The position numbers were made by a program, and so were the translations under genes. Below the pieces are notes generated by a model that did not search any database, was not told the origin of the DNA, and saw only the letters and a list, made by a program, of their open reading frames with translations. A stretch of 64,000 nt of DNA from Escherichia phage vB_EcoM_G8. Each line of letters begins with the position of its first letter. The first letter of the stretch is position 1. The DNA is taken from sequence record NC_054915.1. One strand, given 5' to 3'. Positions 1 to 64,000 of the stretch are shown here, piece after piece.

Positions 1-2178
1 TTAGGCCGCAAGGGCCTTCATAGTTTTAGCGATTTGGGAAACTTCATCATCACTTAAAGAGTTGCGATAACCGATGAAGTCGGAAACAATACGGAATTTC
101 TTGGTAAACTCAGCAACCATTTTATCACTATTTTTTGAAGCATTACGTGATAATTCATCAAAGAGATTAGTTACTGTCCAGATGTCATGACCGATGGTAT
201 CTTTTCCACCATTAAAATATACACCCTGTAATGAACTAACCATATTAGCAAGTCGTGTATATTCTTCAGAAACTTCATCTACACTGAAGTACTTCATCAT
301 AAAATCTAACTCAGGATACTTGATAATTTTATCAATATATCGTTTAGCTGAACTTGAATAACCTACATACTTATCATAATCTACATCATCAAAAGCATCT
401 ACATATAAATCACGCAAAGCTTCAAAAATACATTGGCACTGACCGAGTTCTTTTACCTTTTTCTGTAAAAGCGGACGAATAACATAAAATTCATTAATGC
501 CAATAAGATTAGCCATACGAATCAAAATATTCATAGATGGATGACAAATAGATGTAGTACCATCCATAGAGAAAATATCAGAACGATGCATATACGCTAC
601 ATAACCAGTAATTTCATCTGCTTCTGACGTAAGTGTAAATAGTTCCTCTTTTTCCCAGCGCCCGTCTTTAATTTCAAATTTAAATGCAGTAGCAGCTTTA
701 GGACGAGGAGCTTTACTTTTAACTACCTTTGGAATATAGCTTTTAACTAAAGCTTCAATTTCTGACAAATAATGAATGTTAACTTCATCACTTTCAAACA
801 TCGCCATAATATCAGGAAGTAAATCAATCTGCGATTCTACTTCTGGATTAATAAACAGAAGACGCTCATTGTGATGAATATTCAAAGTGTTATTAAATTC
901 ACTATCATCTAACGCACGTGCTAATCCACGGACAATATTAACACGATTTTTAATATTATCAATAACGATATTAATTTTTGTTGCATTAATACCAAACAGA
1001 CGATAACTTGATGCAACGGCTGAAGTTTCATGACTTTGCTTAATGCGTTTCAGTCGAGGGTCAAGATTTACTTCATACACAACTCCTGCATTGCATAACT
1101 TACTGTCAGGTTCAAACATGCTCTGCATCTTTTTATATGACAGATTTTTAGTCGTGAATTTGACTGAATTACTAATCATATAATCTCGAGCAGAATATCC
1201 CATCTTCATCAATTCACGATATGTGTGACGAGGAGATGTAGATTCTTTAAATCGTTTTACATCTTCATTAAATGCTTTCTCACTGAGTTCTTTAACCCGT
1301 TCAATAATGTTTTTACGAGTACGATCATCCAGTGAAAGAGCCTCGCGAGATGGAGCAATATCAAGTGAACCCATTGGAAACTTAATGTAATTCACTTCAT
1401 TGCGAATGCTTAGCCAGTTACGGTCTCTAATAACACCATCGATAGGATAAACAATACCGCCATAGATAGCATATAATCCACCACGATCTGGCCAGTATCT
1501 TTCTGGATTTACGCCATAATAATCATCAAAATCCGGAAAATAATCAATTTCGCGGTCAAGACCATTAATGATAGCCAAATCTTTGAACGGTCGCATGATA
1601 TAAGAAACTTCATAAGCAAAGTTTCTAAAGTCTTTTTCTTCAACTGGAACTACAATTTCAATACCAGTTTTATCATCTGGACCCATTTCTTTCACGAATG
1701 TAGGTTTAATCTGTGGGCCATCACCATCCATGTAAGCTACATAACCACGAATTTCACCTTTATGGTATGAAGTAATACTAAACGTATCAGTATAACTAAA
1801 CGGAGATTTAGAACCTAAACCAAATCCGCCAATGAAATCGTTAGATTCAGCCTTAGATGAACTGAAGTATGAATTATACAAACCAGGAGAATTATCATCA
1901 CCCTGAATATCAAAATCACTCATACCCGGACCAAAATCTCGACAAACAAATCGTGGATCTAAACGTCCAGGAACTTGTATGATAAATTTTTCAGGATTTC
2001 CATTGAGAGCATGGGCATCAATCATGTTGGTAATCAATTCACGGACTACTGCGCGAATCTTGTTTGTATACAAATCAGATGACAGAATTTTAAATACTTT
2101 AGGATTTGCTGCGATGCTAAATGCTTTTGATTTAGAACCATTACCAAGAATTGTTTCTTTTTCAGTGGTGATAATCAT
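1..2178 (-). CDS. rIIA: rIIA protein (rapid-lysis / Rex-exclusion locus)
   Basis: 725-aa ORF with stop at window positions 1-3; N-terminus [16 protein letters not shown] and length match remembered T4 RIIA (725 aa). Confidence 0.9.
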
Positions 2179-2188
2179 AATTTCCTCA

Positions 2189-2392
2189 TTAATTCATATT
2201 ACGCTTAATAACTTCAGCAACTTCTAGTAATTCATCTTTAGTTGCGGTGTCGGATTGAATTTTATCTCTAATATCCTTAAAGCGGTTTTTAAATTCTTCG
2301 GCTTCTCCCATATCGAAAAAGCGTTGAATGATTCTATATTCTCGATGAACTGCTTTATCAAAAAGTTCTAAATTTACTTTATATGATTTCAT
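2189..2392 (-). CDS. rIIA.1-like small protein
   Basis: 67-aa ORF immediately upstream of rIIA, served by early promoter at 2418-2447 and a GAGGA RBS; T4 gene order. Confidence 0.6.
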
Positions 2393-2417
2393 TTCAATAT
2401 CCTCATTTGCCCAATTA

Positions 2418-2447
2418 ATTATACCACATCCTTGTGGTAAAGTAAAC
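2418..2447 (-). promoter_or_regulatory. T4-type early promoter (-35 GTTTAC, 18-nt spacer, -10 TATAAT on minus strand)
   Basis: plus strand reads attata...gtaaac; -35 overlaps gene 39 stop codon. Confidence 0.7.
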
Positions 2448-4267
2448 TATTGGCTCATCCATTCTTTACGAAGGTCAGCATTATCTCCCATGAGCATTTC
2501 AAAAAGCTCTTTCCAGTTCTCAGGAAGTTTAACAACATCATATACTGGGTTTTGAATCATCTCACGATATTCAGATTTTTCCAAAGAGCCAAGTCCCTTA
2601 ATATAACGGATGCTATGTTTAGGTAGAGCATCTTTAGCACTCTCATATTCAGCGACTGTATAAAACCATTCTTGTTTTTTACCGACCTGAGCGATGATTA
2701 CAGGAGTTTTGACAAAACGAATTCGTCCTTGCTCAAACAATTCTGGCCAATTACTAAAAAATCCGAGCAGAGAAGGATAAATGCTTCCTAGACCATCATG
2801 GTCAGCATCAGTCATAATAGCAATATTATGATAATTCAAGTTTTCAGCTTTTTCACCAAGAACTAATCCAGTGATTGCGCAAATATCAAATAGTTCTTTG
2901 TTTTTAAGCATATCAGCATATGACATACCCCAACTGTTGAGAACTTTACCACGTAATGGATAACCACCATGAAGTTCTTTATCACGAACATCAATAAGAT
3001 ATCCGATAGCCGAATCACCCTCAGTCAAGAAAAGAGTAGTGTCAGCATCTTTACCACAAAGATTCGCTTTGATATGTTTATGAACCTTAGCTTTAGAAGC
3101 CTTTTTAGCTGCTTTAGTTTCTGCTGCTTTTTCTGCCGCCAATTTACGAGCTAATGCTGCTTCAATAATCGGCATTAAAATTGCTTCATTATTCAAAATA
3201 GCACGTGAAATCTTTTTAGCATCAAGTTGAATATGACTACGGATTTCACCAAATGGAGAAGTCAAACGCTCTTTAGTTTGAGAATCAAATCGCATGTTTT
3301 TCATATCACGAACAAACATAACGATAGTCAAACATTCTTTAACGCGTGCTTTAGTTACATCAATTTTGAACTTGCGTTTGATTTGTGGAATAAGGTCTTC
3401 ACAAATATCATCCATAACACAGTCAATGTGATGGCCACCATTCTTAGTGTGAATGTTATTCACATAAGTTAATTGACGAAAACCGTCGGGTGAACGACCA
3501 ACCGCAATAGAACAATTTTCTTGTTCTTGAACGATAGCATGTTCATCATACTGTCGTGCATATTTCTTAAAATTGCCCTGAACCTTTTTACCATTAAAGG
3601 TAAATTGAATATCAGGATAAACAACAGCAAGTGTCTGGAGACGATCTAGTGTAATGTCAAGATAAACCTGGGACAGCTCATTAGTTTCAAATGACATAAA
3701 ATCAGGAATGAAAGTAACACGGGTTCCTTTCCATTTTCCAGGAATATCTTCCCATGATTTATTTTCCATGCCGTTTGAACAACGAACTACAATATTATTT
3801 TGACCATCGCCAGTTTCACCGACAAACATCACAGAAAAAATGTTTGTCAAACTAGAACCAACACCATTCATACCGCCGGTGACGCGTTCTTTATCATCAC
3901 CGAAGTTACCACCCGCTTTTGGAATAGTCCATGCAGCAACTGGACCAGGAATTTCTTCACCGGTAGGTGTTTTAACCATCGCTTGTGGAATACCACGACC
4001 GTTATCTTCAACTGTTACTTGATTGTTTTTAATAGTAACATTAATTTTATTTGCGAATTTAAACTTAGTACGAATACCTTCATCTACTGAGTTATCGATA
4101 ATTTCATCAATAAGCTTAACAAGACCAGGTACATACTGAACACTTTCCCATTTACCAAACAGAAAGCGCTCATGCATTTCATTAGCAGAAGAGCCAATGT
4201 ACATGCCGCTACGCTTTTTGATATGTTCAATATCGCTCAGAATTTTAATTTCATTCTTAATCATCAC
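2447..4267 (-). CDS. 39: DNA topoisomerase II large subunit, uninterrupted gp39 (GyrB-like ATPase + Toprim; includes the segment that is separate gene 60 in T4)
   Basis: 606-aa ORF; GHKL ATPase and Toprim motifs; C-terminal portion continuous with N-terminal portion; directly adjacent to rIIA.1 with no mobA/gene 60 between. Confidence 0.92.
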   Translation of the reverse strand: MMIKNEIKILSDIEHIKKRSGMYIGSSANEMHERFLFGKWESVQYVPGLVKLIDEIIDNSVDEGIRTKFKFANKINVTIKNNQVTVEDNGRGIPQAMVKTPTGEEIPGPVAAWTIPKAGGNFGDDKERVTGGMNGVGSSLTNIFSVMFVGETGDGQNNIVVRCSNGMENKSWEDIPGKWKGTRVTFIPDFMSFETNELSQVYLDITLDRLQTLAVVYPDIQFTFNGKKVQGNFKKYARQYDEHAIVQEQENCSIAVGRSPDGFRQLTYVNNIHTKNGGHHIDCVMDDICEDLIPQIKRKFKIDVTKARVKECLTIVMFVRDMKNMRFDSQTKERLTSPFGEIRSHIQLDAKKISRAILNNEAILMPIIEAALARKLAAEKAAETKAAKKASKAKVHKHIKANLCGKDADTTLFLTEGDSAIGYLIDVRDKELHGGYPLRGKVLNSWGMSYADMLKNKELFDICAITGLVLGEKAENLNYHNIAIMTDADHDGLGSIYPSLLGFFSNWPELFEQGRIRFVKTPVIIAQVGKKQEWFYTVAEYESAKDALPKHSIRYIKGLGSLEKSEYREMIQNPVYDVVKLPENWKELFEMLMGDNADLRKEWMSQ

Positions 4268-4316
4268 TTATCCTCGTTTGGTTTCGGGAATATTATACTC
4301 CAATAATCATAAAGCT

Positions 4317-4334
4317 AAAGGCCCGAAGGCCTTT
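4317..4334 (-). promoter_or_regulatory. C(UUCG)G tetraloop stem-loop (6-7 bp stem) between lipoprotein gene and gene 39
   Basis: plus strand aaggcc-cgaa-ggcctt; followed on minus strand by ttggagTATAAT -10-like element. Confidence 0.55.
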
Positions 4335-4603
4335 TATTTAAAACGAATAGTCGAATCCTTGAAGAATAGTCCAGAACATACTGTTCCTTCTACTTTCTGC
4401 CCAGTAGGTCCAATAGCACGAAATCCAGTATGCTGGAAATCATTTTCAGAGCAACCGAACCAATTATATCCAGTGATTTCAATATTAGTAAAACCACTTG
4501 AAGACAAAACTTTGGTTGCATTATCAGCATCAGTACATCCTATTAAAGACACTGCTAATACTAATGCTGCAATAGAACGATTAATATATTTCATAATTTT
4601 CAC
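4334..4603 (-). CDS. putative lipoprotein (signal peptide + lipobox LIGC)
   Basis: 89-aa ORF; N-terminal hydrophobic segment ending in LIGC. Confidence 0.6.
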   Translation of the reverse strand: MKIMKYINRSIAALVLAVSLIGCTDADNATKVLSSSGFTNIEITGYNWFGCSENDFQHTGFRAIGPTGQKVEGTVCSGLFFKDSTIRFK

Positions 4604-4977
4604 TTAAATTTAATGGCTTGAAGAAGACTAATAACTCTCAAGCGGCTTCTTTCATCTTTAACTGTAAAGGAAAGAGGGTCACCAGATTTCATAGTGATAG
4701 TGCATTCAAAATCAAAATCTTCAGGAACTTCTTCGAAGAAGTCAAATTCTTCATCATAAATTAGAACATTACTTTGAAAACTGTGAAGAATTTTTCCATC
4801 ATTTCCAGATGCTGTACTAATCATTGTAACATTATTACCTTTCATATCTTCAACGATAAATTCGCTTGTAGATATTACAGCATTAATAGAACCATTCCTA
4901 TAAATAGCAGACATTAGATATTTCTTTTCTTCGCCTTCGCGAATACGATACTTCTTACCGATTTTAAACATAATCAC
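4600..4977 (-). CDS. hypothetical protein
   Basis: 125-aa ORF, start/stop overlap with neighbours typical of T4 early operons. Confidence 0.5.
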   Translation of the reverse strand: MIMFKIGKKYRIREGEEKKYLMSAIYRNGSINAVISTSEFIVEDMKGNNVTMISTASGNDGKILHSFQSNVLIYDEEFDFFEEVPEDFDFECTITMKSGDPLSFTVKDERSRLRVISLLQAIKFK

Positions 4978-5150
4978 CCTTTAAGTAAGTCGTAAAAACC
5001 ACCATTCACATGCTTAGGAGCGGAAACTAACCGAATAGCAATCCGATGACAATCAGGACATACATCAGTATCCCTTTCAGAAATTTTCTTGATTTTTTCG
5101 TATTCTTTTGCGCAGTCTTTGGATTGACATTTATAATCATAAAGAGGCAT
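4974..5150 (-). CDS. FmdB-type zinc-ribbon small protein (58 aa), not in supplied ORF track
   Basis: hand translation MPLYDYKCQSKDCAKEYEKIKKISERDTDVCPDCH...; two CxxC pairs; coordinates approximate. Confidence 0.5.
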   Translation of the reverse strand: MPLYDYKCQSKDCAKEYEKIKKISERDTDVCPDCHRIAIRLVSAPKHVNGGFYDLLKG

Positions 5151-5152
5151 AA

Positions 5153-5572
5153 TTATTCCTTAAAGTGAGCTTTCAACATCTGATACAAGGACCATGCTTG
5201 TTCATTATTTTCAATAGTAACTTTCATTACCGGGAATTCTGTGAAATCTTCTATTTGTTCTTGCTCTTCCTGCTCTTGTTCTTCAGCAGCCTGATATGGA
5301 TTTTCAACTTCATCAAAGAACCCAGCTTCGTTAGTAGAGAGCCAGATAAAGTTTTCGTCAAGGATATCACCGCCGGCACAACGTTTGAGTACACCTATGG
5401 ATGTCATAATTTTAGTAGGACGCCCAAGATAATCAGCATCTAAAATTTTAAAAGGCTCCATACCTAAACGTCGCGCATAAATTCCGTTATCAGTATGGTC
5501 TTTAATAAAATTTTCTTGAGCTTGTTTATTTTTAAATTGATACCATTTATTAACTTCAAATTTAATAGCCAT
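5153..5572 (-). CDS. hypothetical protein with acidic EQ-rich segment
   Basis: 139-aa ORF. Confidence 0.55.
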
Positions 5573-5787
5573 TAATAAATTTCCTTCCAGTAAGTTGTGC
5601 CGTCTTCAGTAATTTCACGAAATACACCGTAAATTGGCTGTTTATCACCGACTTTCTCATACACATAAACAGAAGTCAAGTGAGTAAACTTGCTAGTATG
5701 TTCCTTTTGAACTACTACCAAATTTGGATCAAATAATACATCTTCAAATTCATCATTAGTGCAGTTCTGAACAATTTTACGTTTCAT
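5572..5787 (-). CDS. hypothetical small protein
   Basis: 71-aa ORF, ATGA overlap with downstream gene. Confidence 0.5.
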
Positions 5788-5885
5788 TACAATTTCCTCA
5801 TTAATTAAACATTGGAGCGATGCGTTTCAGAAGAGTATCAGCACCTTTAGCGAATTTCCATTTTATTCTCCAAGTTGTTTTCTGT

Positions 5886-5927
5886 ATCAGTAGTTGATAT
5901 TGATATAGTACCATAATCAACTACTGA
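5886..5927. repeat. 13-bp perfect inverted repeat (atcagtagttgat / atcaactactgat) with 16-nt spacer containing early-promoter-like tatagtacca motif
   Basis: read directly in intergenic region 5788-5958. Confidence 0.6.
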
Positions 5928-5958
5928 TGTATATAGTTTTATGAAAAAATTTTAAACT

Positions 5959-6447
5959 TTATGCATAGAGAGCATTGCTATAGTGTTTAATCCAACTTTC
6001 AGGAATGACTTTGTATGTTCCTAAAAATACCACATTGTACAGCTTAACACCATCTTCTACCCATTGATCAGTAATGTATCCACACATAGCGCGAGTATAA
6101 ACAGCCTTTCCATCATCTTTGATAAATTTAAATTCACAAGGAGCAACGAACTTGATAGCTTGACCGAGTTTCCACTTAAAGTCTACACCTACGTGCGAAG
6201 TATCAATCGTTTCAATTCCTTTAGCGGGAACAGCTTTCAAAAACGCAGATTCAAGAAATTTCGCGCGAACATAACCAAACTGAGGTTTAGACTTTCCATC
6301 TTTAGGAATGATACGCACTTTTACTTCAGAATCTTCATCTTTAACGCCGTGTTTAAGCTGAATGCTTACAATTTCGACCAATTTTCCTGCTGCTTTAGAG
6401 CGGGATTTATCAGATACACGAGCTAATTCACCAATATTAATAATCAT
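5959..6447 (-). CDS. MotB-like protein (162 aa; either motB or motB.1 of T4 order)
   Basis: length equals T4 MotB; position between gene 39 block and dexA; shares C-terminal TDQW-EDGV-L-NVV motif with next ORF. Confidence 0.55.
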   Translation of the reverse strand: MIINIGELARVSDKSRSKAAGKLVEIVSIQLKHGVKDEDSEVKVRIIPKDGKSKPQFGYVRAKFLESAFLKAVPAKGIETIDTSHVGVDFKWKLGQAIKFVAPCEFKFIKDDGKAVYTRAMCGYITDQWVEDGVKLYNVVFLGTYKVIPESWIKHYSNALYA

Positions 6448-6491
6448 AGTTATCTCTCACTTGTTAAAAAGATTTTATACTCCACAGGACC

Positions 6492-6521
6492 ATTATACTC
6501 TGGTCCCAAGAGTTTGTAAAC
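6492..6521 (-). promoter_or_regulatory. T4-type early promoter
   Basis: plus strand attata-18nt-gtaaac upstream of ORF starting at 6447. Confidence 0.65.
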
Positions 6522-6523
6522 TA

Positions 6524-7066
6524 TTAATTCAAAATAGCTACCACTGCACTACGAGGTACTACGCTAAAATCACCCGCATGAACAACGTTCAGAAGTTCAA
6601 CACCATCTTCAATCCATTGGTCTGTTACCCAACCACAGACCGAAATAAATGGGGTCTTAATAGCTACTGCATGAGTCAAAAGGTCAGTAGGATCAACTTC
6701 TTTGAAGAGGATAAGCTCTGCTTCAAAGACTATAGTTTTAATTACTTCATCATTATCTAAACGGTGTACTCGAATCACGTAAGCTTTATTCTTATCATAC
6801 CAGTTACTTTTTGAAAAGCTTTTAACCACAAACTCGCCTTCACCAAAAGCATTAGTCAATGCTTTATAACCCAAATTTAGTTCAGTAGTTTTAATTTCAG
6901 TTTCAACCAGTTTGTAGGTTTTGCCAATTTCGATGGTCCGAGCAGTCATAAATGTTTCCTTAATTTCTAATGGTTTAACAAGAGTGCCGTACATGCTTGC
7001 TATATCCATATCAAACGGTTTAGCTACCGGATTTGGTATGTATTCAGGATTATAATTAAATTTCAT
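6524..7066 (-). CDS. MotB-paralog protein (180 aa)
   Basis: C-terminal 35 aa clearly similar to 5959-6447 product. Confidence 0.55.
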   Translation of the reverse strand: MKFNYNPEYIPNPVAKPFDMDIASMYGTLVKPLEIKETFMTARTIEIGKTYKLVETEIKTTELNLGYKALTNAFGEGEFVVKSFSKSNWYDKNKAYVIRVHRLDNDEVIKTIVFEAELILFKEVDPTDLLTHAVAIKTPFISVCGWVTDQWIEDGVELLNVVHAGDFSVVPRSAVVAILN

Positions 7067-7068
7067 AA

Positions 7069-7608
7069 TTATCTCATTTCAATAAAATCTACGAGTTCAG
7101 CATGCGATTTGCGGAACATTACTTGGTGCCCACCAATGATAACTTCATCTTCAGGAACTTCGTATACAGCGAGATAAAATCCTTTAGAAGATAATTCTTC
7201 CCGCTCTTCTCGCGTGAACCATCTCATCATATCATATTCGCTAGCGAAAGCAAAATGATAAAGACCTATAAACCATCCTGGAATATGATATTCTACTCCA
7301 ACATAATCTTTCTTGAACTTAGTATTAATTACTTTATTAGCGTTTTTAACTAATAGTTTATCTTCGTGTGGTAAAGGAATTCTTTTATTATTATCGCTAT
7401 GATGCATAAAATTAGGTCTGTCATAACCTACGTGTAATAACCACTCTTCGCTCCATGAATCTATTATACTCCTGTATGGCGTTATTTGAACACAAAGATT
7501 TCGACGTATTGTTATAGCATCTTCATAATCAAGAATACTAAACGATGATTCAACGCGATAAATTTTCATTTTATTATCCTCAGTAGCTATGATGTTATAA
7601 TACCACAA
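7069..7608 (-). CDS. hypothetical protein (true start probably internal MKIYRVESS near 7569, downstream of promoter)
   Basis: 179-aa track ORF; early promoter at 7598-7626 lies inside the 5' end of the track ORF; GAGGA RBS before internal ATG. Confidence 0.5.
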   Translation of the reverse strand: MWYYNIIATEDNKMKIYRVESSFSILDYEDAITIRRNLCVQITPYRSIIDSWSEEWLLHVGYDRPNFMHHSDNNKRIPLPHEDKLLVKNANKVINTKFKKDYVGVEYHIPGWFIGLYHFAFASEYDMMRWFTREEREELSSKGFYLAVYEVPEDEVIIGGHQVMFRKSHAELVDFIEMR

Positions 7609-7626
7609 CTAACCGAGGAAGTAAAC
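7598..7626 (-). promoter_or_regulatory. T4-type early promoter (-10 TATTAT)
   Basis: plus strand ataata-18nt-gtaaac just downstream of dexA stop. Confidence 0.6.
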
Positions 7627-7632
7627 AACTTT

Positions 7633-8316
7633 TTATCGTTTTGTTGGAAGAGACAGAGGATCGCACTCTTCCTCTGACGGGGCATCTTCAAGACCCATAG
7701 CATATCGCAAAGCATACTTCATCATCAGGATGTCTTTCGCACAGTCATGAATAGAATTATGCGCAACGAATCCATCTAAAGTTCCTTTTGGAAGAGGACA
7801 TGTGGTCATATCACGAACAAGGAGAAGTGCTTCAATTCTAGTACGAATATCACGCTGATTCCAGAATTTACATGGTTCTAGCTTAAATGTGTCAAGCTCA
7901 TTCTCAGAAACGCCGTTAAGACGTTGAATATCGCGAATGAGATCGACTAAAATTGGAAAATCAAACGACATTCCACGGCACCAACCTTGAGATTTCCAAG
8001 GATCGATATTATGTGCATTGATGTAATCATTAAATTTTGCAATACCATCGATAGTGCTTACATCTTCATCTGATGGTGCAATATTTTTTCGAGCTTCAGG
8101 GGATTGATTCTTCCACCATTCGATAGTGCTTTTAGTAAAAAGACGATGTCCTTTTTGGCTTTTTAAATCAAATTTGATTTTAATGCCGCGTGAAACTAAT
8201 TCATCAAATGTTTCAACTACTTCTGGATTAGGGTCAAAGGCAATAACAGCCAAATCAATAACAGCTGCTTTTTCACCACTTCCCATTGTTTCAAAATCTA
8301 TAATAAAATCAAACAT
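7633..8316 (-). CDS. dexA: exonuclease A (DnaQ-like 3'-5' exonuclease)
   Basis: 227-aa ORF, same length as T4 DexA; DEDDh-type motifs (FDFETMG, HNSIHDCAKD). Confidence 0.85.
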   Translation of the reverse strand: MFDFIIDFETMGSGEKAAVIDLAVIAFDPNPEVVETFDELVSRGIKIKFDLKSQKGHRLFTKSTIEWWKNQSPEARKNIAPSDEDVSTIDGIAKFNDYINAHNIDPWKSQGWCRGMSFDFPILVDLIRDIQRLNGVSENELDTFKLEPCKFWNQRDIRTRIEALLLVRDMTTCPLPKGTLDGFVAHNSIHDCAKDILMMKYALRYAMGLEDAPSEEECDPLSLPTKR

Positions 8317-8573
8317 TAAATTTTCCTTGCTAAATCGCGAATTTGACCTACAGTATAGTCTTGAATATAAACTTTATTAATAGGCTCATCAATAAATTTT
8401 GCCATAGATTCAATATCTTTTTGTATTTCTTCAAGACTGTATACTATCTTTAAAGCTTTTTCGCGAATAGTAATATTTTCAGGACCCTGATTTTCTTGAA
8501 TGACAGCTTTAACATTTGTCATAAGAGATTTAAACTGGTACCAACTTAATTCAATCATTAATAATCGCCTCAT
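8316..8573 (-). CDS. dexA.1-like small protein
   Basis: 85-aa ORF; paralogous to next ORF. Confidence 0.55.
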   Translation of the reverse strand: MRRLLMIELSWYQFKSLMTNVKAVIQENQGPENITIREKALKIVYSLEEIQKDIESMAKFIDEPINKVYIQDYTVGQIRDLARKI

Positions 8574-8811
8574 AAAGATATCTAATTTCGCCTAAAACGT
8601 AATCATTGATTGTAACAGTTTTCACTTCACCACAAAAGAATTCTAACGCAATTAAATCTCGTTCAATTTCTTCTAATTGAAGCATCAACTTACTAGATTC
8701 AATTTTTACAGTTTCACGATTTTTACCATGAGCAATTTCATAAATTTCGCTAACTTTATCCTGAAGAAGATAAAACTGATCTTTAGTTATTTCCACGAAT
8801 AGCTTCCTCAA
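8551..8811 (-). CDS. dexA.2-like small protein
   Basis: 86-aa ORF; shares LEEIxxDL and DYxxGxIR motifs with 8316-8573. Confidence 0.55.
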   Translation of the reverse strand: MRKLFVEITKDQFYLLQDKVSEIYEIAHGKNRETVKIESSKLMLQLEEIERDLIALEFFCGEVKTVTINDYVLGEIRYLYEAIIND

Positions 8812-8817
8812 ATTTAA

Positions 8818-10137
8818 TCATACATAAAATACATCATAACGACCACGGGTAACACCAACATAAAGAAGTTGTTGGGCCAATTCAGCATCTGCATAATGAA
8901 TACAAGGCGTATAGATGAAAGCACGGTCTACAGACATACCCTGAGCTTTATGGAATGTTGATGCAGGAAGTGCTTTCACTTTACTGAACTGTGATTTAGC
9001 ATCCCAAAAATCACTCCATGGAGCTTTTCCGCCTTTATTCCAATTTTTATAAGTTTCTGCCGTTTTACCTAAAAATAAATTAAACTTATATAGCTCTTCA
9101 TCAGATGAAATTATTTTAATCTTTTCACGATAATATTCATCATCGCCGTAAGTTTCTACTGTTAAATCCCAATGACGAATTAAGTATTCTCCAGAAACAC
9201 CACGAGCTTTAACAAAGGTTGATGTATACTCTGCTTCTATAATACGAACTAATTGTCCGTTATTAAAAATAATTTCTGACACAGGCTTTCCATCAATTTT
9301 ATATGTTTTAATTAATGGTTCCTGCATTACAATAATTTCACCAACAATAAAATCTTTATCAGTTTCAAAAATCTTTTTACGAATAATGCTATTTAACTTG
9401 TCAACAGATTTATTCGTAAATGCCATTACGCGATTTTCAAACAAATCATCTAAAGATTTGACGATTGAAAAATAATTTACCATAAAATCGCGTAAAGCGG
9501 TATCACCAGTAAATCCACGTACTCCATGCCCGTCAACAACTTTATCATAAATCCACTTACCGTTACGAACATCAGTAGCTACATCAATAATAGGAGCATT
9601 ACTGCGTTTAACTTCAGTAAGTTCACACTGATAAAAATCTTTGTGTGTAAAGAATGGACTGATATAAGCAGTGTTTTCTCCTGGGTCAACAGGTCTAATT
9701 TGCTTATTATCGCCTATTCCAATTATAGTACACCACGGCGGGATAGTTGAAAGCAGAATTTTAAATAGCTTTCTATCATACATTGACACTTCGTCGCAGA
9801 TTAATACCCTGCATTTAGCTAAATCTGGTACTTCCTTCTGTTCAAAAAGAACGTTTTCTTCATACGTAACTGGGTTAATTTTAAGAATACTGTGAATAGT
9901 ACTCGCTTCTTTCCCCGACAGTTTTGAAAGAATCTTTTTAGCTGCATGAGTAGGAGCTGCTAAAATAATACCAGTTTCACCCGTAGATATTAAAGCTTCA
10001 ATGATGAACTTAGTAAGAGTAGTCTTACCGGTACCGGCAGGTCCATTAATAGTTACATGGTGTTTCTTTTCTTTAATAGCCTTCATAACAATGTTAAAGG
10101 CATTTTTCTGGCCTTCGGTCAAATCATCAAATGTCAT
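8818..10137 (-). CDS. dda: Dda DNA helicase (SF1B)
   Basis: 439-aa ORF matching remembered T4 Dda almost residue for residue (MTFDDLTEGQKNAFNIVMKAIKEKKHHVTINGPAGTGKTT...). Confidence 0.96.
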   Translation of the reverse strand: MTFDDLTEGQKNAFNIVMKAIKEKKHHVTINGPAGTGKTTLTKFIIEALISTGETGIILAAPTHAAKKILSKLSGKEASTIHSILKINPVTYEENVLFEQKEVPDLAKCRVLICDEVSMYDRKLFKILLSTIPPWCTIIGIGDNKQIRPVDPGENTAYISPFFTHKDFYQCELTEVKRSNAPIIDVATDVRNGKWIYDKVVDGHGVRGFTGDTALRDFMVNYFSIVKSLDDLFENRVMAFTNKSVDKLNSIIRKKIFETDKDFIVGEIIVMQEPLIKTYKIDGKPVSEIIFNNGQLVRIIEAEYTSTFVKARGVSGEYLIRHWDLTVETYGDDEYYREKIKIISSDEELYKFNLFLGKTAETYKNWNKGGKAPWSDFWDAKSQFSKVKALPASTFHKAQGMSVDRAFIYTPCIHYADAELAQQLLYVGVTRGRYDVFYV

Positions 10138-10445
10138 CGTAAATTCCCCGCAATTGGTATACTAACAATACGCCCAGTATCTAAAATTCGCTGATATAAT
10201 CTTTGTGTATCTACATCAGGCTTAACATGTTTAACTTCTATTTTATTAAACCAAAACTTGCGTGGAGTCTCAACTAGTCTTGGAATTCCCATACCTAAAG
10301 CTAGTTTATATTGGTCTTTGAGAGTAGTAAAAACTCTATCAGCAATCTCTCTTTCAAAAAACACAGCAGGACGATGTTCATCAAGTGGAACTGGCGCCGT
10401 AAATCCGTCTTTGTCTCGGTAAACTATCGCGTATACATAAACCAT
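10134..10445 (-). CDS. dda.1-like protein
   Basis: 103-aa ORF in T4 dda.1 position. Confidence 0.55.
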   Translation of the reverse strand: MVYVYAIVYRDKDGFTAPVPLDEHRPAVFFEREIADRVFTTLKDQYKLALGMGIPRLVETPRKFWFNKIEVKHVKPDVDTQRLYQRILDTGRIVSIPIAGNLR

Positions 10446-10446
10446 A

Positions 10447-11193
10447 TTATCCTCGGATAAGTTTAAAAATTGAACAATTTAGCGGGTATCCTCTTTTCAG
10501 TTTAAGTTTATCAATAAAAGACAAGTTTTGATACCGCTCTACACCTTGAATAATTTTATCACACATATCATATTGCATTTCTGCTTCTGACAACTTTTTC
10601 ACAATTTTCCAATCCGAGCCTTTAAGAAGAACGTTCAGTTTAACAACTTCAGCGCCTTCTGCTATGCGAGAACCATCAATACGAGCTTTAAGTGCTATAA
10701 TCCTTAGCTTAATGTCAGAGGTCTGTTTTGATTTAGAAAGCTGAGAAATGTGTTCAATTCGATTTTCACGCTTTTTCTGTATAGCTTTAATTTGATTATA
10801 AGTCTTTTTGATTTTAGCCCATTTCTTTTCATCTAAATTTAGTTTATGAACTTTTTTCGCAGATGAACGACCAATTCGCAAAGCAAATAAATCACGCTTT
10901 TCAATCAACTCTTCTAAAGTATAATCAGAACGAAATGTATTATACTTTTTCTTTACTGCAATAACATTCCCTTTAATGTATCCAACGTTATTATCAAAAC
11001 GTTCTAATGATAATTTCTCTCCTTCAATACGATTATCAAAAGGTTCTCCCGAGTAAGCGCAAACTTTCTGATCTAAAATGTTCTTAATGTAATTGAAGTC
11101 TAAGTTAAAATCTTTAGAACGTCTTTTTGCAGATGCCTGAGTATGCTCTAAACGACGTTTAATTTTACGAATTTGATTATTAGACAGCTTCAT
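10447..11193 (-). CDS. srd: Srd-like protein (T4 srd position; basic protein with HNH-like LERFDNNxGYxKGNV segment)
   Basis: 248-aa ORF between dda.1 and modA as in T4; assignment by position and length. Confidence 0.55.
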   Translation of the reverse strand: MKLSNNQIRKIKRRLEHTQASAKRRSKDFNLDFNYIKNILDQKVCAYSGEPFDNRIEGEKLSLERFDNNVGYIKGNVIAVKKKYNTFRSDYTLEELIEKRDLFALRIGRSSAKKVHKLNLDEKKWAKIKKTYNQIKAIQKKRENRIEHISQLSKSKQTSDIKLRIIALKARIDGSRIAEGAEVVKLNVLLKGSDWKIVKKLSEAEMQYDMCDKIIQGVERYQNLSFIDKLKLKRGYPLNCSIFKLIRG

Positions 11194-11229
11194 ATTTTTC
11201 TCACATCTTACGGACGGTTAACTACTTAT

Positions 11230-11259
11230 ACTATAACATTTTTACCTTAACTTGTAAAC
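11230..11259 (-). promoter_or_regulatory. T4-type early promoter (-10 TATAGT)
   Basis: plus strand actata-18nt-gtaaac upstream of 10447-11193. Confidence 0.55.
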
Positions 11260-11316
11260 AACTTTATGTAAAAATGCTTTAAAACTTTCATGGTATAATG
11301 AATCTAAGTCCTTCCA

Positions 11317-11919
11317 TTATAGATTAAATCCTTCAAAATCAAGAGTATAGATAGTGTATGTTGAATACTTTTTATACTCATATCTATTTGCAATTCTAAA
11401 TACACTTCCAGCTGGTATCATTACTTCTTGTTCATCTGAAACTAATTCCATATTACGATAACGATGGCTATCCGGAAACTTAAAGTTTGGATTGTATTCT
11501 TTACAGCGTAGAGCTTTTATAGCATACTCCTGGAAATTGAATACCATAGGAGCTTTGAATTCAAAAATAACCTGTGTGTTATACTCTAAACCGGAAGCAA
11601 AATGTAGAGCTATATTTTTATCATATGAAGCTGATACGACTTTATCAAATGTAATAATATCAATTCCTTGATTTAACACCTGCTTAGTCTCAGCTGGAAC
11701 ACCTCTCCAAAGAGGTTTATCGTTTGGAACCAAACGAGATTTGATTATTTCATTTAACCAAGTATGGTCATCTGGCTTATTAGTAATACAATGAATTAAA
11801 AGTTCAATTTCAGATAAATTAAACCCTTCAGAAAGTAATTCTTCACGAATAGAAGCACGCACCGATGCATCCATTGATTTTATTTTAAAATCTTTTAGTT
11901 GCATTACTGAGTATTTCAT
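11317..11919 (-). CDS. modA: ADP-ribosyltransferase ModA
   Basis: 200-aa ORF (T4 ModA length) paralogous to adjacent 207-aa ORF. Confidence 0.8.
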   Translation of the reverse strand: MKYSVMQLKDFKIKSMDASVRASIREELLSEGFNLSEIELLIHCITNKPDDHTWLNEIIKSRLVPNDKPLWRGVPAETKQVLNQGIDIITFDKVVSASYDKNIALHFASGLEYNTQVIFEFKAPMVFNFQEYAIKALRCKEYNPNFKFPDSHRYRNMELVSDEQEVMIPAGSVFRIANRYEYKKYSTYTIYTLDFEGFNL

Positions 11920-12539
11920 TCAACTACCTCAATATCATACACTTTAAATGTTCCAAATGAATCGTGTAATTTTTCTTTTGAAATAGAAGTTATTCTATAC
12001 TTTCCAATTGGAATCATCCATTCTTGTTCACGCACAATCATCATTAAGTTATCAGTACGCTCTGAATCTAGCCCATCAGTATCTTCATATGTATACTTAA
12101 ACTCAGTATTAGGAGAAGAAAGTATAATATCGCTGATATGGTCAGAATAATTAAAAGCTTTATCAGTTTTTAAGCGAAGTATTATTTTAGTAAAATATTC
12201 AGCGTAAGAAAAAGAACATGCTGTGAGCAAACTAGTAGTAAATGAATCTACTCTATTCGTTGAAAACACTTCTCCAACTTGTAAATCTTTAATAAGTTCT
12301 TCTGTTGATTTTGATATACCACGATATAACTGATAAGGTGATTTAGTTAAATGCTTTTTAATGATTTTATTCAATTGCCGATGAAGAGCTTCATTCTTTT
12401 TAGCTTCCATACATTGCCAAAGAACAGACTGCTCAAAGTCAGTAAATTTTTCACAGACTTTTTTATACATATCATATTGAAAATCAACGCTTTCAGCTTT
12501 TATAGATAACTGTTCAACATCTGCAAGATTAATAATCAT
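11916..12539 (-). CDS. modB: ADP-ribosyltransferase ModB
   Basis: 207-aa ORF (T4 ModB length); GGAGG RBS; tandem with modA. Confidence 0.8.
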   Translation of the reverse strand: MIINLADVEQLSIKAESVDFQYDMYKKVCEKFTDFEQSVLWQCMEAKKNEALHRQLNKIIKKHLTKSPYQLYRGISKSTEELIKDLQVGEVFSTNRVDSFTTSLLTACSFSYAEYFTKIILRLKTDKAFNYSDHISDIILSSPNTEFKYTYEDTDGLDSERTDNLMMIVREQEWMIPIGKYRITSISKEKLHDSFGTFKVYDIEVVE

Positions 12540-12565
12540 GATAGCCTCCGTATACTTCAGAAGCT

Positions 12566-12595
12566 ATCATATCATCGTTGGGAAGGAAAGTAAAC
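12566..12595 (-). promoter_or_regulatory. T4-type early promoter (-10 TATGAT)
   Basis: plus strand atcata-18nt-gtaaac upstream of modB. Confidence 0.5.
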
Positions 12596-12606
12596 AACTT
12601 TTTGAA

Positions 12607-12789
12607 TTATTTTGCCCAGGGAGCCCAGGGCGGAGGGTCAAGATGGTATGAAGCTAGTTCTTCTAGAAGAGCATCTGGGGCTTCAATTCCATAATTCTGT
12701 AATACTATACGGTACTCTTTCTTATAATCACTGGAATCATTCTGGTTATTCGTAGAATGATTATCTTCTAACATCTCAAATAAATCCAT
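12607..12789 (-). CDS. hypothetical small protein
   Basis: 60-aa ORF. Confidence 0.45.
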   Translation of the reverse strand: MDLFEMLEDNHSTNNQNDSSDYKKEYRIVLQNYGIEAPDALLEELASYHLDPPPWAPWAK

Positions 12790-12797
12790 ATTAATTC

Positions 12798-13268
12798 CTA
12801 GCGATAAAAACCAAATTGACGATTAGCTTCAATAATCTTTCTTTCTTCTTCGGACATTCTCCAGCGTAGTCCAACATCAAAATGAGCCCAGACCATCTTA
12901 ACGAATGCATTTATATCTTTAATATCTTCAATAATGAATGTTTTACTTTTAAAAGGTTGACTCGCTAATTTAACTTTATTATCTTCAAACAGGTCAAAAA
13001 GACCGTATTCATGAGCTCTTTTATAGCCTTTAATAGTTAAAGCCTCAGAAGAAGAAAACGGTGAATCGGTATTATGCAAAATATCTTCAGTATGCTTTAT
13101 AATTAGAATAACATTTTCTGGATATTTTCTTTCTTTTATATCTTTAATTAAACTATCTGGATTTTCTGCTAAAGGAATAATCAATGAGCAATTTTTATCA
13201 AGTGTATTTACTGATTTACCTTCTTTAGACATAAATTCTATTGAATAATGTTTTGCTACTTCAATCAT
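12798..13268 (-). CDS. hypothetical protein
   Basis: 156-aa ORF. Confidence 0.55.
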
Positions 13269-13421
13269 GTGATTTCCTTTTGCCTACTAATGGACCGTCA
13301 GGAATTTTGTTTTCCTGAATGTATTTCTCATTTTCTTCCATCATTTTACTACCGATTTTAAGAAGCAAATCTAAGGCTTCATTTGCTTTAGCTTTAGCCT
13401 CTTCTAACGTCATGTTCTTGT

Positions 13422-13625
13422 TCATGATTTATCCCCATAGATGTCTCTCATCAATTTAAGTGCTGAGCGTTCTAATTTCTTTTCTTTCTCGGCACTAATC
13501 ATTGATTTCATCCATTCTTCCGATTCGTTCTGCATTTCTTTATTTGCTTGTTCAACCCAACCATCATCAATGTACATTGAGTTTGGTCTATTGAACCATT
13601 CAAGAATCTTCTTGAGAGCTTTCAT
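13422..13625 (-). CDS. hypothetical small protein
   Basis: 67-aa ORF. Confidence 0.45.
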
Positions 13626-14097
13626 TTATTTTACCTAAAACAATAGTAGGAGCATTGTCAAATTTATGAATTTTTAGCAAATTTGGATTTAAATTATTCC
13701 ATAAAGAGGTAATAAAATATGATAGCGCACTTTCGTCCGTAATTATAAATTTATTTCCTTTATCTATTTTCCAATCATATATTGAATCATATGAATAGAA
13801 GGATAACGGTTTATTATTATAATATGCTTCAGCAACATCAATATAGTTAGATTTAGTAAATGCTTGAATTGCCATAAATGGAGAATTTTGTACAGTTTCA
13901 ATAATTCCGATCTTTTTAAGTTTTATTTCAACATCTTCTGGAATTGGCATTGAAATAAAATCTTCTACTAGATACATGTCATTGTCATATCTTTTATCAA
14001 TCATTACTGCTACGGTAATTGGAACATCCTTGACAAACGCCATACTAATGCTATTGATAGACATTTCAAACAAAATTGCTTCCATAATTTTCCTCAA
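13600..14097 (-). CDS. hypothetical protein
   Basis: 165-aa ORF. Confidence 0.55.
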
Positions 14098-14435
14098 TCA
14101 CAAGATGTAGATGAACAACTAGAATCACAAGAACTTCCACATGAATCGCCCGTCCATACATGAACAGGAACATTTGTATCATATGAATCAGAACTAGACT
14201 GTGTATTCTGTGTGTTAGATGATGTAGTAGGTGTTGACCAGCGCCAAGGATTTTTATAATATTCTTGGGCTTCTTCATAAGTCATAGTAACTGCTTCTAC
14301 TGTTCCATCTCCCATATAAACATATTCAACTACAGTTAAAGGAAGGTAGTCATTTGAAATAGGAACTACACCTTCTCCGGGAGTTGTAGAGAAAAAATCC
14401 GTAAAGAAACTTTTAAACCAATTAAAGATAAACAT
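14094..14435 (-). CDS. hypothetical protein with Ser/Cys-rich C-terminal tail
   Basis: 113-aa ORF; C-terminus [15 protein letters not shown]...[18 protein letters not shown]. Confidence 0.5.
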
Positions 14436-14647
14436 TACAAAAAGCCTCTTTGAAATTCGACTCTTTGAAATCCACCCCAGTCAGTATATCGCATTTCAGC
14501 ATTGAACTCGACTGAACCATCTGCATGCATCATGAATGAATGCGTGACGACATCACAATCCCAGCTTTTCATACCCCATTTATCAGAGATAGCTTTATCA
14601 AGAACCTTCTGAAGGTCTTCATTCGGTTTAATCCAACGATTTAACAT
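14435..14647 (-). CDS. hypothetical small protein
   Basis: 70-aa ORF, ATGA-type overlap. Confidence 0.5.
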   Translation of the reverse strand: MLNRWIKPNEDLQKVLDKAISDKWGMKSWDCDVVTHSFMMHADGSVEFNAEMRYTDWGGFQRVEFQRGFL

Positions 14648-14716
14648 AGTGCTCTCCTCTATAAGATAATTCTATTATACCACACTCATTTTGATATGTA
14701 AACTGCAAAAACGAAA

Positions 14717-14738
14717 AAGGAACCCCGAAGGATTCCTT
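14717..14738 (-). terminator. C(UUCG)G stem-loop followed by U-run on minus strand, downstream of soc
   Basis: plus strand aaaaaggaacc-ccgaagg-attcctt. Confidence 0.5.
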
Positions 14739-14743
14739 AAATT

Positions 14744-14980
14744 TTAACCACCTATTTCTGTGGGCGTAAACATTGCAGCATTCTTAGTTTTCCAGTCAGC
14801 TGCATCAGAAACTACAGTAGAATATGCCGCCTTTTCAGAAGGAAAGGTCTGATAATGAGAATCTGCAATACGATGCTCGTTAGAATAAATTTCAAACGGA
14901 ACAGAAACTTCCATACCTTTAACTTCTTTGCCTTCACCCGCTGGATGAGTAAAGGTCTTGATGTTAACGAAACCACCCAT
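14744..14980 (-). CDS. soc: small outer capsid protein Soc
   Basis: 78-aa ORF; HYQTFPSEKAAYSTV motif matches remembered T4 Soc; late promoter upstream. Confidence 0.88.
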   Translation of the reverse strand: MGGFVNIKTFTHPAGEGKEVKGMEVSVPFEIYSNEHRIADSHYQTFPSEKAAYSTVVSDAADWKTKNAAMFTPTEIGG

Positions 14981-15010
14981 AATAAACTCCTTTATTGTTT
15001 AATTACAGGT

Positions 15011-15018
15011 GTATTTAT
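15011..15018 (-). promoter_or_regulatory. T4 late promoter TATAAATA for soc
   Basis: plus strand tatttata about 30 nt upstream of soc ATG. Confidence 0.7.
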
Positions 15019-15189
15019 ATCAGTCTTCAATGAAAACTTGTGCCAGGAATTCGTGTTCATCTTGAATTTGTTTATATAAAGCCATTACAGCATTTATATT
15101 AGAGCTATCTACTTTAAGTTGATAAGCATACCACTCGTATAAATTAATTAAAGCTTTTTGACGTCTAATAAATTCTTCTTTGGATATTT

Positions 15190-15402
15190 TCATTTTGAAT
15201 GCTCTATAATTAATTTTAAGGCTTCTTCACTGACAAAAATTTCATCAGGACCTTCTTCTACAACCCAATCAACCCAATCAACCGTACGAAGCTGATTAGA
15301 TAAGAGCTCACATACGAGCTCTTTGTCATAATCTTTAAATAGCTGGTTAATACGTTTCTTGCGGGCTTTCTTAAGTTGGCGTTTATTTAAACGAGCCATC
15401 AA
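15190..15402 (-). CDS. hypothetical basic small protein
   Basis: 70-aa ORF. Confidence 0.5.
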   Translation of the reverse strand: MMARLNKRQLKKARKKRINQLFKDYDKELVCELLSNQLRTVDWVDWVVEEGPDEIFVSEEALKLIIEHSK

Positions 15403-15917
15403 TAACCTCGGTCTTGACGTGAGAAATTTTCGGCATTTTTCAGATAATAAAGTTTAAAGATTTCTTCAGCTGACATTCCAAGAGCAATAAATTTATTCAT
15501 GAAAAAGTGAAATTGGTCAATTAGTTCAAATTTAATTTCAAGTTGATCTTCGGGAGATAAATCTTGAATTTTCTTGGATTGCATTTCAGAATAACGTTTC
15601 TTCCAAGGTTTCCATACAGCAGAAGCTTCTTTTTCACCATTACTCATACCACCAAGAGAAGTATATAGCTCGCGAGTTTCGTCTGCGATATAATCGTCTT
15701 GGTTTCGCAACCAAGCAAGAACTTCTCCTGCAGTTTCAAGTGAATCAGGATGACGATTTGTTTCTGGCTTATCATTAGCCAAACGAATCTGTAAAGACCG
15801 CTGCATATCAAGCATAACCTGCAATGGGTCAATATTGTGCATAATATTCTCAGCATATGCACGAGTTGCTTTATCAACACCTTCGATCAAATGAGCACAT
15901 TCATTAAAGTGAGCCAT
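15399..15917 (-). CDS. 56: dCTP pyrophosphatase gp56 (MazG-like)
   Basis: track ORF 177 aa; start set at internal MAHFNECAHLIEG (171 aa, T4 gp56 length). Confidence 0.88.
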   Translation of the reverse strand: MAHFNECAHLIEGVDKATRAYAENIMHNIDPLQVMLDMQRSLQIRLANDKPETNRHPDSLETAGEVLAWLRNQDDYIADETRELYTSLGGMSNGEKEASAVWKPWKKRYSEMQSKKIQDLSPEDQLEIKFELIDQFHFFMNKFIALGMSAEEIFKLYYLKNAENFSRQDRGY

Positions 15918-15977
15918 TATTTTTCCTTTCAATTCATTAATAAGTTAAATAATTATATCATTTGAGTATGTAAGCAA

Positions 15978-16766
<789 letters not shown>

Positions 16767-16867
16767 TCATTTATTGCAGCAAAAATGAATTATACAATTC
16801 TTCATCATATGTATTTGATAGTAATACTAACACGTTTTGCGATAAATATTAATTTAAAGGAGGACAT

Positions 16868-17068
16868 ATGGTACAAAAATTAATGGCACTTGTTAATGCC
16901 ATAAAAGGTAATAAAAAGCGTATAGCTTTTACTATTTCTGCTATGATAGGAATTTTACTTTGGAATTTTGTTTTATCGCCAGTTGCTATTGCTCATGGCG
17001 TTAGTATTCCAGTAGTTACTCTTGATACATTCGTAGATTTAGCATTTGCTTTAGTTGGGTTAATTTAA
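16868..17068 (+). CDS. small hydrophobic membrane protein on the opposite strand
   Basis: 66-aa ORF with strong RBS aaaggagg 5 nt before ATG; no competing minus-strand ORF in 16758-17064; two predicted TM segments. Confidence 0.5.
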   Translation: MVQKLMALVNAIKGNKKRIAFTISAMIGILLWNFVLSPVAIAHGVSIPVVTLDTFVDLAFALVGLI

Positions 17069-18093
17069 ATCTTAGCATATTTAGATAACCGCATTTTAGC
17101 CATCAACCCCTGGGAAATATTATTTTTCATATATTCCATAATTTGTTCAGGGGTTGCACCTTCCTTTCTAATCATATCATTAACATCTTTTGATTTCCAG
17201 GGGGATTTATCCCAAAACATAACCCTTTCTCCTGCATCAACTAATTTAGTCATTCGCTTAATAGTATCAGGATGACGAGGTTCATTATCTAAAACCCACA
17301 CTCGTCTATCTTTAAATGGAACAACTTCTAGGTCTAATTGACCACCTGTAATAGCTATACCATTTTCAATAAAAAGTGAATCTATAGGTCCTTCTAGAAC
17401 ATATACATCACCATCTTTAACTCGTTCGACTCCATAGATTTTTGTTGCCTCAGGATAAGCTTTGATGGTGATATATTTTTGAGGAGCATCTTTCTTTAAT
17501 GCACGTCCTTGAAAAGACTCAGCTTTTCCATTAGCATTATAAATTGGAATAACAAGACGAGGCTCAGAAATTTCCTTTTTGTATGTTCCCGGTGCTATGC
17601 TATTAACTAATTTAGGCCATTCGGTTGTAAACCAAAGATATTTCCATTTATCCTTTGGAATACAACGAGCTTTTACATATTTTATAATTGGATGATCTTC
17701 CGCCAGTTTATCTAATCTAACACATGACGGAAGAGATTTAATTATTTTCTTCTCGGGTTGTTTAGGAAGTTCTTTAGGTTTTTCTACTGGACGACTTTTA
17801 CCTTTTTCTTTTCTTATTTCAAAGATATACTCACGATATAAATCAGGTTCAAACTCCTTTAAATATATTCCGATTGGTGCATGATAGTTACAGTTATAAC
17901 AATGAATATTTCCTTCATTATTATCACCATAATACCATCCACGGGCTTTATTTTGGTCGGTTTTTGAATCTCCACACACTGGGCATCTAAACCGCAATTT
18001 AAAGGTTGAACTATTATTTACTTGTGTGAATTTAGGTAAATGAGCTAATGCACGGTATGCAAACTCATTATCAATCCAAGGTATTGATGACAT
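17065..18093 (-). CDS. 61: DNA primase gp61
   Basis: 342-aa ORF; zinc-ribbon CPVCGDS...CYNC plus Toprim-like region; T4 gp61 length. Confidence 0.95.
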   Translation of the reverse strand: MSSIPWIDNEFAYRALAHLPKFTQVNNSSTFKLRFRCPVCGDSKTDQNKARGWYYGDNNEGNIHCYNCNYHAPIGIYLKEFEPDLYREYIFEIRKEKGKSRPVEKPKELPKQPEKKIIKSLPSCVRLDKLAEDHPIIKYVKARCIPKDKWKYLWFTTEWPKLVNSIAPGTYKKEISEPRLVIPIYNANGKAESFQGRALKKDAPQKYITIKAYPEATKIYGVERVKDGDVYVLEGPIDSLFIENGIAITGGQLDLEVVPFKDRRVWVLDNEPRHPDTIKRMTKLVDAGERVMFWDKSPWKSKDVNDMIRKEGATPEQIMEYMKNNISQGLMAKMRLSKYAKI

Positions 18094-18095
18094 TT

Positions 18096-18260
18096 TTACT
18101 CTTCTTTTTCTTTAGATTCCTCTTTTTTCTTTTTAGGAATCTGCTCAGGACCTTTATTTACTACAGCGCCTGATGTTGTTCCAGTAGAGATATTTTCAGG
18201 ACTACCGCCTGAATCTCCAGCGACCATATCTTCTTTGATAAATTCTTTATATGTTTTCAT
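18096..18260 (-). CDS. 61.1-like small acidic/lysine-rich protein (54 aa), not in track
   Basis: hand translation MKTYKEFIKEDMVAGDSGGSPEN...; coordinates approximate. Confidence 0.4.
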   Translation of the reverse strand: MKTYKEFIKEDMVAGDSGGSPENISTGTTSGAVVNKGPEQIPKKKKEESKEKEE

Positions 18261-18261
18261 A

Positions 18262-18888
18262 TTAACCTCTATTCATAAAAGCATTAAAAATTTGGTCATC
18301 AATAGAAACATTTACTTTAGACTGTTTTTCGGATGGTAATTCATATCCACATATTACAATTTTGTGATCAATATCAAAATACACAGAAGCAATATGATTA
18401 ATGCTGTTTTCAGTAAAGTCTAAATCAACATCAATATCTTTTTGACCAAAGCCCAAAGGATAAATAATGCGAGTAATTCGATTATCTTTAACAAAGATTC
18501 CACCGACATACTCTGTACTGCGTTTAAAGTCTACACGCCGACGAAATGAAAAATATTCAGGCTCTTTATGAGCTCGGCTCATAGGGCACAACGAATAACT
18601 AGAATAAGAGATGTCAAATCCTACGCCTTCAATATGAACTAAATTGTCATGATTAAACCAATTATAATCATATGCCAAGTCCATTAGATTGTCATATGTG
18701 AAAGGCACCGGATTAACATCATTGGTCACAAGCATATAATTAGCAACTGCTATAATTTCATTATTTTTAACGAATACAAACCGTGATTGATGCGAATGGC
18801 CTGGACCTGCGTTTTCACGATTAATGATATAACACTGGGCACCTTTATATTTGTACGTGTCTTTACACTTGTGCATTTGATAAAACAT
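18262..18888 (-). CDS. gp61.2-like protein (reported anti-DarT factor AdfA homolog in T-even phages)
   Basis: 208-aa ORF in T4 61.2 position; function assignment from literature recall only. Confidence 0.6.
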   Translation of the reverse strand: MFYQMHKCKDTYKYKGAQCYIINRENAGPGHSHQSRFVFVKNNEIIAVANYMLVTNDVNPVPFTYDNLMDLAYDYNWFNHDNLVHIEGVGFDISYSSYSLCPMSRAHKEPEYFSFRRRVDFKRSTEYVGGIFVKDNRITRIIYPLGFGQKDIDVDLDFTENSINHIASVYFDIDHKIVICGYELPSEKQSKVNVSIDDQIFNAFMNRG

Positions 18889-19181
18889 TATTCACCTACC
18901 ACTTCAGCAATGATATTTTTGTTATTAAAGTTTTTATCGCAATACAGAACATAATTATACTGCATTACACCACCAGACTTAAGCTGTTTTTGCACTTCAG
19001 CTTTCATTTCAGGACGATCGCGCTCAACGATATTCATAATATCTGCTTCAATTTGGGTTTCAACCTCAGTCTGATCAGCAGTCATAGACCATTCGCACAA
19101 ATCTTTATCATAACCTGCCATAGCAGGCTGAGCAGCACAAGAAGCTAAAGCAAAAATTGTAGCAAAGATAAATTTTTTCAT
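18888..19181 (-). CDS. sp: Spackle periplasmic protein (superinfection exclusion, gp5 lysozyme inhibitor)
   Basis: 97-aa ORF with signal peptide, T4 Sp length and position. Confidence 0.8.
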   Translation of the reverse strand: MKKFIFATIFALASCAAQPAMAGYDKDLCEWSMTADQTEVETQIEADIMNIVERDRPEMKAEVQKQLKSGGVMQYNYVLYCDKNFNNKNIIAEVVGE

Positions 19182-19208
19182 GATAATCTCCTCAGTAGTT
19201 TATGTTTA

Positions 19209-19239
19209 TATAGTATCTCAATTTCCAACAAAAGTAAAC
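19209..19239 (-). promoter_or_regulatory. T4-type early promoter for sp
   Basis: plus strand atagta-18nt-gtaaac; GGAG RBS downstream. Confidence 0.6.
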
Positions 19240-19241
19240 AG

Positions 19242-19541
19242 TTATTTTAAAACTTCTGCATAATCACATGTTACAAACTGTTTCTCTAGCTTGACGATTT
19301 TACGAAAGTATCTTTTGCATTGACGAATCTGCCGCTTCGTAGGACGTACAGCAAACTTAATAAATTCCACTCGACCAAATGGAGGACTTTCTTCTGCTGG
19401 AATATCTAACACCAATTCCCACGTATCTGCAACAAGTGCTTTGAATTGCGTATTTTTCCTGACGTTATACGGAGTAGGTTTAAATAAAACAATATGCATA
19501 TTATCCTCGGCAATCCACTTCACATACTTTCTTGTCATCAA
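19242..19541 (-). CDS. gp61.4-like protein
   Basis: 99-aa ORF. Confidence 0.5.
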   Translation of the reverse strand: MMTRKYVKWIAEDNMHIVLFKPTPYNVRKNTQFKALVADTWELVLDIPAEESPPFGRVEFIKFAVRPTKRQIRQCKRYFRKIVKLEKQFVTCDYAEVLK

Positions 19542-19683
19542 TGAAAGCTTTAACTAATGCTTTATTAACTTCAGCATACTGAGTAGTAGCCCATTGAACG
19601 TCATCTTTCATCATTGTGGTTTCTTTAGTAAACATGCTTTCATTCTTAAACCACCCCATAAAAACTACCTTTACCAATTCCAT
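19501..19683 (-). CDS. dmd: Dmd (antitoxin against RnlA/LsoA)
   Basis: 60-aa ORF MELVKVVFMGWFKNESMF..., T4 Dmd length and position next to gene 41. Confidence 0.75.
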   Translation of the reverse strand: MELVKVVFMGWFKNESMFTKETTMMKDDVQWATTQYAEVNKALVKAFIDDKKVCEVDCRG

Positions 19684-19712
19684 AACAATCTCCTCATTTA
19701 ACCAACAAGACT

Positions 19713-19742
19713 ACTATACCATAGTCTCGTTAGCTTGTAAAC
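19713..19742 (-). promoter_or_regulatory. T4-type early promoter for dmd (-10 TATAGT)
   Basis: plus strand actata-18nt-gtaaac overlapping gene 41 stop. Confidence 0.65.
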
Positions 19743-21169
19743 TAAAATTTTAATTCATTCGCCAAAGCATCTAACTGAGCTCGAGTGGATTCATTTCTTT
19801 GATAGCGATTCTGTTCAGCCTGAATCTGCTGTGAACCTGCTACTTCACTCACTTCAGTTGGAGTAGAATCTTGTTCAATTTCTACCCATTTCTGATTTCC
19901 CTTTTGAACACCCATCAAAAACTTATTCCACTTATTCTTATCACCATATCGTGATTTGATTTGCTTAATGAGTTGTTGTTCAGCAGCTGCTAGCTCCTCG
20001 GTTTCAATGACCGCAAGCATAAAATCAGCTGTCGCTGGAAGACCAGCAGATTCTGCGATATCACTCATGTTAACATCAGAAGAATCCCAAGCTTGTTTGC
20101 CGACCTGCGCTGCAGTCCAAAGAACAGTTTCGGTTTCAACAGCCAAAGCACGCAATTCCTCTGCAATAGCTTTAACAGTTGTGTAACTATTTTCTGAATA
20201 AACTCTAATGCGGCAAGATTTACAAATACCTAGATAGTCGACAATAATGATTGTTGGAACAAAATTCTTTTTGAGCTTTAATTCATTTAAAAGTGATCGA
20301 AATGTATTAGCGTCTGCTCCACCAGTAGGATATTGCTTAACGATTAAACGACCAAGGGTAGATTTCTCACGCCATTTTTCCATTTTTCCTTTATACTCGG
20401 CGTAAGAAATATGTCCATCATCAATATCGTCAAGAGAAACATCGAGCATATTAGCATCAATACGTTTAGCGCAGACTTCTTCTGCCATTTCCATGGAGAT
20501 ATAAAGAACGTTATGACCAAGCTGCAAATAATCTGCTGCTAATGAACACAATCCTAATGATTTACCAACGTTAACGCCAGCCATTAAAACGTTCAATGTT
20601 CCAGTTTCAGCTCCGCCTTTCGTAATTTTGTTTAGAATTCTGAGTTTAAATGGAACTTTACGAGCTTTATTCATATAAGATAGCCAACGTGCTTCATAGT
20701 CATCCATCCAATCATGACCAACGTAACTATCAAATGAAATAGATAATGCTTGCCGCATGATGTCAGGAATAGCACCAACATCCGGCATTTTCTTATTTCG
20801 TTTTTCCGGAGGAAGCTCAGCATTAGTTTGAATTTCGATTATTTTAGACGTAGCATTAAACATCGCCCTTTGCTGAACATATTTTTCTGTTTCTTTTATT
20901 AACCAACTGTGGTCTTCTGGAGAATCAGCCAGTTTTGAAATAAGTGTTTTTACACCAGAATATTCTGTTTCAGTAAATGAACTATTTTCTAATGCAACAT
21001 TTAACGCATTAATAGATGGAACGCTATGGTACTCATTAACATGAGATTTAATTAATTTGAATGTATTTTTAGCTGGACCACTTTCAAAATATTCTGAATC
21101 CATATATGGCCAAACTTTTGAAAAATAAGCTTGATCAAATATGAGATGAGAAAGAATAATTTCTACCAC
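19742..21169 (-). CDS. 41: replicative DNA helicase gp41 (DnaB-like)
   Basis: 475-aa ORF; Walker A GVNVGKS; T4 gp41 length. Confidence 0.95.
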   Translation of the reverse strand: MVEIILSHLIFDQAYFSKVWPYMDSEYFESGPAKNTFKLIKSHVNEYHSVPSINALNVALENSSFTETEYSGVKTLISKLADSPEDHSWLIKETEKYVQQRAMFNATSKIIEIQTNAELPPEKRNKKMPDVGAIPDIMRQALSISFDSYVGHDWMDDYEARWLSYMNKARKVPFKLRILNKITKGGAETGTLNVLMAGVNVGKSLGLCSLAADYLQLGHNVLYISMEMAEEVCAKRIDANMLDVSLDDIDDGHISYAEYKGKMEKWREKSTLGRLIVKQYPTGGADANTFRSLLNELKLKKNFVPTIIIVDYLGICKSCRIRVYSENSYTTVKAIAEELRALAVETETVLWTAAQVGKQAWDSSDVNMSDIAESAGLPATADFMLAVIETEELAAAEQQLIKQIKSRYGDKNKWNKFLMGVQKGNQKWVEIEQDSTPTEVSEVAGSQQIQAEQNRYQRNESTRAQLDALANELKF

Positions 21170-21178
21170 ACTTACTCC

Positions 21179-21541
21179 TTAAAAGAATTTAAATTTTTTC
21201 TTTGACCTTTTATTAAATGCATCTTGTAGTTGCATTGTAATACATTTTTCTACATGAGGAGCTAACTCAGCTTTTCTTTCTTGGTCAAGAACAGCAAAGT
21301 CCATTACAACCTTTCCATCAACCCAATCCAGTTTAGTTACATACACTATATGTGTAGAACCATCTTCTAGTTTAATGACAATCTCCTGGATAACATTTTC
21401 CATAGCGGATTTAATTATCTTAAGAGACTCATTAAAAAGACGTTCTTTTCTTTCTTCTTCCCCCTCCGAAGAGGGGGATTCATCGATAATTTCTAGATCT
21501 AAGTCTAAATCATCTTTATTCATTAAATTCTTCCATATCAC
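21179..21541 (-). CDS. 40: gp40-like protein (head vertex assembly)
   Basis: 120-aa ORF between 41 and uvsX as in T4. Confidence 0.6.
   Translation of the reverse strand: MIWKNLMNKDDLDLDLEIIDESPSSEGEEERKERLFNESLKIIKSAMENVIQEIVIKLEDGSTHIVYVTKLDWVDGKVVMDFAVLDQERKAELAPHVEKCITMQLQDAFNKRSKKKFKFF
21460..21477 (-). other. perfect 7-bp GC-rich C(UUCG)G hairpin embedded in gene 40 coding sequence
   Basis: plus strand ccccctc-cgaa-gaggggg encoding ESPSSEGEE. Confidence 0.6.
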
Positions 21542-22697
21542 TTAACTGTTCTAGGTCAGTTTCTAAATCAGCTGCTGATTTACTTTTACTTTCTGGAGAT
21601 TTAAATTTTTCAACCTTTGAGTTAATCAATTCATCAACTTCAGCTTCAACAATTTCATTACTATCAATAGCACCTAACTGATAAGCACGTTTAATAGCAT
21701 CTCGGAATGGTTGATGCTTAAATAAAGGACCCCAGAATGTAGTGCAGTTAGTATCTTTTGCACGCCAAGATTTTTCTTCGCGAATCATCTCGCCAGTTTC
21801 TTCGTCAAGAAATTCACGAGCATACCAACCATTTTTAGGTTTTACTACAAATCTTAATTCTAGAGCCATATCTAACAATCCAGAATAAGGATCGATACCA
21901 CCGTCAAATTTAACATCAATAAAGAATTTACTTTTTTCTTTAACGGTACGAGATTTTTCTACATTTAGAACAAATTGATACCCCTGAAGATCAGAACCAT
22001 CTTTAATCTGGCGTTTACCGATAATGAATACGGTATCAGCCGAATACATTACGCCTGTACCACCTGTCATCACGGTTTTACTAAACATTTCAATTGTTTC
22101 AATTGTATGGTTAACCGCAACGCACGGAATATTTTTAATGCTAAAATAAGGAGTAACAATACGGAATAATGACTTCAGTGATTTAGCACGAGTCATATCT
22201 GCCACAGATTTTTCATTCAAGGCATCTTCCGTTTCTTTCTTAGAAGCCATATTACCAATTGAGTCGATGAATACTATAACCTTTTCACCACGCTCAATAG
22301 CTTCAAGCTGATTCACCATATCAATTTTCAGCTGTTCAACTGACTGGATTGGCGTATGAATTACTCGTTCCGGGTCAACTCCCATGGATCGCAAATAAGC
22401 TGGAGTAATACCAAATTCGCTATCATAGAATAGACAAACCGCGTCAGGATATTTGTTCAAATACGCTGCAACCATAGTCAAAGACATATTTGATTTAAAG
22501 TGTTTAGAAGGACCTGCAAAAATAGTTAAACCCGACTGCATGCCGCCATCAATCGCACCAGAAATAGCAATATTAAGCATTGGGATTTTTGTACGGATTA
22601 CATCCTTTTCATTAAAGAATTTAGATGTAGTCAGTTCAGCAGTCATTTTAGAAGTGGAAGCTTTAATCAAACGGGATTTTAAATCTGCAATAGACAT
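21516..22697 (-). CDS. uvsX: UvsX recombinase (RecA-like)
   Basis: 393-aa ORF closely matching remembered T4 UvsX. Confidence 0.95.
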   Translation of the reverse strand: MSIADLKSRLIKASTSKMTAELTTSKFFNEKDVIRTKIPMLNIAISGAIDGGMQSGLTIFAGPSKHFKSNMSLTMVAAYLNKYPDAVCLFYDSEFGITPAYLRSMGVDPERVIHTPIQSVEQLKIDMVNQLEAIERGEKVIVFIDSIGNMASKKETEDALNEKSVADMTRAKSLKSLFRIVTPYFSIKNIPCVAVNHTIETIEMFSKTVMTGGTGVMYSADTVFIIGKRQIKDGSDLQGYQFVLNVEKSRTVKEKSKFFIDVKFDGGIDPYSGLLDMALELRFVVKPKNGWYAREFLDEETGEMIREEKSWRAKDTNCTTFWGPLFKHQPFRDAIKRAYQLGAIDSNEIVEAEVDELINSKVEKFKSPESKSKSAADLETDLEQLSDMEEFNE

Positions 22698-22774
22698 TCA
22701 TTTTTTCCATAGGCATCATTATATTTTCCTCACTGGTTAAAGATAGAGTAATTATAACACAATAAATTTAGGCA

Positions 22775-23623
22775 TTAATCAACTGCTATTGGATGAATAG
22801 CATTAAACTTATGAAATGCTTCTGATTTTTCTTTACGCGAAACACACATGCGAAGAACCTTTAATGGCTCGTCTTCTTCACCCAACGATTTTCGTTTTTC
22901 AATATTCGATGTTTTCCAACGAGCTTGCTCTGGAAACTCTCTATTAATCTGCTCAAGCGCTCTATTATGTTTAGAATTACTACGAATTGAACTGCACCCG
23001 CCAGGAGCTTGTGCTTTTCCAGATACAACTAGATATTTGAACAAGGCCAAATGCGGATAACCTTGATTAATTAAATTGAGAAATGCATACATATCTTCGC
23101 ATAAATCAATTTTTCCATACCCAATTTGTTCTGTCGTAAGTTTTCCGAGGTCATACCACGTATTCGTGAATCCATATGAGTTTTCACGATAATTACCCCA
23201 AGATGAAGTAATTTTAAAAATTGGTAGACGAGCATGGCCATGATAATACCCGCAATCCATGGCATCCTCAACGTATTGAATCAATTCATAGAACTGTTCA
23301 CGAGTTAATTGATTAATTTTATCTACGCGCCGTTTATCGTCTCTCTTTCGTATTGAACTCATACGAATAGTAGTATCATCATCAATCATCCAGATTCGTT
23401 GACCTGCATACATATCAGTAATTGCTTTACGAGTACCGGCAATTCCATTAACATCATCAGGAATAGCTATAATTTTAGCTCTAGACCCATAAGCATCATA
23501 ATAAGCTTTTTCTTCATGTTCACGCACTACAATATGGGGTTCATAATCAGTCGGAAACATATTAAGGGCAGAAACTGCCCCGACGCGCTGATAACTTGGA
23601 ATTACGAATTGAATCATTTCCAC
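22775..23623 (-). CDS. GT-A fold glycosyltransferase at the beta-gt locus (candidate T2/T6-type beta-glucosyl-HMC-alpha-glucosyltransferase)
   Basis: 282-aa ORF; VIPSYQR and DDD (DxD) motifs; sits between uvsX and gene 42 where T4 has 351-aa beta-gt. Confidence 0.65.
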   Translation of the reverse strand: MEMIQFVIPSYQRVGAVSALNMFPTDYEPHIVVREHEEKAYYDAYGSRAKIIAIPDDVNGIAGTRKAITDMYAGQRIWMIDDDTTIRMSSIRKRDDKRRVDKINQLTREQFYELIQYVEDAMDCGYYHGHARLPIFKITSSWGNYRENSYGFTNTWYDLGKLTTEQIGYGKIDLCEDMYAFLNLINQGYPHLALFKYLVVSGKAQAPGGCSSIRSNSKHNRALEQINREFPEQARWKTSNIEKRKSLGEEDEPLKVLRMCVSRKEKSEAFHKFNAIHPIAVD

Positions 23624-24354
23624 TCACCGTTATAATCTTTTTTCACAATATGAGTTTCGCCAGTATTCCACCAATGATCAACCAAGTAAAAATGACGAGA
23701 ATATACATGAAGACTTCCAACATTCCATATAATAGAACCTGCTTTATACTGACGAGTTGAATCGCCGGCATTCAAATCAGATACTAATTTATCTAATACG
23801 TATTTTTGCCATGCATAATCATTACGGAATCCGAAGACCACGTCATTTGAGCGCATGCTTACTACTGCATTGACTTTCTTATCACGAATCAGATACTGTA
23901 CTGTATTAGTACACATGAAATCTGACATGCCATCTTTATTATAGTCAAACTGCATAGATGGACGAGTATAAATCATGATACCACGTCGAGAATCAGGATT
24001 TTGACCAAGTTCAGCTAAACACATATCATACTGGGCATAGTTATCTTCTGACCAGATAGCCCAACCATAATTCGAGTTAATTTCGCCTTTAGAAGATGCT
24101 ACTTGCTGCCAAATCTTCGGTGTTTCACCCGGAATATCTTTAACGAACAAGCTCTTAGATTTATACCATTCAAGTTCACGCTGAATGTATTCATCATTAA
24201 GAGCGCCAAAAATAAACGGTTCATCTGCTACAAATGATGCGCCAATAATTTCAATAGTTTTAACACCAGTTTTATCAACTACGAAATCTTTTTCCTTTAA
24301 TGCAGTTCCCAAATGAAGACGGATTTCTTCAACTGTCATAGAGTCACTAATCAT
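23614..24354 (-). CDS. 42: dCMP hydroxymethylase gp42
   Basis: 246-aa ORF; thymidylate-synthase-like fold motifs; T4 gp42 length. Confidence 0.93.
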   Translation of the reverse strand: MISDSMTVEEIRLHLGTALKEKDFVVDKTGVKTIEIIGASFVADEPFIFGALNDEYIQRELEWYKSKSLFVKDIPGETPKIWQQVASSKGEINSNYGWAIWSEDNYAQYDMCLAELGQNPDSRRGIMIYTRPSMQFDYNKDGMSDFMCTNTVQYLIRDKKVNAVVSMRSNDVVFGFRNDYAWQKYVLDKLVSDLNAGDSTRQYKAGSIIWNVGSLHVYSRHFYLVDHWWNTGETHIVKKDYNGEWK

Positions 24355-24507
24355 TTAAACCTCAATTGATATATTCATATTTAACTTGTAACAGTAATAA
24401 ACCCCAACCTAAAATAATAGTTGGAATCATAAGAGGAACCGTTACACTATAGTATATACTTATTATAATCATCAAGATTAAAAGCAATGCTGCTATAATT
24501 TTGCTTT

Positions 24508-24759
24508 TCATTCCTTCTCTCTGATGATAATTACCTGATTTGGCTGCGCAGACTTTTTAGTTTCACCTGCAATTGACCAAATAAATGTAATAAACCAACC
24601 AATAATTGACCAGTTAAACAGTAAAGACGTGAAAAAGATTCCTACTGTCGATTTTGACCCACGCATCAAGGCGATAAACCATGGAAGCATGTATATAATA
24701 ATAGCCAACACACCTGAAACTAAAACCATAAAAATTGAACCTGCTACTAAAGTTTCCAT
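24508..24759 (-). CDS. imm: Imm superinfection immunity membrane protein
   Basis: 83-aa ORF with two TM segments, T4 Imm length/position. Confidence 0.85.
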   Translation of the reverse strand: METLVAGSIFMVLVSGVLAIIIYMLPWFIALMRGSKSTVGIFFTSLLFNWSIIGWFITFIWSIAGETKKSAQPNQVIIIREKE

Positions 24760-24766
24760 GTTTTCC

Positions 24767-25147
24767 TCACTTAGTCAAATTTTTTACACATGAATTATAA
24801 GAATTCACTACATACTCCATCGGAGCATTTTTACCGGTACGCCATTGGTAATTATTAGCCCAATTAGCCCAAATTTCGGCGCAGTAGTTTTCAATTTTTT
24901 CTTCGCGTGTAATTACATCCGAATTACGATATGCTTGAGCAGATTCATCTGGACGAATAGCTTCGTCAAAATTCGCCTGCATTTGTTCGACTGTTTGCTT
25001 TGGAGCTTCTTTATAACACTTGACATTAGGATTATAAAATTTGCTTGAACAGTTTACAATTTTTCCTACATTAGACTGATTTACTACCGGTCCTTGAGCT
25101 ACACAACCAGTAAGACCTAATGCAATAACCAAAATAGCGATTTTCAT
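24767..25147 (-). CDS. putative lipoprotein (signal peptide + lipobox LTGC)
   Basis: 126-aa ORF. Confidence 0.6.
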   Translation of the reverse strand: MKIAILVIALGLTGCVAQGPVVNQSNVGKIVNCSSKFYNPNVKCYKEAPKQTVEQMQANFDEAIRPDESAQAYRNSDVITREEKIENYCAEIWANWANNYQWRTGKNAPMEYVVNSYNSCVKNLTK

Positions 25148-25157
25148 AATAATTTCC

Positions 25158-25406
25158 TCAAATGCAAGTAGTAATTACTCCAGTAGTGCTTATGCAGGTA
25201 TTACCTAATTGAACACCCAGCGTTCCATTAGTATTCATATGAAGATTATCATCAATTTTTGTTGATACTTTACCATTCATGTGAATAACAGTATTAGATT
25301 CAATCACATTCTGAGTATCATTTTCAATATCAATAAATGGAACAGCTGCTAATGCAACTAAACAAACTGCTAAGCATCCCATAACAATTTTCATTTTATT
25401 CTCCAA
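25158..25406 (-). CDS. small secreted protein (signal peptide); true start probably M5 MKIVMG
   Basis: 82-aa track ORF; GGAG RBS lies inside first codons; downstream of early promoter. Confidence 0.55.
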   Translation of the reverse strand: MENKMKIVMGCLAVCLVALAAVPFIDIENDTQNVIESNTVIHMNGKVSTKIDDNLHMNTNGTLGVQLGNTCISTTGVITTCI

Positions 25407-25428
25407 ATCCGTATTAGTTGATAGTTGT

Positions 25429-25458
25429 ATAGTACCATAGAAGAACAGGGATGTAAAC
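25429..25458 (-). promoter_or_regulatory. T4-type early promoter within repeated promoter cassette
   Basis: plus strand gttgatagttgtatagtaccat...gtaaac. Confidence 0.65.
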
Positions 25459-25545
25459 AGTTTTGTGAAAAATTTTTAGGGAATCCAAAGGGTCCAGAAT
25501 CATCTCTTTTTCATAAGTATAGATTTATATTACTTGTATGAAAAA

Positions 25546-25561
25546 GGGACCTGGAGGTCCC
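25546..25561 (-). terminator. intrinsic terminator downstream of gene 43 (GC stem gggacc/ggtccc followed by U5 on minus strand)
   Basis: plus strand aaaaa-gggacc-tgga-ggtccc. Confidence 0.6.
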
Positions 25562-25574
25562 TAGATTTATTCTA

Positions 25575-28271
25575 TCAGCCAAACAGGAAGTCTAACGAAG
25601 CTTTTTCTTCATAGTCCATGCCAGCCGATTCACACATACCCGCAAGCGGTTTAACAAACGATTTTTGGAACAAAGTTGAGTGGTCAATCCAAGATAGTAC
25701 ATCAGAACGAATTTCTTTTGGAAGTTCTGTACCCGACGGCCAAGCAATGCACTTGTCACCAAATGGATTTCCTTCACGTAATGGAAGAACCATTACTTTA
25801 TTTCCATCCAAAATTGGAGCTACACCCAGACCACTAACAGCTCGACGATAAGTTAGCACCCCACGAATGTGGAACGGGCATTTAAATCCTGGCCAACCTT
25901 TATCATCATATTTCGCTATATCGTTCGCAGTTTTTACTTCAGCAATAACTTTATAGTCAAGTTGACGATATTCTTTCTCGAAGTTCTTGTAATATTCTTG
26001 GACAGACTCTTCACCTTCCTGAAGAATACGACGAATACTTTCTTCGAGAGCTTCTTGCACTGCTTTTGGTGTTGAACTCTGCTGAGTTTCCATACCCATG
26101 ATTTTTAGATGCGGTTCAGCAAATCGTTTATCTTCCATATCATAAACGTTCAGAGCATAACGCTTTTTCGCTTTCCAAAATCCACCTACGCCCTTTGAAC
26201 CAAGCGGAGGGCAAGAAATAGCTTCACGGTCCATATGCATCAGATGCTCGCGGTTATTCATATAATCACATAACTCACGATATGCAACATCAATCATAGG
26301 TTCCATCTTTTTCTTACCGAACTGATTCATGAATTCAACTAAATCGTTCTGCTCTTTGAATCGGTCAAGACCAACTTTTTCAATAACTTTATCTACGCAA
26401 ACATATACCGAATCAGTATCACCTGCTGCGATGAAATCTTCACCGTTAGTTCCGCATACTTTATTCAGATATTCATTAATTTTACGAGCAATCCACTGAA
26501 TACCGACTTGACCAAAAATTGTGATAGCAGTAGCATTTCGCAAATCATAGTAACGGAAATGAATATTACCAAGAGCACCATAAAGACTGTTAATAAGAAT
26601 TTTACGGTTCAGCTGATTTGTGTTAGCAAGTGTAGCTGCTTTTTCACATTCCTCAATCAGACTATTGAGAACAGATTCAGTATAATTCGATAGTTCATTT
26701 AAGAAATCATCACTGAACTTAACATATCGTTCAACTTCTGGTTTAGTTGAACAAGACCCTGCGCCTTTCATAATAATCTTTTTAATAGCTTCGGCATTCA
26801 TTTCTTCAGCGAACATTTTCTTTTTCCAGTCTTTACGCTGGAAAAATACTTTAGCAATTTCCTTTGGAATGATACCTTCTTGATGCTTATCATACATCCA
26901 TCCATTCGGAGAACAAGAATATTCATCACTCGGTTTAGGAGCTGTTCCTGCGATATATTCATGAATTGGATGAACTTTAAACTGACCACGAATAGTTTCA
27001 GGACTAATGTTAACCTGGCGAATAATGCTCGGATACAGAGAAGTCAAGTCAAAACTCATAATGTATCGACGAGCAATTGGCTTAGGTTCAAACACAAATG
27101 CACCCGGAAAACTCTGTTTAACATGCGAACCTTGTTGAGGAATAACCTTATGTTCACCTTTCAATGAGTTAAAAATAATAGCATCCCAAGTTTTAATAGG
27201 ACTCATTACACCAGAAAAAGGCATTTTAGCATAATAAGACATACTTAAAACTAGATCGATAAACCCGCGAATTTTATCAATTGCTTGAACTGATTCTACG
27301 TCAATGATGTTATAACTAATGTATCGTTGATGATTAGTCTCACGAAGTTTATTAATAGGACCGTCGTATGGTAATTTACCTTTTTTGGTTTCATGTTGAG
27401 CAACTGATTCCAAAGAGAATGACGGCAAATTAGTAAAAGCGAATTTCTTGTACAAATCTAAATAATCAAGAATAGATACGCCATCAATAGAATAAATTTC
27501 TTTGCTACCGTACATATTTTGAATTAGTTTAGATTTTACCCGACCGATTGGAGAGAAACGTTTCATACTGCGTTCGCCCAGAATCATTTTAACACGATTC
27601 ATGATATACGGAACGTCAAACCCCTCAATATTCCAACCAGTAAAAATAGCAGGTCGTTTCTGTTCCCAGAGATTGATATATTCCATGAGCATATCACGCT
27701 CATTATCGAATGGCATATAAATTACTCGGTCAAGAATTTCTTGAGGAACTTCATCACCACCTTCACAGTCAAGCTTAGCAGCTAACTTTGCATCCCATTT
27801 TGATACTGAACCATACATTGAATTCAAAAGGTCGAAAACATAAAAACGATCGTCAATTGAATCGTAATGAGTGATAGCATCAATTTCATATTCAGCTTTC
27901 ATTGGGTCAGGAAATTTATCACCAGTAACCTCAATGTCACAGTTAGCTACACGAACAAATTTTCGGTCATAAACAATTTCTGAACCATACGTATCACTGA
28001 TATAAGCGAGTTTAAAATCGTTCATACCGAGAGCTTCGAGACCGATGTCTTCCATTCGCTTCATCCAATCTCGAGCATCTTTCATTGATGGAAATTTTTG
28101 AGGAGCGCAATTTTTACCATAAATGTCTTTGTATTTTGACTCTTCCTTACAATGCCTAAACATAGTTGGAAGATATTCTACTTCACGAGTACGTTCCTTT
28201 CCGTTTTCATCAATATAACGTTCAACAATGTTATTTCCGACTGTTTCGATAGAGATATAAAATTCTTTCAT
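25575..28271 (-). CDS. 43: DNA polymerase gp43 (family B)
   Basis: 898-aa ORF, T4 gp43 length; exonuclease and polymerase motifs (DTDS, YGG). Confidence 0.97.
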   Translation of the reverse strand: MKEFYISIETVGNNIVERYIDENGKERTREVEYLPTMFRHCKEESKYKDIYGKNCAPQKFPSMKDARDWMKRMEDIGLEALGMNDFKLAYISDTYGSEIVYDRKFVRVANCDIEVTGDKFPDPMKAEYEIDAITHYDSIDDRFYVFDLLNSMYGSVSKWDAKLAAKLDCEGGDEVPQEILDRVIYMPFDNERDMLMEYINLWEQKRPAIFTGWNIEGFDVPYIMNRVKMILGERSMKRFSPIGRVKSKLIQNMYGSKEIYSIDGVSILDYLDLYKKFAFTNLPSFSLESVAQHETKKGKLPYDGPINKLRETNHQRYISYNIIDVESVQAIDKIRGFIDLVLSMSYYAKMPFSGVMSPIKTWDAIIFNSLKGEHKVIPQQGSHVKQSFPGAFVFEPKPIARRYIMSFDLTSLYPSIIRQVNISPETIRGQFKVHPIHEYIAGTAPKPSDEYSCSPNGWMYDKHQEGIIPKEIAKVFFQRKDWKKKMFAEEMNAEAIKKIIMKGAGSCSTKPEVERYVKFSDDFLNELSNYTESVLNSLIEECEKAATLANTNQLNRKILINSLYGALGNIHFRYYDLRNATAITIFGQVGIQWIARKINEYLNKVCGTNGEDFIAAGDTDSVYVCVDKVIEKVGLDRFKEQNDLVEFMNQFGKKKMEPMIDVAYRELCDYMNNREHLMHMDREAISCPPLGSKGVGGFWKAKKRYALNVYDMEDKRFAEPHLKIMGMETQQSSTPKAVQEALEESIRRILQEGEESVQEYYKNFEKEYRQLDYKVIAEVKTANDIAKYDDKGWPGFKCPFHIRGVLTYRRAVSGLGVAPILDGNKVMVLPLREGNPFGDKCIAWPSGTELPKEIRSDVLSWIDHSTLFQKSFVKPLAGMCESAGMDYEEKASLDFLFG

Positions 28272-28274
28272 AGA

Positions 28275-28309
28275 TATTCCTTAGTTTATAGCCCGAGTTA
28301 TTAGGCTCT
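28275..28309 (-). promoter_or_regulatory. gene 43 translational operator (hairpin plus adjacent RBS region bound by gp43)
   Basis: minus strand reads AAGAGCCUAAUAACUCGGGCUAUAAACUAAGGAAUAUCUAUG, matching remembered T4 operator. Confidence 0.7.
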
Positions 28310-28331
28310 TGATATATTATACTCCAAATAA

Positions 28332-28345
28332 GGGGCCGAAGCCCC
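28332..28345 (-). promoter_or_regulatory. C(UUCG)G stem-loop between regA and gene 43, followed by ttggagTATAAT
   Basis: plus strand ggggc-cgaa-gcccc. Confidence 0.55.
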
Positions 28346-28349
28346 TTGC

Positions 28350-28718
28350 TTAATTACCAATCGTATATTTAGGAACGAGTTTCCATTCATGTTTTTGTTT
28401 AAAAGAAATAACTCGGAAGTTATTAGTTAAATCTTTCATAAAAGTTCTTTGACCAGGAACGATTTCAATCAGTCCCCAATCTTCTAACAACCATGCAATC
28501 GAATCACGACGAACTTCATCTTCTTCTGTCATTTCAACTTGGCGACCATCCATACGAAGCATTTCTTTAAAATGAACGATATAGTATAGTCCTTTTTTCT
28601 GAAGAATATGACAGGACTGATACAGAACTTTATCTTTATTATTAGCAATTCCCATACGAGTCAAAGTTTCTTTTACTTTCAGAAAATCTTCAGGTTTTTT
28701 AAGAGTAATTTCAATCAT
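28350..28718 (-). CDS. regA: RegA translational repressor
   Basis: 122-aa ORF, T4 RegA length and position. Confidence 0.9.
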   Translation of the reverse strand: MIEITLKKPEDFLKVKETLTRMGIANNKDKVLYQSCHILQKKGLYYIVHFKEMLRMDGRQVEMTEEDEVRRDSIAWLLEDWGLIEIVPGQRTFMKDLTNNFRVISFKQKHEWKLVPKYTIGN

Positions 28719-28719
28719 T

Positions 28720-29283
28720 TTACCATTCCAATGCTAGTTTTTTGAGTTGTTTCTGTTCTTTTACGTTCTTAGTCACTTCTTTCAAAAAATCATCCGTGAC
28801 TAAACCTTTAAGTTCTTTTAATACTAAAGGAAGTTTTCCATTTTTAGTAAGAATTGATTTATAGTTAATTGCATCATTTGTATTAACTTGATACCGCTTA
28901 GCAAGTAACTTAATAATCAATACTTCGGTGGAATCTTCAACTAGTTTTGCCCATTTACCATATCTTTTACCACGAGGAACTGCAGCCATTAGATAATTAA
29001 AATGAGCTTCATCACTTAAGCCTGATCCAATTAAATTCATAGCATATACAGCTGGCATGCACTCTGGAAATTGTGATAATGCATTTTCAACCATGAATTT
29101 TGAATAATCTTTTTGAGCAATAGAGCATTTAGTTTTATTATTAATAGCTCCAATTATTTCAAAAAATTCATTTTCAGCTTTTTCTTTAAAAGTATCAGCA
29201 GCAGATTGGACAGCTGTCCAATCTTTAGAATACCAAGCAACTTGATGCTCGTTTAATTGAATATCATCTTCAAATAAGCTCAT
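28720..29283 (-). CDS. 62: clamp loader subunit gp62
   Basis: start set at internal MSLFEDD (187 aa, T4 gp62 length). Confidence 0.85.
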
Positions 29284-29284
29284 A

Positions 29285-30244
29285 TCACTTCCACTGCATT
29301 TCACATGCTAATTGAATGAAAAGATAAGCTAAATGCAATTCAGTATTAGCTGCAATACCATGATACTGATTATTTTCGCCGACAATTTCGTACATACGAA
29401 TAATACTCTGTGGAGTTACACGTGAATAGATTTCTTCGGCAAGTTTACCTACGAACCACGAATAATCGGCTGCATATTTTGGTGCTAAAGCTCTGAGTTG
29501 TTTAACATCTTTATTTTTGAGAGACTCAAGAACATCATCAATAGCACCACGATCGTTAGTAACCAGTGATAAAATACCAGCATCCAAAACACCTTTAGAT
29601 GAATAACTATCGAGCTCGCCAATAGTTTTACGAAAATCAGGAAAATTCTTTTTAACCAAAGCTGCTACAACTTTCATATCAGCTATAGCAATACCTTCAT
29701 GTTTACAGATTTCGGTCAACCGACGAATCATCTGCTTCATCATTTCAATTTTATCTTCATCGGTCGGTTGACCGAATGTGATAACTCGGCAGCGTGACTG
29801 AAGCGGTTTAATAATACCATCAATATTGTTAGCAGTAATAATAATACTACAGTTTGAGCTGTAAGCTTCCATAAAGGAACGAAGATGTCGCTGAGATTCT
29901 GCTAAACCTGAACGGTCAAATTCATCAATAACGATTACTTTTTGACGACCATCAAATGAAGCGGCGCTGGCAAAATTAGTCAAAGGACCACGAACGAAAT
30001 CAATTTTACAATCTGAACCATTCACAAACATCATATCAGCATTTACATCATGACACAATGCTTTTGCTACAGTTGTTTTACCTGTTCCTGGAGAAGGAGA
30101 ATGAAGAATAATATGTGGAATCTTACCTTTACTTGTAATAGATTTAAAGGTTTCTTTATCAAAGGCGGGAAGAATACATTCATCGATAGTAGATGGACGA
30201 TATTTCTGTTCAAGAATGTGTTCTTTTTCATTTACGGTAATCAT
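29285..30244 (-). CDS. 44: clamp loader ATPase gp44 (AAA+)
   Basis: start set at MITVNEKEH (319 aa); Walker A GTGKTT. Confidence 0.93.
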
Positions 30245-30275
30245 AATTTCCTCATTCAAGTTTTAGTGTAAATTA

Positions 30276-30295
30276 TAGAGGGCCGAAGCCCTCTA
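30276..30295 (-). promoter_or_regulatory. 8-bp C(UUCG)G stem-loop between genes 45 and 44
   Basis: plus strand tagagggc-cgaa-gccctcta. Confidence 0.55.
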
Positions 30296-30982
30296 TTAAA
30301 AATCGTGGGTAGAATCAGCTTCAAGAGCTACTACATAATTCGCGTGTTCACCTTCAAATTTAGCAGCGCCTTGTTTACCTTTTGCCCAGAGCAGAAGTTT
30401 ATAATTTCCTGGTTGCATTTTCATATTTGCCATATTGATAATGAAATTAAATGTATTTTCACCATCATAATCACCAAGAGTCAAAGAATATTTAACACGG
30501 GTCAGAGCAGAATCTTCTACTTTATTAAAACCGTTAATTACGATTTTACCTTCTTTTACCGTGATAGCAATTGTATCAATTTGCAGACCACGAGATACAC
30601 GCAACAGTTGTTGAAGGTCTTCAGCTTTAATTTCAGTAACAACAGATGCTACCGGGAATGGAATTGGTTTATTAGGAGCAACTACTGTACTCGGATCGGC
30701 TGCTGGCCAAAAAATTGTTGAGCGGGCATCAGCAATTTTAATATTTCCATCTTCTGACTGGGAAATTTCTGCATCATCATTAACTAGAGACAGAATACCG
30801 AGAAAACCATTCAAATCGTAAATTGCTACATCAAAATCAATAACGTCAGAAATATTTGCTTCCGCATAAGTTGTACCATTAACTGCGCGAGTCATAATAA
30901 ATTGACCGGATTTAAGCATAATTCCAGAGTTAATAGTAGCGAAATTTTTCAAAATATTCAGTGTATCTTTAGACAGTTTCAT
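30296..30982 (-). CDS. 45: sliding clamp gp45
   Basis: 228-aa ORF matching remembered T4 gp45. Confidence 0.95.
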   Translation of the reverse strand: MKLSKDTLNILKNFATINSGIMLKSGQFIMTRAVNGTTYAEANISDVIDFDVAIYDLNGFLGILSLVNDDAEISQSEDGNIKIADARSTIFWPAADPSTVVAPNKPIPFPVASVVTEIKAEDLQQLLRVSRGLQIDTIAITVKEGKIVINGFNKVEDSALTRVKYSLTLGDYDGENTFNFIINMANMKMQPGNYKLLLWAKGKQGAAKFEGEHANYVVALEADSTHDF

Positions 30983-31007
30983 GTAATTTCCTTCAATTCA
31001 AATGAGA

Positions 31008-31037
31008 TTTAATTTTATAACTAATTTAATAAAGCAA
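31008..31037 (-). promoter_or_regulatory. candidate MotA-dependent middle promoter for gene 45 (MotA box TTGCTTTA, -10 TATAAA)
   Basis: minus strand TAATTGCTTTAT...TATAAAAT about 25 nt upstream of gene 45 ATG. Confidence 0.5.
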
Positions 31038-31427
31038 TTAACGATTAAAATCAGCAGCAATTGTTTCCGCAACAATTTGAGCAGCAACAATTAGACGTTC
31101 ATCTGCATTACCGCAATAATCATCTTCAAGACGTTCACCGCATGAAGTCATAATAAATTTAGCACCGGCGTTTAGGGATTCTGTAGTATGTTTGCGCATT
31201 AGTTCAATCCATTTATTACTTACTTCACGATCGATAGCTTCATAATACGCATGACGAGCAGGTGCAGATTTAATTTTGTTCTGAATAACTTCCATTGCGT
31301 TATCAGAAAGAGACAAAACCCATGCTCGACGAATTTTATTTTGGTTTTGTGGATTTGATTCAGAACGCACGTGTTTTGGCTGAATATCTTTTACGTCAAC
31401 AGTATAATTCACAGTAATTTTAGTCAT
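31038..31427 (-). CDS. rpbA: RNA polymerase binding protein RpbA
   Basis: 129-aa ORF in T4 rpbA position/length. Confidence 0.75.
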
Positions 31428-31436
31428 AATACACCT

Positions 31437-31625
31437 TTAGTCATAATAATCAGTAACAGTCCAAGATTCATTTCTATTGGACATTATTTTTGTATATTCT
31501 GCTTTAAATGCATTCCTAAGCATAGATTCAGTAACTATATGCTCTTCATTAGAAAAATTATTTCTCAGAATATATCGTTTTATTTCAGGAATAGTTAATA
31601 GATGCTGTCCAGTTGAATATTCCAT
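31437..31625 (-). CDS. 45.2-like small protein
   Basis: 62-aa ORF. Confidence 0.5.
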   Translation of the reverse strand: MEYSTGQHLLTIPEIKRYILRNNFSNEEHIVTESMLRNAFKAEYTKIMSNRNESWTVTDYYD

Positions 31626-31680
31626 GTTTTTCCTCCATAGAGATTATACTCTAATAAATTAAAGCATAATCTCTTATAAA

Positions 31681-33363
31681 TTAAACCATTACAGTAAATC
31701 GACCAACTTTCTTCATTTGAAGATGCTGACCATATTCTTGCGGGTCATGGTCTTTATGCGAAATTATAAAAACATTAGTGTTTTTCATTGAATTTATAAT
31801 ATTAGCTACACCTTTAATACCTTCGGCATCAAATGACCCATCAAACACTTCATCGAGTATTAATGTACTAATACTAACACCAGATACAATAGAAGCAATA
31901 TCACGCCAAGTAAATAAAAGAGCAATATCAATTCTTGCTTTTTCACCTTCACTAAATGAAGCATAACTAAAATCTTCGCGACCACGGGATTTAATTGTCT
32001 CATTAAATTCTTCATCTAATGTAAACACATAATCCGCTTCCATTATTTTAAGATAATGGTTAATCTGCTTATTAAATAATGGAATGTACTTTTTAATAAT
32101 AGCACCTTTAATACCAGAATCTTTGAGCATATCAGTCAAAATTCCTCGGTGGTATTTTTCCATTACTAAATTAGTTTTTGTCTTAACAATTTTATCAAGT
32201 TCTTCTTGAAGCAGTGCTATTTCATCAGCATGGTCAATAAACTCAGAAGATGCTTTTTCTATAGCCGCTTTAACTTTTTTAGCTTTATCTACTGCTGCGA
32301 TCAGAGATTGCTTTTTATTGCGAATATCATTTGCCAACGACTGCTGAGTTTTAATATTATCTCGGTATTCATCAACAAGAACTTTTAAATTATCACGATG
32401 TGTTGAAAGCTGTTCAAACGAATGCGTGCATTCAGAAACTTTATCTTTAATTTTAGAAACAACTTTATCACCGGAACTCAATTGTGACAAACAGGTTGGA
32501 CATAATCCACCTTCGTGATACATATTAATGACTTTATTATACGAGTCAATTTTTGATTTAATTAAAACTGCTTCTTGACCGATTTTATTAAATGCATCAG
32601 TCGGGTCTTCATCTAAAACAATATTAACTAATCTTTCATTAGCTTCTTCTATTTCCGATTTTAGCGTTCTAGCTTCTTTTGCCAAATCATCATACATATT
32701 TTGCAGACGAGTAAGGTTGTCACCAGTTAATTTTTTCTGGCGTTCAACATTATCATTATATATTTTAATTTGTTGGATAATACTATCTTTTTTAACATCA
32801 AGCACTTGGTTTTGTGAATTTAATTCACGTATTAGTGCTTTATTAAGCTTATCCATTTCAGCTAATGTTCCTACCTCAAGCAGGTCTTCCACAAGCTTTC
32901 TTCGTGCAGGGGTCGACAAACCCATGAAAGGGGTATACCCTGCTGTACCAAGGACAACAATCTGCTTGAAACTGGCATATGACATTCCGATAAGCTGTTC
33001 AAATTCTGCTTGGAAATCTTTACTGCTGGCAGATTCATTAAGACGTGTACCGTTAACGGTGATTTCAAAAACGTTCGGTTTTTGTCCTCTTTTGATATAG
33101 TACTTTTTCTCATCATATTCCATCCACAGTTCAACTAAAAGTTCTTTCTTATTTGTGCTGTTTATTAATTGACCTTTCTTTACATCACGAAATGGCTTGC
33201 CAAAAAGCCCAAATGTGATGGCTTCTAACATAGTAGACTTACCACCGCCATTTCGGCCAGTAATAAGAGTTTTTTGAACCTTATCTAATTGAATGTCAAT
33301 CCCATTTTGACCAACTGACATTATATTTTTATATTTTACTCTATTAAGTTTAAAATTCTTCAC
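31681..33363 (-). CDS. 46: recombination endonuclease subunit gp46 (Rad50/SbcC-like ATPase)
   Basis: 560-aa ORF; Walker A GRNGGGKST, coiled-coil middle, signature/Walker B at C-terminus. Confidence 0.95.
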   Translation of the reverse strand: MKNFKLNRVKYKNIMSVGQNGIDIQLDKVQKTLITGRNGGGKSTMLEAITFGLFGKPFRDVKKGQLINSTNKKELLVELWMEYDEKKYYIKRGQKPNVFEITVNGTRLNESASSKDFQAEFEQLIGMSYASFKQIVVLGTAGYTPFMGLSTPARRKLVEDLLEVGTLAEMDKLNKALIRELNSQNQVLDVKKDSIIQQIKIYNDNVERQKKLTGDNLTRLQNMYDDLAKEARTLKSEIEEANERLVNIVLDEDPTDAFNKIGQEAVLIKSKIDSYNKVINMYHEGGLCPTCLSQLSSGDKVVSKIKDKVSECTHSFEQLSTHRDNLKVLVDEYRDNIKTQQSLANDIRNKKQSLIAAVDKAKKVKAAIEKASSEFIDHADEIALLQEELDKIVKTKTNLVMEKYHRGILTDMLKDSGIKGAIIKKYIPLFNKQINHYLKIMEADYVFTLDEEFNETIKSRGREDFSYASFSEGEKARIDIALLFTWRDIASIVSGVSISTLILDEVFDGSFDAEGIKGVANIINSMKNTNVFIISHKDHDPQEYGQHLQMKKVGRFTVMV

Positions 33364-33623
33364 AAAAGATTCCTTTTAATGTATCTTTTAGACCATTCTA
33401 TCATATCATCATAATCTAAAAAGTATTCATCAAATTCAGCCATGCAAACAACACCTTGTGCTGCTTTTGATGTGATATAAATTATTCCAACATATCTAGA
33501 ATCTTCTTCGGTATAATCAATATTTGCTATGAATTCATCATTAATGTCAAATGTCGAAAACTTCACAGTATGCATCCTTAATACAAGATACAGCCATATC
33601 TCGTAATGATTTAGGCGTGTCAT
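33360..33623 (-). CDS. 46.1-like small protein
   Basis: 87-aa ORF. Confidence 0.5.
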   Translation of the reverse strand: MTRLNHYEIWLYLVLRMHTVKFSTFDINDEFIANIDYTEEDSRYVGIIYITSKAAQGVVCMAEFDEYFLDYDDMIEWSKRYIKRNLL

Positions 33624-33810
33624 TATCTAAAATGTTGAAGTTAAAAGATACAGCCCAGTCAGTGCAGACTGTAACCTTTTTAATACAATTATCTTCAACC
33701 TCTAGTGGTTCAAACCAATATTCAATAATTTCTTTATGACCAATATCATCTTTTACTTCACATTCAAAATGCTGACTCATCACAACATTTTTAAATTCAT
33801 CAAAAGTCAT
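33547..33810 (-). CDS. 46.2-like small protein
   Basis: 87-aa ORF (overlaps 46.1 ORF in another frame; one of the two may be shorter). Confidence 0.45.
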   Translation of the reverse strand: MTFDEFKNVVMSQHFECEVKDDIGHKEIIEYWFEPLEVEDNCIKKVTVCTDWAVSFNFNILDNDTPKSLRDMAVSCIKDAYCEVFDI

Positions 33811-34826
33811 TGTGTTGCCTCTACATATAGCTGATTTGCATATTGAATAAGTGCTTCACGGTCAGAATCAGTGATGTCTGGAATTGCATTAATATACTCT
33901 TCCATCAACGTCTGAAGAGATTGAACTTCAACTTCTTCACTGTCATCTGACTCGACAGAGTTATCAATTTTTGACACAACTCGTAATGAATGCACAACTT
34001 TTTCTAGTTCAGATTCGAACTTCGTCAGATTTTTGTCTACCTCAGTTACTATAACACGTACTGATAGATTTGTAAAATCTTTATAGTCAATTTTTCCTTT
34101 AAATGGATAATGAATTCTACGATGCCAGGTAGTATTGTTTGGAATAAATTCCATTCGTTCTGTTTCTGTATCAAACATCCAGAACCCACGAGGGTCATTC
34201 TCGTCACCTGCAGTTAGTGTCCATGGTGTCCCAATATATCTGACGTTAGCAGCCTCAGAGATAGTATGGAAGTGACCAGACCACACTTCTTTATAAGTCT
34301 TAAGGAAATCAGGTTCAAGACCATGAGATTTCATTCCTTTATAAAAATAAAATCCGTTCAGTTCCCAGTGACCAACGCAAAAAGAAGCAGATGAAGTTTT
34401 GATGTGTTCAAGAATTTCACCAGTATTTTCTTCACACATCCAAGGAATTAAATCAATTAAACATCCGTCAAAATCTACTGTAGTAGGCTTATCATATACT
34501 TTAACATTAGGATATTTAGCCAAAAGCTCAGTAGAGGCATTTGGATGCATTACATTTTTGTAGTGGAGATCGTGATTTCCTACAATAGTATGTAATGTGA
34601 TTCCAGCATCATCAAGCATTTGAACTATTTCGCGAGCGAACTCCATAGTTTTATGCGTGATTGCTTTTCGCACATCAAAAATATCGCCGTATTGAATCCA
34701 TGTAGTAATTCCATTTTTCTTAGAATATTCTATTGCTTGTTTAATTCCATCAATTTGAATACCGCGAATCCACTCATCATCAGCTTTAACGCCTAAATGC
34801 CAATCACCTAAATTTAAAATTTTCAT
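33807..34826 (-). CDS. 47: recombination nuclease subunit gp47 (Mre11/SbcD-like)
   Basis: 339-aa ORF; calcineurin-like phosphoesterase motifs (GDWH, GNHD). Confidence 0.95.
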   Translation of the reverse strand: MKILNLGDWHLGVKADDEWIRGIQIDGIKQAIEYSKKNGITTWIQYGDIFDVRKAITHKTMEFAREIVQMLDDAGITLHTIVGNHDLHYKNVMHPNASTELLAKYPNVKVYDKPTTVDFDGCLIDLIPWMCEENTGEILEHIKTSSASFCVGHWELNGFYFYKGMKSHGLEPDFLKTYKEVWSGHFHTISEAANVRYIGTPWTLTAGDENDPRGFWMFDTETERMEFIPNNTTWHRRIHYPFKGKIDYKDFTNLSVRVIVTEVDKNLTKFESELEKVVHSLRVVSKIDNSVESDDSEEVEVQSLQTLMEEYINAIPDITDSDREALIQYANQLYVEATQ

Positions 34827-34986
34827 ATATCAAGAACCGTCATTGAAATGCAAAATAAAATTATTGAAATAAATCCATCTGGAGTGCTAAAGAACCCAAT
34901 CCAACATGCTTTAGTGAATAGATAAAATGCAAGAAAAAGTATCACATATCCAAGAAATATCATTATATCAAACTCCGTATAAAGCT

Positions 34987-35004
34987 AAAGGGCCGAAGCC
35001 CTTT
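34987..35004 (-). promoter_or_regulatory. C(UUCG)G stem-loop downstream of agt
   Basis: plus strand aaagggc-cgaa-gcccttt; same flanks as the 4317 copy. Confidence 0.55.
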
Positions 35005-36205
35005 ATTTTGTAATAATGTCAAACTGTTCTTTAAAGCAGAAGCTTGAATCTTGATGCTGATACAAAAATTCATAAGCTTTTTCGCGTTCACGGTCATAAA
35101 GAGTTCGGTCAGATGACAGTTCTTTAATACGCTCGAATGTTGATTCCATGTCATTTTCATCAAACCAAATGATACCGCTATCATGCGAGGTCAAAGGAGT
35201 ATTATCAACACGGAATTTTAAATTTTCGCCAGTAGATTTCCAAAATACCGGAATTGTTCCACATGCACCAAGCTCGAGATGAGTATATTCTAAAGAGCGC
35301 TGTAGATATTTTTTATCCAACTTACTCAACTGATAACCAAATCCGGATTTACTCATGCGTTCAAGCATTTCGCTATTTACATAACGGTCAAGAATTTGCG
35401 TTGGCAAATTAGGAGCAATTTTAATTTGGTCTACTTGATGAAGACGATAATACTCGTATGGAATTCCTTTTTCTTTAATAGGAATGAACGCTGGAGAACG
35501 TTCCAGACCTTCCATAATAGTACTTAGTCCTGCAGGTTTAAGATGTTTTTCATGAAAATCAAACATCTGATAAAAACCTTTCCATGTAGTCGTACGACCA
35601 ATCCAACGGTTGATATTCATGTTAATTTCAGAAACATCTTTCCAGTAGGTTGATCGAACCTTCGCAATATCCATAGGAGGCTGAAAGTTGTATACAGTCG
35701 GTGCTTCTTCAATATCATCAAACAGAGAAACTGTTTCTGGATACCATTCTTTCATCAGAACTTTATTAAAATCGCCATTATCAGAATGACTAAAAATAAC
35801 ATCAGCTCGACGAACAGTTTCTTCTAATCCCAAATTTCGGCGCAAAGAAAGAGAAGAATGGTCATGTTGATAAACTACAACACGAACCGAAGGTTTAATG
35901 TTATCAATAATTTTTTTATAGTTATTAATAGTGTCTTCTTCAACTGAAGTAGCAGGAACTGAATTGATAATTAGAATATCACAATCATTTACCAGCTTAA
36001 GTGTTTTATCGTATTCTTTTGCCAATAAAACCGGAATTGAAAATGATTTATAATCATGCGCACAGTTACGAGTAAATGATTTATCTTTAGCATAAACCAA
36101 AGTTACTTCATGACCATTTTTAATAAACCAATCACGCTGCTCAAGAGAAAATTTAGTTACACCGCAACCTTCAAGACCCCGAGCCATAAAAATGCAAATA
36201 CGCAT
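35003..36205 (-). CDS. agt: DNA alpha-glucosyltransferase
   Basis: start set at MRICIFMARGLEGCG (400 aa) matching remembered T4 alpha-gt. Confidence 0.9.
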   Translation of the reverse strand: MRICIFMARGLEGCGVTKFSLEQRDWFIKNGHEVTLVYAKDKSFTRNCAHDYKSFSIPVLLAKEYDKTLKLVNDCDILIINSVPATSVEEDTINNYKKIIDNIKPSVRVVVYQHDHSSLSLRRNLGLEETVRRADVIFSHSDNGDFNKVLMKEWYPETVSLFDDIEEAPTVYNFQPPMDIAKVRSTYWKDVSEINMNINRWIGRTTTWKGFYQMFDFHEKHLKPAGLSTIMEGLERSPAFIPIKEKGIPYEYYRLHQVDQIKIAPNLPTQILDRYVNSEMLERMSKSGFGYQLSKLDKKYLQRSLEYTHLELGACGTIPVFWKSTGENLKFRVDNTPLTSHDSGIIWFDENDMESTFERIKELSSDRTLYDREREKAYEFLYQHQDSSFCFKEQFDIITK

Positions 36206-36263
36206 AGTTTTCCTCTTTTCATTCAATAAATCATGTAAATAATATTTTATTTTCTATAAAACG

Positions 36264-37058
36264 CTACGAATAGGCCCAAACATATCCATAAGCAATTTTG
36301 CTTTTTCCAGATATGCACTTTTTAATATTAGACATGCATCCTTTAACGGATACAGCTGCGTCTTTAATTTTAGGAAATACTCGTAATAATTTTCCAGTAG
36401 TATCATATTGAAATACTGGCACATTTCTTTTCTGAGTTATCCCACGTTTAGATTTAGACATTTTTTGTTTAGTTGCATTAGACATCCTAGAGGGCTTTCC
36501 TATGTTATCAGAATAATAATATTTCCATTGAAATCCTCCAGCGGTTTTCCTTTTCCCATCTACACATTGTTTAATTGAACTTGAACAGCTATATGACATA
36601 TCTTCTGCAGCATCTGTAATACATCTATATTTGCGAATAAAATTTCCATTTAAATCATATTGATAAATTGGTTTTCCAGCATTTCGTCTAGCGTTAGACA
36701 TGTATTTTTTATTATCATCATCTTTCCAGAACTCTTTCATGCCTTCCGATATTGAGGAAGATACGGCTGTTTTAATCCATCCATACATTTTATTATTTAG
36801 TCTTGTTCCGTCAGAACTATAACACATCATACGAATAGCTAAAGCCAATTTAGGAAGTCTATAAATTTTAAATAATAATAAATGCGCGGTAAAATGTTCT
36901 TCTGGTGTCAAAAGAACTAAATTAGTTTTATCATCTGTACCACCCATACATCTAGGAATTATATGATGAGTTTCAGTATAGTATGTTAAAAGACTTTTAT
37001 CATTGCCTCTGTTTAGTCCTTTTTCGATCAGTAAATTATATATGTTTAAATAATTCAT
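36264..37058 (-). CDS. HNH homing endonuclease with tandem NUMOD-like DNA-binding repeats
   Basis: 264-aa ORF; HNH core HHIIPRCMGGTDDKTNLVLLTPEEH; two repeats of ...QYD..G..+..+.+I.DAA... Confidence 0.8.
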   Translation of the reverse strand: MNYLNIYNLLIEKGLNRGNDKSLLTYYTETHHIIPRCMGGTDDKTNLVLLTPEEHFTAHLLLFKIYRLPKLALAIRMMCYSSDGTRLNNKMYGWIKTAVSSSISEGMKEFWKDDDNKKYMSNARRNAGKPIYQYDLNGNFIRKYRCITDAAEDMSYSCSSSIKQCVDGKRKTAGGFQWKYYYSDNIGKPSRMSNATKQKMSKSKRGITQKRNVPVFQYDTTGKLLRVFPKIKDAAVSVKGCMSNIKKCISGKSKIAYGYVWAYS

Positions 37059-37091
37059 TTTAATTATTTTACCAAAAATTTATAAAGCAAT

Positions 37092-37111
37092 ATAGGAGCC
37101 GAAACTCCTAT
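37092..37111 (-). promoter_or_regulatory. stem-loop upstream of HNH endonuclease gene
   Basis: plus strand ataggag-ccgaaa-ctcctat. Confidence 0.4.
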
Positions 37112-37284
37112 CCGCATAATACGCCATACAAAGGCTCGTTAGAGCTTCTAAATTTTATACGCTTATATGTTATAGTTCCTTCTGCTTTAGCTTTATCATG
37201 AGACTCTTTAAAGCGTCTCATCATTTCTACTTTAGAGGAACGAATTTTATTATAATCTATTTCAGAAGTTTGGGTGTTCATCTT

Positions 37285-37491
37285 TCACAGTTGCCACCAA
37301 TTTTTGACTTGATAAGAATCAACCCACACTTTCATATTAGGGTCTGCTCTTACAATAGGAGGATTAACTTCTTTAATTGAACTATCATGGTATTCTTTTT
37401 CAGAAATTTTCACACAAAGATGACCATTCAAAGATTCAGTAAATCCTGCATTAATTTTAAGACGCTTGAATTTTACGTGTGTAAGCATCAA
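37285..37491 (-). CDS. hypothetical small protein
   Basis: 68-aa ORF. Confidence 0.4.
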   Translation of the reverse strand: MMLTHVKFKRLKINAGFTESLNGHLCVKISEKEYHDSSIKEVNPPIVRADPNMKVWVDSYQVKNWWQL

Positions 37492-37774
37492 TCATATCCT
37501 CAATCTGCGATCTAGTAGTCTTCCAAAGAATACTGATGAGTTCATCGTTATATGGCTGTTTTAGAATATCCCGACTTTTCTTGATAGCATATTCGTATTG
37601 AGCAAAATTATTATTTTCAGCTGCAATCTGAGCGTGCTTATAAAGACGATTCAGTTCGCGTTTGTTTTTAGACAATAACTTATTTGCTTTTCTTTCTGCT
37701 TCAAGACGGTTCTTTTCTTCAATAGAAGAAATAAGCTTTTCCACTTCATCATTAATTTCGGGTTTATCAGTCAT
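37457..37774 (-). CDS. hypothetical protein
   Basis: 105-aa ORF. Confidence 0.5.
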   Translation of the reverse strand: MTDKPEINDEVEKLISSIEEKNRLEAERKANKLLSKNKRELNRLYKHAQIAAENNNFAQYEYAIKKSRDILKQPYNDELISILWKTTRSQIEDMIDAYTRKIQAS

Positions 37775-37775
37775 A

Positions 37776-38021
37776 TTATTTCTCTAATATAAAATAAAAA
37801 TCATCATCTGTTAAATGATACCGATAGTTTAATTCTACACCATTAGATTTAAAAGCGGTATCATACGGATTTTCTGGATCAATATCAATGTCAAGAGCTA
37901 AAACTTCCCTGAGATACATTTTAAGTAAATAGGGAATAGCTTCAACTTCAGGTATTTCTTCCAAGAATCCGGAGAGGTTAATCGTTAGCCTCATATAAAA
38001 AATCCAAACTAGGAGAATCAT
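37776..38021 (-). CDS. hypothetical small protein
   Basis: 81-aa ORF. Confidence 0.45.
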
Positions 38022-38535
38022 CTACAACACTTTTCTTTTCAGCCCCCGGTGTTCTATAGGTTGATTCTTCGTAATGCGTCATTTTATCGTAGATGTCTTG
38101 AATAAAAGTTTCATCTACTAACGCAACCATATCGTCGTCACGACTGTCATAGACATTGTGAACGAAGTAACTATATTTCTTTGCAACTTCCTTACGTTCT
38201 TTTTTAATACGTTGGACGAATGCATTAAAACAAGCTTGAGTTATATACGCATGTGGGTTTTTATATTTCGTTTCATCAAAATTATGAAGCCCCTTAATAG
38301 AAGCTTCTATACCATCTGCAATCATTTCTTGTTTCCAAGACTGGGTGTATCCTGAAAAGTTGAAACGTTTAGATAAGCCTTCTGCAATAAGCATAATGGC
38401 TAATCCGATAGTATCATTCTGACGAACTACTTTATTTGGGTCTTTATTATTTGCTAATTCTGTTTTCCAATCAATAATAGCCTGTAAAAGCTCTTTATTG
38501 TTTACGTAATTATATTTAGGCTTAGTTTCTGACAT
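37978..38535 (-). CDS. 55: late-transcription sigma factor gp55
   Basis: start set at [23 protein letters not shown] (185 aa), matching remembered T4 gp55. Confidence 0.95.
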
Positions 38536-38613
38536 TTTCACCTCTTAGCTCAATTCATAGATCTATTATATCATAATATTTGAAGATCTATCTTAAAGCA
38601 TAGAGGATATCAG

Positions 38614-38883
38614 TTATCTAAGTAAGCAGTATGCTTGGAACACTTTCTCCATCATCTTTTTAAATTCATGAATATCTATGTAATGATCATTAATATCAGC
38701 GCGATATAAAAAGTCTAAAAACTTTTTATGGGTATTAGAATATTTACTTCCAGTTAATTCAGAAACATGGCTTTCCCAATATCCAACACCAGTTTTATTT
38801 GGGAAAAATGAAATTTTCATGTATTGGTCAACATAGAAAATACCAAAATTTTCAATAGCAATAGAAATATTAATTAATTTCAT
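38614..38883 (-). CDS. hypothetical protein (55.x series)
   Basis: 89-aa ORF. Confidence 0.5.
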   Translation of the reverse strand: MKLINISIAIENFGIFYVDQYMKISFFPNKTGVGYWESHVSELTGSKYSNTHKKFLDFLYRADINDHYIDIHEFKKMMEKVFQAYCLLR

Positions 38884-39095
38884 ACATTCATCAACTTAGC
38901 CGCTTCAAGAGCTGCATCTAGTGAATCAAATTGGTCAACATATTCAATCAATTCGCCGTAATTGGCATATAACCACCATTGGCTAAATTCATACTCAAGG
39001 ATGAATCCATTTCCTTCAATTTGAGTTAAACCAATGCCATTTGTATTTACTTCATATCCAGCAAGACGCAAATCGTTAATAAGAGCTTCGTTCAT
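38880..39095 (-). CDS. hypothetical small protein
   Basis: 71-aa ORF. Confidence 0.5.
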   Translation of the reverse strand: MNEALINDLRLAGYEVNTNGIGLTQIEGNGFILEYEFSQWWLYANYGELIEYVDQFDSLDAALEAAKLMNV

Positions 39096-39097
39096 AA

Positions 39098-39424
39098 TTA
39101 TACCTTAGTAATTTTCAGGTCTGCAAATTTTTTCTTGCGTTGATTTTTCATACGACGAATAGTTTTATCGGAAATTTCATGCTTTTGATAAGCTTTAGAT
39201 TCTACGCCAAAAGCTTTAACATCAAATTCTGACAAGATATATTGAACCAACAATTCACGGACAGTGTTGCGTCCAATCTTCTGATCATTCTGTTTCATCA
39301 TTTGATGAAGCTCTTTTTCCCATTTATCCAAAATTTGAGGAGTTACAATATCGCCTTTTTCTAGCAAAGAAACTACTTTATCATATGCGTAAGAATTAAT
39401 GACGTTTTTAATTTGAATAGTCAT
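39098..39424 (-). CDS. hypothetical protein
   Basis: 108-aa ORF with GAGG RBS. Confidence 0.55.
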   Translation of the reverse strand: MTIQIKNVINSYAYDKVVSLLEKGDIVTPQILDKWEKELHQMMKQNDQKIGRNTVRELLVQYILSEFDVKAFGVESKAYQKHEISDKTIRRMKNQRKKKFADLKITKV

Positions 39425-39463
39425 ACATTATCCTCAATTACGTTAAAATTTTATTATCCAAAA

Positions 39464-39479
39464 AAGGGCCGAAGCCCTT
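39464..39479 (-). terminator. intrinsic terminator: C(UUCG)G stem-loop followed by U6 on minus strand
   Basis: plus strand aaaaaa-gggcc-gaa-gccctt. Confidence 0.6.
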
Positions 39480-39678
39480 AGCTAAACTTTTTGGCACCCT
39501 TCCAGCCTTCGTACATCATTGCGGCTGATATTAATATTGCTCCTGAGCAACTTGAATATTTGTGATTCCAAAACCAGTTTAGAAAAACTTCGTCATCAAT
39601 ACCTTGTGCTATCATATTTTCAAAGAACTGACGACGAGCTTCAGCAATTCGCTGCGATAATTTAGATTCAGGATTCAT
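39478..39678 (-). CDS. hypothetical small protein
   Basis: 66-aa ORF. Confidence 0.5.
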   Translation of the reverse strand: MNPESKLSQRIAEARRQFFENMIAQGIDDEVFLNWFWNHKYSSCSGAILISAAMMYEGWKGAKKFS

Positions 39679-39894
39679 TTAAATTTTCCAGTTACCGTTT
39701 TCATCAATAAATTTAATCCAGTCATTTACTGACCACTTGGTCGTATCGCCTTTTGGAGCAATATTTAAAGTGTATAATCCTTGTTTAAAAAGCATTCGTT
39801 TGATATTCATATTTTCCTCAGCTGTAACGATAACACTCGTTTGATTTACGTTTAGCAACTCGTTGAGAAGTATTATAATCAAAATCATCGTCAA
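39679..39894 (-). CDS. hypothetical small protein
   Basis: 71-aa ORF. Confidence 0.45.
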   Translation of the reverse strand: MTMILIIILLNELLNVNQTSVIVTAEENMNIKRMLFKQGLYTLNIAPKGDTTKWSVNDWIKFIDENGNWKI

Positions 39895-40156
39895 TGTAAA
39901 CTGATTTTTTCAACTTTCTTACTTCACCACGTAATTGGCGATTTAGCTCATCTTTAACTTCTGAATCAATACCTTTCATTCTACGCCATTTATCTGAGCG
40001 AAAAATGTTTTCAACCATATCTTTATGACTTACACCATCAGGAGCTTTACGCTTTCCGAAATAGTCATAATCACGTACTTTTAAATCTTTACGACGATAC
40101 GTTTTACCCATGGAGTTTAATTTCCTTAGCAACTGAACTAAATACAGCACGATCAC
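39818..40156 (-). CDS. basic protein (true start probably internal MGKTYRR near 40109 with AAGGA RBS)
   Basis: 112-aa track ORF. Confidence 0.5.
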   Translation of the reverse strand: MIVLYLVQLLRKLNSMGKTYRRKDLKVRDYDYFGKRKAPDGVSHKDMVENIFRSDKWRRMKGIDSEVKDELNRQLRGEVRKLKKSVYIDDDFDYNTSQRVAKRKSNECYRYS

Positions 40157-40280
40157 AAACCATGCGTTTGTTCCATTTAATCACAGTATAATGAACATCT
40201 AGATCATCGACTGCTGTAACAATAACGATATGTCCGTTAACACGATAGTACTGGTCAATTTTAATCTCTTTATCAACCAT
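40107..40280 (-). CDS. small ORF (about 58 aa) downstream of early promoter, not in track
   Basis: hand translation MVDKEIKIDQYYRVNGHIVIV...; GAGG RBS; coordinates approximate. Confidence 0.4.
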
Positions 40281-40310
40281 ATCAATTCCTCAAAGGTAAT
40301 TCATATGTTA

Positions 40311-40340
40311 ATAATACCACGGTTTGAACTTGTTGTAAAC
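40311..40340 (-). promoter_or_regulatory. T4-type early promoter (-10 TATTAT) in repeated cassette
   Basis: plus strand ataata-18nt-gtaaac followed by conserved gtaaacaactttgtgaaaaat. Confidence 0.6.
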
Positions 40341-40421
40341 AACTTTGTGAAAAATATTTTAGGGAATGATAAGAAAGGAACGATAGCTTAGAATGGTAAT
40401 ATACAGAATGTGAGAAAGAAA

Positions 40422-40435
40422 GGCCCAGAGGGCCC
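40422..40435 (-). terminator. GC stem-loop immediately downstream of nrdH-like gene
   Basis: plus strand ggccc-aga-gggcc. Confidence 0.45.
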
Positions 40436-40438
40436 GTC

Positions 40439-40762
40439 TTAATCTTCTATGATATCTCTATCATATCCAAGTGAAATGAGAGTTTCTTTGAAGTGTTTAA
40501 TGTTCTTTTGTCTAGAATCATTAATGAAAATGACTGGATAACGAATGTTAAGAGATGTGAATCCAGCGCGTTTAGCAAGAGATACAATCAGTGGACGATC
40601 ATACTCAATCTTACCGTTATTTGTAAGAACTTTATAGAAAGTAAAAGGAGCATTGAGCTCCTTTAGAAGTTTTGTAACTGATTGACATCCAGGACAACGA
40701 CCTACTTCATCTGGAATTCCATAGACTTCAATCTTATTCTTTAAGTTCGAGTTTTGTTCCAC
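40439..40762 (-). CDS. nrdH: NrdH-like glutaredoxin; start uncertain (possibly GTG at about 40762)
   Basis: C-terminal about 95 aa of track ORF has glutaredoxin CPGC motif; N-terminal part of the 150-aa track ORF is low-complexity and overlaps a better ORF in another frame. Confidence 0.55.
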   Translation of the reverse strand: MEQNSNLKNKIEVYGIPDEVGRCPGCQSVTKLLKELNAPFTFYKVLTNNGKIEYDRPLIVSLAKRAGFTSLNIRYPVIFINDSRQKNIKHFKETLISLGYDRDIIED

Positions 40763-41045
40763 GAGAAATAATTCCTTGGTAAGCCCAATAAGGAGGATTA
40801 ACAGAATCCTCACCAGAGTTTTCTTCAGGAAAATAAACCTGGATAACAAATCCAGACGCATCAAAGGTAAAATAAACCGTAGGTAGTTCACCTAACAATT
40901 CGGCACGAGTATTAATTTCTTCGAGATCTCGTTCACGTCCAGCCCAAAAACTAGGATTTAGACTACATTCGTAAAAATAATAGTCATTACCGAACATATC
41001 AAAACCCTTCCAACTCTCTACCACATACCGCTCAAAACTAATCAT
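40734..41045 (-). CDS. hypothetical protein
   Basis: 103-aa ORF. Confidence 0.55.
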   Translation of the reverse strand: MISFERYVVESWKGFDMFGNDYYFYECSLNPSFWAGRERDLEEINTRAELLGELPTVYFTFDASGFVIQVYFPEENSGEDSVNPPYWAYQGIISRGTKLELKE

Positions 41046-41047
41046 AA

Positions 41048-41263
41048 TTAAGCCTTTTTATCAAGAACAGAATTCAGCTTGTTAGTAATTTTATCCAGAC
41101 GCTCATTGAACTCACTAGAAGATAAGCCCTTTTCTGGAGAAATCAAACTAATCACGAAAAATATAGCAATAAAAGGAATAAGGAAAATAGCTCCAACTGC
41201 CATAAACAAAAAGAATGTTACAGTTGTAAGAAAATCAGCTAAACCTTTACGAAATTTATACAT
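41048..41263 (-). CDS. small membrane protein
   Basis: 71-aa ORF with one long hydrophobic segment. Confidence 0.5.
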   Translation of the reverse strand: MYKFRKGLADFLTTVTFFLFMAVGAIFLIPFIAIFFVISLISPEKGLSSSEFNERLDKITNKLNSVLDKKA

Positions 41264-41378
41264 ATTTTACCCTTAATTGATTAACCAAGCATTGATAAGC
41301 ACTAAACTATATTGCGAATAAAATTCTGGACCAAAATGAAAAATCATATCATTTATAGTATCCATAATGCAATTCAAT

Positions 41379-41849
41379 TTAATCATGTTTCCACACCCCA
41401 TCGGTATTTGACCAAAGTCGCTGATTATCTGATCCTCGCCACAGCTTTTTAGTCGGAAGATTTTTCTCATACTTCCCATCAATAATAACATCAACATATT
41501 TAAGCATTTCTAGTTGTTTAATATCTTCAAACTTATATCCTGCCCACAACCAAATGCTTTTATTGGGATAAAGATTTTTAATAGTTTGAACCACAGAGTG
41601 AATCACGTCTCTGTTATCAGGATAAAGAGGGTCACCTCCGGTTATAGTCAATCCTTCTATATAATCATTATTCAAACATTCAATTAATTGTTCTAGTGTT
41701 TCACCAGTGAATGGAATACCATTTCTAGCATTCCATGTTGATTTATTATAACACCCTTCACATTTATGCAAACAACCCGTAACGAAAAGAACGACCCTGC
41801 AACCAGGGCCATTCACAAAATCGCAAGGATAAAATCTATCGTAATTCAT
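41379..41849 (-). CDS. nrdG: anaerobic ribonucleotide reductase activating protein (radical SAM)
   Basis: 156-aa ORF; CxxxCxxC cluster in FVTGCLHKCEGCYN. Confidence 0.9.
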   Translation of the reverse strand: MNYDRFYPCDFVNGPGCRVVLFVTGCLHKCEGCYNKSTWNARNGIPFTGETLEQLIECLNNDYIEGLTITGGDPLYPDNRDVIHSVVQTIKNLYPNKSIWLWAGYKFEDIKQLEMLKYVDVIIDGKYEKNLPTKKLWRGSDNQRLWSNTDGVWKHD

Positions 41850-43119
41850 TGATGCTTAACCCTATGCATGATTTCTTTATTTTTACCGAGATTAAATCCG
41901 CGTTCGTTCGGGTTTCCAAGATATCCGCATGTTCTTCTTATTGTGTTCATCTTTTTAGGATCAGTTTCTCCACAAATAGAACAAACAAATCCGTTTTCAG
42001 TAGGAGTCATTTCATGGGTACTTCCGCATGTAAAACATTTATCTACCGGCATGTTAACACCAAAATAATCTAAATGTTGTGCAGCATAATCCCACACAGC
42101 CTCAAGACCTTTTAAGTTATTTTTCATATCAGGAAGTTCAACATAAGAAATGTGACCACCTGTCGCAATGAAATGATATGGCGCTTCACGAGAAATCTTT
42201 TCAAACGGAGTAATATTTTCTTCTACTGAAACATGGAAACTGTTAGTGTACCAGCCTTTATCGGTAACATCTTTTACACTTCCATATTTTTCTGTATCGA
42301 GTTTACAGAAGCGATAACAAAGGTTTTCAGCAGGAGTAGAATATAAACTAAAAGCAAATCCGGTTCTTTCAGTCCACTGTTTAAGATGAGCATTCATTTT
42401 AGTTAAAATTTCTCGTCCAATACCACGACCAACAAGAATATTCAATTCGTGAATACCTATGTATCCTAGGGACACTGAACTTCTACCGTTTTTAAATAAC
42501 TCAATTATATCGTCATCAGGTTTAAGACGAACCCCGAATGCACCTTCTTGGTAAAGAATAGGAGCAACAGTCGCTTTAACTCCTTTTAAGGAATTGATTC
42601 TACACATCAATGCTTCAAAACATAAATCCATTCGTTCATTGAACAATTCGGCAAATTTCTGTTCATTGAACTGTGTTCCAATATAAGAATCTAACGCAAT
42701 ACGAGGAAGATTCAATGTTACAACGCCAAGATTATTACGTCCATCAAGAATTTCATTACCAGTCGAATCTTTCCATACGCTCAAGAAACTACGGCAACCC
42801 ATTGGAGAAACAGGAATAGATGAACCAGTGATAGCTTTATTATTCTTAGCTGAAATAATATCAGGATACATTCTTTTGCTTGCACACTCTAGAGCAAGCT
42901 GCTTAATATCATAGTTCGGATCGTCTTTATAAAGATTAACACCTTCTTCAACGAACATAACAAGTTTAGGGAAAATAGGAGTTATCCCGTCACGACCAAG
43001 ACCTTTAATACGATTTTTCAGAATTGCTTTCTGAATCATTCGTTCAGTCCAGTCAGTTCCCGTACCAAATGTAATTGTTACAAAAGGTGTTTGCCCGTTT
43101 GAACTGAATAACGTGTTCA
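41846..43119 (-). CDS. nrdD: anaerobic ribonucleotide reductase NrdD, exon 2
   Basis: contains glycyl-radical motif RRTCGYLG and C-terminal Zn-ribbon cysteines; joined to exon 1 gives 605 aa. Confidence 0.88.
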
Positions 43120-43146
43120 CTTCATCAATGTGTTCAGTAGAGTTCG

Positions 43147-43923
43147 CTACTTCTCTACCCGTTTATATGAAACAATGTAATTTGGATAATTGTCATCTAA
43201 ACACAAATCTTTAATACGACTTGGGTGGAGTTTTAAATCTTTAGCAGCATCCACAAATGATTTATAGATATTGTCATTTATTTTAACATATTCTGGGACG
43301 GGATGAATTGTTATTTTTATATCTATAACATTTGGATGATTACTAACCTGTTCTTCAGAGCATTTAAGAAATTTTGCAGCTGATTTAAAACTTCTAAATT
43401 TATTTCCGGATTTTAAAGCTATAGAAACAGTCTTTTTAGCCGTTCTACTACCAATATTATTTTTAACATGAGCTTCACTTCTACTATTATTTTTATAATG
43501 CTCAATCAATTTCTCTCGTATCTTATCTTTATGTTTTAAAGATAAGATTTTACCTTTATGGGCATTACTAAGTTTTTGCTTATGTTCTTCTGAATCCGGA
43601 TATTTGTTAAATTTATATCCACCTATAGATTTATTAAGAATAAATTCGTTATTAAAATATTTCCTAATAAGCATTTCTTCATGTTTAAGGGCCGATTCAT
43701 AAGAATCAAAAACTTGAAGAATTATCCACTTAGCTTTATAATCTTTAAGCTTTTCTTTAACAAGCTTAGATGACGAATTGTATTCTTTCCAATTTGTATC
43801 TTTACCATATATAGTTTTGAATTTTTTAAAACCTATATAAAAAGACTTATCAGGAAATCTTACCATATAGGTAAATGCTACAGAATTGGCAAGTTTTAAG
43901 CTTTTTCTTAATTTCCATTTCAT
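43147..43923 (-). CDS. intron-encoded GIY-YIG homing endonuclease (I-TevII-like)
   Basis: 258-aa ORF inside intron; GIY-YIG-like FTYMV...FYIG N-terminus; length equals I-TevII. Confidence 0.8.
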   Translation of the reverse strand: MKWKLRKSLKLANSVAFTYMVRFPDKSFYIGFKKFKTIYGKDTNWKEYNSSSKLVKEKLKDYKAKWIILQVFDSYESALKHEEMLIRKYFNNEFILNKSIGGYKFNKYPDSEEHKQKLSNAHKGKILSLKHKDKIREKLIEHYKNNSRSEAHVKNNIGSRTAKKTVSIALKSGNKFRSFKSAAKFLKCSEEQVSNHPNVIDIKITIHPVPEYVKINDNIYKSFVDAAKDLKLHPSRIKDLCLDDNYPNYIVSYKRVEK

Positions 43924-43930
43924 CGTTTCA

Positions 43931-43955
43931 CCTCGTATTCATATTTATACGAGGA
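43931..43955 (-). promoter_or_regulatory. late promoter TATAAATA inside an 8-bp hairpin that would sequester the I-TevII RBS in read-through transcripts
   Basis: plus strand cctcgtat-tcatattta-atacgagg; tatttata at about 43942-43949. Confidence 0.65.
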
Positions 43956-44152
43956 TAAACAGCTGCATGTCACCATGCAGTTCAGACTATATCTTCAACT
44001 CTTAGAGTTGTCTGCCGTTTCGGGTCGCTTGACCCTACTCCCTTACATTCATCAGGGATAGTCGTTGGGCATTTACAGCTACTGCTGATTTAGCAACGGA
44101 TTGTCTCAGTGAGAGTTTCCCGTTTTAGGCAGATTTTACATGAGCTTGACTT

Positions 44153-44696
44153 ACGTTAACTCATAAGCTTGGAATGCATCGTATACGTCTTTTTCTGTTT
44201 TAGATTGAGCATAATTCAACGCATCAGCGATTTGCCATTTTTCTGCATCCTCAATATGTTTTGCATAGGTGCGTTTAACATAAGGAGAAAGTACTTTATC
44301 TACATTCGCAAATGTAGTTCCGCCATACTGGTGTGAAGCAACTTGTGCAGTAATTTGTGCCATAATTGCAGTAGCAACACCAATCGATTTAGGCGTTTCA
44401 ATTTGAGCATTGCCTAATTTAAATCCGTTCTCAAGCATCCCCTTTAAATCGACTAAACAGCAATTAGTAAAAGGCAATGATATACTGTAATCTAAATCAT
44501 GAAAATGAATTAATCCAACATTATGGGCATTTACAATATGACTTGGAAGAATACGACAAGCGATATGTTTAGAAACAATACCGGCCATTAAATCTCTTTT
44601 TGTTGGAAAGACGCGAGAATCTTTGTTGGCGTTTTCTGTATTTAATTCTTTATCTTTATTTGAAATAAAATTTAAAACATCTTTTTCTAAAGACAT
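44153..44696 (-). CDS. nrdD: anaerobic ribonucleotide reductase NrdD, exon 1
   Basis: 181 codons from MSLEKDVLNF... to ...AYELT before the inferred 5' splice site. Confidence 0.85.
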
Positions 44697-45508
44697 AATT
44701 CTAATTTATCCTTTTGAAATTCTTCGTCTAAATATGGGTTCCAACCCATTTTAAACCTTTTGATGAAATTATCAATTCTAAATTTCGGTAAGTTTAAATC
44801 CACAAAAATAGATGATTTACTTTTAAAATCTGGACTTAAATAATCATATAAAATTTCTGCGTATTTTAACCATAATATACAAGTACCAGATTTAATTGCT
44901 CTCGGAGTTTTCCAAGGTTTTACACCATACATCGGATTTCCACTTCCTTTATGCCTGATAGAAGATGAAATTCCAATTTTAATTTTAGCTTCCTTTGTAT
45001 GCGAAAATCCACGATGTGGATTTTCTTTCCAGTATTTTTTAGAAGCTTCTGATATTTTCTTTCTGGCTAAATTAGTATGATGCTTTCCATAAAATCCATG
45101 ATTTTTGCCTTTATTACGATTTCTTTTAATCATGGTTATTGATTGCTTTTCTCTAGTTTCTTTAGAAGGAGAAACACCGTACGTTGTAAATTGACCATCA
45201 GCATATGCTAAATTAAAATACTCTTTATTCCATATATCTTTTTCTATATTCTTTTGAAATTCAGCTTCAATGCTAGTTATTTGCTCATCTCCGACTAATT
45301 GAAAATATAATATTTCAACTTTCGGCGTTTCTTTCAACAGGGCTTTTTGAAATTCGGAAGATGACGAAGACGAATAATAAAATTTACCATTTTTATCAAT
45401 AATATTCGTTCCGTCAAAAGTGCAATTAGTTTTACTTCCAATGTAATAATATGGCGGGGTTTTAGCATTAATTCTATTAATAAATGATAGTTTATATACT
45501 ACATTCAT
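44687..45508 (-). CDS. Seg-like GIY-YIG homing endonuclease with NUMOD3-like motifs
   Basis: 273-aa ORF; VYKLSFINRINAKTPPYYYIGSKT GIY-YIG module; overlaps gene 49 start side and nrdD start. Confidence 0.75.
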   Translation of the reverse strand: MNVVYKLSFINRINAKTPPYYYIGSKTNCTFDGTNIIDKNGKFYYSSSSSSEFQKALLKETPKVEILYFQLVGDEQITSIEAEFQKNIEKDIWNKEYFNLAYADGQFTTYGVSPSKETREKQSITMIKRNRNKGKNHGFYGKHHTNLARKKISEASKKYWKENPHRGFSHTKEAKIKIGISSSIRHKGSGNPMYGVKPWKTPRAIKSGTCILWLKYAEILYDYLSPDFKSKSSIFVDLNLPKFRIDNFIKRFKMGWNPYLDEEFQKDKLELCL

Positions 45509-45978
45509 TTTAAACTCTTTCTAAGCTGCTTCTTGAATGAAGCTATTAATTGTGTTTTGGTGTCAGATTCATTATATTCAAATCCTCTTTGAAGCATCTC
45601 GGCCATCATTTCCTCTTTTCCTAAACGAGAAAATTCCTTTGATTTATCTCCAACGAAGTTAGGGTGAATATTATTTTGGGTGTAATCGGATTTTAAATAA
45701 GTAAGTAAATTTTCTAACCATTCAAGATAATCAACACCTTGCCCCTTTAAGCCAGAACGATTAAATTTATGTTTCATTTGACCTTCTGCGGCATTGCAGA
45801 GATTACAAAGCAATCCACGTACCTTTCCTGCTTTTGGTCCATTTAATTCATGGTCATGGTCGAGGTGATTAGCTTGAACATCAGGATTTAGTTCTCGTTG
45901 GCAAATTAAGCATTTACCATTTTGTGCATCATAAAATTTCTGTTTTTCTTCTTTATATAATTTGCCAGTCAATAACAT
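45505..45978 (-). CDS. 49: endonuclease VII (Holliday junction resolvase) gp49
   Basis: 157-aa ORF; zinc-binding CxxC..HLDHDH..CNLCN; T4 gp49 length. Confidence 0.9.
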   Translation of the reverse strand: MLLTGKLYKEEKQKFYDAQNGKCLICQRELNPDVQANHLDHDHELNGPKAGKVRGLLCNLCNAAEGQMKHKFNRSGLKGQGVDYLEWLENLLTYLKSDYTQNNIHPNFVGDKSKEFSRLGKEEMMAEMLQRGFEYNESDTKTQLIASFKKQLRKSLK

Positions 45979-46019
45979 AATAAACCCTTACCTTAAATAG
46001 ATAAGGGTATTTATTATTT

Positions 46020-46523
46020 TCAAGTATTGTAAAACATTTGATTCAATCGCTTATATTGCCGAATCTTTTGGTCAGAAAAAGAAATTTGAGTTTCAAGCCA
46101 TTCAATATATTCTGCCGCAGCTTGCATCAAATTTCCTTCATAGCCATCGTTATTTTCTTGTGCAGCTAATTTAGCTAATGCGTATGAAATACGTTCACCT
46201 TGAAAATCGGCTTTAGGTTTATGAATAGCTTGATCAACTCGTTCTACAACTTCTTCAATTTCGCCATTTTCGACTGATTCAGTATTCCACAAACACCAAT
46301 ACGTAATTAGCTTATCGTAGATGTTAATAATCTTTCCATCAGAAAGTTCAATTTCAATAATTCCAGTATCAGGTTCTATATCATCTTCACATTCTTTTAC
46401 AAGTTCACGAACTTTAAAGACAGTACCTGCACTAAGTTCCGGCCAGTAATTACATAGCTCTTTATCAGCACGATTAATTCTAAACCACTTATCTACTGTA
46501 ATCATGTCCCATCTCCATATCAA
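46020..46523 (-). CDS. hypothetical protein (possibly pin-like by position)
   Basis: 167-aa ORF. Confidence 0.5.
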   Translation of the reverse strand: MIWRWDMITVDKWFRINRADKELCNYWPELSAGTVFKVRELVKECEDDIEPDTGIIEIELSDGKIINIYDKLITYWCLWNTESVENGEIEEVVERVDQAIHKPKADFQGERISYALAKLAAQENNDGYEGNLMQAAAEYIEWLETQISFSDQKIRQYKRLNQMFYNT

Positions 46524-46627
46524 TTAAGTCATTTATCGTTGGTTCATTATATACTGTTTCTTCATCAGTGTAAACCGGTTCTTCCGGCTCTGGCTCTACA
46601 GTTTCCCATCTAGCCGCCCACCAAGGT

Positions 46628-46837
46628 TTAACCCCGAAGCTTATTAAGTTCTTCATAATCAATCCAGGATTCTAATCCTGATGGCAAATCAGATTCAATT
46701 TCCCAAAGAAGTTCTTCAATTTTATGAAGACGATCTAGTTCTTCAGCAGGAATAGTAACCACTGACGGAGCTCTTGCTACATTAATATCGTAAATCATAT
46801 TTACCCCAGTTTGACCATACAATCGCCGTATTTCCAC
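46628..46837 (-). CDS. hypothetical small protein
   Basis: 69-aa ORF. Confidence 0.45.
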   Translation of the reverse strand: MEIRRLYGQTGVNMIYDINVARAPSVVTIPAEELDRLHKIEELLWEIESDLPSGLESWIDYEELNKLRG

Positions 46838-47016
46838 TTAGAAATAGACTTTTCACCATTAGAATAATAAACTTCAAGTTTAGCACGATTATTTTTAATT
46901 TGAATAACCTTTGCTGTCATCAAAGTTCCATACCCATAATAAACTGCAACTTCATCACCTACATATACCGCGCTTCCGCGGTAGTCATGGATATAATCAG
47001 TTCCTTCAAGCATCAT
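46801..47016 (-). CDS. hypothetical small protein
   Basis: 71-aa ORF. Confidence 0.5.
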   Translation of the reverse strand: MMLEGTDYIHDYRGSAVYVGDEVAVYYGYGTLMTAKVIQIKNNRAKLEVYYSNGEKSISKWKYGDCMVKLG

Positions 47017-47276
47017 TTAAAGTATTCCCGCAATTGGTCAAATCCACCAATATGACTTCCATCAGGAGCAAATACCTGAGGCATTGTTAAGCCGATTTGA
47101 GTATCACGACCTAGTTTAGTCAGAAGCTCAGCAATTTTCTCATCATCAAAAACACCTTTTTCCGGCATAATGTTGATAAATTCAAACGGTTGTTTCTTCA
47201 CTGTCAAAAGACGTTTTGCATTATCGCAATACACGCATTTGTGGATGTTGCTATCATAACCATATACTTTAAACAT
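47013..47276 (-). CDS. nrdC: thioredoxin NrdC
   Basis: 87-aa ORF MFKVYGYDSNIHKCVYCDNAKRLL... matching remembered T4 thioredoxin. Confidence 0.95.
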   Translation of the reverse strand: MFKVYGYDSNIHKCVYCDNAKRLLTVKKQPFEFINIMPEKGVFDDEKIAELLTKLGRDTQIGLTMPQVFAPDGSHIGGFDQLREYFK

Positions 47277-47277
47277 A

Positions 47278-47535
47278 TTATTCCTTAATTCCTAGTACTT
47301 GTTTAAAAGTCTCGTCGTAATCAAGACTTTGGCCCGTTTGTTCTTTATGTTTGTATATAATATCACTTACTTCCGATAGCATATTTTTATATGAACGAGT
47401 TAAAGCTGATTTAAGCACGCTGTATCTATCAGGAAATTTACCGTGTTCATTATAATAAGCTATTGCTAATTCACGGACTGCCTTTTCAGCAGTCTCCATA
47501 TATTCTTTACGCTTTGTCATTTTCTTCTCGGTCAA
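47278..47535 (-). CDS. hypothetical protein
   Basis: 85-aa ORF. Confidence 0.5.
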
Positions 47536-47803
47536 ATCGGTGTTTACAATGGCGACATTTATAACGAAGATTACTAGTCTGCCAATGAACTAATTGTACC
47601 TGTTCAGTACCGCATTCAGGACAATTAGGAACGTTTTTAGAAGCCCTTTCGCGACGTTTAACCATAGCCATAATGGCATCCCATGCTGGAGGTTTAAAAT
47701 CTAAATCGTCAGTAACTAGCAGTCCTTTATCAAACCCAACGCATGGAGTCCATTCAGGAAAATCTGAAGCTTCGGCAATATCTTCTAATAGACGCTTTTT
47801 CAT
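47507..47803 (-). CDS. zinc-ribbon protein
   Basis: 98-aa ORF; CPECG...CRHCKHRF. Confidence 0.5.
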
Positions 47804-48729
47804 TTCAATACCTCAATAGCATTGCGTAAACCATTTGCTTTTGCATTAAGAGCTTTTAACAATTTGGTGTGTTCTGCAATTTGGGCTTCAACTTCAATCA
47901 AACGAGCATTGAGATATTCGCGTTCTTCACTCAGATTATCAGCCTTTTCTGCTTTAGGTTCTTTTACAACTTGCTTATATGTATTAGGGTTCTTCAGTTT
48001 AATTAGAATGCGTGAACTGTATAACATTGAACCATTATCTTCGGTTTCGTCATACATTTCCACTACGTCCATCATCTCCACCATCGTGCAGAGTTTATAA
48101 GACAACGAACGAATAATTTTGTTGTGCTTATTAATTTCTCTAGCTGTCATGGTGCCGAGATTACGTGAGTAATAATAAGGAACCTGGATATTAATTAATA
48201 CTGATGAACCACCTGGCTTGTGTGTTACTTCATCAGCAATAACCCAATCCTTAACATGAACTGTATTTGTACGGTCATCGCCCGCGGTAAATAGTTTACG
48301 AGCATGCTTAAAAAGCATATTCACTTGGTCATTGAATTGACAAGCGAATTTATCAGCAAATTTAGTTTCGGGAATGGTAGATAACCAATCAGCCAAATGG
48401 GTCTTTTTAACATCGTTAACAATAGTAAATTCAACCAAATCGGTTATAGATGTCTCAGATTTAATGAAGCTCGGCTTCATAAAGTTTTTAATGTTATCAC
48501 TAGCTACAGTAGAAGATAACAGACGAGAACGTTTAAACCATTGAAGCAAATTGCCTAACGAATGAGAATAAGCGTTTTGAGTATCTTTACAGATATGATT
48601 TTCCTGGCCAACATATTGAAGGAAATCACGAAGAATATTATTGATTACTGCCCTGTGTCCTATCTGATAATTACGATGTTTAGTAATAAGACTGTCAAAA
48701 TAATCAATATAATGTTTACGAGTTTTCAT
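47800..48729 (-). CDS. hypothetical protein with C-terminal coiled coil
   Basis: 309-aa ORF. Confidence 0.6.
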   Translation of the reverse strand: MKTRKHYIDYFDSLITKHRNYQIGHRAVINNILRDFLQYVGQENHICKDTQNAYSHSLGNLLQWFKRSRLLSSTVASDNIKNFMKPSFIKSETSITDLVEFTIVNDVKKTHLADWLSTIPETKFADKFACQFNDQVNMLFKHARKLFTAGDDRTNTVHVKDWVIADEVTHKPGGSSVLINIQVPYYYSRNLGTMTAREINKHNKIIRSLSYKLCTMVEMMDVVEMYDETEDNGSMLYSSRILIKLKNPNTYKQVVKEPKAEKADNLSEEREYLNARLIEVEAQIAEHTKLLKALNAKANGLRNAIEVLK

Positions 48730-48781
48730 GTTCTTCTCACTTTGTTAATGATTTGTACTCCGAGCTATCCTTGGCTTTAAA

Positions 48782-49258
48782 TTACTTAATTAACTGTAAA
48801 GCTTGTTCTAGACGATCAAGACGATTAACGGATTCTTCCCAAATCTTTTTAGCCTGCTCATATTCTTTCTGCGCTTTATTAGAAATTTCTAGAACTTCCT
48901 TATAAGCTTTTTCTAATGCAATAACTTCTGGACGAATTTCTACCGGTTCAGGTGAATCATCAAGACATTCCATTAGTTCCTCAAGGGTAGTTTCTTCTTT
49001 AGGAGTATTCACAATTTCATCACATTTTTGTTGGTAAATTTCTTTATCAGTAGGTGAATAAGCACATTTCACTTCACGAAGACTAATTACAATTTTATAT
49101 CCTTCCCAACCGCATATATTCTTAAAAGGATAAGTATGAATATTTTCTACTGTTTCCATACAAAGTAATGCGGTCTCTAATTGACGAGTTATAGTGCTAG
49201 CAATTGAGAAAAATTTATTAATGTTCTTTTGGTTAGCTTCTGGTGTAAAAAAATCCAT
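48782..49258 (-). CDS. hypothetical acidic protein
   Basis: 158-aa ORF. Confidence 0.55.
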   Translation of the reverse strand: MDFFTPEANQKNINKFFSIASTITRQLETALLCMETVENIHTYPFKNICGWEGYKIVISLREVKCAYSPTDKEIYQQKCDEIVNTPKEETTLEELMECLDDSPEPVEIRPEVIALEKAYKEVLEISNKAQKEYEQAKKIWEESVNRLDRLEQALQLIK

Positions 49259-49835
49259 AATTCACAAAAATAGATACTTTATTTTTATCAAGTTCATATT
49301 CTTTTATGATAATCATATCAGAAGCCAAAGGATGAATTTGACGATAATCGCCATAACATAATTTAGAAGCTGATTTTAGAATTTGTCCTTTGAAAAGTCT
49401 GAAATTACTAATCCAACGACGAGTAAAAACATTCTCAGGGTCTTCTTTGACATTAAGATGATAAGAATTAACATCACCGAACCAATTATATCCTACTACA
49501 TCTTTGGTTCGTTTAATTTCTTTCCCAAAATTACCAAGAATATCCCGATTAACCAAATATGAAAGAAGACGAGACTCTTTAAAGGTTTTCTTGATAACAT
49601 CTTTATCTACACGGCTAGAAATTTTACGAATTTCATGAATAAATTTAGTAGAAGAAACAATACTTGCATCAACACTATTGAGCCATTGATTTATAATAGA
49701 AAGAACGATATTTTGACCAAACATCGGTATAGCTTTATCATCAATAACGCTATTGAATGATTTGATATATTCGTTACGAGTCATAATAATCTCCTCAGTA
49801 GAAAGTAAAAACATTATACCACATCCTTGTGGCAA
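49233..49835 (-). CDS. hypothetical protein (true start probably internal MTRNEYIKS near 49784)
   Basis: 200-aa track ORF; promoter overlaps its 5' end; GAGGAG RBS before internal ATG. Confidence 0.55.
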   Translation of the reverse strand: MPQGCGIMFLLSTEEIIMTRNEYIKSFNSVIDDKAIPMFGQNIVLSIINQWLNSVDASIVSSTKFIHEIRKISSRVDKDVIKKTFKESRLLSYLVNRDILGNFGKEIKRTKDVVGYNWFGDVNSYHLNVKEDPENVFTRRWISNFRLFKGQILKSASKLCYGDYRQIHPLASDMIIIKEYELDKNKVSIFVNYGFFYTRS

Positions 49836-49842
49836 AGTAAAC
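49813..49842 (-). promoter_or_regulatory. T4-type early promoter, near-identical to the 2418-2447 copy
   Basis: plus strand attataccacatccttgtggcaaagtaaac. Confidence 0.65.
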
Positions 49843-50867
49843 TAGTTCAGTGCATTTAGTGCATTGTTCAGTTTAGAACGTTGCTTTGTCAGATTTTGAA
49901 CCCTTGACTGAGCTTGTTCTAACGCCTTTTCAGCTTCTAGCACTTCATTGGTCGCTTTAACGAGTTCATCATCTACTGCCTTAAGAGACTTCTCAATCGC
50001 GTCAGCGTGCCATTTTTCTACAGGTTTAAAATTTGAATTTTCAGTAGGAAGAAAATTCACTTTATTGAATTTCCATGCATCCTTATTACCTGAACTATAC
50101 ATCCAAAATTTAGGATCGTTTGATAAGTAATTGGATAAATTTAAATTTAAGTTATCTTGTACTTCTTGCTTTTTCTCTTGCGGGACTTCGTCCTTTCTCA
50201 AAAAATCGTATTTAAATGAAACGATCATATCAAGTTCATATGATGTTGTATCTAACTTAAATCGTTCAAAACGATGTAAAATCTTAGATTGAACAGCAGC
50301 AACAACATCCATATACTTAAATGCTTCTGTCAACTGTGATTTAAGGCATTCACAAATTGAAAGAGAATTTTTTGTATTAGGTTTAAAGCTAATTTGTGCA
50401 GTTCTATTATTTTCTTTAGATGGTCTTACTTCCATCTGAAGAGTATAACCATCAAATTTCAGATTCTTTAAGTTAATATCAGAACCTTTTAATCGACTAG
50501 CAGTAGACAAAATTTGCTTTAATTGTTTACGGAATAGAGCAATAAATCTCCATTCAAGACGATAATGATTTGGATTAAAAAATCCTGTTGATAAATCGAC
50601 CTTACTCTGACCAACGCCTTGAACAAATAGAGGATTTTTATAATCAATAGTTTTACAGAAATCGGTGAGCTGCTCACGAGCAGTCATTTGTGTAATATAT
50701 CCCGCTTTACTAAAATGACGTAACCATTCACTGCTATTCATATACTTAAAGTGAATGGAACTATTAACTCTATCAGGGTCTAAATTATTTTCACACAAAA
50801 ATGTCATAACATTACGGGTATAGCTGGCATTACGAACCATATCTTCAATTTGAGAACGAGTTTTCAT
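49842..50867 (-). CDS. hypothetical protein with C-terminal coiled coil
   Basis: 341-aa ORF. Confidence 0.6.
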   Translation of the reverse strand: MKTRSQIEDMVRNASYTRNVMTFLCENNLDPDRVNSSIHFKYMNSSEWLRHFSKAGYITQMTAREQLTDFCKTIDYKNPLFVQGVGQSKVDLSTGFFNPNHYRLEWRFIALFRKQLKQILSTASRLKGSDINLKNLKFDGYTLQMEVRPSKENNRTAQISFKPNTKNSLSICECLKSQLTEAFKYMDVVAAVQSKILHRFERFKLDTTSYELDMIVSFKYDFLRKDEVPQEKKQEVQDNLNLNLSNYLSNDPKFWMYSSGNKDAWKFNKVNFLPTENSNFKPVEKWHADAIEKSLKAVDDELVKATNEVLEAEKALEQAQSRVQNLTKQRSKLNNALNALN

Positions 50868-50875
50868 GGTGTTCC

Positions 50876-51799
50876 TTAAGATTTAAGTAAATCAACAATT
50901 TTAATTAATTTTTCACGTTCAGATTTAGCTTTACTACTCAATCCAGATAGTCTGAAAATTTCATCGTCATATTGTTGAATAGAAATATTCAGCTCTTCAA
51001 TTTGCTTATTAAAATAATCAATTTGTTCAGAATGTTTTTCGTTACTACGAACTGGTGCAGGTTTTGTAGGCAATTTAGTTGAACTGGATTCATCCGGGCG
51101 ATAAATTAAAATACAACTTGAACCAATCGGACATTTAGCACCAGACACATATTCTAATGTTCCAGCTTCTTTTAAAATTTCAAAAGCTAAACAGAGATGA
51201 TGACCCATATTGGCATAATCTGTAGAGTGAGCTCTGACGTAATAATCATCTCCACGAGTGCTAAATTTAAAGCATTTAAGGTCTTCTGTATTATTGGTCT
51301 TAAAAATCATTTGTTTATCTAGACCTTTAGCCAATCGAGCGCCTAATGCTAATAATCGTCGTTGATTTTCCCACAAATCTGCGATCATTTGGTCAAATGA
51401 TAATTTTGGCATTAGTCGACCATAAAGGTCATATCCTTTATTATAATTGCGAAGAATTTCACTCGCGTTAATGCGAGACAACGCTCCAATTTTATTAAGG
51501 GCTTTCATGATGCGATTAGATAAAAGCATTCCAGATCCGTTTGTTCGTTGTAAATGTTTTTCTAATCCAAATCCAATATCAACTTTAAACTTATCTAAAA
51601 TTTCGGCGTGAACATCTTTATCAATAACATTTAAATTTAGTACTGGGTTAAATTTATGAAAAAATTTATCTGACTCGTCGCGTTGAAGTACAGTCCATTC
51701 ATTTGATTTTTTATTAACTAAAGATTTAATTACTGCATTGACATTATTAATTGCTACTGACATATTTTCCTCACTCAATTTCAATTTTACTAAATACAC
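50876..51799 (-). CDS. hypothetical protein with C-terminal coiled coil
   Basis: 307-aa ORF. Confidence 0.6.
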   Translation of the reverse strand: MYLVKLKLSEENMSVAINNVNAVIKSLVNKKSNEWTVLQRDESDKFFHKFNPVLNLNVIDKDVHAEILDKFKVDIGFGLEKHLQRTNGSGMLLSNRIMKALNKIGALSRINASEILRNYNKGYDLYGRLMPKLSFDQMIADLWENQRRLLALGARLAKGLDKQMIFKTNNTEDLKCFKFSTRGDDYYVRAHSTDYANMGHHLCLAFEILKEAGTLEYVSGAKCPIGSSCILIYRPDESSSTKLPTKPAPVRSNEKHSEQIDYFNKQIEELNISIQQYDDEIFRLSGLSSKAKSEREKLIKIVDLLKS

Positions 51800-52178
51800 A
51801 GAATATGATGGAACAGACTATATAAGCACCACACACAGATTGAACTAATACCATTCCAAAGAACCAAATAATATTATCAAACAATGTCTGTTTTACGTCG
51901 AAAGGACGTAAACTTACAGTAATATTATCGCCTTTTTCTATTGAAGAATACATCTCTGGTGAAATATATTCACTAAATCTATAACCGTCATTTAGTTCAT
52001 ATACAGCAATAAACGATAAACTAGACCCCTTTCCTTGAGTTCCTGTAAGGGTATTAACTACAGTAACATCATAATCTTTATAATGCATATAATCATTAAT
52101 AGCATAATAACCATATGCAATTACTATACATAAACAACATATCAATAAATTCAATCTTTTAATTATCAACTGTTTCAT
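51771..52178 (-). CDS. membrane protein (N- and C-terminal TM segments)
   Basis: 135-aa ORF. Confidence 0.5.
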   Translation of the reverse strand: MKQLIIKRLNLLICCLCIVIAYGYYAINDYMHYKDYDVTVVNTLTGTQGKGSSLSFIAVYELNDGYRFSEYISPEMYSSIEKGDNITVSLRPFDVKQTLFDNIIWFFGMVLVQSVCGAYIVCSIIFCVFSKIEIE

Positions 52179-52233
52179 AATAATCTCAATTAAAAGGGCT
52201 TAGAACCATTATACCATCCTTGGTATAAAGCGG

Positions 52234-52761
52234 TTATGCGAGTACCGTCTTTAACCGTTCTTCAAATTTCCGAAGAGTATTCTGGCGTTCAGCTCTTTGC
52301 TTTTTGTAAGTTTCAATACGCTCTGAAATGAGAGTGTATCGTTCATTTACTGATTCTTTCATAAAATCAGGAATTTCACGAGAAGCTTTAATCTCGTCAA
52401 ATTTATCAATAACAGCTTGCTCTTCAGCAATTAAGTTATCATACATCAAAATATCTTTCTTGATGAACTCAATATCTTCTTGAGTTACACGAGATAATTT
52501 AGATGCTTTATCCTTTTTGTACTGTTCATTAGTATCACGAGACCAGTGTAATGTACGATTTTTATTCGTATTCTTGTAAATTTCTACAATACCAATCTCA
52601 TCAATAATAACGATCCAATTCCAACGGGATTTGTAAATTTGTCCTCCATCAACCGTGATTTCACCTCCGATTGAGATGTCATTAAAGAACTTGCTTTGCG
52701 CTTCAGATTTAAATTTACCATCATTGTAATTTACCAAGTTGAAAATATCTTTAGCGTTCAT
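52234..52761 (-). CDS. hypothetical protein
   Basis: 175-aa ORF with GGAGG RBS downstream of early promoter. Confidence 0.6.
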   Translation of the reverse strand: MNAKDIFNLVNYNDGKFKSEAQSKFFNDISIGGEITVDGGQIYKSRWNWIVIIDEIGIVEIYKNTNKNRTLHWSRDTNEQYKKDKASKLSRVTQEDIEFIKKDILMYDNLIAEEQAVIDKFDEIKASREIPDFMKESVNERYTLISERIETYKKQRAERQNTLRKFEERLKTVLA

Positions 52762-52789
52762 TTTGTGTTCCTCCGTAGTTGATAGTTGT

Positions 52790-52819
52790 ATAGTACCACA
52801 GAGGAACGGTCTTGTAAAC
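52790..52819 (-). promoter_or_regulatory. T4-type early promoter in repeated cassette
   Basis: plus strand gttgatagttgtatagtaccaca...gtaaac. Confidence 0.65.
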
Positions 52820-52821
52820 CA

Positions 52822-53136
52822 CTAAAAGAAACTTCTTTCACAATTTTTTCCACTGAACCAAGCGCTCACTGCTTTCTTAGTCTCAGGAGCAGTGTTATCC
52901 ATAAACCATTCAAAGGCAGCCTTTTTATGATTCTGGAGGGCTTCTCGGGCTTTAATCTGCTCACGGTCTATTAACACTAACATATGAGCCTTTCTTGTCA
53001 CCATGGGCTTCTTATGATTTTTTGAATACTCCCAATCATTTGTCCATCGCATCGTTGTTGCGAATTGAAGTACAGCTTCTTTAATTTTAGTTTCGTAAAT
53101 TTCACGAGCCTTTGAGTATAACATCATTACCTCCAT
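52822..53136 (-). CDS. hypothetical protein
   Basis: 104-aa ORF. Confidence 0.5.
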   Translation of the reverse strand: MEVMMLYSKAREIYETKIKEAVLQFATTMRWTNDWEYSKNHKKPMVTRKAHMLVLIDREQIKAREALQNHKKAAFEWFMDNTAPETKKAVSAWFSGKNCERSFF

Positions 53137-53226
53137 TTACCAGTTTAATTCTAGTCATCTTTTTAATGGCAGTCCATATAATCTATTTCTGAACTGCCTT
53201 TTTGTCTTAGAAGTCCTCTTATGAAT

Positions 53227-54207
53227 TTATTTCAGAAGAGTAACCGTAGCAATTTCTTCCCAATGGTTTTTGTCGGTCATAATAAAGTCAGCAAGATAAA
53301 GAGCAGTACGCAGTGAAACATTGCGTAAACGATTAACATTGACTTTCATCCATGATAATGCTTTATAAGTTTCTTCATCAGAAAGACCGCGCTTTTGCAT
53401 CATGTCGGTTGAAAGAATAACATCTTCAACCCTGACCATAATTTCTTCATTAGTGTGAACACCCAAATCCAAATAAACTGAGCGGGACACTAATGCTTGT
53501 AAATGTGGAGCAAGTTTAGTACCACGGTCTAATTCGCGGTCAATGTCAACGTTTGTGATAAAAACAATCGTTCCTTTAAATTCAAACTCACGCTCAATGC
53601 CTTTTTCTTCTAAGTAAGAAGATGCAGTGCTCCAGCAGACTTTACGGGTCTCTCCAGTGTCCAGAGCGGCTTTTAGAAGATTAAGAATGTCCATATCAGA
53701 GAAAACATCCACATCATCAATCAAAAGGACAGAATTCTCTTCACGATTATTCCAAAGCTGTTCATAAAGACCGATACCAGAGATTTTACCATTAATGCTT
53801 TTATACTCAATGTATCCATTATCATTTGCTTTATTTAAAGCTTTATCTAAAGAATATGTTTTACCAATACCTGCTGCACCAGAGATAATTAATGAACGAA
53901 TGTTTCCGTTAATAATACCATTCGTCATCATTCCCATAACATTAAATCTTTTATTAATGCGGGTTTTCATATCTTCATACGATTCTTTAACTTCTTCAAC
54001 TTTTACACCATCATATGAAATGTCTGATTTGTAAACCCAAACACCGCGACGTTTACCGTCAATTTCAACAAAAACTTTACCATCTCCTTGTGCATCTACC
54101 GGAGCATTATCTGGGAACCATTCACCTAAGAGCTCAAAAGTTCCAGAGATTTCTTTACCAAAGTAGATACCCTTATTGATAGTTACAGTTTTCATTTTAT
54201 TCTCCAA
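53227..54207 (-). CDS. P-loop (AAA-like) ATPase; true start probably M5 MKTVTIN
   Basis: 326-aa track ORF; Walker A GAAGIGKT, Walker B LLIDDVD. Confidence 0.65.
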   Translation of the reverse strand: MENKMKTVTINKGIYFGKEISGTFELLGEWFPDNAPVDAQGDGKVFVEIDGKRRGVWVYKSDISYDGVKVEEVKESYEDMKTRINKRFNVMGMMTNGIINGNIRSLIISGAAGIGKTYSLDKALNKANDNGYIEYKSINGKISGIGLYEQLWNNREENSVLLIDDVDVFSDMDILNLLKAALDTGETRKVCWSTASSYLEEKGIEREFEFKGTIVFITNVDIDRELDRGTKLAPHLQALVSRSVYLDLGVHTNEEIMVRVEDVILSTDMMQKRGLSDEETYKALSWMKVNVNRLRNVSLRTALYLADFIMTDKNHWEEIATVTLLK

Positions 54208-54229
54208 ATCCGTATCAGTTGATAGTTGT

Positions 54230-54259
54230 ATAGTACCATAAAGCTTTATGCTTGTAAAC
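54230..54259 (-). promoter_or_regulatory. T4-type early promoter in repeated cassette (about 85 percent identical over about 95 nt to the 25390-25480 copy)
   Basis: direct sequence comparison. Confidence 0.65.
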
Positions 54260-54289
54260 AGTTTTGTGAAAAATTTTTGAAATAAAAAA

Positions 54290-54307
54290 GGGAGCCCGAA
54301 GGCTCCC
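54290..54307 (-). terminator. intrinsic terminator: 7-bp C(UUCG)G stem-loop plus U-run, downstream of nucleotidyltransferase gene
   Basis: plus strand aaaaaa-gggagcc-cgaa-ggctccc. Confidence 0.6.
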
Positions 54308-54309
54308 TA

Positions 54310-55320
54310 TCATTTATAATAACTTCGGTGGTTTTCAAGATAGACCTTCTCAAGGAAGTCATCCCAGAAACTCATGTCTACTGTTTTAGGCATACCATTC
54401 TTAGAAGCTTCAGTAGATGCTGCTTCTACTTGATCGACCACATCTTCCAAAAACTCTTGAACTGTTTTAAATGGATGTTTACCCAACTTCACGTCGAGAA
54501 TAAATGGAGCATCTTGGAGTGGATAAATCAAGTCGCCAGTTTTGTAAATTTCCAATAGTTGAAGTCCACCACGACAAGCATGACTTAGTGCTTTCCAATC
54601 AATACCTTCATTAGCTTCGGCCTTACGAGCACGTTCACCATATTCAGCATCTAATTTGTTCAGTGACTGCTTAAGCTCAATAAGAGAAAGCGTTGTCTGA
54701 TATTTACGACCCAGCACTGTATAGAACGTTTGTGGACCTGTTTTCTCATGATTATGGAACACCCATTCACAGAATTCGTTTTCTGGAAGACGATGCTTAA
54801 TATCTTCAACTTTAGTACGACGCTGCTTAATGGAACCGTCTTCTTGGTAATCAACCCATTGCTCAGGGATTTGATTAACTACTTTCAATACATCATGTAA
54901 TGCAGCCAAACGAGAACCCTTGACGCCGTATTTAGAAGCTTGCTTGCGGACATATCCTAAATAGGATTTCATGTTAGTCGTATAAAAACGAGAACGGTTG
55001 TCTTGAATAAACTTCCACACATCAGGCAAATCAGATTTAACTACTAGTTCAGGTGGAGTGTGAAGCATATCCAATGCTACAGTTTCACCATCTGCTGCTA
55101 ATTTAAAGAAATATTTAAGACTGTATAGTTCATGGTCAATATCATCTTTAGTGTTTTTAGATGATGTGTTGTTGGTGTTTTTACTCATGTGCTCTTTAAC
55201 GTTACCGGTCAAGATATCACGAGCATGAGGGACATAAATTTCTTTAAAATCGACGTCAGATTCAGGAGTAGACGTTCCATAAAGGTGGCTACCAAAATAA
55301 GACTTAACTACAGTTTTCAT
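54310..55320 (-). CDS. nucleotidyltransferase-fold protein (Pol-beta superfamily GS...D.D motif)
   Basis: 336-aa ORF; N-terminal YFGSHLYGTSTPESDVDF. Confidence 0.6.
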   Translation of the reverse strand: MKTVVKSYFGSHLYGTSTPESDVDFKEIYVPHARDILTGNVKEHMSKNTNNTSSKNTKDDIDHELYSLKYFFKLAADGETVALDMLHTPPELVVKSDLPDVWKFIQDNRSRFYTTNMKSYLGYVRKQASKYGVKGSRLAALHDVLKVVNQIPEQWVDYQEDGSIKQRRTKVEDIKHRLPENEFCEWVFHNHEKTGPQTFYTVLGRKYQTTLSLIELKQSLNKLDAEYGERARKAEANEGIDWKALSHACRGGLQLLEIYKTGDLIYPLQDAPFILDVKLGKHPFKTVQEFLEDVVDQVEAASTEASKNGMPKTVDMSFWDDFLEKVYLENHRSYYK

Positions 55321-55504
55321 TATTCCACCTAATCATTTCAAGATATTGAACTAACTTAGCTTTAGATTTATCCAAATCCTTTTTAGCTGCTTCTATACCG
55401 TCGTATGAATATCCTTCACAATGCTCAACTGCTAATTGATATGAATCTATTTCAATATCACGTGCTAATTTAATGATTTTTTCAAACTGTTCGCGTGTTA
55501 GCAT
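55304..55504 (-). CDS. small helical protein (MxTREQ family)
   Basis: 66-aa ORF. Confidence 0.5.
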   Translation of the reverse strand: MLTREQFEKIIKLARDIEIDSYQLAVEHCEGYSYDGIEAAKKDLDKSKAKLVQYLEMIRWNNENCS

Positions 55505-55506
55505 AC

Positions 55507-55746
55507 TTAAACTCTCGTATTATGATCGATAATTTCATCAAGAAACATATCTAACGCTTCTACAGCATTATTAACTTTATCTTCAAGTTCTTCAATACTT
55601 TTATTTGCAATGCCTGACGAAAACCAAGCAAAGTCACTAAGTTCCTCATCTGCTTTACGAATTAAAGCTACCAATTCCTTAATTTTATCCGCTTGTTCGA
55701 TACTAATCATTATTCCACCACATATGAAAGAGAGAATATTGCACAC
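55507..55746 (-). CDS. small helical protein (paralog family; start probably internal MISIEQ)
   Basis: 79-aa track ORF. Confidence 0.5.
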
Positions 55747-55943
55747 GCCATGTGAGTTGCAACTTCATCACACATATTATAACGTTTCTTAAGAAGTTCT
55801 ACAAGTTCTTCACTAGTAACTTCATCCATGTCGACGAAAAAATCACCATTAATGATGACGTAGATATTTCCTTCTTGATTGAGTGCTTCAATTTTCATGA
55901 TGTTCTCCTCTTTATCCGATAGTTGTATAGTACCACAGCTCAA
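55710..55943 (-). CDS. small protein (start probably internal MKIEALNQ, downstream of promoter)
   Basis: 77-aa track ORF; promoter overlaps its first codons. Confidence 0.45.
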
Positions 55944-55956
55944 ACGGAAAGTAAAC
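55927..55956 (-). promoter_or_regulatory. T4-type early promoter in repeated cassette
   Basis: plus strand gatagttgtatagtaccaca...gtaaac. Confidence 0.6.
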
Positions 55957-55970
55957 CGGTAAAATGAAAA

Positions 55971-55988
55971 AAGTCTCCCGAAGGAGAC
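55971..55988 (-). terminator. intrinsic terminator: 7-bp C(UUCG)G stem-loop plus U6
   Basis: plus strand aaaaaa-gtctcc-cgaa-ggagac. Confidence 0.6.
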
Positions 55989-55993
55989 TAACG

Positions 55994-56380
55994 TTATTCG
56001 AGGGAAAGAAGATATTTACTCTGGTAAAACATTCCAGTAATATCATCTATCGTGCTTTGAATGGCTGGAGGCATTTCTTTGTAAATGCTGTTAGATTGGT
56101 CTAGTATGCGATCAATCATTTTAATTGTGTCGGTAGGAAGTTTACTAGCATCTGGAATTGAAGGTGTGTATTTTCTACCAGAATACCCCAAATATTGCTC
56201 ACCAAATTTATCAATCAAATCTGGCAACTCGGAAAAAATAAAATCGTATGCTTTGTGTCTAGCATAACTTTTAGTTTCAAAATGTGCAGAATGAAAATAA
56301 GCTTGTGCAGCCATTAATAAACCTAAGTATTCATCTGCCTTTGAAGGTTTTCCACTTTGTGAAAAGTCGCTGAATTTCAT
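55994..56380 (-). CDS. hypothetical protein (rI.-1 position)
   Basis: 128-aa ORF. Confidence 0.55.
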
Positions 56381-56670
56381 TCAGTCTCCAATTTAATGTT
56401 CATAATTCTAGCGTATGATTGTGCCATCTCCGCGCCTCGCTCTATACATTCAAAATCAGAAGAGCACGGGTCATTTTTATAGGTCGTTCTCATAAAACTA
56501 TAGAATTGTTCAGACGATTCTACGCTTTTATTTTCAAAAAGCATATAAACGTGCCTAATACCAGATTCCATAAATTTATCAAAATGAGGATCGACATTCG
56601 CTTCAATCGATGGAGATAAAACAAATGACAATCCTAGCATGGCAAATAGTGCCGTTGCTTTTAAGGCCAT
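56377..56670 (-). CDS. rI: lysis inhibition regulator RI-like periplasmic protein
   Basis: 97-aa ORF with N-terminal signal-anchor, T4 RI length, located just upstream of tk as in T4. Confidence 0.7.
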   Translation of the reverse strand: MALKATALFAMLGLSFVLSPSIEANVDPHFDKFMESGIRHVYMLFENKSVESSEQFYSFMRTTYKNDPCSSDFECIERGAEMAQSYARIMNIKLETE

Positions 56671-56682
56671 AAAGGCCTCCTA

Positions 56683-56895
56683 TCATTTTTGCCCTGTATT
56701 TACTTTATGCCGGTGCACGGCCTTAACTTTATCAAGGTATTTTTCAAAATTTCGCAATCTAGTATAGTCTGCCGGAGATTGGTTGAGTGATACTTCTCGA
56801 CGCAAAGCTGAAATGATATTTCCAACTTCCCTACGAATTTCATCTAATTGAAGAACAGTAAGATTGCGAAGTTGCTTTTCAGTTAATTGTAGCAT
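56683..56895 (-). CDS. hypothetical small protein (rI.1 position)
   Basis: 70-aa ORF. Confidence 0.5.
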
Positions 56896-56937
56896 ATATA
56901 CCCCTTTAGTTAGATAAACCTATTTATAACTTTTGCA

Positions 56938-57519
56938 CTAACCGAGCTTTTTAGTTAATTCATTCCAATGTTTTCTACACAAAGAAACATAAATTTCATC
57001 ACCAATACAGATTTGATTACCTTCTTTAACTGGTGTTCCATCTTCCATTAATCGAGCTGTCATAATCGCTTTTTTACCGCAATGACAAACTGCCTTTAGT
57101 TCAATAAGTTTATCTGCAATCGCCAAAAGTTCTTTAGAACCTTCAAACAATTTTCCAGCGAAATCAGTCCTTAATCCATAAGCCATAACAGGAACATTAT
57201 ATGTATCAACAATTCGGCTCAATTGATGCACCTGTTCAGTTTTTAAAAACTGGGCTTCATCTACAAATACGCAATGAATATCTTTTTGTGCTTCAGCCCA
57301 TTTATAGAACTCGAAAATATCCATATCATCTGTAATAATATTCGCTTCCTGTTTAATTCCAATGCGAGAAACAACTTCACAGACAGAATCGCGAGTATCA
57401 ATAGCAGGCTTAAGAACTAATACACTCATTCCACGTTCTTTATAATTATGTGCAGCAGTCAAAAGAGAAGCAGATTTTCCAGCATTCATTGCTGCATAAG
57501 TAAAAATTAAACTCGCCAT
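56938..57519 (-). CDS. tk: thymidine kinase
   Basis: 193-aa ORF; P-loop AAMNAGKS and zinc-ribbon cysteines; T4 Tk length. Confidence 0.95.
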   Translation of the reverse strand: MASLIFTYAAMNAGKSASLLTAAHNYKERGMSVLVLKPAIDTRDSVCEVVSRIGIKQEANIITDDMDIFEFYKWAEAQKDIHCVFVDEAQFLKTEQVHQLSRIVDTYNVPVMAYGLRTDFAGKLFEGSKELLAIADKLIELKAVCHCGKKAIMTARLMEDGTPVKEGNQICIGDEIYVSLCRKHWNELTKKLG

Positions 57520-57520
57520 C

Positions 57521-57709
57521 TTAGTCCTTAGTTAAATTTTCTAAATATGTTTCTAAATCATTTTCAGCTTTATCGATAGATTTTACTAATTCGTAATATG
57601 TTTCGTCATCTCCGTATTCAGAAGATAATTCAAAAGACAAATCCTTTTCTAAACTAATAATTTCACTAACTAAAAATAATATTTCGTTCTTTTGTTCGCG
57701 AGTAATCAT
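57521..57709 (-). CDS. tk.1-like small helical protein
   Basis: 62-aa ORF; paralog of next ORF. Confidence 0.5.
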   Translation of the reverse strand: MITREQKNEILFLVSEIISLEKDLSFELSSEYGDDETYYELVKSIDKAENDLETYLENLTKD

Positions 57710-57891
57710 AAGGAATTTATATAATCAATGAGTTCTTGTTCTTTATTATCGAATTCTTTAGAAAGTTCTTCGTACTCGTTTGCACTAAAAGGACCGCATT
57801 CATTACAAACTTTTTCCAATTCACTATTTTTATCCATAACTTCGTGGATAAGAGAAAAGAGTCTGTCTTTTTGTTCTTTACTTAAACTCAT
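57706..57891 (-). CDS. tk.2-like small helical protein
   Basis: 61-aa ORF. Confidence 0.5.
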   Translation of the reverse strand: MSLSKEQKDRLFSLIHEVMDKNSELEKVCNECGPFSANEYEELSKEFDNKEQELIDYINSL

Positions 57892-58057
57892 ATATTAATT
57901 TCCAGAAGTTTTAAAATAATTCGCTTTTGCTTAAATATTTCCATAGTTAAATGATCAGTATCTTTTTGGCCAATTCCAATGGCAAAACCTTTATTAGCAG
58001 CGAGTTCAATTAAATTATCAAGTTCACGTGACACTTCATATTGTAACTCAGAACTAT

Positions 58058-58270
58058 TCATTTCGGTTTACCTTCTTTAACGAAATCTGGATAAGGATAA
58101 AATCCCGAATAAAATCCTTCACCTTTATGATTGATGCATCCTTTATTAGAACAATAGCACCAATAATCGAAATCACAAGCCATTTCATCGTTGCATAAAG
58201 CAAAAACAACTGGCCATTTACACTTTTCACAGTGGGCATTTTTAAGAATACTAGTTTGGCTCATAACCAT
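58058..58270 (-). CDS. cysteine-rich small protein (putative metal-binding)
   Basis: 70-aa ORF with 9 Cys; preferred over overlapping 58054-58239 frame. Confidence 0.45.
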   Translation of the reverse strand: MVMSQTSILKNAHCEKCKWPVVFALCNDEMACDFDYWCYCSNKGCINHKGEGFYSGFYPYPDFVKEGKPK

Positions 58271-58488
58271 GTCACCTTTAAGCAGTATTCTTCTACATGC
58301 TGTTTACGACCTTTCTTATCAATAAAGGTATATTCAACGAATGTTCCAATGTAGTCTTTATCTACATCATGTGGACTATTAATTGGACATTTAGTACGGC
58401 AAATGCGCTCCCATTGACGAATAATTACTGCCTTATTCTTTGGGTCATATGGATGTGGATAATGTATATTCATAATAATGGTTCCCAA
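58261..58488 (-). CDS. hypothetical small protein
   Basis: 75-aa ORF. Confidence 0.45.
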   Translation of the reverse strand: MGTIIMNIHYPHPYDPKNKAVIIRQWERICRTKCPINSPHDVDKDYIGTFVEYTFIDKKGRKQHVEEYCLKVTWL

Positions 58489-58937
58489 TCAACAATCACA
58501 ATTTCTAATTTAGAGGAATATGTATCTAAAATCCCCTCAATAATATCCCAGTTCCCTTTACCTATGCCTGCACCAATCCTAGGCATATAGATTGTAGGTT
58601 TAATCAGTTTATTTTCACCAAACTCATTTAATTCTAACATACAATTCATTAAAGCGGAATATTCAAAATTTGGTCCTGGTTGAAATTGAGTATAAAGATT
58701 AAAGCAGTAAGCTTTATGAGTCCTAAAGTATTTTTCATAGACTGAATAAGAACCAAGTTTAGTTACATCACCCCATTCAGTCTGTAATTTATCAGCTTCC
58801 AAAATTTTAGGGAAAGCTTTGGTTAATTGACCTGCGACTCCAGCTTTCATCGTATGAAAACAATTGCATCCATGCGCAATATTTTTACCTTCAGTGAAAA
58901 GGGCGACAATATCGCCCTTGATATATTTTACAATCAT
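58470..58937 (-). CDS. macro-domain-like protein (putative ADP-ribose binding/hydrolase)
   Basis: 155-aa ORF; glycine-rich motifs GCNCFHTMKAGVAGQ and IGAGIGKG resembling macro domain loops. Confidence 0.5.
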   Translation of the reverse strand: MIVKYIKGDIVALFTEGKNIAHGCNCFHTMKAGVAGQLTKAFPKILEADKLQTEWGDVTKLGSYSVYEKYFRTHKAYCFNLYTQFQPGPNFEYSALMNCMLELNEFGENKLIKPTIYMPRIGAGIGKGNWDIIEGILDTYSSKLEIVIVDWEPLL

Positions 58938-59275
58938 TTAGTACTCAATCCTCGATTATAAGAATCTACCAAACGGTCAACCATTGAATGACAAGCGGCT
59001 TTATCTTTCTCCTCCGCAACTGAACATTCTAAGGTATTCCACTTTTTAGCATATCGTTTTAATAATGTATCGTTTTTGTATCTGCTTGATTTATCTCTTT
59101 CTCCGTCTTTATATGCATATATTAATTTCTGCGCAAATTCAGCTTGGCATGCTTTATTTTTCCCACAATAATCTGCCGCAGTGCGATTTACATATTCTCT
59201 AATTTCAGTATATGATGTATCTGCTAACGCAGAAAATGAAATTAATCCTATACATAAAACCAAAATTTTAGTCAT
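58934..59275 (-). CDS. secreted protein (signal peptide, 4 Cys)
   Basis: 113-aa ORF. Confidence 0.55.
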   Translation of the reverse strand: MTKILVLCIGLISFSALADTSYTEIREYVNRTAADYCGKNKACQAEFAQKLIYAYKDGERDKSSRYKNDTLLKRYAKKWNTLECSVAEEKDKAACHSMVDRLVDSYNRGLSTK

Positions 59276-59813
59276 TTACTATTTCCAAAAGTTTATTATT
59301 TTTAAGGTAATTAGCCTTTTCTAGGACTTCAGAAGCATATTTAGAACCTGCTTTAACATTCCATCCCGAATTATAAGAGGATATTGCTTTTCTTATATCG
59401 CCCTTATGTATATTTAACCAATAAGAAAGTTCAATGTACGCCCAGGAAGCTGAATTGGACCGTTTATTCAACATTCTTTTTATTTCAGCATCGGTCATAT
59501 TATAACCAAGTTCCTTAACTCTTGCTCGCATAGTAGGCAAATAATTTTGGAACATTCCGTAGGCGTGATGCTTTGGTTTAGATTTTAAATTAACTCCGCC
59601 AGAGCTTTCTTGCCATAAAATAGCAGCCATTATATGACCTAATCCGCTCTTGTGGATATTTTTGTGTGTTTTATATTTTCCATCCTTAGAAAATTGTTCC
59701 CCGAATTGATACGCGTAACGCATGTTATCGAGTTGGACATTACTGAAAGTATGCTCGGAGCTATGTGCCATCATTGAAATGGCCAATAGACCAGCGAGTA
59801 GTGCTTTTCTCAT
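59268..59813 (-). CDS. secreted lytic-transglycosylase-like protein
   Basis: 181-aa ORF; signal peptide; ESSGG...YGMFQ resembling SLT catalytic motif. Confidence 0.5.
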   Translation of the reverse strand: MRKALLAGLLAISMMAHSSEHTFSNVQLDNMRYAYQFGEQFSKDGKYKTHKNIHKSGLGHIMAAILWQESSGGVNLKSKPKHHAYGMFQNYLPTMRARVKELGYNMTDAEIKRMLNKRSNSASWAYIELSYWLNIHKGDIRKAISSYNSGWNVKAGSKYASEVLEKANYLKNNKLLEIVND

Positions 59814-59820
59814 GCTTACC

Positions 59821-60282
59821 TCATTGAGTTTTAATTACTGCTTTAGAAGCCTTTCCTGGTAAACGACGACTGTTGATAATTGCCATCCTGCATTGAAGTG
59901 ACGGGTTTTTGAACTTCTCATTAGGCTTACAAACCGTAAATCCAAGCCAAAGATTTCCATCTGTAATTTCCAAACGCCCAGGACGATATTCAACCCCATC
60001 AATAAAATCCTCGTCAATGTCAGGACGCGGAGGCATACTCAGGAATTCATTAACTTCTAAAACATGGTCTTTTATTTTATGGAATAATTCAAAAACATAT
60101 GTCTCATCAATCTCCCGTTGAATTGCACGATCAAGAAGATGTTGAGAATATTTTAGATGAAACGATGAGACTCCTGCTGCTTTTGATGCCTCACGAATCT
60201 CATTGTTAATTTGACGAAACTCCGACTCAAAGTGACGACGAAGCTTATTTCGACGGATAAAAACTTCTGTATTGATAGTCAT
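59821..60282 (-). CDS. regB: RegB endoribonuclease
   Basis: 153-aa ORF, T4 RegB length; early promoter and GGAG RBS upstream. Confidence 0.88.
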   Translation of the reverse strand: MTINTEVFIRRNKLRRHFESEFRQINNEIREASKAAGVSSFHLKYSQHLLDRAIQREIDETYVFELFHKIKDHVLEVNEFLSMPPRPDIDEDFIDGVEYRPGRLEITDGNLWLGFTVCKPNEKFKNPSLQCRMAIINSRRLPGKASKAVIKTQ

Positions 60283-60309
60283 GTTATTCTCCTCTTAACT
60301 GATAGAAAA

Positions 60310-60339
60310 ATTATACCACAGTCAAGAGGAAAAGTAAAC
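60310..60339 (-). promoter_or_regulatory. T4-type early promoter for regB
   Basis: plus strand attataccacagtcaagaggaaaagtaaac. Confidence 0.65.
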
Positions 60340-60341
60340 AG

Positions 60342-60662
60342 TTATTCTTTAAATCTGATCAATTTATTCATAGACTTTGAAACTTCTGCACGAACCTCAT
60401 GTAAGTTTTTAAGCTGTTCAAGACGCTGTTCATAGTAAGCAATTTCATCTTCTTCGAGACAGTCCTGTGAATCTTCTTTAAGATAGCGTGCATAGTCCTG
60501 GAAAGCTTTACGGACTACTTCCTGGAAGTCATCAAGACTTTGAATTTTCTTAGGAGCGGCAGATACACGACGAGGGGCAGTATAATACTCATAACCAAAC
60601 CCTGCACTTAATTGAGCCATTAGTATTTTTCCTCTGGTTGGAACACAGCACGGCAAGCCCAC
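60342..60662 (-). CDS. hypothetical protein (vs.x series)
   Basis: 106-aa ORF. Confidence 0.5.
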
Positions 60663-60922
60663 ATACTTGCTTCTTTGAGTTTCGTTTTAGCAATAGTTAA
60701 CTGATCGAGGCTTTCGGCGTAATTCTTCGCGAGTTCATCATCTTCACAGCTATCAAATGCTTCCCAGAATTCATCGTATAAAGCGTCAAAGATAAGTCCT
60801 AAACGAACTTCAGCGTCTTTGATAGCATTCACTTTACCGATTTTCTCTTCAGTATGCGGCTTATAACCCTTAATATCTTCAATCATATTTGACTTCCTCA
60901 CCAGTACATAAATCATATTCAA
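60620..60922 (-). CDS. hypothetical protein (vs.x series)
   Basis: 100-aa ORF. Confidence 0.5.
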
Positions 60923-61100
60923 CTAAACGAATAGGTTCATGAATGCCATATCCCTGAACAGAAATTTCTGTCGTAGGATAAATTCCATCAATATCACCCA
61001 TATTCCACGCTTCGTTAAATTGCTGTTCGCCTGAATTACTAAACCATTCGGCGAAAGCATTTAGCACATCTTCAGAACCTTCAATAATTATCTTTGCCAT
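60879..61100 (-). CDS. hypothetical small acidic protein
   Basis: 73-aa ORF. Confidence 0.5.
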   Translation of the reverse strand: MAKIIIEGSEDVLNAFAEWFSNSGEQQFNEAWNMGDIDGIYPTTEISVQGYGIHEPIRLVEYDLCTGEEVKYD

Positions 61101-61462
61101 TACAAACTCTCGGTAAAGGTACGAGCGATAACGTCGCGCTGCTGTTCCGGAGTCAGAGAGTTAAAGCGAACTGCATAACCGGATACACGGATGGTCAGCT
61201 GCGGATATTTTTCCGGATGCTTAACTGCATCTTCCAGAGTTTCACGACGCAGAACGTTAACGTTCAGGTGTTGACCACCTTCAATTTTAACTGTAGGCTG
61301 TTGCTCAATTTCAATTTCACGGGCATGCAAACCATAGAAAATTTCTGGGTCTACAAAAGAGTCCTCTTTAAAGGTTTTAGAGACAATAATTCGTGCTTGA
61401 ATACCATCTTCAAAATAAATAGTACCTTTATGTGTGCCTTCAAGAATTTGATATGCTTTCAT
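61100..61462 (-). CDS. autonomous glycyl radical cofactor (GrcA/YfiD-like; T4 Y06I-type)
   Basis: 120-aa ORF; C-terminal 60 aa ...[59 protein letters not shown] matches remembered E. coli GrcA and PFL glycyl-radical domain. Confidence 0.9.
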
Positions 61463-61469
61463 ATAAACC

Positions 61470-61850
61470 TCAATTAGAAAATAAATTTATCCAAGATTGT
61501 TCTTTAATTAAAAATGGCTCAGAATCATATGCCATTAAACTCTGTGTGATTAGTCCTTTAAAAGGCCCATCAATAAATTCCATGGTAAAATATGGAATTT
61601 TATTCATTAGCCGTGCATTAGGAGCAGTACATAAAACTCTGCATCCTTTGAATACACCTTTTTGTAATTTGTATTGCTTGGGATAAAATTCGCTCAAAAT
61701 GTTATTATTTGCTAAAATTTCAAAATGATTCACCAATTTATTTTTAATAGTTTTTGGCGAAAAATAAAGATATTCGAAAAGCTGAGTGTCTGTCATCATT
61801 GCATTCCGATTACGAAAAACTGTGGACGAGTAATACCACCAATACAACAT
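61470..61850 (-). CDS. hypothetical protein
   Basis: 126-aa ORF. Confidence 0.5.
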
Positions 61851-62338
61851 TTAATATTACAGCAGCAGCAGTGTACAGTGTCAATATGGACACTATAAAT
61901 CTTATCCATATCAGGAGATTTGACAGGCTCATCAATTATATACAAAATTCGCGAAAGCGATAAACCTCTGAACTTGCTTCCTTTATTACCAATAAAACTG
62001 CGTACAGAATCAGTAAATAAACGAAAACGTATATCATCATTAGAATAACGCGAAAATTCCTTTTTAATGTTATTTGCAGAAATTTTAGCGTAAGCTGAAG
62101 TATTAGAAAGAACAATAACTGTTCCGCCATCATACAACCAATTAGCAGCAAAGTTAGTCACAGCAATTGATTTACCGGATTGACGTCCACCGTCTAGTCG
62201 AAGTGTGCAATACTGTTTAAGTAAGTCTTCAAATGGCGGGATATATTCGTTTTTACAAATTTCTTCTACTCTAGCATCAGAATGGTGTGTAAAAGCATTC
62301 ATCAGGGATAGATAAGGACCAGTTAAAAATGTTCTCAT
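61796..62338 (-). CDS. hypothetical protein with P-loop-like GGRQSGKS and C-terminal CCCC cluster
   Basis: 180-aa ORF. Confidence 0.5.
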   Translation of the reverse strand: MRTFLTGPYLSLMNAFTHHSDARVEEICKNEYIPPFEDLLKQYCTLRLDGGRQSGKSIAVTNFAANWLYDGGTVIVLSNTSAYAKISANNIKKEFSRYSNDDIRFRLFTDSVRSFIGNKGSKFRGLSLSRILYIIDEPVKSPDMDKIYSVHIDTVHCCCCNIKCCIGGITRPQFFVIGMQ

Positions 62339-62503
62339 TTCTTCTCTCTAAATTTGGGCCATTCCGTGGCGCATGAATTGTCCATTTCTGTATTTACCCA
62401 TTACCGCACTTGGGCTCGACCTTATTACAGGTTGGCGGGAATCCCTCATAGAATCATGAGGTCCAGGTTGTTCCCATTTTATTTGAATGTAAATAGGTCT
62501 GAG
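62339..62503 (-). other. GC-rich structured intergenic region (nested stem: GGGAA...CCUCAU-loop-AUGAGG...UUCCC)
   Basis: read directly; no ORF on minus strand; composition contrasts with AT-rich flanks. Confidence 0.5.
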
Positions 62504-63082
62504 TTAGGAATTACGGGCTGCATTAGCAACGGCGTAAGCGTACTGGACATTAGCGTCTTTAAACGTACCTTTAGAGGTATCTATTTCTGCCTTAAAGCCG
62601 CCTTTAGCCATAACATCGGCAAATTCTTTACGGAAAGCCATTGCATCAAGACCTTTCCATGATGATTTATGCTTGGCAAATTCAAGACCAGCGTAGTTGA
62701 CAGCCTTAGCTAATTTATTATCAATAACCCATTTACCGGCTTTAGGCACAAACTTCGGGCCTTTTTGTTTAGAGAACAGTTTTAAATTCCAGCGACGAAG
62801 GTCACTGTCGGCTTTAACAAAAGCTGCGTCTAAGTTACTAGCAACAACATCTTCAATATGGGCAAATTTAAGTCCGTCAACTTCAATATTTAGATCGTTA
62901 CGCCAGCGAAGTCCTTCCCAAGCGAAGGCTTTAAAGTCGGAAGCCTTTGTAGCTAAGTACCGTTCAATAGGAGCTGTTTTAGGGTCAAAGCCGTTTCCCG
63001 ATCGGTAGGTCCACTCATCTTTATTAATGCCTTTGGCCTTTACTATAGAAGCTTCGGCAATAAATTCTTGATAGGTTTTCAT
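62504..63082 (-). CDS. internal protein, IPIII-like, with N-terminal capsid targeting sequence
   Basis: 192-aa ORF starting MKTYQEFIAEA (CTS shared by T4 internal proteins). Confidence 0.75.
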   Translation of the reverse strand: MKTYQEFIAEASIVKAKGINKDEWTYRSGNGFDPKTAPIERYLATKASDFKAFAWEGLRWRNDLNIEVDGLKFAHIEDVVASNLDAAFVKADSDLRRWNLKLFSKQKGPKFVPKAGKWVIDNKLAKAVNYAGLEFAKHKSSWKGLDAMAFRKEFADVMAKGGFKAEIDTSKGTFKDANVQYAYAVANAARNS

Positions 63083-63143
63083 GTGTTTCCTTGTTTGTTT
63101 TGATAGAGTAATTATACCATATTAATACTTAAGCGTAAACCGT

Positions 63144-63404
63144 TTAAGCTTTACTGCCAGAAATAATTCCGAAGTTGTTAAAATCATATCCAATATCGTC
63201 AACATCTACTTTAGGACTTGCTACAACATAAGCAATTTCACTACGTTTTGCACAGGTGTTGATTTCTTTACCATCGCCACCTAAGAAAGAATACCCATTA
63301 CGTTTTAATGAGCCAAAGTCTTCCGCATCACCAATGAAAGCTTTAACTTTAAATTTAGAACCTCTGGCATCTGCTTCAACGATAAATTCTTGATACATTT
63401 TCAT
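63144..63404 (-). CDS. internal protein with capsid targeting sequence
   Basis: 86-aa ORF starting MKMYQEFIVEA. Confidence 0.7.
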   Translation of the reverse strand: MKMYQEFIVEADARGSKFKVKAFIGDAEDFGSLKRNGYSFLGGDGKEINTCAKRSEIAYVVASPKVDVDDIGYDFNNFGIISGSKA

Positions 63405-63410
63405 TTTTCC

Positions 63411-63524
63411 TTAGTAAATTGATTTACCAAAGTATTTGTACCAAGTCGGACGTTGATCAATTTTTTCATCTAAGCGTGCTTGATTTATCGCAATGGACGC
63501 TTCGGACGGGTCATAATTTCCTCC
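63411..63524 (-). pseudogene. denV: 3' remnant of denV (endonuclease V / pyrimidine dimer glycosylase), last about 37 codons only
   Basis: frame reads ...[37 protein letters not shown] matching remembered T4 EndoV C-terminus ...[38 protein letters not shown]; upstream part replaced by promoter sequence. Confidence 0.6.
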
Positions 63525-63541
63525 AAGTAGTTGATGAATGT

Positions 63542-63571
63542 ATAGTATCAAAACCCTTGGAGGAAGTAAAC
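63542..63571 (-). promoter_or_regulatory. T4-type early promoter immediately upstream of denV remnant
   Basis: plus strand atagta-18nt-gtaaac. Confidence 0.6.
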
Positions 63572-63573
63572 AA

Positions 63574-63855
63574 CTATTTTTCTGAAGCGCCTGAAATATA
63601 TTTTTCAAGACGTTGTTTCATCAGTGAGCCGTTCTTAGCGATTTCTTCCGGTTTATCGCACATACGCAACAAGGCTTCAAGCTTAACGATATCACTGGTG
63701 CGCTCAAATTTGCGAGTATCTATCTTACTAGCAAGTTCAGAAATACGTGCTAATAGACTTTCAGCTTCAACCAAAGCTGCACCTAGCTTAGTTGCAAATG
63801 TGTCAGTAGCTTCGTTAAGAATAGATTCTGATAAAAATTCACTATATGTTTTCAT
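63574..63855 (-). CDS. internal protein with capsid targeting sequence
   Basis: 93-aa ORF from [11 protein letters not shown]; ATGA overlap with stop of gene e. Confidence 0.65.
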
Positions 63856-64000
63856 ATATACGCTTTCCAAGTTCCTGTTTTAAATGTTGAGATTACGCGT
63901 TTCGCGCGATTAGGTGTCTGACGATACCATTTAGATTGGGCTAGATTTACTGCTGCTTCATCCCAGCGTTTTTGTTGGAGCATACGTAAAGAATTAGTAA
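63852..64000 (-). CDS. e: lysozyme e, C-terminal 49 codons (gene continues beyond window end)
   Basis: translation ...[47 protein letters not shown] matches remembered T4 lysozyme C-terminus. Confidence 0.85.

Follow-up and report, generated by a model that had tools for sequence, protein, structure and literature searches.

The window (the whole 64-kb stretch of DNA that was analysed) contains close to its end three small open reading frames (ORFs) situated between the lysozyme gene e and vs.8. After e, the order on the minus strand is a 93-aa ORF, a denV remnant, an 86-aa ORF and a 192-aa ORF. The features reported for this region by an initial annotation were all found in place, and all of them lie on the minus strand.

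61796..62449, minus strand: vs.8, which bounds the locus downstream, split into two ORFs
62504..63082, minus strand: ipIII orthologue of 192 aa, leader MKTYQEFIAE followed by A
63051..63082, minus strand: leader-coding repeat, copy 1 of 3 (other copies at 63373-63404 and 63824-63855)
63111..63140, minus strand: sigma-70-like promoter between the 86-aa gene and ipIII (GTTTAC, spacer of about 17-18 nt, TATAAT)
63144..63404, minus strand: 86-aa internal protein of the RB69ORF125c family, leader MKMYQEFIVE followed by A (PHROG 2667 'internal head protein', E 4e-19)
63411..63514, minus strand: 104-nt remnant of denV, where a 9-codon ORF now starts at the native ATG (63512-63514)
63518..63571, minus strand: PeSL-like cassette upstream of denV, with a -35 GTTTAC at 63566-63571 and the ribosome-binding site inside its 3' arm
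63574..63855, minus strand: 93-aa internal protein of the Ip5 family (PHROG 3499 'internal head protein', E 1e-46)
63852..64000, minus strand: 3' end of gene e, an ORF that matches the C-terminus encoded by T4 e and continues beyond the window end

The e segment has 98.6% identity to W143, 96% to RB69 and just 83% to T4, and its TGA stop codon overlaps, within the sequence ATGA, the start codon of the 93-aa ORF. At the other boundary, vs.8 is represented by a 33-aa N-terminal ORF (62348-62449) that matches residues 1-32 of T4 Vs.8, a protein of 219 aa, and by a 180-aa ORF (61796-62338) that is 97.8% identical to its residues 41-219. The 165-nt gap that separates the 3' end of ipIII from the 180-aa ORF corresponds to the detached N-terminal part of vs.8, and neither ARAGORN nor Rfam returned a tRNA or structured RNA in it. 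An exact match to the consensus late promoter TATAAATA was absent within the locus and was also missing upstream of T4 ipII and ipIII. Late expression would thus probably start from e promoters outside the window or occur by read-through.

Leaders and payloads of the three proteins

In line with the initial annotation, all three ORFs start with a decapeptide of the capsid-targeting type, followed by A in the 192-aa and 86-aa proteins and by S in the 93-aa protein. The motif greatly exceeds chance expectation: the pattern MK.[YF].[ED]F[ILVMT].[ED] has 4 matches across the six translated frames of the window, against 0 in 200 shuffles, and three of the four matches are the internal-protein ORFs. 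Positions 4 and 7 of the leader were reported to be important for targeting and positions 8 and 10 for processing (PMC9026906), and Y4, F7, I/L8 and E10 are kept in all three sequences, which supports that these are bona fide capsid-targeting leaders. The motif of the prohead protease gp21, (I/L)-x-E followed by a small residue, is present as IAE/A, IVE/A, LSE/S and LNE/A (the slash marks the predicted cleavage). At the DNA level, a repeat search delimited a leader-coding repeat of 32 nt whose copies are 84% and 72% identical. By analogy with T4 biology, the leader would attach each protein to the prohead's scaffolding core and gp21 would remove it after the (I/L)-x-E motif, while the mature proteins would stay in the head and enter the host with the DNA.

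The 192-aa protein had been called IPIII-like, and the assignment holds since it is 94.3% identical to T4 IpIII over its full length (PHROG 5341, E 1e-117). It is 100% identical in phages Phaginator and G8. T4 Ip3 inhibits the GmrS1/GmrSD2 type IV system of ECOR17 (PMC12373910), and on this strain IpIII is required and works in the cytoplasm without its leader (PMC9391042). By analogy, the 192-aa IpIII would act as T4 Ip3 does and block this two-gene GmrS1/GmrSD2 restriction system.

By sequence, the 93-aa protein is a member of the named Ip5 family. It can be aligned over its full length to T2 Ip5, with 48% identity over 84 aa (E 9e-22), and shows 89% to the VR20 protein 'ip5' and 92% to RB69ORF127c. 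The name Ip5, used for T2/T6, reportedly goes back to Repoila et al. 1994. Two candidate prohead-protease sites are present, LSE/S after residue 10 and LNE/A after residue 15, the latter being conserved in VR20, in RB69 and, as ITE/S, in T2 Ip5. The protein thus shares with Ip5 of T2/T6 (T2 LC348380 ip5; Bas37_0261) the PHROG family and the conserved (I/L)-x-E/(A/S) at residue 15, but it differs from T2 Ip5 by the extra LSE site at residue 10 and by its location, as the T2 gene belongs to the other Ip locus (57B–trna.4) whereas the 93-aa gene lies right behind e. In the RB69 copy of the protein, the leader is degenerate. The family was found in 233 records at a threshold of at least 95% identity, the exact 93-aa sequence is present on 541 contigs, and dN/dS ranged from 0.13 to 0.45. 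An AlphaFold2 model consists of three helices (pLDDT 72.7, pTM 0.35), for which Foldseek gave nothing significant against BFVD and PDB (best E 0.6 and 7, respectively).

The 86-aa ORF starts 6 nt past the denV stop. Its product is 91% identical to RB69ORF125c and 71% to an 87-aa internal head protein of VR20, and no difference of substance distinguishes it from RB69ORF125c or from the unnamed 87-aa 'internal head protein' of VR20/VR7. The RB69 gene lies immediately downstream of denV, the same position as in the window, whereas an ip10 gene intervenes between denV and the homologue in VR20. The family extends to 216 records, Salmonella phages among them, and dN/dS against VR20 was 0.22. AlphaFold2 gave an unusable model (pLDDT 45.6 on a 5-sequence alignment). 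A literature search returned no published function for the RB69ORF125c family and no paper mentioning RB69ORF125c or ORF127c. Three long repeat proteins (P0022, P0023 and P0026) that came up in a profile search with the 86-aa family were regarded as compositional or repeat artefacts.

Pfam and NCBIfam gave zero matches for the 93-aa, 86-aa and 192-aa proteins, and the PDB sequence search gave no match below E 0.1. The two short ORFs are neither T4 IPI nor IPII: BLASTP matches to T4 IpI/IpII are confined to the first 11-23 residues (E 0.005-0.15), so that similarity ends after the leader. The suggestion that the short proteins are novel has nevertheless to be abandoned, since RefSeq contains both the 86-aa and the 192-aa sequence in exact form (vB_EcoM_G8), annotated as internal head/virion protein, and both short proteins occur, exactly or nearly so, in hundreds of deposited phage genomes as 'internal head protein'. 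The locus is well known and the short proteins are catalogued family members.

The denV remnant and the joints between cassettes

The denV remnant that had been noted between the two short genes is indeed a dead, out-of-frame denV. Its promoter, ribosome-binding site and ATG are retained, and the new frame reads ATG ACC CGT CCG AAG CGT CCA TTG CGA TAA. The last ~34 denV codons survive out of frame (74% over T4 DenV residues 96-137; PHROG 1183, E 1e-7), and an intact ~137-aa DenV frame with the catalytic N-terminus was not found. Alignment with the intact denV of phage Lutter showed a 310-bp internal out-of-frame deletion, the junction of which lies within AATTATGACCCGT (63506-63518), a chimeric sequence derived from two 13-nt near-repeats. 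Exactly this junction was observed in 14 records from 13 phages. The gene was killed by a 310-bp deletion between 13-nt microhomologies, and such deletions are described in the literature as frequent in T4.

By definition, a PeSL is an early promoter that lies within a stem-loop between cassettes (Arbiol et al. 2010, PMC2839356; Comeau et al. 2014, PMC4122927). The T4 elements correspond to this definition, and so does the one that precedes the denV remnant in the window. The latter forms a perfect 10-bp stem, TTCCTCCAAG/CTTGGAGGAA (63556-63565 and 63518-63527), with a -10-like TACTAT in the loop and a fold energy of -20.7 kcal/mol (z -3.24), and the same promoter/stem-loop architecture precedes T4 denV, ipII and ipIII. 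In the spacer upstream of the window's ipIII (63083-63143), no hairpin above background was detected (fold z -0.60), and this spacer does not qualify as a PeSL. The intergenic stretch at this place is identical to the upstream region of the Ip10-like gene in W143 and RB69 and differs from the one that precedes ipIII in W143 or T4.

Cassettes would be swapped by homologous recombination, both at a ~50-nt repeat made of the ribosome-binding site and the leader-coding sequence and at the PeSL elements. Homology to RB69 and W143 spans 63518-63053 and ends at most 2 nt from the last ipIII leader codon (63053-63055). In T4 itself, ipII and ipIII have in common an identical 46-nt stretch of ribosome-binding site and leader. 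As judged from these alignments, crossovers fall in the ~50-nt repeat, and the best-resolved one thereby differs from what is known of PeSL cassettes in that it does not lie in the PeSL stem-loop. The module formed by the 3' part of e, the Ip5-like gene, denV and the 86-aa gene is 96% identical to RB69 versus 82% on the vs.8 side, a contrast that suggests lateral exchange.

Gene order among related phages

The initial annotation had given the T4 order as e, ipIII, ipII, denV, which is correct, and had on this basis described the cluster as rearranged. The order does differ from T4; the term itself is however T4-centred, given that the same order is widespread. The succession of e, an Ip5-like gene, denV and an 86-aa-like gene was found in RB69 (Mosigvirus), in VR20 (Gaprivervirus) and in many Tequatrovirus, and by this comparison the window layout is one of three common haplotypes, the alternatives being e–ipIII–ipII–denV as in T4 and e–denV–vs.8 as in Bas37. 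A longer version, e–Ip5-like–denV–86-aa gene–Ip10-like–ipIII–ipII–vs.8, is carried by W143; the haplotypes examined further included those of G4498, SHSML-52-1, RB69, VR20, Lutter, Bas45 and Bas47. An Ip5-like gene (at least 80% protein identity) is present in ~237 records and adjoins e in every sampled row, while the T4-type e-to-ipIII junction occurs in at most 215 records and the e-to-denV junction in at most 240. Bas37 and T4 have neither short gene at the e locus, T2 and T6 are likewise devoid of both there, and other phages carry different sets, as is the case for accessory genes.

That the order reflects an assembly error or a one-off rearrangement has nothing in its favour but the difference from T4 and can be regarded as refuted. 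Four independent isolates (B1.1, 235Ecol030PP, Phaginator and Shinka) carry the 1.7-kb stretch in colinear form at 97-99% identity, G4498 matches it in two pieces with one extra cassette, and the denV junction is shared as described above. In these comparisons, denV is best seen as a landmark between two cassette slots. The slot from e to denV would be empty or filled with an Ip5-like gene or, as in T4, with ipIII and ipII. The slot from denV to vs.8 would be empty or hold the 86-aa gene with or without Ip10-like, ipIII, ipII, Ip7 and other genes. Taken together, the region is read as the internal-protein locus between e and vs.8 ('ip2/ip3') of a Tequatrovirus; T-even phages have two such hypervariable Ip loci. 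We give a probability of about 0.8 to this reading jointly with the leader-bearing payloads, the common haplotype and the swapping of cassettes.

Possible roles of the short proteins

Injected internal proteins are the earliest-acting T-even counter-defence and they help to set host range, which is relevant to the choice of therapeutic phages. Each of the proteins Ip1, Ip2 and Ip3 inhibits its own variant of the GmrSD type IV nucleases, and the working hypothesis published for every protein of the two Ip loci is an anti-defence role (Silas et al. 2025, PMC12373910). The window proteins share with these T4 proteins the leader with its gp21 site, the genomic neighbourhood and a small size, but in the 93-aa and 86-aa proteins nothing except the leader resembles IpI or IpII. 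Bas37_0260, another small protein with a leader that is encoded by a cassette of a T-even Ip locus (the ipI locus), blocks McrBC (HIDEN-SEQ preprint, bioRxiv 10.1101/2025.11.20.689424), so that Ip targets extend beyond GmrSD. A kinship of Bas37_0260 with the 93-aa or 86-aa protein was rejected, as no sequence similarity was found past the leader. In the HIDEN-SEQ tables, the Ip5 gene of Bas37 shows a log2FC of -2.09 in a comparison that appears to be K-12 versus CFT073; its insertions may be polar on bas37_0260 further downstream, and 57B (bas37_0262), its neighbour on the upstream side, is depleted as well (-1.56).

By extension, the 93-aa and 86-aa proteins would most likely inhibit other first-line, DNA-modification-dependent nucleases. 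A more specific version, which we put forward only tentatively, is that one or both of them neutralise a first-line defence outside the 15 screened GmrSD groups, candidates being a further class of modification-dependent nucleases or a system yet to be recognised, and that the ~50-nt repeat of ribosome-binding site and leader would be a dedicated joint by which such cassettes pass between Tequatrovirus and Mosigvirus genomes. A literature search found no proteomic report on the presence of the 93-aa or 86-aa protein in virions. Since the locus, its variability and the anti-defence hypothesis are already in the literature and databases, the window leaves this picture unchanged. Few proteins without a known target are as widespread as those of the Ip5 and RB69ORF125c types, which makes these two reasonable next candidates. 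Their working may be compared with that of the phage P1 Dar proteins, which are said to be packaged in the head and co-injected to shield the incoming DNA from restriction. The Dar proteins are unrelated to Ips, use another packaging route, and are directed against type I rather than type IV systems.

It is rather unlikely that the short proteins are packaged for the particle itself, as core or scaffold accessories, DNA-condensing counter-ions or ejection aids, and not as inhibitors of defence. Such a role would accord with the slower head assembly and more numerous polyheads of T4 IpIII mutants (PMC9026906), and with an Ip5-like gene that is translationally coupled to e and 89-92% conserved across three genera, more as in a housekeeping function than in an arms race. 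Moreover, named ip4-ip10, a set that may not include the 93-aa and 86-aa families, gave no reproducible inhibition when screened against 15 GmrSD groups (PMC12373910). On the other hand, all four injected, leader-bearing proteins with a known target (Ip1, Ip2, Ip3 and Bas37_0260) are inhibitors of type IV restriction enzymes, and the short genes come and go among close relatives, Bas37 being devoid of both at the e locus. The predicted mature short proteins are also near-neutral (pI 6.3-8.1), in contrast to the basic T4 Ips (9.0-9.7), which argues against a role as DNA counter-ions.

Even less probable, to the point of being hardly credible, is that one or both of the short ORFs are cassettes in decay, with expression or packaging no longer at a useful level. 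Frameshifts or truncations affect the 86-aa gene in Lutter, in UFV13 and in several metagenomic copies, so that the gene is dispensable in some settings; it has no promoter of its own and relies on the denV early promoter alone, next to a denV that is already dead, and a dN/dS of 0.67 was obtained among close relatives. However, both short ORFs are intact in the window with complete leaders, and the dN/dS of 0.13-0.34 in deeper comparisons is taken as a sign of real genes. In addition, the profile search with the 86-aa family reached distant leader-bearing relatives in which motifs are conserved.

Gene order between e and vs.8

The final 2.3 kb of the window is filled by a minus-strand co-directional gene array of a T4-like phage:

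63852 to beyond 64000, minus: lysozyme gene e, 3' end; first in transcription order
63574-63855, minus: 93-aa ORF (Ip5-like, Ip5L); its ATG overlaps the e stop codon (ATGA)
between the 93-aa ORF and the denV remnant, minus: promoter/stem-loop element, 54 nt
63411-63514, minus: denV remnant
63144-63404, minus: 86-aa ORF (IP86), starting 6 nt past the denV stop
between the 86-aa and 192-aa ORFs, minus: sigma-70-like promoter
62504-63082, minus: 192-aa ORF
61796-62449, minus: vs.8; last in the array

The initial annotation gave the T4 order correctly (e, ipIII, ipII, denV; vs.8 follows) but described the present cluster as rearranged, while it is a common haplotype and not a private rearrangement. 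Over 1.7 kb, phages B1.1, 235Ecol030PP, Phaginator and Shinka are colinear with the window (97-99% identity), and the match in G4498 is in two pieces.

Haplotypes between e and vs.8
Bas37: denV only
T4: ipIII – ipII – denV
Lutter: Ip5L – denV – IP86 (frameshifted) – ipIII
G4498: Ip5L – denV remnant – IP86 – ipIII – 157-aa Ip
W143: Ip5L – denV – IP86 – Ip10L – ipIII – ipII
SHSML-52-1 (Mosigvirus): Ip5L – denV – IP86 – ipII
RB69 (Mosigvirus): Ip5L – denV – IP86 – Ip10L – ORF123c
VR20 (Gaprivervirus): ip5 – denV – ip10 – IP86L – ip7

In the simplest description, denV is a landmark flanked by one cassette slot on either side. T4 is unusual in that ipIII and ipII sit in the upstream slot. In Bas37 (KarlGJung; L015 4206-5323) the order is e–denV–vs.8 without any internal-protein gene between e and vs.8, and both slots can therefore be empty. 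By rough counts in a 50,697-record phage collection, the Ip5-like gene (>=80% protein identity) is present in about 237 records and adjoins e in every row listed. The T4-type e-to-ipIII junction occurs in at most 215 records and the e-to-denV junction in at most 240, both upper bounds as some matches are in two pieces.

T4 vs.8 codes for 219 aa. In the window it is broken in two, a 33-aa N-terminal ORF that ends in a stop and a 180-aa ORF that starts at the equivalent of T4 Met41, and the G4498 annotation shows the same division. This leaves two readings, a dispensable N-terminal extension or an annotated T4 start that lies too far upstream.

Leader-bearing proteins

The 192-aa ORF begins with MKTYQEFIAE and the other two with the same kind of leader. 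When the whole window is translated in six frames, a loose form of this motif turns up four times, against none in 200 shuffles, so the observation is real and not due to chance; the leaders of the three ORFs had been read correctly. In T4, the leader directs proteins to the core of the prohead; residues 4 and 7 matter for this targeting, and residues 8 and 10 for cleavage by the prohead protease gp21 (PMC9026906). All three proteins would be packaged, trimmed and injected, with cuts predicted after Glu10; the Ip5-like protein would probably be cut after Glu15, at a conserved LNE|A site. The leaders of two other Ip5-like proteins, RB69ORF127c (L006 1741-2022; MKTYMNFYQNLSLNE|A) and VR20 ip5 (L008 3001-3282; MKTYNEFLTVTTLNE|A), have diverged and lack Glu10, and from residue 14 on both copies are almost identical to the 93-aa protein of the window. 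At the sequence level, this suggests that LNE|A at residue 15 is the functional cleavage site of the family.

A fourth ORF with a perfect targeting-type decapeptide was found at 18096-18260 (minus strand; 54 aa, low complexity; MKTYKEFIKE|DMVAGDSGG...KKKKEESKEKEE). It is T4 gene 61.1 (T4 version MKTFKEFIKE...), directly upstream of the primase gene 61, and this region is kept in >300 T-even genomes. Since it lies in an early-gene region, its product may not be made at the time of prohead assembly; no mention of its leader was found in the literature.

Over its full length the 192-aa protein is 94.3% identical to T4 IpIII, of which it is the orthologue (PHROG 5341, E 1e-117). The 93-aa protein is of the Ip5 family: it hits PHROG 3499 'internal head protein' (E 1e-46) and shares 48% of its residues with T2 Ip5 (E 9e-22), 89% with the VR20 gene annotated ip5 and 92% with RB69ORF127c. 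The 86-aa protein falls in the RB69ORF125c family, being 91% identical to RB69ORF125c, 71% to a VR20 'internal head protein' and 63-68% to Salmonella phage homologues. A profile search retrieved more distant relatives of 94-194 aa that are also leader-first (MKTYNEFIAE, MKTFQEFINE, MKTYAEFLAE, MQTFHEFLVE) and have KNGY-F and DF--FG motifs in common. The two short proteins do not resemble T4 IpI or IpII beyond the leader. Both ORFs look like real genes, and their dN/dS is 0.13-0.34 in deeper comparisons.

The two short proteins had been put forward as candidate novel anti-defence proteins. The novelty does not hold: RefSeq already lists the identical 86-aa and 192-aa proteins for phage vB_EcoM_G8 as internal head/virion protein, and 541 contigs carry an exact copy of the 93-aa sequence. 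The locus and its variability had been described before, as had both short-protein families and the anti-defence hypothesis. The anti-defence role itself is one that we infer.

Pfam, NCBIfam and PDB sequence searches gave no match for the three proteins. AlphaFold2 yielded a three-helix model for the 93-aa protein (pLDDT 72.7), for which a structural search gave no significant neighbour, whereas its model of the 86-aa protein was too poor to use (pLDDT 45.6). Frameshifts or truncations of the 86-aa gene occur in Lutter (L002 3359-3614), UFV13 and the records of P0007-P0009, otherwise closely related phages, as would fit an accessory gene on which selection fluctuates. In addition, a 41-nt stretch of ipIII (62804-62844; ASNLDAAFVKADS at the protein level) is 76% identical to 63757-63797 within the Ip5-like gene, which could be chance or a trace of common ancestry of the payloads.

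The denV remnant and cassette exchange

Intact denV (414 nt, Lutter) has a 13-nt sequence at its start codon, AATTATGACTCGT, that nearly recurs around codon 104 as AATTATGTCCCGT. The window lacks 310 bp between these near-repeats and carries a chimera of both (AATTATGACCCGT). The loss shifts the reading frame, 310 not being divisible by three, and the native denV ATG now encodes MTRPKRPLR-stop. Since 14 records, representing 13 phages, share this exact junction, the deletion is an inherited or exchanged allele and not a sequencing error. T4 often undergoes deletions between 6-10-bp microhomologies (PMC9391042). The denV early promoter is intact and now directed into the 86-aa gene. The element containing it is a textbook PeSL, an early promoter embedded in a stem-loop (definition in PMC2839356); it has GTTTAC and a perfect 10-bp stem around the -10 region, and its 3' arm contains the ribosome-binding site (fold z -3.24). 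No hairpin was detected by the fold test at the promoter upstream of ipIII (z -0.60).

The leader-coding sequence forms a 32-nt direct repeat with three copies in the window and, together with the ribosome-binding site, a near-identical patch across ip genes (46 nt between T4 ipII and ipIII). From inside denV onward, the window is homologous to RB69 and W143 across IP86 and the spacer and for ten codons into the following gene. This homology ends at 63053, <=2 nt from the last ipIII leader codon. The spacer preceding ipIII is identical to the one that W143 and RB69 have before their Ip10-like gene, and not to the one preceding ipIII in W143 or T4. Taken together, this end point and this spacer make the array in the window equal to a W143-like array that has lost the Ip10-like payload by crossover within the ribosome-binding-site and leader repeat.

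The e(3')–Ip5L–denV–IP86 block (63053-64000) is 95.5-96.2% identical to RB69 DNA, with e only 83% identical to T4. On the vs.8 side the relation is reversed, at 82% to RB69 against 96% to T4, which gives a sharp mosaic boundary. This 96% against 82% identity to RB69, a Mosigvirus, indicates, on sequence grounds, a recent exchange of the block between genera.

Possible targets of the internal proteins

IpI inhibits GmrSD of strain CT596, Ip2 the BrxU-type GmrSD of ECOR21 and Ip3 the two-gene GmrS1/GmrSD2 of ECOR17, with no cross-protection among them, and ip4-ip10 gave no reproducible inhibition among 15 GmrSD groups (PMC12373910). Leaderless IpIII is still active in the cytoplasm (PMC9391042), and another leader-bearing protein, Bas37_0260, inhibits McrBC (bioRxiv 10.1101/2025.11.20.689424). 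The IpIII of the window would protect against ECOR17-type systems, and the 93-aa and 86-aa proteins may each neutralise some other first-line nuclease. The predicted mature forms of the short proteins are near-neutral (pI 6.3-8.1) and not basic, and no late promoter was found inside the locus.

The Bas37 gene bas37_0261 (L015 13864-14121) encodes a T2-type Ip5 that shares 48% identity with the 93-aa protein. In the transposon fitness tables for Bas37, insertions in this gene are depleted at a log2FC of -2.09 (q about 0; first host-comparison sheet, apparently K-12 vs UPEC CFT073; bioRxiv 10.1101/2025.11.20.689424). The neighbouring gene 57B is depleted too (-1.56), and a polar effect on neighbouring genes is a possible source of the signal. 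The depletion hints, on a point absent from the discussion of that preprint, that Ip5 matters on that host.

Follow-up and report, generated by a model that had tools for sequence, protein, structure and literature searches.

What has become of denV, the gene for the pyrimidine-dimer DNA glycosylase endonuclease V, in Escherichia phage vB_EcoM_G8? The stretch of DNA analysed here, referred to as the window, comprises the first 64 kb of the ~168-kb genome of this T4-like phage (Tequatrovirus), beginning at rIIA, and nearly all of its genes lie on the minus strand. A first-pass annotation had described the segment from 63571 to 63411, which spans exactly from a -35 hexamer to a stop codon, as a mere 3' fragment of about 37 denV codons located behind an early promoter. 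Searching the window by tblastn with T4 DenV (138 aa) yielded one significant match (63539..63414, aa 96-137, 31 of 42 residues identical, E=3e-16), all remaining matches having E>3, and the intact 137-aa DenV homologue of phage Pu-Krd-SF4 retrieved the same sole match when used as query. The similarity to the C-terminus of DenV is thus real and significant, and neither query detected a second denV in the 64 kb.

The denV remnant and the 13-bp repeat at its junction

Megablast analysis of the locus revealed that relatives of the phage fall into two classes, that is those matching in one piece over 901 bp versus those matching in two pieces over a span of ~1210 bp that includes an annotated endonuclease V. 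Alignment to Lutter and Pu-Krd-SF4, which carry an intact denV of 414 bp, and to G4498, a member of the one-piece class, uncovered a clean gap of exactly 310 bp as compared to the intact alleles, with flanks that are 97-100% identical to the intact-denV relatives. The locus runs collinear to its intact counterparts in Lutter, Pu-Krd-SF4 and G2133, making it orthologous to denV by sequence as well as by position. What remains of the 3' part are codons 103-137 and the stop codon (63411..63518, minus strand), i.e. 35 codons by descent rather than the ~37 proposed. These C-terminal codons are indeed present, but they are not the only part of denV left. The native Shine-Dalgarno sequence GGAGG (63520..63524, minus strand), located 5 nt 5' of the ATG and identical to that of intact denV in Lutter, Pu-Krd-SF4, JK45 and G2133, the native ATG itself (63514-63512, minus strand), retained from the intact allele, and the codons for MTR survive too. 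Hence, rather than a bare 3' truncation, the lesion is an internal 310-bp deletion that kept the 5' signals of denV, its ATG and its first three codons.

Inspection of the intact alleles showed that the gap is bounded by a 13-bp direct repeat, present as AATTATGaCCCGT at the start codon and as AATTATGtCCCGT at codons 103-107, the two copies matching at 12 of 13 positions. In Pu-Krd-SF4, the copies AATTATGACCCGT and AATTATGTCCCGT begin at 1983 and 2293 (locus coordinates), their spacing of 310 bp being equal to the size of the deletion, and in the intact allele of G2133 they are likewise 310 bp apart (178 and 488, locus coordinates). As this latter allele also already carries the exchange Y132F that is found in the remnant, it looks like a progenitor-type allele. 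In the window, a single hybrid copy of the repeat, AATTATGACCCGT, marks the junction (63506..63518, minus strand), where intact alleles have the repeat twice. The repeat was identified by regular-expression matching and exhaustive comparison of 13-mers, as an automated repeat scan did not report it; it represents the sole pair of 13-mers matching at 12 or more positions in a 521-nt region, as compared to 0.13 pairs expected in shuffled sequences. Both endpoints of the gap therefore lie within a short repeat of the undeleted allele, of which one copy is left, the anatomy of a deletion mediated by direct repeats. Altogether, we regard it as very probable that the region is a denV pseudogene generated by one 310-bp deletion between the two copies of the 13-bp repeat. 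Judging from this anatomy, replication slippage or microhomology-mediated illegitimate recombination would be the likely mechanism, which would have removed codons 4 to about 103 while leaving one hybrid repeat. T4 denV differs in that it lacks the 13-bp repeat.

The size of the deletion also determines how the remaining codons can be read. Since 310 equals 3n+1, translation from the native ATG would produce MTRPKRPLR and stop after nine codons (63485..63514, minus strand, as deduced from translation and alignment to intact alleles). Codons 1-3 of this residual ORF are those of DenV itself, whereas past the junction it runs in the +1 frame as compared to the former gene, so that reading from the native ATG misses the frame of the C-terminal codons. 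The remnant has no start codon of its own: no in-frame ATG, GTG or TTG occurs downstream of the -10 element of the promoter, in accordance with the initial description. The last 35 codons are untranslatable, and the few extra codons that align 5' of the remnant are 5'-UTR whose likeness to denV is fortuitous. Two further possibilities were rejected, namely a read-through fusion with the upstream internal-protein (IP) ORF, which is in another frame and cut off by an intervening stop codon, and a frameshift that would lead from the 9-codon ORF to the frame of the remnant, for which there is no supporting signal.

Carriers of the junction and the origin of the deletion

To find further carriers, a 101-nt probe across the junction was used, scoring matches in one piece. 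The junction is present in 14 GenBank records corresponding to 13 phages, namely G4498, BF15, Phaginator, F27, 235Ecol030PP, JM17, FL18, vB_Eco-B1.1, JM10, FL12, FL23, FL44 and Shinka. In addition, eight contigs were retrieved by exact match to the protein of the adjacent ipIII gene, and all eight carry the junction; two of them are the BF15 and Phaginator genomes and six are ENA or Logan assemblies of metagenome or SRA data. Exact-pattern scans for the junction gave no matches in IMG/VR and none in JGI metagenome contigs. The best public matches to the window are 96-99% identical, with about 96-97% identity over 24 kb. Within the remnant, G4498, BF15, Phaginator, 235Ecol030PP and vB_Eco-B1.1 are 100% identical to the window, whereas the other carriers differ at one to four positions.

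Haplotypes were defined by the junction base and residues 114, 123 and 132, with F27 left out of this base-by-base comparison. Shinka has T/S/A/F. The haplotype A/S/A/F occurs in two versions: with 1 bp lost from an A7 run and a further change silent in the old frame in JM10 and FL23 (by alignment) as well as FL12 and FL44 (the same 96% match), and with one silent change from ATT to ATC in one ENA contig (L025). A/N/A/F is found in JM17 (by alignment) and FL18 (the same 99% match), and A/N/D/F in the window, G4498, BF15 and Phaginator (by alignment) as well as 235Ecol030PP and vB_Eco-B1.1 (100% match). Thus, the remnant in the window acquired S114N and A123D after the deletion, both of which alter the old protein, while Y132F was inherited from a G2133-type allele. 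The 1-bp deletion within the remnant of JM10 and FL23 shows that the former reading frame is no longer kept intact. These observations fit a remnant that would be drifting neutrally, two to four events being too small a number to show relaxed selection statistically.

Did the deletion occur once, or did the 13-bp repeat act as a recurrent hot spot, such that the carriers do not trace back to a single ancestral event? The latter scenario appears unlikely to us, although two observations speak for it. Most carriers have A as the junction base and Shinka has T (AATTATGTCCCGT), as expected of crossovers on either side of the mismatch between the repeat copies, and the substrate for repeated deletion is common, since intact alleles with the repeat pair include those of G2133, Pu-Krd-SF4 and Lutter. 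The A variant also occurs at the 3' repeat copy, as seen in JK45 and KAW3E185. However, the haplotypes are nested, and the series from T/S/A/F via A/S/A/F and A/N/A/F to A/N/D/F agrees with a single origin and subsequent stepwise, AT-biased substitution. Moreover, all carriers inspected base by base share Y132F, although this exchange discriminates only weakly between a single and a recurrent origin because the intact allele of G2133 has it as well. The T variant at the junction of Shinka in turn means that a single origin is not certain, as recurrent deletion or conversion of the site may explain it. A bolder version of the hot-spot idea holds that the 13-bp repeat spanning the start codon of denV repeatedly gives rise to this deletion in this Tequatrovirus lineage, that the A and T junctions arose independently and that loss of denV is favoured rather than neutral. 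This we consider improbable. If it were true, one possible reason would be that the deletion brings the early promoter 310 bp nearer to the downstream genes for injected internal proteins; another would be that DenV imposes a cost, or is a target, in hosts from gut or sewage, which are never exposed to UV.

The denV promoter and the coding potential of the locus

The first-pass annotation had placed the remnant behind an early promoter. Indeed, a T4-type early promoter is predicted directly upstream (63542..63571, minus strand), but it is not foreign to denV: it is the gene's own. It consists of the -35 hexamer GTTTAC (63571-63566) and the extended -10 element TGATACTAT (63550-63542), so that positions 63571-63542 read GTTTAC-N15-TGATACTAT. 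The hexamer, a spacing of ~17 bp, an extended -10 element of the form TGnTAnnnT and a position on the coding strand upstream of the gene agree with the features of T4-type early promoters. The identical promoter is present in the intact-denV relatives and is annotated as such in the Lutter record, and GTTTAC followed by TGATACTAT is also found upstream of T4 denV. Across the window, the combination of GTTTAC and TGnTAnnnT occurs 15 times on the minus (coding) strand and not once on the plus strand, as compared to 0.1 occurrences expected (strand and shuffle controls). The denV promoter escaped a generic sigma-70 scan, because it has only 8 of 12 matches to the motif used. The strand bias of the T4-type motif together with the precedent of T4 denV justifies the designation 'early-type promoter' as a prediction, and transcription would be expected to start near 63535. 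With the more permissive pattern GTTTAC-N17-19-TAnnnT, 20 sites are found on the minus strand (from 63571 to 2418) and one on the plus strand, about one being expected per strand; the 20 minus-strand sites provide a candidate early promoter map of the whole window.

What does this promoter serve once denV is lost? The first intact gene downstream encodes an 86-aa internal-protein-like product (MKMYQEFIVEA..., 63144..63404, minus strand), identified as an ORF and annotated as internal head protein in relatives, and no terminator-like site was detected on the minus strand between the denV promoter and this gene. The denV promoter is thus expected to remain active. Most likely, it now drives expression of this 86-aa IP gene, and continued transcription of the downstream internal-protein gene or genes may be the reason why it has stayed intact.

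The wider neighbourhood of the locus presents several features of its own. Upstream of the denV promoter lie the 3' end of the lysozyme gene e (...63852, minus strand) and, between e and the promoter, an internal-protein-like gene of 93-98 aa (63574..63870, minus strand); downstream of the 86-aa IP gene follow an ipIII orthologue (63082-62504, minus strand, 94% to T4) and, to the left of it, homologues of vs.8, vs.7 and vs.6, all on the minus strand. Three ORFs (63870-63574, 63404-63144 and 63082-62504) share a capsid-targeting-like start, MK(T/M)Y(S/Q)EF. The Lutter record splits the IP gene downstream of denV into two short, overlapping CDSs (L001:2413-2538 and 2513-2668), which may reflect a frameshift in that phage, while it is a single ORF in the window and in Pu-Krd-SF4. 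The vs.8 homologue (62449-61796, minus strand) is split: a 9-bp deletion relative to T4 generates an in-frame TAG after codon 33, resulting in ORFs 62449-62348 and 62338-61796, with the remainder being 95% identical to T4 vs.8. As the same split is annotated in G4498, the real protein may start at an internal ATG. A 120-aa ORF (61462-61100, minus strand) with the glycyl-radical motif RVSGY corresponds to T4 vs.6, a known gene annotated as autonomous glycyl radical cofactor GrcA, and Pfam Gly_radical matches its counterpart in relatives. Finally, the gene at the vs.4 position of relatives (L024:5486-5752 and equivalents) matches Pfam Acb2_Tad1_hairpin, a family of anti-CBASS/anti-Thoeris sponges; in the window, this position lies about 0.5 kb beyond vs.6.

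It might be argued that a small functional protein (46-65 aa) is still made from the remnant, initiated at an upstream TTG. A 65-aa ORF starting with TTG (63608-63411) is among the ORFs of the window, and PHANOTATE/RAST annotation calls a 46-aa 'endonuclease' in JM17 (PP400779), FL18 (PP400780) and vB_Eco-B1.1 (ON871820), e.g. at L022:520-660, with its TTG within the -10 element. However, the two TTG codons are located within the -10 element or 5' of it, and the transcript made from the promoter itself would consequently lack them. Neither is preceded by a Shine-Dalgarno sequence, the frame of the TTG ORF carries a frameshift in JM10, FL12, FL23 and FL44, and all changes in the lineage of the window since the deletion are nonsynonymous in this frame. 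Furthermore, the 65-aa ORF has no Pfam match and catalytic residues are absent. A functional small protein is thus very improbable, and the 46-aa 'endonuclease' is very likely a mis-annotated pseudogene.

The reading as a pseudogene agrees with what is known about the enzyme. Catalysis by T4 endonuclease V requires the alpha-amino group of Thr2 as nucleophile and Glu23, as established by enzyme biochemistry and the structures 2END and 1VAS. The intact homologue matches these two T4 structures at about 1e-80, and Pfam PF03013 (Pyr_excise) covers its residues 1-87 (E=2.9e-14), a part that is deleted in the window. An uninterrupted ORF of ~137-138 codons is lacking as a result of the 310-bp deletion and the disjoint frames. 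The codons for Thr2 and Arg3 persist only in the 9-codon residual ORF, and residues 4 to ~103, including Glu23, are absent. With Glu23 lost along with the entire fold from residue 4 to ~103, this locus cannot give rise to a glycosylase. Hence, the earlier statement that the N-terminal catalytic region is gone is borne out, and the proposed loss of activity is well supported: the catalytic domain is deleted, the C-terminal codons are off the native ATG frame and the 64 kb contain no other denV. The phage is accordingly predicted to make no pyrimidine-dimer DNA glycosylase, and its sensitivity to UV would be roughly that of a T4 denV mutant.

This prediction would fail if an intact copy resided elsewhere in the remaining ~100 kb of the genome. 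The window covers only 64 kb, and among 1117 phage records with matches to DenV, 1069 of which are full-length, there are four with two denV-like places. However, the identical junction is present in G4498, whose complete genome of 167.8 kb contains the denV remnant and no second denV, and in T4 and every relative inspected denV resides at this one locus. A functional copy elsewhere is therefore highly unlikely. The idea that the 310-bp gap is an artefact of assembly or sequencing, which nothing specific favours, is hardly conceivable given that the identical junction was recovered from 13 independently isolated and sequenced phages (Germany, Poland, USA, Denmark) and from six metagenome or SRA assemblies.

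Taken together, the locus is an ordinary pseudogene that involves no new biological mechanism; public genomes contain it without annotation or with a wrong one. Records that call the remnant an 'endonuclease' call for correction. UV sensitivity is predicted for the phage and at least 13 sequenced relatives, and as several of the carriers are candidate therapeutic or biocontrol phages, their stability under UV is of practical importance.

Natural denV deficiency in T-even phages

The closest counterparts of the locus are the intact alleles of G2133, Lutter, Pu-Krd-SF4 and JK45, which share its promoter and downstream IP gene, but have kept the 310 bp and encode the full 137-aa protein. The orthologue in T4 (PF03013; 2END, 1VAS) shares the type of promoter, the Shine-Dalgarno sequence, the ATG with the MTR codons and the C-terminal motif TWYKY(Y/F)GK, with 74% identity over the remnant. 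However, denV is intact in T4, whereas the gene in the window lacks codons 4 to ~103 and its frame is broken, so that no enzyme is possible. The order of genes differs as well, being e, IP, denV remnant, IP, ipIII, vs.8 in the window as compared to e, ipIII, ipII, denV, vs.8 in T4. The region from e to vs.8 is a highly plastic cassette locus, in which T2 has a single, different IP gene.

Loss of the activity had also been likened to the situation in T2-type phages. According to classical genetics, T2 and T6 are T-even phages that are naturally v-minus, a type that is about two-fold more sensitive to UV than T4 and that is rescued by the v+ allele. For T2, this natural v-minus status is said to go back to Streisinger in 1956 and Harm in 1963. 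When the whole T2 genome (AP018813, 163.8 kb) was searched, no match to DenV was obtained even at E<10. Homology between T2 and T4 ends at T4 position 64,938, directly beside denV (64,939-65,355), and resumes at 66,384; in T2, the denV-ipII-ipIII block is replaced by ~445 bp containing one gene for an unrelated, IP-like protein of 157 aa. In T6 (AP018814), in the 17 kb searched (55000-72000), the segment corresponding to T4 62,799-66,483 (3.7 kb, vs.3 through ipIII) is missing and e abuts regB. Most product names in both records are spurious. The genomes of T2 and T6 are consistent with the classical v-minus status of T2.

The parallel with T2 applies to the predicted phenotype, i.e. the lack of a phage-encoded pyrimidine-dimer glycosylase, but it does not extend to the lesion, given that T2 has no denV at all. 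Unlike the window, the loci of T2 and T6 have kept neither the promoter nor a remnant, and since their lesions thus differ from the one described here, the link to T2 is an analogy at the level of phenotype. Over its alignable part, the window is ~96% identical to T2 and to G4498 alike. This similar distance, along with a locus unlike that of T2, means that the phage is not specifically 'T2-type'. Natural denV deficiency in T-even phages has thus arisen through at least three lesions: T2 had a cassette replaced, T6 lost a large segment, and the phage described here lost 310 bp by a repeat-mediated deletion.
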